Source: a virus
Lineage: Duplodnaviria; Caudoviricetes
Virus record (IMG/VR): IMGVR_UViG_3300037584_001947
Coordinates: 1-30,018 of that record
Strand: one strand, 5' to 3'
Length of the DNA stretch: 30,018 bases
The notes under the pieces were generated by a model, which made no database searches, had not been told where the DNA came from, and saw only the letters and a list, made by a program, of their open reading frames with translations. Numbering within the stretch: position 1 is the first letter of the stretch; every line of letters starts with the position of its first letter. The position numbers were made by a program, and so were the translations under genes. This document shows, piece by piece, positions 1 to 30,018 of the stretch.

Positions 1-306
1 CGTTTTACAAGACAAGAATTTATAGATGGTACTTATACCATGAGCTGGGATAAAACTCGGTGGGACAAACTAAGAAAGCTGGGCTGGATAGAAGTGTGGC
101 GTCATCGAAATCGAACTACGATTAAGTACAGCGTCTTTAAAACTTCTTTTAAATGCAGCCAGCTAATAAGTAGAATATACAGGATCTTACTCGGAGAAGA
201 AGACTTGCCAGTATCAGACCGAAGCGTATTCTACAATAACAAGTCATATACAGATAAAGTTTATAACAAAGCTATTGACGATATGATAAAAGACCCAGAA
301 AGATAA
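1..306 (+). CDS. 5'-truncated phage protein, possible winged-helix DNA-binding protein
   Basis: Frame is open from base 1 (RFTRQEFIDGTYT-MSWDKTRWDKLRKLGWIEVW...), so the real start is probably upstream of the window. 'WDKLRKLGWIEV...Y.V..T' resembles a wHTH recognition helix plus wing. The stop overlaps the next ATG (TAATG). Confidence 0.6.
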   Translation, partial: RFTRQEFIDGTYTMSWDKTRWDKLRKLGWIEVWRHRNRTTIKYSVFKTSFKCSQLISRIYRILLGEEDLPVSDRSVFYNNKSYTDKVYNKAIDDMIKDPER

Positions 307-674
307 TGGCTTTTAAACTAGGTAGCAAAAGAGGTAATACTGATAACAAGTTGAACATTGGCGGTAAGTCAAATGTTGTCGGCGGTGTTAGAGTTGAGTT
401 CAAAGACTTAGGCGAAGGTGTTATGGGTGAAGCTCACAAAGAAGGTCTTATATATATTAATAGTAATATAGAAAAGGACAGTGAGCAGTACAACAGAGTG
501 TTACAACACGAGATGAAACATATTGTACACATGAAGCTCGGTAGAGTAGATTATGATGACGACTATGTTTATTGGGACGGTAACACCTATGAAAGAAAAG
601 ATGGTTATATTAACTACGAAGGCAAGATGTACCCAGAAGGGGATATTAATCTTCCTTGGGAATTTAAAGATTAA
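306..674 (+). CDS. small zincin-like (HExxH) metallopeptidase
   Basis: 'GLIYINSNI...RVLQHEMKHIVHM' gives a beta strand followed by an HExxH helix. The C-terminal 'LPWE' could supply a third Glu ligand. Confidence 0.7.
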   Translation: MAFKLGSKRGNTDNKLNIGGKSNVVGGVRVEFKDLGEGVMGEAHKEGLIYINSNIEKDSEQYNRVLQHEMKHIVHMKLGRVDYDDDYVYWDGNTYERKDGYINYEGKMYPEGDINLPWEFKD

Positions 675-677
675 AAC

Positions 678-1199
678 ATGGCTTTTAAATTAAAAGGAAT
701 ACTAAATAAAAATGTAGCTCCAGCATTAAAGAAAAATAATGCAGACATAAAGAAAATGCAGAAGCTTGACGATGAAATAGCTAAAGCAAGAAAACTTGGA
801 AACAAAGGTGTAGTTCAAGTTTTAGTAGATAAGAAAAGTAAACTTGAAGATATTATAATGGGTACTACTAAACCACCCGCTGATAGACCTGATCCAACTT
901 TTGAAGGCACAGATGAGTTTAGAAAGAAAAAAGATATTCCAAAGTCAGAGCTTAAAAGCAAAGGAGTATTAAGAAAAAATGATAACGACAAACAACCACC
1001 TGTTCAACCAGGAGAGCTTAAAGATTCAGAGGTTTATCAAGGAGAAAGCTTAGTAGAAAGAATTAACGATTTAGAAATTAGAATAGAAAATATAAATGAA
1101 AAATATTCTAATTACGATAGACCTTTAACTGTTAAAGAAAAAGACGCTATGAAACTTCTTAAAGCTAAACTTGCAGATCTTAAATCAAGAAGAAAATGA
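678..1199 (+). CDS. hypothetical charged helical protein, possibly capsid-internal
   Basis: 173-aa Lys/Glu-rich ORF with an A-rich start context. It starts MAFKL like the upstream gene and overlaps the next gene by ATGA. Confidence 0.6.
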   Translation: MAFKLKGILNKNVAPALKKNNADIKKMQKLDDEIAKARKLGNKGVVQVLVDKKSKLEDIIMGTTKPPADRPDPTFEGTDEFRKKKDIPKSELKSKGVLRKNDNDKQPPVQPGELKDSEVYQGESLVERINDLEIRIENINEKYSNYDRPLTVKEKDAMKLLKAKLADLKSRRK

Positions 1200-1618
1200 T
1201 AAACAACTTAGTAGGAGGTTTATTTGGTAAGATAGTAGATAATGCAGAAGGTATACTTGACAAAGTTATTACTACAGACAAAGAACGCGATGAAGCTAAG
1301 CTTGCTCTTAAAAAGCTACTTCTTGATGCAGAGCGCGAAGCGTTTGCAAAAGAGGTTGAAGATCGCAAGTCTGCAAGAGAAATGTATAAAGACGATGCTA
1401 TTATTCAAAAGGTATTAGCAACACTATTTACAGTAGCATATTTTGGTATCACATTTGTAATGTTTAATTATTTCGTTACAAAGTCAATAAACTTAGGTGA
1501 ATTTGAAATTAGCTTTATATCAACAATATTTGGCGCTATGAGTGCTAAAGTAAATACAATAATAGACTTCTTCTTCGGTGGAAGCTCAAAGAAAAACGAA
1601 CAAATAAAAGAAAAATAA
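1196..1618 (+). CDS. holin-like membrane protein (GTA 3TM-holin-like architecture)
   Basis: Amphipathic N-terminus, 'ILDKVITTDKERDEAK...EVEDRKSAREM' coiled coil, two hydrophobic segments (VLATLFTVAYFGITFVMF; FISTIFGAMSAKVNTIIDFFFGGSS) and a charged tail. Confidence 0.7.
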   Translation: MINNLVGGLFGKIVDNAEGILDKVITTDKERDEAKLALKKLLLDAEREAFAKEVEDRKSAREMYKDDAIIQKVLATLFTVAYFGITFVMFNYFVTKSINLGEFEISFISTIFGAMSAKVNTIIDFFFGGSSKKNEQIKEK

Positions 1619-1619
1619 A

Positions 1620-2015
1620 ATGGGAATTAACAATACTCAAACAGCTTATGCTTTTGGACAAATGGGTAGTGGTCATATTAAAGGCTCTGGATCTAATCTT
1701 AAGCCACCGCACGGTAGAGTTATAATAGCTATACAAATGCTTGACGCTGTAAAATTTGATCAACTAGTTGCAGACACTACCTACGCTTCTACACTTGTAG
1801 ATACAGCTGGATCATTAGGTGATGGTGTTGCTTATTTTGGTACTGCAACTCAAACAAGAGCCAACGGTTTAGACAACAGCGACGACTCAGTTGAATCTGT
1901 AGTAGTTGCTAATACTGTAGAGTTTCCAAAAGGAATAACTATATATGGTAGATGGACTTTAGTTTCTTTACAATCAAATTCTACACACGGTGTAATCTGT
2001 TACTACGGAGAGTAA
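1620..2015 (+). CDS. hypothetical protein, probable small virion protein
   Basis: Gly/Thr/Ser-rich beta-type sequence ending 'EFPKGITIYGRWTLVSL...VICYYG'. TAATG-coupled to the next gene. Confidence 0.55.
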   Translation: MGINNTQTAYAFGQMGSGHIKGSGSNLKPPHGRVIIAIQMLDAVKFDQLVADTTYASTLVDTAGSLGDGVAYFGTATQTRANGLDNSDDSVESVVVANTVEFPKGITIYGRWTLVSLQSNSTHGVICYYGE

Positions 2016-2803
2016 TGCTAGGACTACAAACTACAACATTTTATCGCCCAAGAGGCGTTAGGTTTACTAACGATGGAACAGACGCTACTCGCCACGCAGT
2101 GGTTGGTGACAATGGAATTTATTCTTTGTTTGGTGATGGTGAAGTAAACGCTATAGTTATTGCTTTTTGTCTTTACACGCCAGCAGATATGCCAGACTCG
2201 GGATTTCACGGCTTAATAGGTAAAGGTAACGAATATGCTATTTATACTGATGGCTATGACTTGACTGTAGTTAAACACGACGAAAGCGAAGATAAAAACA
2301 TATTTAAAAATTTCCAAGATGCTATTGTGCCAGGAACTAAACAGCACTTTTTAATAGAGTTTCAGCCATCCAATAACGCAAGTGGAATTGGCCTGATAAT
2401 GCGAGACGGTAAAATAGAATTTGATAATAGCGCTACAGTTGAATCTGGCTTTGTTAAAGCAGAAGATGGCACTGGTGATTTTACAATTGGAGCAGCACGT
2501 AAACTATTAGATACGTCAAGCCCTCTTTTAAGAAGTAGAGCTGGCATGATATTTTCAGAAGTAGTTGTTTGGAGAGCAGACCAAGGCATGACAAATAATA
2601 TGGCATTAGCATATACAAACGGAGGTGATCCTATAAACCCGTTAGTCAACTCTGGTGATTATACTATTTCTAGTCTTGTAGTAAGTTATTGGCCGTGTAA
2701 AAGAACTCATGGCACTATACAAAACTGGGTAACAGACTTATCTGGAGAAGGCGATCAATTTGATGACGATTTAGGTGGCGATAGCCATTTAGACTTCGTA
2801 TAA
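2015..2803 (+). CDS. LamG/concanavalin-A-like lectin-fold protein (putative fibre or decoration protein)
   Basis: Start moved from 1952 to the ATG at 2015 (TAATG overlap, MLGL...). 'TGDFTIGA', 'IFSEVVVWR' and 'YTNGGDP...GDY...LVVSYW' follow the Laminin_G_3-like pattern. Confidence 0.6.
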   Translation: MLGLQTTTFYRPRGVRFTNDGTDATRHAVVGDNGIYSLFGDGEVNAIVIAFCLYTPADMPDSGFHGLIGKGNEYAIYTDGYDLTVVKHDESEDKNIFKNFQDAIVPGTKQHFLIEFQPSNNASGIGLIMRDGKIEFDNSATVESGFVKAEDGTGDFTIGAARKLLDTSSPLLRSRAGMIFSEVVVWRADQGMTNNMALAYTNGGDPINPLVNSGDYTISSLVVSYWPCKRTHGTIQNWVTDLSGEGDQFDDDLGGDSHLDFV

Positions 2804-2833
2804 AATTAAAATTAACTAATTAAATTAAATAAA

Positions 2834-3133
2834 ATGGCAAAAAGAAAAACACCTAAGGTGAAAGACCTTAGACCAGAAAAAATTACAGATGAACAACTTA
2901 CTAAAATGAGACAAGTTGTTTCAGCTATCAATAAAGCTCAAATGGATGTTGGTATAATAGAGGTTCGTAAACATGAAGCCTTACATGCTATAACTCAAAT
3001 GCAGACTCAAATAGTAGAGCTTCAAAACGAATTTAAAGAACAATACGGTACAGACGATATTAATATTGCTGACGGTACAATTAAATACAATGATGATAAC
3101 AACCAAGTTAATAAGAAAAATAACGATAGGTAA
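2834..3133 (+). CDS. small coiled-coil phage protein
   Basis: Long heptad helix ending 'FKEQYGTDDINIADGTI', with a strong A/T-rich leader at 2804-2833. Confidence 0.7.
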   Translation: MAKRKTPKVKDLRPEKITDEQLTKMRQVVSAINKAQMDVGIIEVRKHEALHAITQMQTQIVELQNEFKEQYGTDDINIADGTIKYNDDNNQVNKKNNDR

Positions 3134-3320
3134 AGATTACAAAATAGATGCTATGCATTACTCTGTAGGCCAAGAGGTCTACGGAGGGCATACTATCTGT
3201 GATATTCTTGAAGAAGAAGATAAATATTCTATATACATTAGAAAAGGTAGCAATGTTTTACCTTGGAAAGACTTTAATAAGAATATGGCTATATCTGTTG
3301 AATATAATCTTGAATATTAA
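3090..3320 (+). CDS. hypothetical small beta-rich phage protein
   Basis: Likely start is ATG 3090 or 3093 rather than 3066. Sequence 'KLIRKITIGKDYK..AMHYSVGQEVYGGH'. TAATG-coupled to the GroES-like gene. Confidence 0.65.
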   Translation: MMITTKLIRKITIGKDYKIDAMHYSVGQEVYGGHTICDILEEEDKYSIYIRKGSNVLPWKDFNKNMAISVEYNLEY

Positions 3321-3898
3321 TGCAGAGTCCTTTTTGTTTTGTTATAGAACCTGTAGGTGAGCGATATAACAATTCTGTTTCTGTTGACAATAAAAGTTTA
3401 ATAATAAACACCGAAATATATAATCATGAGTATGTCAATCGCAGAGGCGTTGTTGTTTCTTGCCCTATTGCTGGCAAGCATGATATACTACCTGGTGACG
3501 ACGTTATTGTACATCACAACGTATTTAGAAGATGGCACGATGTTAAAGGACAAGAAAGAAACAGTAAAGCATACTTCAAAGACAACAAGTATATAGTATC
3601 TGCAGATCAAATATTCTTGTACAATAATAAAGCTATGCCTGGTTATTCTTTTGTTCAACCGTTAGTAGATCAAAATAATTTATCTGAAGATAAAGAAGAT
3701 CCTTACAAAGGTGTGATAGTATATAGTGATGGCACTTATAATAAAGGTGAGATTGTAGGTTATACTCCTTTTTCGCAATACGAGTTTATAATAAACAATC
3801 AAAAGCTTTATAGAGTGATGAATAAATTTATTACAATTAAATATGAGCGTAAAGGAAACGAAGAAGTTTATAATCCAAGCTGGGCACAAAGCAGTTAA
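3320..3898 (+). CDS. GroES/Cpn10-like co-chaperonin with two tandem GroES-like units
   Basis: Unit 1: 'FVIEP...RRGVVVSCP...ILPGDDVIV...YIVSADQI'. Unit 2: 'PGYSFVQP...KGVIV...KGEIVGY..FSQYEFIINNQKLYRV..KFI'. Both echo the GroES pattern (VLV.P..G.VV.VG..VKVGD.V..Y...E.DI). Confidence 0.6.
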   Translation: MQSPFCFVIEPVGERYNNSVSVDNKSLIINTEIYNHEYVNRRGVVVSCPIAGKHDILPGDDVIVHHNVFRRWHDVKGQERNSKAYFKDNKYIVSADQIFLYNNKAMPGYSFVQPLVDQNNLSEDKEDPYKGVIVYSDGTYNKGEIVGYTPFSQYEFIINNQKLYRVMNKFITIKYERKGNEEVYNPSWAQSS

Positions 3899-4121
3899 AG
3901 AGTTAATTAAAGTTGCTGAAGAGCAAATAATAACTAATACTGAAGATGATGTTTCTGCTGATAGATTAAAAAACGCTGCAGCTACAAAAAAGCTAGCTAT
4001 ATTCGATGCTTTTGAAATACTTAACCGTATACAAGAAGAGGAAAATATATTAGAAGGTAAAGAAAATAAAGTTAATAAAGATAAAGTGTTTAAAGGCTTT
4101 GCAGAAGGAAGATCTAAGTAA
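3843..4121 (+). CDS. candidate terminase small subunit
   Basis: 92-aa helical protein immediately upstream of TerL and TAATG-coupled to it. The assignment is positional only. Confidence 0.45.
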   Translation: MSVKETKKFIIQAGHKAVKELIKVAEEQIITNTEDDVSADRLKNAAATKKLAIFDAFEILNRIQEEENILEGKENKVNKDKVFKGFAEGRSK

Positions 4122-6334
4122 TGTACGAACAAACACTATATAAAATTGTTGAACCAATTAAGAAGACTACAATAAGTCGACTTAACAAAAAACGTAAATG
4201 GGAATATGGATATAATAAAGAACATGACATCGTGGTTATCTCAAAAACTGGACGCATTGGACAAGTGGTGGAGATTCAAGGTTTGCGAATTGGGTTGCCG
4301 AGTAAACCGCAACAACTGCGAGTGCACAATAACAGATGGGAAAAAATAGATTATCCAAAAGAGTTAAATAAACTTAAAAGTATATTTGACTGGAGAAATT
4401 ATCCAGAAGAAGCAAAAGATCAATGGTACGATTACATAGACGAAGAGTTTAAACGTCGTGACGAAGGCTTTTGGTTTGTAAACAATGATGAGCCAACTTA
4501 TATAACAGGAGCTCACTATATGTATTTGCAATGGAGCAAAATTGATGTTGGTGCTCCTGATTTTAGAGAGGCTAATAGAATATTTTTTATATTTTGGGAA
4601 GCTTGCAAAGCAGACAAACGCTGCTACGGTATGTGCTATTTAAAAAACAGACGTAGCGGCTTTTCTTTTATGAGCTCAGCTGAAACTGTTAACTTAGCTA
4701 CAATATCGAGTGATGCTAGATATGGAATATTATCTAAAAGTGGTGCTGATGCTAAAAAGATGTTTACCGATAAAGTTGTACCAATATCTATCAACTATCC
4801 GTTTTTCTTTAAACCGATACAAGATGGTATGGACAGACCTAAAAGTGAACTTGCTTATCGTGTACCTGCAAGTAAGTTTACGCGTAGAAAAATTACGTCG
4901 AACGAAAAGCAGGAAGAGCTGGTTGGACTTGACACTACTATTGATTGGAAAAACACAGGTGATAACAGCTATGACGGTGAAAAACTTAATCTGTTAGTAC
5001 ACGATGAAAGTGGTAAGTGGGAAAGGCCTGATAATATTTTAAATAACTGGCGAGTAACTAAAACTTGTTTAAGGCTAGGTAGTAGAATTATAGGTAAGTG
5101 TATGATGGGTTCTACTAGCAACTCGCTGGATAAAGGTGGTGATAATTTTAAAAAGCTATATCACGATAGTGATGTAACTAAAAGAAATAGAAATGGTCAA
5201 ACAAAGTCTGGTTTATACTCTTTGTTTATACCAATGGAGTGGAACTATGAGGGATTTATTGACGAGTTTGGACGACCCGTCTTTGATACTCCAACACAAG
5301 AGTGTTATGGACCTCACGGTGAACTAATTGATATAGGTGTTATATCACATTGGGAAAACGAAGTAGAGGGTTTGAAAGACGATCAAGACGCGTTAAACGA
5401 GTTTTATCGACAGTTTCCAAGAACTGAAGAGCACGCGTTTAGAGATGAAACAAAAAATAGTTTGTTTAATCTCGCTAAGATATACGAGCAAGTAGACTAT
5501 AACGAAGGCGTAACTAGCTCGGCAGTTTTAAATACTGGTAATTTCCAGTGGACTAACGGAGTAAAAGACACTACTGTAACTTTTAATCCAGATCCTAACG
5601 GTAGGTTTAAGCTTAGTTGGGTTCCAGATTTTAAGTTGCAAAATAATGTAATAATAAAAAATGGAGTTAAATATCCTGGGAACGAGCACATGGGCGCTTT
5701 TGGCTGCGATAGTTATGATATTAGCGGCACTGTTGATGGTCGAGGATCCAACGGATCTCTTCATGGATTAACTAAGTTTAGTATGGAGTCAGCTCCTGCT
5801 AACACGTTTTTTTTAGAATATATAGCAAGACCACAAACCGCTGAAATATTTTTTGAAGATGTGTTGATGGCGTTAGTATTTTATGGTATGCCACTTCTCG
5901 CAGAGAACAATAAACCAAGATTATTATATCATTTAAAGCGTAGAGGATATAGAGGCTTTAGCATGAATAGACCAGATAAGGTTTGGAATAAATTATCTAC
6001 AGCAGAGAGAGAAGTTGGAGGTATACCAAACTCTAGTGAAGACATTAAGCAAGCTCATGCAGCTGCTATAGAAATGTATATCAACGATCACGTTGGCTTA
6101 ATGCAAGACGGTACTTATGGTACAATGTACTTCACTGAAACTTTAAATGATTGGGCAAAGTTTGACATAAACAAACGTACAAAGTTTGACGCAGCTATAA
6201 GTTCAGGGTTAGCTATAATGGCTTGCAACAGACATTTATATAGACCAGTAAAAGAGAAACAAATAAAACCAGTTAATTTTTCATTTGCTAAGTATAGTAA
6301 TGATGGTGTAAACTCTAAAATAATTAAAAATTAA
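4121..6334 (+). CDS. terL: terminase large subunit
   Basis: Walker A-like 'LKNRRSGFS', Walker B 'LLVHDESGK', motif III 'MMGSTS', and RNase H-like nuclease acidic residues 'GAFGCDSYD', 'LAENN', 'KFDAAIS'. Lies directly upstream of the portal. Confidence 0.92.
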   Translation: MYEQTLYKIVEPIKKTTISRLNKKRKWEYGYNKEHDIVVISKTGRIGQVVEIQGLRIGLPSKPQQLRVHNNRWEKIDYPKELNKLKSIFDWRNYPEEAKDQWYDYIDEEFKRRDEGFWFVNNDEPTYITGAHYMYLQWSKIDVGAPDFREANRIFFIFWEACKADKRCYGMCYLKNRRSGFSFMSSAETVNLATISSDARYGILSKSGADAKKMFTDKVVPISINYPFFFKPIQDGMDRPKSELAYRVPASKFTRRKITSNEKQEELVGLDTTIDWKNTGDNSYDGEKLNLLVHDESGKWERPDNILNNWRVTKTCLRLGSRIIGKCMMGSTSNSLDKGGDNFKKLYHDSDVTKRNRNGQTKSGLYSLFIPMEWNYEGFIDEFGRPVFDTPTQECYGPHGELIDIGVISHWENEVEGLKDDQDALNEFYRQFPRTEEHAFRDETKNSLFNLAKIYEQVDYNEGVTSSAVLNTGNFQWTNGVKDTTVTFNPDPNGRFKLSWVPDFKLQNNVIIKNGVKYPGNEHMGAFGCDSYDISGTVDGRGSNGSLHGLTKFSMESAPANTFFLEYIARPQTAEIFFEDVLMALVFYGMPLLAENNKPRLLYHLKRRGYRGFSMNRPDKVWNKLSTAEREVGGIPNSSEDIKQAHAAAIEMYINDHVGLMQDGTYGTMYFTETLNDWAKFDINKRTKFDAAISSGLAIMACNRHLYRPVKEKQIKPVNFSFAKYSNDGVNSKIIKN
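4206..4349 (+). CDS. candidate nested 47-aa Trp/Cys-rich protein in the +1 frame of terL
   Basis: MDIIKNMTSWLSQKLDALDKWWRFKVCELGCRVNRNNCECTITDGKK*. TerL codons here are atypically G-ending (GTG GTG GAG, TTG CGA, GGG TTG CCG, CTG CGA GTG). Confidence 0.45.
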   Translation: MDIIKNMTSWLSQKLDALDKWWRFKVCELGCRVNRNNCECTITDGKK

Positions 6335-6336
6335 AT

Positions 6337-8685
6337 ATGGCTTACAGAAATACAAATAATTTTCCAAGTCAGGTAGTACCTGATGTAGAAAAAATAAGCT
6401 ACGATTACGGTTTAAAAGTTGCTCAAGCTATCGAAAGCGAATGGTTTGATAGAAATGAAGATGGTAACATTAGAGGCAACGGTAGATTTTATAGTAATAA
6501 AAATAATTTTCACAATTTAAGACTATACGCTAGAGGCGAACAGTCTGTACAGAAATACAAAAACGAATTATCTATAAATGGTGATTTAAGTTTTTTAAAT
6601 TTAGACTGGAAACCTGTACCTGTCATACCTAAGTTTGTAGATATTGTAGTTAACGGCATGGCTGAAAGAAACTATGATATAAAAGTATTTTCACAAGATC
6701 CATACGGCGTAGCTAAAAGGACTGAGTATATGGAAAGCGTGCTTAGAGATATGAAGATGAAGCAGTTCGATACTATGGCTAAGCAACAGCTTAACATGGA
6801 CTTAGCTGAAAACGATCCTGAAACTTTACCAGAGTCAGAGCAAGAGTTAGAGCTTCACATGCAACTTAGCTATAAACAAGCTACAGAGCTAGCTGAAGAA
6901 CAAGCTATCAATGTATTGCTACACGGCAATCAATACGATTTAACTAGAAAAAGACTATATTACGATTTAACAGTTTTAGGTATGGCGGCTGTTAAGACTA
7001 CTTTTACTAAAGCAGAAGGTATAAAAATAGATTATGTTGATCCAGATAGAATAGTACACTCGTATAGTGAGTCGCCATACTTTGACGATGTATACTATGT
7101 AGGTGAGGTTAAAACCGTAGCAGTTAACGAGCTAGTAAAAGAGTTTCCTCATTTAAGTCAAGATGATCTTGAAGAAATACAACAGTACAATAATAGTAGA
7201 ACTTACGAATACAACAAAGGTAGAAGAGATCAAGATATAAATCAAGTTGAAGTATTATACTTTAACTGGAAAACTTATATGAACGAAGTATATAAGTTAA
7301 AAGAAACTAAAACAGGTGGAGAAAAAGCTATAGAAAAAGATGACACTTTTAATCCACCAACAAACATGGAAGGTGGCTTTGCTAAAATATCTAGACAAAT
7401 AGAAGTTATATATGAAGGCGCTATGATAATAGGGTCTGATAAACTTTTAAAGTGGGAGATGGCTGAGAATATGATTAGGCCAAAAAGCGATATGACTAAA
7501 GTTAAAATGAATTATAGTCTTGTTGCTCCACGTATGTATCAAGGTAGAATAGAAAGTTTAGTTGGCCGTATAACAGGCTTTGCTGACATGATACAGCTTA
7601 CACATTTAAAGCTACAGCAAGTAATGGCACGTATGGTGCCAGATGGTGTTTATCTAGACGCTGATGGTTTAGCTGAAATAGATTTAGGTAACGGTACAAA
7701 CTATAACCCACAAGAAGCTTTAAATATGTTCTTCCAAACAGGTAGTGTTATAGGTAGATCATATAATGTTGATGGTGATCCAAATCCAGGTAGAATACCT
7801 ATACAAGAAATATCTAATGGTAAAGGCTCTGGAGGTAAGATGCAAACTCTTATAGCAAACTACAATTACTACATGCAGATGATACGCGATGTGACCGGCT
7901 TAAATGAAGCTAGAGATGGTAGCACGCCTGATAGAAACGCTTTAGTAGGAGTTCAAAAGCTAGCAGCTGCAAATAGTAACACGGCTACAAGACATATATT
8001 ACAAGCTGGCCTATATTTAACAGCTGATGTAGCAGAACAAGTGTCACTACGTATATCAGACATTATTGAATACTCGCCAACTCGAGATGCTTTCTTGCAG
8101 CAAATAGGAGTACATAATGTAGCTACGTTAGAAGAAATGGCTGATTTACATTTGTATGACTTTGGTATATTTATAGAGCTTGCTCCAGACGAAGAAGAGC
8201 GTCAGCTATTAGAAAACAATATACAAATGGCTTTGTCTCAAAAGATAATAAAACTATCAGACGCTATTGATATTAGAAATACTAAAAACGTAAAGCTTGC
8301 CAATGAACTATTAAAAATAAAAGAAAAGAAAAAAGTTCAAGAAGATCAAGCTATGCAGCAGCAAAATATACAAGCGCAGCAGCAAGCTCAACAACAAACA
8401 GCTCAAGCTCAAGCCCAAGCTGAAGCACAGAAGCAACAACAAGTAACTCAAGCTCAAATACAACTTGAGCAGGCAAAAGCAGAGTTCAAAGCTAAAAACC
8501 TACAACAAGAAGCTGACATTAAAAAACAATTAATGGAAGCAGAGTTTCAGTACAATGTAAAGTTAAGAGACATGGAGGCTAAACAGAAAAGTAAGTTAGA
8601 AGGTGAAAAGCAAGAAACAAGTAAAAAATTCGAGTCAGCAGGTAATGATGAACTTAGTACTGGCTTGAATATGGATCAGTTTTAA
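6337..8685 (+). CDS. portal protein
   Basis: 782 aa, between TerL and scaffold/MCP. Helical composition with a Gln/Ala-rich C-terminal coiled coil (P22-like barrel). Confidence 0.85.
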   Translation: MAYRNTNNFPSQVVPDVEKISYDYGLKVAQAIESEWFDRNEDGNIRGNGRFYSNKNNFHNLRLYARGEQSVQKYKNELSINGDLSFLNLDWKPVPVIPKFVDIVVNGMAERNYDIKVFSQDPYGVAKRTEYMESVLRDMKMKQFDTMAKQQLNMDLAENDPETLPESEQELELHMQLSYKQATELAEEQAINVLLHGNQYDLTRKRLYYDLTVLGMAAVKTTFTKAEGIKIDYVDPDRIVHSYSESPYFDDVYYVGEVKTVAVNELVKEFPHLSQDDLEEIQQYNNSRTYEYNKGRRDQDINQVEVLYFNWKTYMNEVYKLKETKTGGEKAIEKDDTFNPPTNMEGGFAKISRQIEVIYEGAMIIGSDKLLKWEMAENMIRPKSDMTKVKMNYSLVAPRMYQGRIESLVGRITGFADMIQLTHLKLQQVMARMVPDGVYLDADGLAEIDLGNGTNYNPQEALNMFFQTGSVIGRSYNVDGDPNPGRIPIQEISNGKGSGGKMQTLIANYNYYMQMIRDVTGLNEARDGSTPDRNALVGVQKLAAANSNTATRHILQAGLYLTADVAEQVSLRISDIIEYSPTRDAFLQQIGVHNVATLEEMADLHLYDFGIFIELAPDEEERQLLENNIQMALSQKIIKLSDAIDIRNTKNVKLANELLKIKEKKKVQEDQAMQQQNIQAQQQAQQQTAQAQAQAEAQKQQQVTQAQIQLEQAKAEFKAKNLQQEADIKKQLMEAEFQYNVKLRDMEAKQKSKLEGEKQETSKKFESAGNDELSTGLNMDQF

Positions 8686-8703
8686 ATTATTATATTTTAT
8701 ATT

Positions 8704-9822
8704 ATGGAAGAAAAAGAAATAAAGGACGAAAACATCGTGAAGGTTGATTTAAAAAAGAAACCAGACGAAACAGTTCACAAAGTAGATTTAACTAAAAAAG
8801 AAGAAGAAGATGCCGTTCAGGAGCAAAGCACAGATGAGGTACCTGTTCGCGACGAATCCGAAACTAGCGAAGAAGTACGCGAAGAAGACGAGCAGCCAGC
8901 AATTGAAGAAATTACCGAACAAGCTGAAGAAGAAAAAGAAGAAGAAGAGGTAGTTGAAGAAGTTGTAGCTGAAGAAAAACCAAGCGTAGAACTTCCTGAG
9001 AACATAGAAAAATTAGTTGAATTTATAAACGATACAGGTGGTACTGTTGAAGATTATGTTATGCTAAACAAAGACTTTAGCAATATGGATAACTTAACAG
9101 CTCTTGAAGAGTACTACAAAATTACTAAGCCACATCTAAACGCTGAAGAAAGATCTTTCTTAATGGAAGAAACGTTTAGCTATGATGAAGATGTTGATGA
9201 TAGTAAAGAAGTTAAAAGAAAGAAAATAGCCCTCAAAGAGCAAGTTGCCGAGGCTAAAGCCTACTTAGACAGGCAAAAGTCTAAATATTATGAAGAGATC
9301 AAAGCTGGATCGAAGCTTACAAAAGAGCAACAGAAAGCTATTGACTTCTTCAACAGATATAACAAAGAGTCTGAAGGTGCTCAAAAAAGAAACGAGCATA
9401 TACAGAACGTGTTTAACAAGAAAACATCTAGTCTTTTTTCTGAAAAGTTCAAAGGTTTTGAATATAACGTAGGAGAAAAAAGATTTAGGTTTAATGTTAA
9501 AGATGTTGATAGTGTTAAAGAAACTCAAAGTGATATTGGTAATTTTATCAAAAAGTTTTTGAATAAAGAAGGATCAATAGAAGACGCTGCGGGTTATCAT
9601 AAAGGTTTGTATACCGCTATGAACGCAGATGCTATAGCTCAACACTTTTACGAACAAGGTAAAGCCGATGCTTTAAAAACTTCTGTTGAAAAGTCCAAGA
9701 ATATAAACATGGACCCAAGACAAACTAATAAAGAGGTTAAAGTTGGAGGCACTACATACAAGGTATTAAGTGGAGAGTCTACTTCAGATTTCAAAGTTAA
9801 GATCAAACGAGGTAGAAAATAA
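8704..9822 (+). CDS. capsid scaffolding protein
   Basis: Very acidic, disordered N-terminus, helical core and basic C-terminal tip (KVKIKRGRK). Lies between portal and MCP. Confidence 0.75.
   Translation: MEEKEIKDENIVKVDLKKKPDETVHKVDLTKKEEEDAVQEQSTDEVPVRDESETSEEVREEDEQPAIEEITEQAEEEKEEEEVVEEVVAEEKPSVELPENIEKLVEFINDTGGTVEDYVMLNKDFSNMDNLTALEEYYKITKPHLNAEERSFLMEETFSYDEDVDDSKEVKRKKIALKEQVAEAKAYLDRQKSKYYEEIKAGSKLTKEQQKAIDFFNRYNKESEGAQKRNEHIQNVFNKKTSSLFSEKFKGFEYNVGEKRFRFNVKDVDSVKETQSDIGNFIKKFLNKEGSIEDAAGYHKGLYTAMNADAIAQHFYEQGKADALKTSVEKSKNINMDPRQTNKEVKVGGTTYKVLSGESTSDFKVKIKRGRK
8810..8953 (+). CDS. nested 47-aa basic protein (MPFxSKAQ-type) in the +1 frame of the scaffold gene
   Basis: MPFRSKAQMRYLFATNPKLAKKYAKKTSSQQLKKLPNKLKKKKKKKR*. 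A-rich leader with A at -3 and locally raised GC. The N-terminus matches a small-phage-protein pattern I recall (MPFKSKAQRRYL.A..P..AK). Confidence 0.65.
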   Translation: MPFRSKAQMRYLFATNPKLAKKYAKKTSSQQLKKLPNKLKKKKKKKR

Positions 9823-9851
9823 ATTATTAATCCATTTAAAACTAATTAAAA

Positions 9852-11351
9852 ATGGCAATTTCAAATCCAGGCGCTGGTCACTCCGGCGTCGCAGGTAATT
9901 TGAACAGTGTAGCAGCTCCAAAAAAAGCTCTATTATCTTCAAATTACATTGACTTTACATCTGCTGGCACAAAAGGTTGGGCTCAGCAGTATTTACCAGA
10001 CTTAATTGAGGCTGAAGCAGAAGTGTTCGGTAACAGAACTATTTCAGGTTTCTTGTCTCAAGTAGGTGCTGAAGAGTCTATGACTTCTGACCAAGTTATT
10101 TGGACAGAGCAAGGTAGACTTCACTTATCTTATACAGGTGTTATCAACAATACTACAGGTGTTTTCTCTTGTCAAAAAGATATTGACGGTAATACTTTAA
10201 CTACTGAGCATGGTGTTCGTATTAACGACATGGTTGTTGTAGCTACATCAGAAGGTGTTATCAAGTGTTTGTGTACGGCTGTATCGAACGCTGATATTAC
10301 ACTATTACCTTACGAGCAAGCAAACATCGACGATGCTACTGCTTTCGGTACAGGTACTTCTAATGCTGCTACTATCTTAGTTGTTGGTTCTGAATTTGGT
10401 AAAGGTAAGCAAGGACAAGGCGCTACTACTGCAACTGAAAACAATGGTTTCGGATCTGTAGAACCACAGCACCAGTCTTTTACTAACAAGCCTATCATTA
10501 TTAAAGATTACTACGAGATCAACGGATCTGATGTATCTCAAATCGGTTGGGTAGAAATTTCTGGTGAAGACGGACAGAACGGTTATTTATGGTATTTAAA
10601 AGCTGAAGGCGATACTCGCTCTCGTTTTTCTGACTACTTAGAGATGACTATGATAGAAGCTGTTAAAGGTATTCCTGGAAACTCAACTGCAGAAGGTACT
10701 ATCCGTGCTGCTGGTGATACTTTCGGTACTGAAGGTTTATTCGCTGCTATTGAAGACAGAGGTAACATTACTACTGGTGTAACTGGTGTTAATGCTGCTA
10801 CTGACTTAGCAGAGTTTGACGCTATATTAGCTGAGTTTGACAAGCAAGGTGCTATCGAAGAAAACATGTTATTTGTTAATCGTGCTACAAGTTTAGCTAT
10901 TGACGATATGTTAGCTTCAATGAATTCTTACGGAGCTGGTGGTACATCTTACGGTGTATTCAACAACGACGAAGACATGGCATTGAACTTAGGCTTCTCT
11001 GGTTTCCGTAGAGGATCTTATGACTTCTATAAGTCTGACTTCCGTTACTTAAACGACAAAGCTACTCGTGGATCTATCAATGATAGAGCTGCAGGCTTTG
11101 GTGTTAGAGGAGTTATTATTCCTGCTGGTGTATCAACTGTATACGATCAAACATTAGGTAGAAACTTAAAGCGTCCGTTCTTACACGTACGTTATAGAGC
11201 TTCTCAAATGGACGATAGAAAAATGAAAACTTGGATCACTGGATCTGTTGGTGGAAACATCACTTCTGATCTTGATGCAATGCAAGTAAATTATCTATCT
11301 GAAAGATGTTTAATTGTTCAAGGTGCTAACAACTTCATGTTAATGAAGTAA
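9852..11351 (+). CDS. major capsid protein
   Basis: 499 aa after the scaffold. Strongly biased codon usage (GCT, GGT, TTC, AAC, CGT), followed by a strong terminator. Ends in an HK97-type beta strand 'YLSERCLIVQGANNF'. Confidence 0.88.
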   Translation: MAISNPGAGHSGVAGNLNSVAAPKKALLSSNYIDFTSAGTKGWAQQYLPDLIEAEAEVFGNRTISGFLSQVGAEESMTSDQVIWTEQGRLHLSYTGVINNTTGVFSCQKDIDGNTLTTEHGVRINDMVVVATSEGVIKCLCTAVSNADITLLPYEQANIDDATAFGTGTSNAATILVVGSEFGKGKQGQGATTATENNGFGSVEPQHQSFTNKPIIIKDYYEINGSDVSQIGWVEISGEDGQNGYLWYLKAEGDTRSRFSDYLEMTMIEAVKGIPGNSTAEGTIRAAGDTFGTEGLFAAIEDRGNITTGVTGVNAATDLAEFDAILAEFDKQGAIEENMLFVNRATSLAIDDMLASMNSYGAGGTSYGVFNNDEDMALNLGFSGFRRGSYDFYKSDFRYLNDKATRGSINDRAAGFGVRGVIIPAGVSTVYDQTLGRNLKRPFLHVRYRASQMDDRKMKTWITGSVGGNITSDLDAMQVNYLSERCLIVQGANNFMLMK

Positions 11352-11361
11352 GCATATTATT

Positions 11362-11391
11362 AGGTCGGGGCTTCGGCCCCGATCTTTTTTT
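11362..11391 (+). terminator. rho-independent terminator after the MCP gene
   Basis: AGGTCGGGGC-TTCG-GCCCCGATCT stem (10 bp, one G-U) with a cUUCGg tetraloop, followed by a T-run. Confidence 0.92.
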
Positions 11392-11412
11392 AATTTTTTA
11401 TTATATTATATT

Positions 11413-12255
11413 ATGGCAAAGAAAAAAGAAACAAAAAAGGTTGAAGTAGCGCCTGAAGTAAAAGCTACTAACGATATGGTTGAGGTTGTTATTGAAAATC
11501 CAAAGCCAAAAAAAGTTGAACCTAAAAAACCTTCGTGGGAAATAAAAGATAGAGTTTACTATTTAAAACAAAATAGATCTTCTTTATCTTATTCAATGAA
11601 GTCTTCTGATATTTATTATTTTGACGAAGAAAAAGGTTATGAAAGAGAGTTAAAGTATTGTGAAAACCAAAGAACTGTGTTTGTAGATGAAATGCAAGGT
11701 GATCAAAGACTAGCTCATATTATGTTTAGAAACGGGGCTTTATATGTTCCAAGAGAAAAAGTAACTTTACAAAAGTTATTATCTTTATATCACCCAATGC
11801 GTGATAAGCTTTTTTACGAGCACAAACCTCAAGAGATAGCAGCTACAGAATTAGATTATTTAGAAATAGAAGCTGATGCTTTAGTGCTAGCTAGAACTTT
11901 AGATATTGACAAGATGGAAGCTATCATGCGTGTAGAGTTAGGCTCTAAAGTAGCAGAGATGAGTTCTAAGGAATTAAAACGAGATTGTCTATTGTTTGCA
12001 AAGAAAAATCCACTTTTATTCCTAGAGTTAGTCCAAGACGAAAACGTAGAGCTTAGAAACTTTGGTATTAAAGCTGTTGAAGCTAGAATATTAAAGCTGT
12101 CTGTTGATCAACGATACTTTATGTGGGGATCAAACGATAGAAAAATAATGACAGTTCCTTTTGATGAGCATCCGTATTCTGCTTTAGCCGCTTGGTTTAA
12201 AACAGATGAAGGTATGGAGATATACTCTAATATAGAAAAGCAACTAAATATGTAA
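11413..12255 (+). CDS. hypothetical protein downstream of MCP
   Basis: 280-aa ORF with a Lys/Glu/Pro-rich N-terminal tail and a globular domain. No motif recognised. Confidence 0.75.
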   Translation: MAKKKETKKVEVAPEVKATNDMVEVVIENPKPKKVEPKKPSWEIKDRVYYLKQNRSSLSYSMKSSDIYYFDEEKGYERELKYCENQRTVFVDEMQGDQRLAHIMFRNGALYVPREKVTLQKLLSLYHPMRDKLFYEHKPQEIAATELDYLEIEADALVLARTLDIDKMEAIMRVELGSKVAEMSSKELKRDCLLFAKKNPLLFLELVQDENVELRNFGIKAVEARILKLSVDQRYFMWGSNDRKIMTVPFDEHPYSALAAWFKTDEGMEIYSNIEKQLNM

Positions 12256-12260
12256 TTACT

Positions 12261-12304
12261 TTATAGAAGAGTAACCACTCTTCGGGGTGGTTACTTAACT
12301 ATAA
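12261..12304 (+). terminator. cUUCGg hairpin without a U-tract (weak terminator or mRNA stability/processing element)
   Basis: AGTAACCACTC-TTCG-GGGTGGTTACT (12270-12295), extended by TTATAG/CTATAA. Intergenic. Confidence 0.6.
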
Positions 12305-12315
12305 AAGATAATTAT

Positions 12316-13080
12316 ATGGTAAGTGTAGATACAGTATATCAACGTGTACTAGCATTAGCAAATAAAGAACAAAGAGGTTATATAACTCCGCAAGAGTTTA
12401 ACCTTTTAGCAAATCAATCGCAGATGGAAATATTTGAAGAGTATTTTCATCACTTAAATCAATACCTTAGAAATCCAGGTAATGACTCTAGCTATGCAGA
12501 CTCTGCAGATTATATTCAAGATAAAATTTCAAGGTTTATAGTTGAAGCAGAAGAGTTACAGTATACAGAAGAAAAAACAAACGCATATGTATTGCCATCT
12601 AGTAATCGTATGTATAGATTAACTAGGGTAAGTGCTGGCACAGATATTCTTAGTCCAACAGCTCAACAAATTACTTTTAAAGATTTAAAAAATCAAGCTA
12701 GAGCTGTGTATGCCGCTCAAGCTCACAACAACTCTCCAGTTTACGTACGCATGCATAATGTGCAAGCGAGTGGCCCAGCGTTTGAAGAAGAAACTGCAGG
12801 CTTAATAAAAATATATACGGAAGGCTCAACTGAATTTACAGATAATATAAACATTGGCTATATAAGAATACCTAATAAAGTTATTTGGGATTACGTTGTT
12901 GTAAATGAAAAAGCGTTATACAACGCTACTAATGCTTCAGACTTTGATTTACACCCATCAGAAGAAACAAACTTAGTATACAGAATACTTATGCTAAGTG
13001 GTATAACTATTAACAAACCTGGTCTTGCAAGCTTAGCTAAAGCTGAAGTTGTAGAACAAGGTAATAACGAAAAAGCATAA
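12316..13080 (+). CDS. head-tail adaptor / tail ring protein
   Basis: N-terminal helices 'VDTVYQRVL..ANKEQRGYITPQEFNLLANQSQ', central beta domain ('YVLPS', 'IGYIRIP') and a C-terminal helix, the layout of gp4/gp11-like adaptors. Position after MCP agrees. Confidence 0.6.
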   Translation: MVSVDTVYQRVLALANKEQRGYITPQEFNLLANQSQMEIFEEYFHHLNQYLRNPGNDSSYADSADYIQDKISRFIVEAEELQYTEEKTNAYVLPSSNRMYRLTRVSAGTDILSPTAQQITFKDLKNQARAVYAAQAHNNSPVYVRMHNVQASGPAFEEETAGLIKIYTEGSTEFTDNINIGYIRIPNKVIWDYVVVNEKALYNATNASDFDLHPSEETNLVYRILMLSGITINKPGLASLAKAEVVEQGNNEKA

Positions 13081-14009
13081 TGGGAGAGTACAGCAATCAA
13101 GGCATAAGCAATTACTATAACCAAGAGTCACAGCACGGGTCTTACCAATATCAAACGTTAGACGCTTTAGTTAGCACGTTTTTAATGGTATACGTTGGTG
13201 AAAACAAAATAATATCAAAAGCAAATAGACAAGACGTTTTCTTTTTTGGTCGCAGAGCTTTACAAGAAATGAACTACGATGTATTAAGATCTAAGAAAAC
13301 ATTAGAGTTTGAGTTAGATAACCGTATGTACGTGCCTATGCCTCATGACTATGTTAACCACACCGATGTTTTTTACACAGACAGCTCTGGTATAAAGCAC
13401 CCATTGTTTCCAGCTAGAGATACGCAAAATCCTTTTAGACCTAAAACAAAAGATTTAAACGTTAACGCGCAAGATCTTGATGAGTGGTGGGAAACTATGA
13501 AGTACTACAATATTTTTCAAGAAACTGAATACAATGGTTTAGAAGGAGAAGACTCTAAAACTTTAGAAGCTTTTCAAGCAACTCCTAGTCATGAAGATCA
13601 AGTAGCAGACTTTAATTATAATGACGGACACTCTGAATTTGCATTAGGTCAAAGATATGGTTTAGATCCAGAGCATGCTCAAATAAACGGAAGCTACTTT
13701 TTTGATTACGCTAACGGACATATTTATTTTAGTTCAGGCTTAGTTGGATCTACAATAGTATTAGATTACATAACTGATGGTCTAGCCGACGATGGCGATG
13801 CCTTGATACCTAAGCTAGCTGAAGAAGCTTTTTATAAATGCGTGGCTTACAGTATAGTTTCAACAGGAGCAAATTATAGCCCTGCAACTATACAACAATT
13901 AAAAAAAGAAAGATTTGCAGAGCTTAGAAAAGCTAAGATTAGATTATCAAATTACAAAACACAAGAGCTTACTCAAGTAATGAGAGGTAAGTCTAAATGG
14001 ATAAAATAA
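13080..14009 (+). CDS. second tail ring / adaptor-like structural protein
   Basis: Same layout ('RRALQEMNYD', 'VPMPHDYVN', 'IVLDYITDG', 'IPKLAEEAFYKCVAY'). TAATG-coupled to the previous gene. Confidence 0.55.
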   Translation: MGEYSNQGISNYYNQESQHGSYQYQTLDALVSTFLMVYVGENKIISKANRQDVFFFGRRALQEMNYDVLRSKKTLEFELDNRMYVPMPHDYVNHTDVFYTDSSGIKHPLFPARDTQNPFRPKTKDLNVNAQDLDEWWETMKYYNIFQETEYNGLEGEDSKTLEAFQATPSHEDQVADFNYNDGHSEFALGQRYGLDPEHAQINGSYFFDYANGHIYFSSGLVGSTIVLDYITDGLADDGDALIPKLAEEAFYKCVAYSIVSTGANYSPATIQQLKKERFAELRKAKIRLSNYKTQELTQVMRGKSKWIK

Positions 14010-14012
14010 GAT

Positions 14013-17000
14013 ATGCCAGAATTTAATAGAAATTTTGCGCAAGGTAAGATGAATAAAGATCTTGACGAGCGCCTTATTCCAAATGGTCAGTACAGAGACG
14101 CTATGAACGTACAAGTTTCTACTTCAGATGGTAGTAACGTTGGTTCATTAGAAAACATACTAGGCAACGGTCAGCTTTCAACAAACTTAATACCAGAAGG
14201 CGGTTATTGCGTTGGTTCTATAGTTGATAACGAGGTTAACTGCATATATTATTTAGTCGCAGGTAACGAATTTATTCACTCAAGCGGTAATAGAATTGCT
14301 AAAAATTATATCGTAAAGTATAGCATTGACGACAATAATCTTACTTTTGTATTCGTAGATATTTACAAAGTCACTACGCAGGTAACTGGTTTTGTTGCTG
14401 AAGAGGAAATTCTTTTTGGTGAGATTCCTTTTATACAAGTTTCTAGTAGCTACGGTCTAAGAAAAGGTATGGTGTTTGACAACGACAACATCATTACGCG
14501 TGCTTTTGACGATAACAAACTTATTACATCTAATCAAGATGTGCCTGTAGGAACATATACTTTTGAAAAAGAATCTGTTTTAGGTTTTAATAGCGAAACA
14601 AATATAACGGCTATAAATATTGTTGAAGATTTATTAATGTACACAGACAATATTAACGAGCCTAAAACAATAAATATAAAAAGATCTATATTAGGAACAG
14701 GATCAGGAGATGATGTTTTAAATTCAAGCGGCGCAAATAACTCTTCAGATTTTCACACTAGACTTGTCAGTAGAAGAACAGATGGCAGCTTCAATGACGA
14801 AGGATTTGAAGTAGTAACAAACTTTAATATTTTAGAAGCTGGCGTTCCAGTATATTCTGAGCTAGAAAATAATACAACTATAAGAAAAGGTCCTTTAGCT
14901 CCTCCAACTTTAAGAATGTCTTCTTCTACTGTAGAAAGAGAGCTTAGAGTAGACAGTCCTTTTAATCCAGTAGAATCACCTTTCTTTATTATTTCCGGTG
15001 GACAAGCTACTCAAGTACCTTCTGGATCTGGATTTACTTTACAAACAGACGAGCCTGTTAGCTATTTTGTTGGAGACTTTATATTAATAACACAAGACTT
15101 AACTCAACCACCTACGTCTTTTACAGATCACGATGTTAGAGTTAGAGTAGATGCTGTTAATAGCAATACAAACTTTGACGTTACTATACTAGCTATAGCT
15201 GATGACTTAGATACATCAACTGGTTTTCTTACTATATTAGAACAGCCAGATCCTTTGTTTGAATTTAAGTTTCCAAGGTTTTCTTATAGATATAAGTATG
15301 TAGACGGTCAATATTCTGCGTTTGCTCCTTTTTCTGAAGTAGCTTTTTTACCTGGGCCATACGAATATTATCCTAAAGAAGGATATAACTTAGGTATGGC
15401 TAATAGAGTTAGAAGTTTAAGAGTAGAGAACTACGCTCCATTTCCTGATCACAGGCCTAAAGATATAGTAGAAATAGACGTGCTATACAAAGAAGAAGGA
15501 TCTACCACAGTCTATACTGTTAAAACTATAAAACCTTCAGACGGATCACCACTTTGGCCACTCAGCACAGCGCTTGGTGGATATAGTGTAAGCGCAGGAA
15601 GTGCTATCAACGATGGATTAGTATTTAGAGGTAGTCTAAATATAGAGTCAGAATTAATACATGCTGTAGTTCCAGCCAATCAATTATTAAGACCTTGGGA
15701 TAATGTTCCTAGAAAAGCTTTAGCTCAAGAAGTTTCAGCTAATAGATTAATATATGCTAACTATGTTCAAAACTACGATCTTGTAGATTCAAGTAATAAA
15801 CTATTAACGCCTGAGCTTAAAGTAGGTTTAGTTTCAAAATCTTACGGCGATCCTGGAATATCACCTAACATAGGTGTTCCTTTTAAATCTATAAAAACAC
15901 AAAGAACATATCAGCTAGGAGTTGTATACAAAGACGAGTTTGGTAGAGAAACACCTGTACTAGCAGACAAAGAAAAAGGATCTTTTACTGTAGGCAAAGA
16001 GTTTTGTGATAATTTAAACTCGCTTAAAGTTAGTGTTTTAAATAGCGCACCAACTTGGGCTAAATCTTTTAAATTTTTTATAAAAGAAACCTCTAATGAA
16101 TATTACAACTTAGCAATGGATCGTTGGTACAATGCTGAAGATGGTAATATATGGTTGTCTTTTCCTTCGTCTGATAGAAATAAAGTTGATGAAGAAACAT
16201 TTTTAGAATTAAAGAAAGCGCACGATAGTGATGTAGTTGTAGAACAGCCTGCTAGATATAAGATACTAGCTATTAGCAATGAAGCTCCTGAATTTATAAA
16301 GCTTCAAAGAAAAAGTTTAGGTACACTACTAAACTCTTCGCATGATGGAGTAGATGATAATCAAATTGGTAGCGCTGCAATAGGTTATCCTATATCCGGT
16401 GAAAATTTAATACATATAAGAAGAAACGCTTTTGAAGAAAACTTTGATCCAGACGTGGTTTTACCTATAGCTTCTGATTGCTCTGTAAAAATAAGAACAA
16501 TAACAGGAGAGTTTAGTAAGTACTACGACATAGTAAGTATAAAGAAAGATAATATCTTTGGTCAAGACGACGATGGCTATAAAATAACTATATCAGACAC
16601 TTTTGACCCTGACGTAAACAATGTTACTGGTGGATCTTTTACGCCAGCTACAAATAGACTAGGATTACAAATAGAGATAGTTCAAAACGAAATTGAAAAT
16701 AAACCTGAGTTTGAAGGTAAGTTCTTTGCTAAGATATACAAAGATCAAATCATAGAAGATTTTATTATGATATTAGACGACGAAAGAAATTTAGTCGTTG
16801 TCGATGCTTATGAAACTAGTTACCTTCATACTTACAATGGTGATGATTCTAATCCATACAGTGGTGTTAACTTAGGCCCACACACAAATAACTCTGCGGC
16901 TGGTGTTGCTATAAATGTTAGAAATCAGTGGAGAGATTCTCAAGCAACAGAAGGCCATCAAAACCCGTATAAAACTAGCTACACTTGGGGTGATAATGCT

Positions 17001-19565
17001 AATTACGGAGGACCTCAGATAGGTGGAGCTTTTAACGTAAGACACACTAGCTCAGGAGATCTTCTTGGAAACGACGACTGGGGTATTGGAAAAGGTGATT
17101 TTGCTTATGATTTTTGGCATAGATATTTTACAAGTAGTGGTAGAGCAAACATATTTATAGATGATGCTTGGGCTTTAACGTGGAGACAAACTCCACATAC
17201 ATTAACCAACGTTACTGCTGAAGATCCTAACGACTCTAGCCCTTATCATAACGCGCCAAATCATAACGGTGATTTTAATGCTGGTATGCCTAACTTAACA
17301 GAGCAAGCAAGATGGGACGATGGTAATGGGTTTGCTAAAAATGGATCTAGAGGTATAAGAGGTAATTTAATGGACATATCTGTTACAGGTGGTTTTCATG
17401 GGCGGTTTAATGGAGACAAATGGGAAGGAGATGAGTTTGATTTAGCTAATCCAGCGGCTATGCAATTTTTAAATCCATACATATTACATGACGGAGATAA
17501 TAAAGATGAATATAATTTTTTAAGATCTTTAACTTTGCCTGGAATAAAATGGAGATTCAAAGAAGATCCAGACAAAACTATATATGAAGTTACAAAAGCA
17601 TATAAACACTATGGTATTATAAACTATCAGCTAGCAAACTCTGACCTTGGAATTGGAGCAGCAAATCCTATTGAAGTTGCTTGGTATCTTAATAACATAG
17701 CTGCTGCAAACGCAGATGTTCTTTTTGGTGGAGATGGTTTTAATATAAGGCCTGGTATTGCAATTGGCTCACCTCTATCGCGATACCAGATAGAATCTAA
17801 TAAAAGAAATAAATTTACAATTGCGGTTGACAAACCTTTTGCTTGGGATCCTAGATCTACAATAGCTCACGATGGTACAGAGACAGTAACTATACAAATA
17901 TTAGGTAGATACGGAAACGAAGATATTGGTTTTTCTTCTGATAATCCAGCGGTATGGGAAACTAAACCTAAAGAAGAAATAGAGTTAGATATATACTATG
18001 AAGTTAGTAGAGCTTATCCTATAGAAATAGAATCAAATAATGAAGAAACTGTTTTGATTCCAGGCTATGCAGACTTAGTATCTGTTGCTGGTAATTTAGA
18101 GCCTAATTTTAATAGAGTTAATAGTTTAAGGTATTTTTCAGGTTCAGAAAACGCTAGTATTTCTCTCACTAATCCTATTACTGCAAACGTAGGTGCTGAG
18201 CTATTGATTAACGATGGATATGGTGGGCAGATAACTTTAGTTGTAGCTCAATTAGTTAACAATAGTACGCGTGTAAATGTTAATAGAAGGTTTCACTCTG
18301 CTTTTACAGAGATAACCTTACCTTGGCATAACTGCTATGTGTTTGGAAACGGTGTAGAGTCTGATAGAATAAGAGATGATTTTAATCAACCAACTATACA
18401 AAACGGTGTAAAAGCTTCTACAACAATAGCAGAACAATACAAAGAAGAAAGAAGATCGCAAAGCTTTATATTTTCTGGTATATTCAACAGCTTGTCAGGT
18501 GTTAATAGATTAAATCAATTTATACAAGCAGAGCCTATAACTAAAGATCTTGACCCTGATAACGGTAGTATACAAAAGTTATTTACTAGAGATACTGACA
18601 TAATAACGTTTTGTGAAGACAAAGTGTTGAAAGTTTTGTCTGATAAAGATGCTTTATTTGAGTCAGGTGGTAATGCTCAGCTAACCGCTGCAAATAAAGT
18701 TTTAGGTCAAGCTATTGCTTTTGGAGGTGACTATGGAATATCTAAAAATCCCGAAAGTTTTGCCGCAGATAAATATCGATGTTACTTTACAGATACTCAA
18801 AGAGGCGCTGTAATAAGATTATCTAAAGACGGTATGACACCAATATCAGATTATGGTATGAAAGATTATTTTACAGACACGTTTAATAATATAAGAGATA
18901 TTAGATTAATTGGAACTTTTGATCAAAGAAAAGATAATTATAACTTAACAATATCAAGCAAGGGTCGAAGAGCTAGTTTTTTAAAAGCAATAGAGCCAAC
19001 GACTATAACTTACAATGAGCAAGTCAAAGGCTGGGTAAGTTTTAAAAGCTTTCACCCTGAGTCTGGAGTTGGTGTAAACAATGATTACTACACTTTTAAA
19101 AACGGATCTCTATGGAAGCATCACACTAATGCTAATAGAAACGATTTTTATAGCGAAGGATTTGTACCGTCGCATGTAGAAATATTATTTAACGATGCTC
19201 CTAGCTCTGTTAAAAACTTTCAAACTATAAAATACGAAGGCACTCAAGCTAAAGTAGATAGAGACACGAGTGATGATCAATACTATAACTTGTCAACTAA
19301 ACGAGGTTGGTACGTTGACTTTGCGTTTACAGATCTTCAAGACGGCAAAGTTCCTGAGTTCATAGATAAAGAAGGTAAATGGTTTAACTTTATAAAAGGA
19401 GCGTGCACTGACTTTAATAACTTAGACGAAAAAGAGTTTACAGTACAAGGCATTGGGCAAGCAGAGAGCATACAGCACAGTAGTCCGGGCGAGCTAGCTC
19501 CAGTTTCTAAAAGAGTTATATTTAGAGACTCAAACTTTAGCGTAACAGGAGAAAATTGGGATTAA
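14013..19565 (+). CDS. tail stabilisation / nozzle (muzzle-like) protein
   Basis: N-terminal 'F..GKMNKDLDERLIPNGQYRDAMN' and C-terminal propeller-like 'YGISKNPESFA...YFTDTQRGAVIRLS.DG' are typical of P22 gp10 / crAss-like stabilisation proteins. 1850 aa, beta-rich. Confidence 0.7.
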   Translation: MPEFNRNFAQGKMNKDLDERLIPNGQYRDAMNVQVSTSDGSNVGSLENILGNGQLSTNLIPEGGYCVGSIVDNEVNCIYYLVAGNEFIHSSGNRIAKNYIVKYSIDDNNLTFVFVDIYKVTTQVTGFVAEEEILFGEIPFIQVSSSYGLRKGMVFDNDNIITRAFDDNKLITSNQDVPVGTYTFEKESVLGFNSETNITAINIVEDLLMYTDNINEPKTINIKRSILGTGSGDDVLNSSGANNSSDFHTRLVSRRTDGSFNDEGFEVVTNFNILEAGVPVYSELENNTTIRKGPLAPPTLRMSSSTVERELRVDSPFNPVESPFFIISGGQATQVPSGSGFTLQTDEPVSYFVGDFILITQDLTQPPTSFTDHDVRVRVDAVNSNTNFDVTILAIADDLDTSTGFLTILEQPDPLFEFKFPRFSYRYKYVDGQYSAFAPFSEVAFLPGPYEYYPKEGYNLGMANRVRSLRVENYAPFPDHRPKDIVEIDVLYKEEGSTTVYTVKTIKPSDGSPLWPLSTALGGYSVSAGSAINDGLVFRGSLNIESELIHAVVPANQLLRPWDNVPRKALAQEVSANRLIYANYVQNYDLVDSSNKLLTPELKVGLVSKSYGDPGISPNIGVPFKSIKTQRTYQLGVVYKDEFGRETPVLADKEKGSFTVGKEFCDNLNSLKVSVLNSAPTWAKSFKFFIKETSNEYYNLAMDRWYNAEDGNIWLSFPSSDRNKVDEETFLELKKAHDSDVVVEQPARYKILAISNEAPEFIKLQRKSLGTLLNSSHDGVDDNQIGSAAIGYPISGENLIHIRRNAFEENFDPDVVLPIASDCSVKIRTITGEFSKYYDIVSIKKDNIFGQDDDGYKITISDTFDPDVNNVTGGSFTPATNRLGLQIEIVQNEIENKPEFEGKFFAKIYKDQIIEDFIMILDDERNLVVVDAYETSYLHTYNGDDSNPYSGVNLGPHTNNSAAGVAINVRNQWRDSQATEGHQNPYKTSYTWGDNANYGGPQIGGAFNVRHTSSGDLLGNDDWGIGKGDFAYDFWHRYFTSSGRANIFIDDAWALTWRQTPHTLTNVTAEDPNDSSPYHNAPNHNGDFNAGMPNLTEQARWDDGNGFAKNGSRGIRGNLMDISVTGGFHGRFNGDKWEGDEFDLANPAAMQFLNPYILHDGDNKDEYNFLRSLTLPGIKWRFKEDPDKTIYEVTKAYKHYGIINYQLANSDLGIGAANPIEVAWYLNNIAAANADVLFGGDGFNIRPGIAIGSPLSRYQIESNKRNKFTIAVDKPFAWDPRSTIAHDGTETVTIQILGRYGNEDIGFSSDNPAVWETKPKEEIELDIYYEVSRAYPIEIESNNEETVLIPGYADLVSVAGNLEPNFNRVNSLRYFSGSENASISLTNPITANVGAELLINDGYGGQITLVVAQLVNNSTRVNVNRRFHSAFTEITLPWHNCYVFGNGVESDRIRDDFNQPTIQNGVKASTTIAEQYKEERRSQSFIFSGIFNSLSGVNRLNQFIQAEPITKDLDPDNGSIQKLFTRDTDIITFCEDKVLKVLSDKDALFESGGNAQLTAANKVLGQAIAFGGDYGISKNPESFAADKYRCYFTDTQRGAVIRLSKDGMTPISDYGMKDYFTDTFNNIRDIRLIGTFDQRKDNYNLTISSKGRRASFLKAIEPTTITYNEQVKGWVSFKSFHPESGVGVNNDYYTFKNGSLWKHHTNANRNDFYSEGFVPSHVEILFNDAPSSVKNFQTIKYEGTQAKVDRDTSDDQYYNLSTKRGWYVDFAFTDLQDGKVPEFIDKEGKWFNFIKGACTDFNNLDEKEFTVQGIGQAESIQHSSPGELAPVSKRVIFRDSNFSVTGENWD

Positions 19566-19566
19566 T

Positions 19567-20832
19567 ATGGCAATAAATTATACAGTAAGCGACTTTGAAG
19601 TAAATAGTTTTGTTGGGCAAGTTACACCGGCTGGCGTAGCTAATCTAACTATAACGCCTATTGGAGACGAAGAAATATTTGCTGAAGAGTTTTTTATAGG
19701 CGGAGCTGCAGTAGCGGCAAATGTTAATGGACCTTTTTTTGTTGGAGGTAATGTTTCACCTGAAGTAACTCAAGTTGCTTTTACTGACAATGGAGACGGA
19801 ACTGTAAATGTTGCTATAAGCTACAATGCTTTTCTTGTTCAAGCTAATAGCGCAGTTCATATTGATATAGACAGAAAAGCACTATCGCCTGTTCCTCCAC
19901 CGCAAGAGTTCGAAGGCTGTACAAATCCAGAGGCAATTAACTACGATCCTTTGGCTACATCAGATGATGGCTCTTGTCAGTTTGTTATACGCCATGACAA
20001 TCCTAATCCTGTTGGGCATGGAGATGCTGTTGTTACTTCTTTTAAAGTAGACACTCCTAATTTAAGAACTCCTAATGCTCAATTTGTAACAGTATCAAAT
20101 ACTAAAGAAGCTTCTTACAAAGTAGTTCTTTATAACAAAACAACAGGAGAGTATTATAACTTTAACGACGACAACGAATTATACGGTGGATTTACAAAGA
20201 ACAGAAGCAATGTAGATCATATTGAAACGTTAGCTCCTGCTGGCGCTAGAAAACTTTTGGTACAATATCCTGGTATATCTGCTAACGCAGTTTACAAAGT
20301 TTATGTTGAGCCTATAGGTGATACTAAGCTAGCTAAAGATGTACCTAGCAAATCAAGTCCGTTTGAGTTTACACAAAGAATAGACACTACAATTAGTTTA
20401 AATTTAACAACAGCAAATACTTCTAACTGGACTATTGGATCAGCTGCCACTATAGTAGACAGGCCTGGCAAACAGCGCGCTAGAGCAGTTAAGAAAACTT
20501 TTCCAGAAGTAGATATGAAGTTTGTTGATGGTAAGCCTGGTTATAAACAGTTTTCTTTAACAGCAACTTTTGGGTCCGCTGGAGGTAAAAGCTCAGCTGC
20601 TTTAGTGTCTAATAGAAAACCTCAATCAAGCGATATGTCAACTCCAGAAAGCCTAGAAAGTCTTGAAAAGTCTGATTCTAGCGCTATAGTTAATGAAGTT
20701 AGAATTGAAGGCACCGACGTTAGTTATGCTACAGATACTTTAACTATAACAGGACTTTTAATCGTAGACAGGTTTGGTACAAAGAGCGAAACAATAACAA
20801 TAGATATAGATAACATAGTAACACTATCATAA
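19567..20832 (+). CDS. beta-rich tail-associated protein
   Basis: 421 aa, Thr/Val/Ser-rich Ig-like strands. Contains a GCTNPEAINYDPLATSDDGSC mini-module. Confidence 0.55.
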   Translation: MAINYTVSDFEVNSFVGQVTPAGVANLTITPIGDEEIFAEEFFIGGAAVAANVNGPFFVGGNVSPEVTQVAFTDNGDGTVNVAISYNAFLVQANSAVHIDIDRKALSPVPPPQEFEGCTNPEAINYDPLATSDDGSCQFVIRHDNPNPVGHGDAVVTSFKVDTPNLRTPNAQFVTVSNTKEASYKVVLYNKTTGEYYNFNDDNELYGGFTKNRSNVDHIETLAPAGARKLLVQYPGISANAVYKVYVEPIGDTKLAKDVPSKSSPFEFTQRIDTTISLNLTTANTSNWTIGSAATIVDRPGKQRARAVKKTFPEVDMKFVDGKPGYKQFSLTATFGSAGGKSSAALVSNRKPQSSDMSTPESLESLEKSDSSAIVNEVRIEGTDVSYATDTLTITGLLIVDRFGTKSETITIDIDNIVTLS

Positions 20833-20833
20833 T

Positions 20834-21223
20834 ATGCCTCCTCCATTTACACTAATAATAAATTTTAATTGCGCTATACAAGACTCTGTTTCTGTAGGCG
20901 ATATAGCATACGGCGTAGTAGCTGTACCTAACTCAAGCTTCAATGTTAACCAGCAAAATATAACTAAGCTAGGTGAAATAATTGGAGTAAATAGAGGTAG
21001 TAGCAATGGTAGCATTACAATACAAACTGACTTGTATATTAATGAAATACCAGAACCTAAGCCTGATGGAGATGAGTTTTTATTTGTATTGTTTAGTAAA
21101 GACAACTGTCAAGAGTACGGCTCTATGTTAGGTTATTTTGGATCATTTAAGTTTAAAAATAACTCAGATGAATTTGCAGAACTATTCAATGTAACTGTCG
21201 ACGCTTTTGAAAGCAGCAAATAA
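20834..21223 (+). CDS. small tail-associated protein
   Basis: 129-aa beta-rich ORF ('SVSVGDIAY', 'SMLGYFGSFKFKNNS..AELF.V...FESSK') at the end of the tail block. Confidence 0.55.
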   Translation: MPPPFTLIINFNCAIQDSVSVGDIAYGVVAVPNSSFNVNQQNITKLGEIIGVNRGSSNGSITIQTDLYINEIPEPKPDGDEFLFVLFSKDNCQEYGSMLGYFGSFKFKNNSDEFAELFNVTVDAFESSK

Positions 21224-21253
21224 GTGTAATAGTAAAATTGTAAATTTAATTAA

Positions 21254-21871
21254 ATGAAACACATAAGTGATCAAGCTATAAATAATCCTTTGTCTAAAGA
21301 AGATTTAAGAAAACAATTTATAGAGCAAACAGAAAAATTAGGTCTAAAGCATACTTTTACTTTTGACGAAGCTTGGGAAATAGCTCAAGAGATTAGAAAA
21401 AAACAAGAGTATAGACAAAAAATAACAGAGCTGCACGAGCAGCTTGAGAATGAAGGTGGTATAGTTGGTAAAGAATTATATAAGCTTAATCCAACAAAAC
21501 ATACGTTCGCTGGTGGTTGTTATATTAGAGAAATATATAATCCTGCTAACATGCTACTAGTAACTAAAATACACAAAGTTGACCACCCGTACTTTTTAAT
21601 GAGTGGCAAAATGTCTATATTAACCGAAGACGGTGTTATAGAAGTTGAAGCTCCTCATCATGGAGTTACTAAAGCTGGTACTAAACGAGTTATATACACT
21701 CACGATCCATGCAGGTTTGTAACAGTACATGCTACAAGCAAGACAACTCCTGAAGAAGTAGAAGAAGAAGTAATAGCAAAAAGCTTTAATGATGAAGCTA
21801 TTTGTTTAGACGAAATACAAAGCTTAACTGAAAAGTTAGGCTTAAATGTTGAATTAACTAAAGAAAAATAA
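21254..21871 (+). CDS. cupin-fold protein
   Basis: 'KHTFAGGCYIREIYNPA..LVTKIHKVDHPYFLMSGKMSI' and 'EAP...TKAGTKRVIYTH..CRFVTVH' correspond to the two cupin motifs. Confidence 0.7.
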   Translation: MKHISDQAINNPLSKEDLRKQFIEQTEKLGLKHTFTFDEAWEIAQEIRKKQEYRQKITELHEQLENEGGIVGKELYKLNPTKHTFAGGCYIREIYNPANMLLVTKIHKVDHPYFLMSGKMSILTEDGVIEVEAPHHGVTKAGTKRVIYTHDPCRFVTVHATSKTTPEEVEEEVIAKSFNDEAICLDEIQSLTEKLGLNVELTKEK

Positions 21872-21872
21872 T

Positions 21873-22640
21873 ATGTCATTTGTAGCAGTAGGTTTAGCTC
21901 TAGGGGCTGCCGGTGGTATTGCAAAAACAATAGCTGGCGGTGTTCAGAAGAAAAAAGCTAAAGCAGCAGCAGCCGCAGCAGCGGCAGAGCTTGCGGCTCA
22001 AAAAGAAGCGTTTGCAGCTTTAGATACTTCTAATCCATATAAAAATATGGAAAACACTATGGAAGATCTTACAGTAAACCAACAAGAAGCTCAATTTATA
22101 GCTGAGCAACAACAACAATCACAAGCAAATATTTTACAAGACTTACGTGGTGCGGCTGGTGGATCTGGCGTTGCGGCGCTAGCTCAAACACTAGCTAATC
22201 AAGGAACTAAAAATGCAAGACAAGCAGCCGTGTCTATAGGTAAGCAAGAGCAAGCTAATCAACTAGCTGAAAGAAAAGAAGCTTCTAGACTTCAAGGTTT
22301 ACAAAGAGAAGGTGATATTATGTCTAGACAAATGGAAGCTGATAAAACAAAAACGTTAATGGGTATGGCTGCAGATGATTATGCTAATAAACAAGAAGCT
22401 GTAGCTCAAGCTAATCAACAGATGATGCAAGGTATAAGCGACATAGCAGGCGTTGGTATGAAAATGGCTACTGGTGGTGTTGGTGGTGATGGTATGCCTG
22501 GTATGCCTGGTGGTGTTGGTGGTGGTAATAAAACTACTACTATTAATAATAGACCTGACATAGTACAGTTTGACCAAGACGGCGAAGTAGTTTATGATCC
22601 TAATTACTTGTACACGCCTGATCCAAATACCGGTTATTAA
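21873..22640 (+). CDS. internal virion / DNA ejection (pilot-like) protein
   Basis: Gly/Ala-rich hydrophobic N-terminus (MSFVAVGLALGAAGGIAK), Ala/Gln-rich coiled coils and a Gly-rich C-terminal part. First of three genes of increasing size after the tail block. Confidence 0.65.
   Translation: MSFVAVGLALGAAGGIAKTIAGGVQKKKAKAAAAAAAAELAAQKEAFAALDTSNPYKNMENTMEDLTVNQQEAQFIAEQQQQSQANILQDLRGAAGGSGVAALAQTLANQGTKNARQAAVSIGKQEQANQLAERKEASRLQGLQREGDIMSRQMEADKTKTLMGMAADDYANKQEAVAQANQQMMQGISDIAGVGMKMATGGVGGDGMPGMPGGVGGGNKTTTINNRPDIVQFDQDGEVVYDPNYLYTPDPNTGY
22473..22523 (+). repeat. short coding repeats (GGTGGTGTTGGTGGT x2 flanking GGTATGCCT x2)
   Basis: Directly visible. Encodes GGVGGDGMPGMPGGVGG. Confidence 0.7.
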
Positions 22641-22652
22641 AATAAATAAAAC

Positions 22653-23834
22653 ATGGCAAAAAAAAGTAGTCCTAGTATAAATTTAGGTTTAGACTCCAGT
22701 CAATTAGACAGGCTTAATAGAGCTTCGCGAGCAGCGGCTGGTGTAGGCGAGTTTAAACAGACTAGTCTTGGCGCAACGCTAGGAGATGTAGCTGTAGAGT
22801 CTGGCGCTAAGCTCGTAGAAGACGCAGAATTAAAACAAAAAGAAGAAGCTCAAGAAAGAGAAGATCAAAGAAAAGCTTTAGAAGGTAAACTACAAGGAAA
22901 GTTAGACGAATTTTTAGCCGTAGGATCTAATCAAAACGAGTATGACTTTGGTCTTGATAAGATCATGGGTATTAGAGAGCAGATATTAAATTCCACCGAT
23001 GAGAAAGAGCGAAGTGGTTTAATAAGAGAGTTTAACGCTTATGTTGCAGAAATAAAAAATCAAACTAACCTTGATAAAACAAGCGCTAAAAACTTACAAG
23101 GTTTTAGCATGAATCCTAACGAAAATAAATCTATAATTAGTAGTGCTACAGATCAAAGAGCAGTAGGTTTTCTTGAAAAATTTTATGCTGGTGAAGCGCA
23201 AATAACGCAAGGTGAAGATGGTAAAAAAACATATAGAATAGAAGTACCATCGCAAAGTGGTGTAGGACCACCTGATGTTTTTGAAGGTACTAGAGATGAA
23301 TTAGAAGGCATGTTAATTCCTAAAGCTACAGAGTTTGATTTATCAATAGGTAAGTTAGCTAAAGCTGTACAGCAAAATGCTGCACAAGGAGGATTTTTTG
23401 ATGAGCAAGATATTAGAAGACAAATAAACAATAACTTAAATAGCAAAGACTATAAATCTTTATTTGCTGATAAGCTTGAAACTACCGGTAGAACAGTTAT
23501 AGATGATATATCTAAAGAGATAGATAATTTAACATATCAAGATTTATTAACTCCAGATCAACTAAAACAGTTTGACATAAAGCCTGATGAAGGTGAGGCT
23601 AACTGGTATGACAATATATCTGCAGATGATAAACAAAAACTTTTAAAAACAATACAAGAAGATTCTAATATAGGTCAATCTGTGTTGTCTAATTATTTCT
23701 TTAGATTTGTTTCGCAGCAAGATAAAAAGTACACTAAAGCTAGAAGAGAAACTTCTATAAGAACCGCTCAATTAAAAAAAGATATTTCAGATACTCAGGG
23801 CGCTGGATCACTAGATAATATTGGAACTACCTAA
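22653..23834 (+). CDS. putative internal virion / ejection protein 2
   Basis: 393-aa helical, charged protein between the pilot-like gene and the giant gene. Positional assignment. Confidence 0.55.
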   Translation: MAKKSSPSINLGLDSSQLDRLNRASRAAAGVGEFKQTSLGATLGDVAVESGAKLVEDAELKQKEEAQEREDQRKALEGKLQGKLDEFLAVGSNQNEYDFGLDKIMGIREQILNSTDEKERSGLIREFNAYVAEIKNQTNLDKTSAKNLQGFSMNPNENKSIISSATDQRAVGFLEKFYAGEAQITQGEDGKKTYRIEVPSQSGVGPPDVFEGTRDELEGMLIPKATEFDLSIGKLAKAVQQNAAQGGFFDEQDIRRQINNNLNSKDYKSLFADKLETTGRTVIDDISKEIDNLTYQDLLTPDQLKQFDIKPDEGEANWYDNISADDKQKLLKTIQEDSNIGQSVLSNYFFRFVSQQDKKYTKARRETSIRTAQLKKDISDTQGAGSLDNIGTT

Positions 23835-23845
23835 AAATTAATTTA

Positions 23846-26800
23846 ATGCAAGAATTATATCAAGCACTTTACGATCAAGGTAAATACACAAAAACATTTG
23901 AAGAGTTTAAAGCACAATTTGAATCAGAAGATAATCAACAAGAGCTTTATAGCGCGTTAAATAATTCAGGAGATTACACAAAATCTTATGAAGAGTTTGG
24001 CAGTCAGTTTTTTGGAAAAGTAAAAAAAGAAACGACTCCACAGGGCGATGCGACTGCGGAGTCCGAAGGTACGGCATCAACTTCGGAGCCTACTTTTTTG
24101 GACTCGTTACAACTAAGTCCCGAAGCTTATAGTATTGTAAATAGCTATAGAACACCTGACGAGTTAAAAGCTGATATTGATGCTGGTAAAATAACAAATC
24201 CAGAAATCATAAACTACGTTAAAGGCGCTGGTGGTGAAGGACCAACTGATCAAGAGCTACTAGTAACTTCTGCAGACGAAATGTTAAAATCTCAAGAAGT
24301 AACAGAAGGTGATCAAGCTAATATACTTAAAAAAAGAAAAGAAGTAAACGAGTATTTGAAAAAAGTAGCTATAGCTTTTGATATGCCAGACGCTACTGCT
24401 CCAGAAATACAAGCTGAGCTAGATAAGTTTATGAGATTTGATACTCAATATACTGAGGGTCGAACAGCGTCTAGGTTTAGTCAAGAAGAAGTTAAGCGTT
24501 ATAACGATAGAAGATTAAAATTGATTGAAGCGGGTGTACTAGAAAATAGAGTTCAAGGTGTTAGATCTATTACTACGAAGCAATACAACTCCGATATTGA
24601 GGACGGTAAAATTCAGGATTTATCCTCACGTCAATTTAAGCAAACAGAAGCTTTACGAGCTTATGTTAAAGCAAAAATGCCTAACGCTCTAGACGGTTTA
24701 ACACCTAAAGAATCAAAAGATAAAAAAGCTCAAATACTAAACAGCGAAGAATTTAAAGAGTTTGAAAAAGAGTTTACTTTAGATGAAGAGCAATTAACTA
24801 AACAAGAAAAGTATATTGTTGAAGACTTTTTAAATCAAAAAGAAGTTAGTTTACTTGAAGACAGAATACAAGCAGAGTTAAAGAAAAACGAAAAAAGCGG
24901 TTTGCTCTACGATGTTGGAGAGCTACTAGCGAAAGCTGATGCAGAGGAATTTTCTTTCCCTATACCTAAGTCTTTGCGTGAGAAGTTATTGTTTAGAGAA
25001 ACAGAAAGAGACGCTAAAGAAAACGTAGCTTTAAAAGAGTTAGAAGGTTTAGACACAAGATTAAAAGAAAAATATTCTACACTAGGTGTTATAGGTAAAG
25101 ACATGAATAACATCTTGACTCAAATGAAAAAGCTTCAAAACTTTTTTGATACAGAAGATCCTAAGTCTTATACATCACAAGATCAAATTGACATGTACAA
25201 AGCTAATGCTAAGACTTACAATAATCTTAGAGCACAAGCTAATATTTATCAATTAAAAGCAGATGAAATCTATGAAACCTTAACACCGCTTGAAGAAAAA
25301 TCAAAAGATTTACAGACATATATAAAAGCTGTAACAAGAGATCCAAATCATATAATAGCATTTGGAGGTAACTTAGCTAACGCTAGTATAGATCTTGCGC
25401 AAGGTATTGCGGGTGTTGCAGATTTAATATATCAAATGCCTAAAGAGTTTTTAGATGAAGTAAATGAAATATCTACTTTAGGGTTTGAGGCTGCCGCAAG
25501 AACTAAAAGACCTCCTAGAAAAACAAAGCTGACAGAGCTTAATAGAAGCATTGACAAATGGCAAAATGACGAGATAACTTCTCAAATTAGAAAGCCAGTT
25601 CAATTTGATCAAATAGATGGTGCTGGATCTGCGATTGAGTGGAGCGCTAATTTATTTGCAGGACAAATACCTCAGCTAGCTTTAATGACTGTAACAGGTG
25701 GTGCTTCGCTGTATGTTATGGGTGCTAGTAGTGCAGGTCAAAAGTTTTACGACATGCAAGAACAGAAGCAGTTGTACTTTGACACTGGCGGTTTGTATGG
25801 TAGAAACCACAACTTTGGCACAATGGCTTTAAACGCTAGCTTCACGGGAACTATGGAAGCTTTATCTGAGAGAGTTACTCTTAGAGCTGTAGATAAAACT
25901 AAAGATATACTAGGTGGCGTGAGTAGAGCCACTAGAAATCAAGGTTATTTTAATTATTTAAAAAAGAATTTATTTACTTTTGACAATATAAAAAATACTG
26001 GGTATGAGCTTTTTGAAGAAGGCTTTAGTGAGTCATTAGCAACAATGAGTAGTAACTTCGCTGACATAGTTAGTGGCGACAAAAGCAAAAATTTATATGA
26101 TGGCGTGCCTGAAGCTTTTGCTAGCGGCGTAGTAATTAGCGCTGGTATACAAAGCCCAAGGCTTTTTGCAGAATTCAAAAGACCTTTCCAACAAGAATCA
26201 ACAACTCAAAAAGTTGACGCTATAGCTAGTAGGCTTAATGACATAAGCAAAGAAATGGTTAAGCTTAATGAAACTTTTCAAGGTCAAGAGCTAGCAGATA
26301 AACGAAGTGAGTTAGAAACAGAATATGCTAACCTAGTAGAAGAGGCTAACGTAGCTATAGAGCAAGACGTTAAGCGTATAGATGTAATGGACAATGCTGA
26401 AAAGGCTGAGTTAATAAACATCGAAAGATCAAAGCAAAAAATAAGACAACAATTAACTAGCATAAACTCTAATGCAGATCTTAATGCAGAACAAAAGAAA
26501 GCTGAAGTAGATAAATTAAGAAATGAGTTTAATGATTTAAACAAAAATAAAAACAAGATACTACAAAAATATCCTGTTAATGTTGTTGACGCTAAGTACA
26601 AGCAAGAGATGGAGATGGCTAAAGCTTACATGGATAAAGTTAATAGTCGAGGCGTAGTTGAAATGCAAGTCAACGAAAAAAGCCAGCAAGAGTTTGATGA
26701 CTTAATATCTAGAGATCAGTTTGATGCTAGCAAAGCTGAAGTTGAAGATTTTACATTAGAGTCTGGCGGTATGGCAATAGCGTTTCAAGAAATAATAAAC

Positions 26801-29800
26801 GACAAAGACGCCACAGCAGAAGAGAAAGCAGAAGCTAAAGCAGCCTTAGAAGTTTTTGAAGACAAGACTATGCAAGGCATAGGTATGCTTAACTTTATAG
26901 ATGGTAACGCTTCTAGCTATGGGGCTATGACACCTAGGTTTGATGGCAATGGTAATTTAGCAGGGTTAAATATAGAGATAAACAAAGATCAAGCATTAAC
27001 TAACAATGAGTTTAATGTTGCTTCACATGAGTTTGTTCATGCTGCTTTTTACAACACACTTAAAGCAGATCCTATAGCTAGAGAAAGATTAGGTAATGTT
27101 ATTGATGATATTATAGACTCTGGCGATGTTGTGTTTGAGCAAGGTCAAAAAGAAGCTTTTGATAAAAAAATAAACCTGTACGAAAACAATAGAAAAGGTG
27201 AAGAAAAAATGACGTTCCTTACAGAGTTTGTTAGAGCTAACAAAGCTACAATAAAAGACTCTGGACTTGATAAAATTAAAGGTACGTTTAGAAGATTTGC
27301 TCAAAACTATTTAGGCAAAGATATAAGACTTGATAGTAAAAAAGATATATTAAACTTTATAAAAGACTACGACGTATCTGTTAAAAACAACAAGCCAAAC
27401 AAAGCCATTATACGTATGATGGAAAAAGGTGCTAATGGCAAAATATTTAAAGACGCTAGAACACCTGAGCAAATTAAAGGCGAGACAGAGTTTTCAAGAG
27501 CTTTAGAGTCTACTGTACAGTCAGATCCTGATATTAAAGAAACATTTGATAAGTTTACACAAAACGCAGACGGTACTCCTAAACATGCTTCGCAACAAGC
27601 TTGGGAAGATAGTCCGGATTATTGGAACGCTTACTTTACTATAGTAGAAGGTAGAGCTTTAGACGGTTTAATTCAACACAAGATGACAGAAAAAGGTTTA
27701 CCACCTGCTGCGCTACGTGAGTTTACTAGAAAAGTTAAAGAAAAAATTGGTGAAAGATTTTTGCCTACAGTAGATAAAAAAACAGGTGAAGTAAAACCTG
27801 ACTCTGGATATAGAGTTTCAAACGATAGTTTATTTGGTTGGTTAACAGGCGTAGCTGGTGGAGCAGGTAGATCTGTCATATACAGAGCTAAAGGTGATGT
27901 AATGGCAGAGTATAAAGCTGATCCTACATCTACAGCCCCATCGTTAGACGCGCCTATTGGAGACGCTGGCACAGTAGCAGATATAATACCTGACGACAGC
28001 TCTGTTGTAGAAGCTATAGAAAATGAAGACTTATCTATAGGTAGACGTGATGCTATTAGAGAAATAGCTGTAAACGAACTTATAGCTAAAGATGAGTTAA
28101 ACTTTTCTCAAGACGCAAAAGACGCTATTAGAGATATTGTAGCTGACGCTAATATACCGTTAGAAGGTTTGACATATAAAGGTTTTAAAAAGCTTATGGT
28201 TGAAGCTATGAAGGTAGATAAAAACGGTAAGCTAAAACCTCCTACAAAAACTTCTGATGTAGTACCTGTTGGTGCTTTGTACAATGTATTAGAGGTAACA
28301 GCTTCAGAGTTTGGTGTTGATCCACTTAGAATATTAGCTAATCAAGACTTAACAGATGTTCAGCGTCAAACAGCTCAAGAAAAAATACTAGAATTATCTA
28401 CAAATCAAGATGGTAGTTTTAACGACGTATTATTTAAGCTGTTACCAGAAGGTGAAACAAGAAGTGGCGAAGCTACAGGTATAGCTAACACTAAGCTTGG
28501 AGATTTATATACTAAAGGTGAAAGAGTTAGAGTATCTGAAGGTGCTGCTAAAAAGTTAGGTCAAAAATTTGAGCAAAAGAAAAAGACTAGAGTTACGCAA
28601 AAACAATTATTTGATTTGTTTGGTATTAATCAAGACGGAACGTTTAAGCCTGGTAAAGAAGCTGACGGTGCTATACGAGCTTTAGTAGTTCAAATGGCTC
28701 AAGTAACAGCTAATCAACAGGCTAGAATAAACGCTTTAGAAAACGGTACTGCTACAGAAGCCGCGGCCGCTAAGCTTGCTGACGGTAAATCTGAGCTTGT
28801 GTTTTCAAGAGCTGACGCAGACTTAGCTGTTGTTCAAGATAAATGGGCTGAATACTCTGCAGAAATATCTAAAGCTACAAACAAAGTAATGGTTGAAAGT
28901 TCTACTAATAAGTTTTATGATACATTAGTAGAAGCTAAAAAAAGAATAATAGCTGATAAATCTTTTAACAACATAAAAGATATTATTGAAAAGCCAGAAG
29001 TTAAAGATAAAAAACTAGATCATACAACAAAAGATTATTACAGAGGACAAAACAGATCAGGAGTAGTTATTCCTAAAATGACTGTGTTTAAAGAAGGTGC
29101 TATAGACAAAAAGGGCGAACCAAAACAATATAAATCTGAAAGAGATGTAGACGCTCCGTTTAAAGACGGTGAAACTTACGATCAAGCCGCCAGTAGAATA
29201 TTGAACGCTTTTGTGCATGTAAACCCACGGTTTAGAGATATGTTTTCAAAAACAATGACGGGCGGTGTTGTTAGAGGAGGATTTTTTAAAACAGTTTTTG
29301 AGTTTGATAAAAGAATAAATAAAACTACAGAGTCTCAAGTAACAGAAAAGTTTGACGTTTGGAGAGATACTTATAATGAAAAAAATAAACTGACGCAGAA
29401 AGGCGTAGATAAAATGAACAGTAAAGAGTTTAGAGATAAAGCTCAACAAAAAATGGATTCATATATCTACGACTTCTTTAAATCAGTTGAGGCATATCTT
29501 AAAGTAAATCCTGATCATGGCTGGGTGTTTGAGCAAATGATGAGAGATGGCAGCACAGATCAAAACTCTTTTATTAGAGTTTCTGCTATACCTTCTGGTT
29601 ATCCTATTAATGCTGATGGTACTCCTAATCTTAATGAGAAAGTTGTTGAAGAACATAGCAAGCCTCAAAACAATATAGGCCACAGTATGTTAAACGCTGC
29701 TCAAGACGGTAGAGTTGATGAGCAGTATAAAGTTACAAAAGCCGCTTACATGCAGATGTCACTTCTTGAAATAGACGATAATGCTGTTAATGATTCTGGT

Positions 29801-30018
29801 TTAAAAGAAAGAATGCCTGATGTTTATTATGAAAAAATAGTTCCAAAAATAATTGACGAAAGTTTAGATTATCTTCCTGATGGTTTTGCTTCTGCAATTA
29901 GACTAGCCGCAGCTGGAACTGCTTACGCACCTAAAGACAATGGCGGTAGAGCTGTTGACTTAGGAAAATACTATATGCCTCAAGTAGGTATGACGCTTGG
30001 TCAATACTTTGGAACAGA
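23846..30018 (+). CDS. giant multidomain internal virion (ejection / polyvalent) protein, 3'-truncated, >2057 aa
   Basis: ATG at 23846 after an A/T-rich leader (MQELYQALYDQGKYTK...). Manual translation shows no stop to the window end. Contains Gly/Ala hydrophobic helices, coiled coils, an HEFVH zincin motif (27026-27040) and sigma70-like motifs (about 27620-28340). Confidence 0.88.
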   Translation, partial: MQELYQALYDQGKYTKTFEEFKAQFESEDNQQELYSALNNSGDYTKSYEEFGSQFFGKVKKETTPQGDATAESEGTASTSEPTFLDSLQLSPEAYSIVNSYRTPDELKADIDAGKITNPEIINYVKGAGGEGPTDQELLVTSADEMLKSQEVTEGDQANILKKRKEVNEYLKKVAIAFDMPDATAPEIQAELDKFMRFDTQYTEGRTASRFSQEEVKRYNDRRLKLIEAGVLENRVQGVRSITTKQYNSDIEDGKIQDLSSRQFKQTEALRAYVKAKMPNALDGLTPKESKDKKAQILNSEEFKEFEKEFTLDEEQLTKQEKYIVEDFLNQKEVSLLEDRIQAELKKNEKSGLLYDVGELLAKADAEEFSFPIPKSLREKLLFRETERDAKENVALKELEGLDTRLKEKYSTLGVIGKDMNNILTQMKKLQNFFDTEDPKSYTSQDQIDMYKANAKTYNNLRAQANIYQLKADEIYETLTPLEEKSKDLQTYIKAVTRDPNHIIAFGGNLANASIDLAQGIAGVADLIYQMPKEFLDEVNEISTLGFEAAARTKRPPRKTKLTELNRSIDKWQNDEITSQIRKPVQFDQIDGAGSAIEWSANLFAGQIPQLALMTVTGGASLYVMGASSAGQKFYDMQEQKQLYFDTGGLYGRNHNFGTMALNASFTGTMEALSERVTLRAVDKTKDILGGVSRATRNQGYFNYLKKNLFTFDNIKNTGYELFEEGFSESLATMSSNFADIVSGDKSKNLYDGVPEAFASGVVISAGIQSPRLFAEFKRPFQQESTTQKVDAIASRLNDISKEMVKLNETFQGQELADKRSELETEYANLVEEANVAIEQDVKRIDVMDNAEKAELINIERSKQKIRQQLTSINSNADLNAEQKKAEVDKLRNEFNDLNKNKNKILQKYPVNVVDAKYKQEMEMAKAYMDKVNSRGVVEMQVNEKSQQEFDDLISRDQFDASKAEVEDFTLESGGMAIAFQEIINDKDATAEEKAEAKAALEVFEDKTMQGIGMLNFIDGNASSYGAMTPRFDGNGNLAGLNIEINKDQALTNNEFNVASHEFVHAAFYNTLKADPIARERLGNVIDDIIDSGDVVFEQGQKEAFDKKINLYENNRKGEEKMTFLTEFVRANKATIKDSGLDKIKGTFRRFAQNYLGKDIRLDSKKDILNFIKDYDVSVKNNKPNKAIIRMMEKGANGKIFKDARTPEQIKGETEFSRALESTVQSDPDIKETFDKFTQNADGTPKHASQQAWEDSPDYWNAYFTIVEGRALDGLIQHKMTEKGLPPAALREFTRKVKEKIGERFLPTVDKKTGEVKPDSGYRVSNDSLFGWLTGVAGGAGRSVIYRAKGDVMAEYKADPTSTAPSLDAPIGDAGTVADIIPDDSSVVEAIENEDLSIGRRDAIREIAVNELIAKDELNFSQDAKDAIRDIVADANIPLEGLTYKGFKKLMVEAMKVDKNGKLKPPTKTSDVVPVGALYNVLEVTASEFGVDPLRILANQDLTDVQRQTAQEKILELSTNQDGSFNDVLFKLLPEGETRSGEATGIANTKLGDLYTKGERVRVSEGAAKKLGQKFEQKKKTRVTQKQLFDLFGINQDGTFKPGKEADGAIRALVVQMAQVTANQQARINALENGTATEAAAAKLADGKSELVFSRADADLAVVQDKWAEYSAEISKATNKVMVESSTNKFYDTLVEAKKRIIADKSFNNIKDIIEKPEVKDKKLDHTTKDYYRGQNRSGVVIPKMTVFKEGAIDKKGEPKQYKSERDVDAPFKDGETYDQAASRILNAFVHVNPRFRDMFSKTMTGGVVRGGFFKTVFEFDKRINKTTESQVTEKFDVWRDTYNEKNKLTQKGVDKMNSKEFRDKAQQKMDSYIYDFFKSVEAYLKVNPDHGWVFEQMMRDGSTDQNSFIRVSAIPSGYPINADGTPNLNEKVVEEHSKPQNNIGHSMLNAAQDGRVDEQYKVTKAAYMQMSLLEIDDNAVNDSGLKERMPDVYYEKIVPKIIDESLDYLPDGFASAIRLAAAGTAYAPKDNGGRAVDLGKYYMPQVGMTLGQYFGT
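24022..24078 (+). promoter_or_regulatory. candidate -1 programmed ribosomal frameshift signal (slippery heptamer plus H-type pseudoknot)
   Basis: In-frame A_AAA_AAA (24022-24028), 5-nt spacer, stem GACTCC-A-CAG / CTG-C-GGAGTC (24034-24063), and loop GATGC (24047-24051) complementary to GCATC (24074-24078). Confidence 0.55.

Follow-up and report, generated by a model that had tools for sequence, protein, structure and literature searches.

Genes that lie out of frame within other genes are already known in phages, as in Rz1 within Rz of lambda and E within D of phiX174, and so is PHROG 1375, a family that has been catalogued with no assigned function. The gene described here shares same-strand nesting, an own start, and two coding frames with Rz1, E, and the ORFs embedded in genes of phage Patience, but unlike these it belongs to a widespread family that also occurs stand-alone and nests in non-homologous hosts, and its slot is swapped for an unrelated cargo among close relatives. 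The Patience genes that contain embedded ORFs are 91 and 20 (available text of PMC4324244). The proteins of PHROG 1375 and PHROG 5320 (Barnyard gp9, Patience gp10, Colbert gp74, and gp3 of Gordonia phage Button) have the same core motif as the present gene product and may share its predicted fold; however, the annotated members are stand-alone, with an N-terminal basic extension and Trp-rich helices, whereas the present gene starts at the MP of the motif and is located wholly inside the +1 frame of another gene. The capsid targeting tag of T4 is ∼10 residues long and is cleaved, whereas the module of the present family comprises ∼38 residues, is predicted to be folded, and is usually the whole protein. 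According to PMC3012670, the T4 internal proteins are also small, basic, and linked to the head, where their lysines contact DNA phosphates, and the targeting sequence is likewise a conserved N-terminal module on diverse tails. The internal capsid stabilizer gp4 of Patience and Adjutor is a small capsid-associated protein found in clusters AC, D, H, and R (available part of PMC11965321). The present family also occurs in actinophages with a Patience-like gene order, but identity with gp4 was rejected: gp4 matches phrog_12672 only, the family member of Patience is gp10, and there is no PDB hit. The literature searched holds no report of the PHROG 1375 family nested in virion genes, and supplementary files beyond it could hold peptide evidence; nor does it report a two-cargo slot, the available portions of PMC7886860 and PMC7150772 included.

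The window, the whole stretch of 30,018 nucleotides analyzed here (positions 1 to 30,018 of IMG/VR record IMGVR_UViG_3300037584_001947), is the virion module of an Elemovirus-related marine phage. Its gene order is that of Elemovirus, and the sequencing runs containing its DNA are marine. The product of the host gene is 38% identical to an Elemovirus "structural protein" encoded between the portal and capsid genes, has no PHROG, Pfam, or PDB match, and carries 40 Asp and Glu within residues 1–97; it is scaffold-like by position and acidity only. Its relatives were found in 68 Elemovirus, seven Cellulophaga, and one Maribacter phage records and in one uncultured record, the homologues in cultured phages being annotated "structural protein", and those phages with known hosts are phages of Bacteroidota only. 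Upstream of the terminase gene lie a GroES-like gene (3320–3898, phrog_13932, E 2e-10) and a weak holin match (1196–1618, phrog_3427, E 2e-4). No family member is nested in the part of the giant ORF that falls within the window.

The preliminary description had proposed a basic microprotein gene hidden in the acidic N terminus of the scaffold, and its ORF, from ATG 8810 to TAG 8953, was recovered with exactly the 47-residue translation given there (Table 1). The peptide, hereafter type A, has a pI of 11.4, with 19 Lys and Arg and no Asp or Glu. An HMM search with the full 47 residues, as had been proposed, matched PHROG 1375 (E 2.6e-7, profile positions 17–41 of 70); because residues 1–27 alone give E 6.4e-7, the Lys tail is not the cause of this match. 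The earlier suggestion that the poly-Lys tail is a by-product of GAA repeats is plausible: the +1 frame of scaffold codons 1–97 contains 39 Lys and Arg in 97 positions, and the tails differ among relatives. AlphaFold2 predicted a three-helix mini-domain (pLDDT 89.3, pTM 0.59) with helices at residues 6–15, 17–26, and 29–33. Foldseek against BFVD gave no match at E 0.001 or better, the best being an uncultured phage 44-mer (E 1.5e-3, TM 0.89), with Barnyard gp9 (Q856G3) at rank 7 (TM 0.67, E 0.18). By fold, the PDB yielded a best VIA Z of 2.6 among 48,161 chains, a value that speaks neither for novelty nor for kinship, and by sequence it yielded designed β-propellers and, at E 1 or worse, eL34, both regarded as chance repeat matches. 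The nested peptide had no match in Pfam, a Pfam search over 71 family members returned 17 weak families, all far from cut-off, and no nucleic acid-binding fold was recognized. DUF3008 (PF11450) was a lead only (Atlas score 0.87), the term occurring in no paper found and 0 of the 71 members matching at E 0.5 or better; any kinship with it would have to be remote.

Table 1. Features of the window and of related loci (window positions unless a locus is named)
Feature	Location	Strand	Remarks
Terminase large subunit gene	4121..6334	+	phrog_6681, E 2.5e-173
Portal protein gene, upstream of host gene	6337..8685	+	phrog_6547, E 1e-149
Host gene, scaffold-like, 372 aa	8704..9822	+	Position between portal and capsid genes; acidic N terminus, conserved core
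In-frame (+1) stop TAA 8789-8791, then A-rich leader, A at -3	8789..8809	+	Initiation-compatible, not diagnostic
Exchangeable slot, approximate limits	8797..8910	+	L001 matches both flanks and holds an unrelated type-B ORF inside
Nested microprotein gene, type A (PHROG 1375-like)	8810..8953	+	47 aa, +1 frame of scaffold-like gene 8704-9822
Conserved family core, residues 1-38 (MP-x-x-S..AQ.R helix, P, helix, LP[EN]K)	8810..8923	+	Alignments and AlphaFold2
Variable Lys tail and stop	8924..8953	+	Probably mostly by-product of scaffold-frame GAA repeats
Probable major capsid protein gene, downstream of host gene	9852..11351	+	phrog_13704 "virion structural protein", E 5e-102; position as in Elemovirus
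crAss-type muzzle-like gene	14013-19565		Window
Giant ORF, runs off window, >2,057 aa	23846-30016		No PHROG match
Type-B ORFs	L001:2604-2723, L012:2559-2681, and 39 other scaffold relatives		Under selection
Nested family member, unannotated, giant structural gene of Elemovirus	L081:6001-6129 = NC_062741.1 53458-53586		
Nested family member, +1 of giant structural gene, complete freshwater phage genome	L252:3001-3132		
Stand-alone members absent from GenBank annotation	P-RSP2 L084:4004-4123; S-CBS2 L085:4001-4111		

Two properties of the DNA had been put forward in favor of the gene. The atypical GC-rich scaffold codons over the block are indeed rare in genome-wide counts (GCC in 31 of 679 Ala, CGC in 15 of 396 Arg, and TCC in 12 of 590 Ser codons), and the third-position GC of scaffold codons is 10/24 in the nested block as against 79/290 in the core. 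The A-rich leader does have A at −3, as do 16 of 21 type-A genes, but is weaker evidence than claimed, internal ATGs often scoring alike: 23% of 339 internal out-of-frame ATGs score at least as high as the nested start on a matrix built from the 21 starts of the window, and 15% are as unstructured. The initiation context of the nested gene is only average and non-discriminating.

The two frames were compared over a minimum spanning tree of 81 distinct type-A scaffold-like genes (88 complete rows before duplicate removal). In the 24-codon block, 83 changes were silent only in the nested frame, 24 only in the scaffold frame, and 25 in neither, whereas the corresponding numbers in the core of the same genes were 1,089, 3,192, and 2,409 (Fisher p 1e-28, a value that overstates independence, as the sequences on the tree are related and recombining). 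Per-site rates in the block were 5.8 for nested-silent, 1.35 for scaffold-silent, and 0.69 for changes silent in neither, corresponding to constraint ratios of 0.12 (0.69/5.78) in the nested frame and 0.51 (0.69/1.35) in the scaffold frame. With constraint of ∼0.12 on the peptide and ∼0.5 on the scaffold, the scaffold is therefore the weaker frame there, and over the block the host frame appears to be the passenger. Across 20 distinct type-A blocks, the first, second, and third scaffold codon positions are variable in 13, 6, and 6 of 22 columns, respectively, the first being the wobble position of the nested frame; in the core of these genes the numbers are 121, 89, and 226 of 242. The constraint on synonymous sites for which the preliminary description suggested looking is present, the wobble pattern following the nested frame in the 81 distinct genes. 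Outside the search pattern, seven pairs of giant-gene hosts show this inversion as well, with 10 nested-silent changes versus 6, compared with 209 versus 513 in the flanks (p 0.009). As judged from these substitutions, 8810–8953 is a nested gene under purifying selection, selected more strongly than the scaffold frame. It is very probably a real, translated gene.

The scaffold stretch DAVQEQSTDEVPVRDE, earlier read as the shadow of this gene, largely is so. In one DNA sequencing run, contigs of other phages pile up on 8829–8875, with a summed depth of 3,536 versus 51–79 in nearby bins, and this interval is an island of conserved DNA within a variable region. The matching material in RNA sequencing runs consists of unstranded contig pieces of relatives, which carry neither strand nor level, and RNA runs with a small share carry no weight. 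At 8899–8922 the motifs of the two frames coincide, the near-invariant EE[IV]TE of the scaffold (E69) reading in +1 as the LKKLP[NE]K of the family.

The resemblance of the N terminus to a widespread stand-alone phage protein, noted in the preliminary description, was borne out. The variant pattern MPFKSKAQRR occurs at 83 loci in viral contigs, duplicates included, versus two in cellular genomes, both stand-alone in MAG contigs. Fifty-five of the 83 are stand-alone, 23 are +1-nested (seven in the scaffold-like gene and 16 in giant genes), and five lie in +2 (L166, L171, L183, L196, and L203), in short overlapping frames of ∼100–120 codons that were not counted as nested. Annotated stand-alone copies are Button gp3, Barnyard gp9, Patience gp10 (a phrog_1375 member, E 1e-31), Colbert gp74, and 201phi2-1 gp383, and the homologue in PLot and Chill is also gp10. 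Reciprocally, the profile of the nested-peptide family finds Barnyard gp9 (E 3.8e-8), Button gp3 (3.5e-7), and Patience gp10 (4.9e-4). Family homologues number 92, and the family profile reaches 4,761 clusters (50% identity) at E 0.001 or better. Carriers include Flavobacterium, cyanobacterial, Mycobacterium, Gordonia, and Pseudomonas jumbo phages; the family was not found in crAss001, phi14:2, or phiKZ (0/3), and H237, in frame inside a 700-residue gene (E 3), was set aside as a chance match. When the type-A alignment was used as query, 552 of 599 candidates were confirmed. The best 80 of the 552, a set that is biased to scaffold-nested copies and repeats some contigs of the host-gene relatives, include 79 new loci, every one of them +1-nested; 78 match the scaffold core by BLAST, and the remaining one is cut by a contig end. 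The S-CBS2 member sits within a run of small basic genes.

The giant host genes have no BLAST link to the scaffold and, over the stretches compared, form five groups without mutual matches. In these hosts the shadow of the family contains 26% Asp and Glu versus 17%, and 6% hydrophobic residues versus 21%. Cultured Elemoviruses have nothing in the scaffold slot and carry a 42-residue member nested in the +1 frame of a 3,694-residue structural gene, an arrangement also seen in the complete freshwater phage genome.

The contents of the slot were determined in the window and the best 80 of 468 confirmed relatives of the host gene, 81 in all. Type A was present in 21, an unrelated basic ORF (type B) in 41, and neither in 19, a regular expression having first given 40 type B and 20 neither before a profile moved L071 to type B; the two types never co-occur in the slot of these 81. 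Loss of the ATG or of the open frame, named in the preliminary description as grounds for refutation, is not seen: both are kept in 81 of 81 distinct type-A genes, a set picked by a motif that includes Met. However, 60 of the 81 scaffold relatives are without the gene. Type B, with the pattern M..LT..EWL...P.P..NKKKY.RK.KHK, occupies the same place in the +1 frame and displays the same inversion, its third positions varying in 14 of 27 versus 233 of 238. It matches phrog_6310 and DUF7230 weakly (DUF7230 below cut-off); its basic tail is one that we take to resemble the ribosome-rescue factor ArfA, and no Pfam ArfA match was obtained at E 3 or better.

Among the best 80 relatives, the nearest core to that of the window is L001 (89% identical, support 98), which carries type B, and in a DNA alignment of the two the flanks match around a divergent block. 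On a quick tree of 88 scaffold cores, which core recombination could blur and on which gain and loss are not distinguishable, a minimum of 23 changes is required to account for the three slot states (13 for A, 19 for B, and 11 for none), and well-supported branches alone force 9, 11, and 6, respectively; the states are more clustered than shuffled labels. The slot is repeatedly exchanged among type A, type B, and nothing. None of five type-B or empty-slot records, two of them at least 90% complete, holds a type-A copy elsewhere, by a search whose positive control returned 5/5, and the type-A gene is dispensable in the lineage of the window. L088, which is near-identical to the phage of the window, has a nested A and a separate stand-alone B-like gene, and a weak stand-alone B-like match was seen in two of four type-A records; a type-B search in five partial type-A records gave an uninformative 0/5. 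The stand-alone B-like basic genes (L263:1447–1575, of the L088 record, and L262:1411–1560) are located among small genes outside the virion module.

The best explanation as a whole, to which we attach about even confidence, is a selected second gene of PHROG 1375 that is translated from its own ATG into a basic peptide binding nucleic acid in the assembling head. Since members occur by themselves in many lineages and nested in unrelated hosts, the stand-alone small gene would be the older frame and would have been absorbed later, entering the scaffold linker by recombination. The disordered acidic linker would tolerate such an insertion because a Lys-rich gene read one base earlier becomes rich in Glu, Gln, and Thr and poor in hydrophobic residues. 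The peptide would then be produced by internal initiation at its own ATG on late head-operon mRNA, has the predicted structure of a small, basic hairpin of helices, and would bind nucleic acid inside the assembling head, with nesting tying its timing and dose to head assembly at zero cost in genome length. That the product is a late, nucleic acid-binding head peptide is an evenly balanced proposition, and a role in the head or on packaged DNA may equally hold or fail; the DNA-binding or core peptide of the preliminary description thus remains a proposal. In favor of such a role are the head and virion genes around most annotated copies, the charge of the peptide, and the lysine–DNA contacts in T4 heads, and against it are the annotation of 201phi2-1 gp383, the copies outside head modules, and the dispensability of the gene in this lineage.

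Protein evidence comes from Patience gp10, for which Table S1 of PMC4324244 gives stringent mass spectra of one in particles, four at 30 min, and two at 150 min. In the available text of PMC4324244, three spectra of Patience gp21 are called possible contamination by the authors, and the virion count of gp10 is lower than this. Patience gp10 is expressed, whereas the virion evidence, from one spectrum, is weak, although trypsin would under-detect such a Lys-rich peptide. The 201phi2-1 member gp383 carries no virion-protein annotation, unlike its neighbor gp382. Patience genes 111, 10, and 12 (L250:6881–7944) are tiny Arg/Lys-rich genes right after the portal gene, and gp111 and gp12 have 33 virion spectra each.

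This thin virion evidence favors an alternative in which a real gene encodes a late factor directed at the host, such as one binding ribosomes or RNA, the head operon merely giving high late expression. A universal target would suit a family that spans phages with unrelated capsids and hosts, but packaged DNA is likewise a universal target. The alternative cargo B, with its weak matches to phrog_6310 and DUF7230 and its presumably ArfA-like tail, points the same way; however, neither type has a Pfam ArfA or ribosomal-protein match, and the presence of nested A and a stand-alone B-like gene together in L088 suggests that the two may differ in function. Some copies do lie outside head modules, upstream of ribonucleotide reductase (L169) or beside glycosyltransferases (L174 and L203), and Colbert gp74 is the last in a series of hypothetical genes in the right arm. 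Against this, most annotated neighbors are head or virion genes (56 host and neighbor proteins scanned), with copies between portal and head-assembly genes (L180 and L209), adjoining capsid genes (L168 and L238), near terminase genes (L166, L202, and Button gp3), directly after giant genes (L165, L178, L190, and L207), and, in Patience, two genes after the portal. A host-directed factor is unlikely, but has to be taken seriously.

The module also occurs on longer proteins, 69 of 145 new top profile matches being at least 100 residues long (P0096–P0238). It starts at residue 1 in 65 of the 69, and the tails are unrelated, forming 53 BLAST clusters, with seven matching DUF5661 and two a minor head/DNA pilot family. 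The motif K-x-A-[A/S/E], a candidate processing site, follows the module in 25 of the 69 versus a shuffle mean of 7.2 and maximum of 15, in a test chosen after the sequences had been viewed; E-[SA]-hydrophobic follows it in 11 of the 69, not above the shuffle maximum of 11. The position of the module, the diversity of its tails, the two pilot-like tails, and the candidate site would all fit an N-terminal capsid-targeting tag that attaches to the scaffold core, the portal, the inner face of the capsid, or another part of the prohead and can carry fused cargo into the head, much as T4 loads diverse proteins into the scaffolding core by a conserved targeting sequence (available text of PMC3012670). 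However, a single protein partner is hard to square with the unrelated capsid and scaffold proteins of the carriers, most family members have no tail, and the motif test was post hoc; a tag of this kind is more doubtful still.

The +1 frame might instead be entered at the A-run upstream of the ATG, through a ribosomal frameshift or slippage during transcription, yielding a fusion of the scaffold N terminus and the basic peptide. This would agree with the A-runs that precede the nested ATG and with seven of the 92 homologues, which are such fusions (P0005–P0008, P0010, P0017, and P0030), but all seven are single-member clusters from one contig each, as homopolymer errors would give. The nested ORFs of the 81 genes have lengths of 43–60, and because an in-frame stop lies 1–15 codons before the ATG in all 81, initiation at the nested ATG is favored over frameshifting; in 19 of the 81, the stop is 1–2 codons away and leaves hardly any room. 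Moreover, Met is invariant in these genes and is residue 1 in stand-alone members, and stand-alone and fused family members begin with the same MP motif. Frameshifting or slippage is very improbable.

The scaffold protein was recoded synonymously 2,000 times with codons drawn at random from genome usage; 100 of the recodings keep 39 codons open, and the best scores 32.7 bits versus 75.4 for the real sequence, a score inflated somewhat by a profile that includes the peptide of the window itself. It is hardly credible that the ORF shadows a conserved motif of the scaffold by chance, or that it is a dead remnant and untranslated: although a 42-codon stop-free run has p ∼0.015 at the local stop rate and Glu-rich DNA yields Lys-rich +1 frames, none of the 2,000 recodings comes near the score of the real sequence, variation at wobble positions matches the nested frame, and this peptide is encoded both on its own and nested within non-homologous hosts.

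The preferred reading, a selected nested gene for a basic peptide of the assembling head, can be widened only tentatively. Acidic disordered linkers of virion genes might be +1 parking slots, where recombination adds, exchanges, and removes small basic genes while the host frame stays intact, the passenger here being a universal N-terminal capsid-loading or DNA-riding module that occurs alone or as a cargo tag in thousands of phages. If so, recurrent acidic "motifs" in virion proteins would be shadows of unannotated virion microproteins.

What this locus contributes is the swap relative to its nearest relative, in which two unrelated cargoes replace each other in the slot of phages whose host genes are 89% identical, together with the pattern of N-terminal fusions. 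All nested copies of the family escape gene callers, those of 68 cultured Elemovirus records among them, and because the stand-alone copies of P-RSP2 and S-CBS2 were missed as well, annotations lack an abundant marine phage protein. The proposed route to overlapping genes would be unlike de novo overprinting, an existing gene being absorbed into a tolerant linker, and a family of >4,700 clusters with no assigned function becomes testable in cultured, non-pathogenic systems such as Elemovirus and Patience.

Follow-up and report, generated by a model that had tools for sequence, protein, structure and literature searches.

The virion module and its terminal gene

The window, that is, the whole 30,018-nucleotide stretch of DNA analysed here, is the entire linear virus record IMGVR_UViG_3300037584_001947, whose completeness is estimated at 51%. 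Its plus strand holds a virion module in which terminase, portal, a capsid-type protein and a crAss-type muzzle are followed by a very large open reading frame that is still open at its 3' end (Table 1). A GroES-like protein is encoded directly ahead of the terminase region (3320-3898; PHROGs, E 2e-10) and a holin-like gene is found at 1196-1618 (PHROGs, E 2e-4). Two terminator-like hairpins whose loops are of the CTTCGG type, one behind the capsid gene (~11363-11391) and one behind the next gene (~12270-12296), are kept in relatives; a T run follows the first.

An earlier note had described a sigma70-like module, with regions 2, 3.2 and 4 in the expected order, within the giant protein at 27491..28813 (residues 1216-1656). 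The motifs on which it relied, NDSLFGWL, SLDAPIGD... (27941-27997), LEGLTYK (28160-28180) and LEVTASEFGVDPLRI (28289-28333), are all in frame there. Words of the form FS[RK][AS] occur only twice in the 2,057 translated residues, and both flank the module; the first is a candidate linker or cleavage site, and the zincin-like HExxH domain ahead of it a candidate processing protease. On the 3' side of the module lie a conserved EEH-containing domain (29648-29656 and beyond) and then a HAD-like DFDxT domain. Residues ~160-270 of the giant protein are unrelated to those of one relative, L002 (6359-), although the modules of the two are 99% identical, which suggests a swapped cassette.

Table 1. Features of the window that bear on the giant protein and its sigma-like module
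Feature	Position	Strand	Basis or remark
Terminase	4121-6334	+	PHROGs and Pfam PF25731/PF25729 (virion-module context)
Portal	6337-8685	+	PHROGs and Pfam PF25731/PF25729 (virion-module context)
Capsid-type protein	9852-11351	+	PHROGs and Pfam PF25731/PF25729 (virion-module context)
crAss-type muzzle	14013-19565	+	PHROGs and Pfam PF25731/PF25729 (virion-module context)
Giant multidomain (polyvalent-type) protein	23846..30018	+	3'-open in window, final gene of virion module
Scaffold region, giant-ORF residues 544-908	25475..26569	+	weak tblastn similarity to giant proteins labelled structural in cultured Flavobacteriia phages
HExxH motif, zincin-like metallopeptidase domain	27026..27040	+	155 residues ahead of module
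FSRA word at module start	27491..27502	+	ORF translation
Sigma70 region-2-like domain, module residues 11-147	27521..27931	+	predicted fold
NDSLFGWL, region-2.3 register	27821..27844	+	conservation and FliA/RpoE alignments
Acidic low-confidence linker (region 3.2-like stretch of the earlier note)	27926..27997	+	pLDDT <50, variable between subtypes
Compact C-terminal domain, module residues 195-441	28073..28813	+	holds the region-4-like words of the earlier note
Second FSRA word at module end	28802..28813	+	ORF translation

A segment predicted to fold like sigma region 2

The giant protein of these widespread uncultured marine phages is predicted to hold a segment with the fold of a bacterial sigma factor's core. 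The predicted structure of module residues 11-147 has the four-helix fold of sigma70 region 2. When it was compared with 48,161 chains, ranks 1-26 were all sigma factors or chains from sigma-containing transcription complexes, as were 32 of the best 50 rows; rank 6 was entry 7d7d chain F, which we take to be the T4 late sigma gp55. Among close relatives the region 2-like stretch is conserved best, and its resemblance to region 2 exceeds chance. Residues S113-L118 and G120 are invariant in 47 of 47 alignment rows of close relatives, and position 117 is aromatic in all 76 rows of a wider set (W 47, Y 24, F 5), aligning with Y70 of FliA and with the W of FYTWL in RpoE. In genuine sigma factors this region-2.3 aromatic is a DNA-melting position. 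The FliA and RpoE alignments place the domain in the register of regions 2.1-2.3, a register that recurs in very divergent subtypes.

Sequence profiles do not recover the relationship. At the curated cut-off the domain has no match to Sigma70_r2 or other sigma70 family profiles, the score of an hhalign comparison of the segment with sigma is not significant, and for none of the 47 aligned modules is a sigma family among the best 25 of 31 Pfam rows. A language-model search with a 54%-identical homologue returned clusters in which 50% of the members carry Sigma70_r2 (score 0.94), which is a lead only.

A complete sigma70 module is not supported. The C-terminal two thirds are predicted to form a different domain, which is variable between relatives while the sigma2-like segment persists. 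The supposed region 3.2 finger lies in an acidic flexible linker (pLDDT <50 at module residues 146-159 and 161-169), varies across subtypes and is not retained in the second. The C-terminal part is predicted as a single 247-residue domain (pLDDT 90.5, pTM 0.89), to which fold searches assigned no family. Its region-4-like words are partly conserved (K230 in 84, F274 in 78 and G275 in 84 of 91), and the helix that follows the supposed region-4 turn, where a recognition helix would be expected, has only five residues (278-282). What is supported of the original proposal is a predicted region-2 fold inside a giant, probably virion-packaged protein and conserved in many marine relatives, rather than a full 2-3.2-4 module. 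The C-terminal domain is a candidate reader of an upstream promoter element.

Relatives and the stand-alone sigma factor

The terminase is 44% identical to that of Elemovirus phages, with matches also in Cellulophaga, Tenacibaculum and Maribacter phages (87 records). In near-complete relatives (61-72 kb) both GroEL/GroES genes and a stand-alone sigma70 gene are found, a gene content that fits the putative Flavobacteriaceae phages of 'group 2' in the available text of PMC5332604; by analogy, a Flavobacteriaceae host may be inferred for the window phage.

Relatives of the giant protein were gathered as 19 proteins, 51 IMG/VR loci and 156 cluster representatives. A query with the second subtype gave 49 loci, one contig of which is shared with the set of 51. 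Complete giant ORFs among the 51 loci, one frameshifted locus aside, span about 2,450-4,060 residues; in 49 loci an HExxH motif lies 147-211 residues upstream of the module, and in many a HAD-like motif follows it. A protein that is very large and multidomain, closes the virion module and combines a zincin HExxH with enzyme domains that vary between relatives (a HAD-like motif, a P-loop kinase) has the features of the polyvalent or cargo type. Some relatives, for example L002 and L004, append a kinase of the Zeta-toxin/AAA type or a DUF5763-like repeat at the C terminus. The zincin motif is degenerate in the giant ORF of G018 (L166), which has no HExxH and in which the sigma2-like stretch is still present by eye; L090, L104 and L115 likewise have no HExxH and retain the second subtype. 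Frame breaks in the L044 module (~10830) and the G040 terminase (25828-28033) may be assembly errors.

The stand-alone sigma70 gene, at 44209-44961 in G002 (8209-8961 in L060), encodes regions 2 and 4, with Pfam Sigma70_r4 above cut-off and region 2 weak. It is present in 19 of 21 near-complete relatives and 50-66% identical in 18 other genomes.

A repeated early promoter-like motif

A repeated motif was first noticed in G002 and G017, where it stands ahead of small early genes. The pattern, ACAAAnnAAATACGA-N9-GATAATA, was drawn from these two genomes only and is found in the early regions of G001-G020 (for example 35086-42321 in G002). In 15 relatives, 13 of them independent of the pattern, there are 119 sites, compared with 1-6 in five block shuffles, and 107 lie on the strand of the early and replication genes. 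The spacer is 9 nt in 106 of these 107, and an ATG follows within 18 nt in 75 of the 106. The consensus is (T)ACAAAcTAAATACGA-N9-GATAATA, in which the ATACG around positions -23 to -27 is almost invariant. Most complete genomes have 7-12 copies, some of them downstream of the stand-alone sigma gene and before replication genes. Most sites are upstream of the stand-alone sigma gene and share its strand, so that this sigma cannot easily start its own expression. None occurs in the window, which lacks the early half of the genome.

The motif is estimated to occur in ~730 stored stretches of IMG/VR. In a scan of 11 of 64 collection parts, the first 80 of 193 loci yielded 23 long contigs, and 22 of these have the terminase of this phage group. 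Of these contigs, which the motif alone had selected, three with strong matches to the C-terminal part, one without terminase and one fragment were left out, and the giant gene was taken from the other 18. HExxH is present in the giant ORF of every one of the 18; behind it, sigma2-subtype profiles match in 12 (weakest E 0.02) and, after one iteration, in 13, while the remaining five resemble sigma2 by eye only.

Between subtypes the motif differs solely at the base preceding GATAAT (A in 40 and G in 24 of 69, against G in 34 of 36), a difference that may reflect descent. The sigma2 segment diverges far faster than the motif. Neither the motif nor the stand-alone sigma was found in phi38:1, elemoA, Manatee Spring phage, Gundel or phi14:2, nor was the sigma2 module in the giant proteins of the first four. 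These phages are more distant, so the joint absence is not independent of descent.

On the late strand of G007, G014, G017 and G018 a different candidate promoter, AGTAAA followed after ~13 nt by a GTG(A/T)ACTATAT-like word, sits 14-48 nt ahead of start codons, with 15 upstream matches in 42,965 positions against 33 in 623,266.

The giant protein as probable virion cargo

The giant gene is syntenic with phi38:1 gp101, elemoA gp21 and Gundel gp74. Its residues 544-908 resemble, at 22-26% identity, the giant 'structural proteins' of Calle (tblastn, E 9e-6), phi38:1 (E 1e-5), elemoA and Gundel (E 4e-3 for both), these labels being the depositors' annotations; that of phi38:1 reportedly has proteomic support. 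In phi14:2 the equivalent place is occupied by gp65-67, annotated from mass spectrometry. As far as the available text of bioRxiv 2020.03.07.982082 goes, gp65 contains a zincin and fused forms are thought to be cleaved, and the accessible part of PMC5512222 proposes autoprocessing by zincin-type peptidases in injected polyvalent proteins. Synteny and distant similarity thus suggest that the giant protein is probably packaged in the virion and injected. Release of the module by proteolysis at the flanking FSR-type words is about equally likely to be right or wrong.

There is little sign of an injected polymerase: phi14:2 gp66, a crAss-type RNA polymerase, matched in none of 11 near-complete relatives (a single query, with no positive control), and a DFDxD-type motif is only sporadic, at scattered positions, in the 51 giant ORFs, which does not place them among crAss-type polymerases.

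A proposed mechanism and its alternatives

The reading preferred here, for and against which the chances appear evenly balanced, is that host polymerase is recruited to the early motif by a sigma2-based specificity factor which the phage injects and which is freed from a polyprotein. The giant protein, with its sigma2-like domain right behind the zincin-type HExxH, would enter the cell with the DNA as virion cargo, and the module would be excised at the flanking FSR-type words. The sigma2 domain would then dock on the beta-prime clamp helices of host RNA polymerase and melt DNA at GATAAT, a step we consider somewhat likelier than the scheme as a whole. More tentatively, the C-terminal domain would recognise the upstream 15-bp element in place of sigma region 4. 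The injected payload would be a specificity factor and not a whole polymerase, and the stand-alone sigma would be used for later genes. In its fullest form the proposal is speculative: the zincin would free a hybrid sigma, made of a fast-evolving region 2 and a new-fold reader of the 15-bp element, that redirects host polymerase to the 7-12 early promoters ahead of all phage protein synthesis, after which the encoded second sigma takes over.

It is rather unlikely, though the strongest of the alternatives, that the injected sigma2 is a decoy or takeover factor, binding the polymerase clamp so as to displace the host's alternative sigmas or regulators or to compete with them, the early motif being read by the host primary sigma. 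GATAAT is one base off TATAAT, the sigma70 -10 consensus. The motif stays unchanged while the sigma2 segment diverges fast, and the middle, tripartite promoters of phi14:2 are read by primary sigma in the available text of bioRxiv 2020.03.07.982082; each of these two points favours either the host sigma or the stand-alone sigma as reader. Against a host reader, the region-2.3 aromatic is kept in every row, and the motif in gene orientation is unlike the primary consensus of Bacteroidota, TTTG...TAnnTTTG. The nearly invariant ATACG, moreover, lies where a primary sigma makes few specific contacts.

The stand-alone sigma as reader, with the cargo sigma2 merely priming a few first transcripts or having a separate role, is improbable. 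This sigma is conserved, as is the motif, and both are missing from the five more distant phages; however, most sites precede its gene and point the same way, so that something else must start transcription, and a different candidate motif precedes the late-strand genes. Least probable is a generic four-helix bundle or sigma-derived relic that serves structure or DNA ejection without contacting RNA polymerase: the Z in the fold search is modest, profile scores are non-significant and cargo proteins of related phages do form ejection structures, but sigma entries fill the first 26 ranks, the same register is found again in very divergent subtypes, and phi38:1, elemoA, Manatee Spring phage and Gundel have giant proteins that function without the segment.

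If the injected specificity factor is real, it would be a new early-transcription strategy, a third way of starting phage transcription that stands between injected polymerases (N4, crAss) and the use of host promoters. It would also explain how transcription starts in polymerase-less phages that are closely related to crAss-like phages and abundant in the sea. The module, of ~440 residues, has natural ends, and the candidate promoter is a sharp 30 bp, so the two can readily be tested; together they would be an orthogonal sigma-promoter pair, with a C-terminal domain whose structure merits solving.

Comparison with known systems

The phage domain is like region 2 of the sigma70 family (ECF SigR, SigC, SigW and SigE; group 3 sigma28 and sigma32) in predicted fold and in the 2.1-2.4 register. 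It differs in being embedded in a protein of roughly 3,000 residues, in falling below all profile thresholds and in being followed by a 247-residue domain without recognisable region 4. T4 gp55 is a phage sigma cut down largely to region 2, which depends on other parts for the rest. Unlike the phage domain, which is part of a candidate virion protein and has its link with early sites, gp55 is the product of a stand-alone gene and is expressed late.

With the putative Flavobacteriaceae phages of group 2 (Nishimura et al. 2017, PMC5332604) and with Pervagoviridae, Pachyviridae and Elemovirus, phi38:1-like structural genes, GroEL/GroES and a sigma70 gene are shared. For group 2 the available text describes one sigma70-like gene, with neither a second domain in the giant protein nor an early motif, and the cultured relatives examined lack the module and the early motif. 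Phage polyvalent proteins, as far as covered in Iyer et al. 2017 (PMC5512222), are similarly large and multidomain and combine a zincin-like peptidase with enzyme domains that vary; the word 'sigma' does not occur in the main text of that paper, whose supplementary domain tables could bear on novelty. Within the available parts of the literature, including PMC7824862, PMC5512222, PMC5332604 and bioRxiv 2020.03.07.982082, no description of a sigma domain in a giant phage cargo protein was found.

The virion RNA polymerases, N4 gp50 and crAss-like phi14:2 gp66 with the zincin-bearing gp65, are also close parallels: a giant protein closes the virion module, with a zincin domain and a candidate solution to early transcription. 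Early genes of phi14:2 have no common motif in the available text of bioRxiv 2020.03.07.982082, whereas those of the relatives studied here do, and the payload in the latter would be a factor that gives the host enzyme its specificity.
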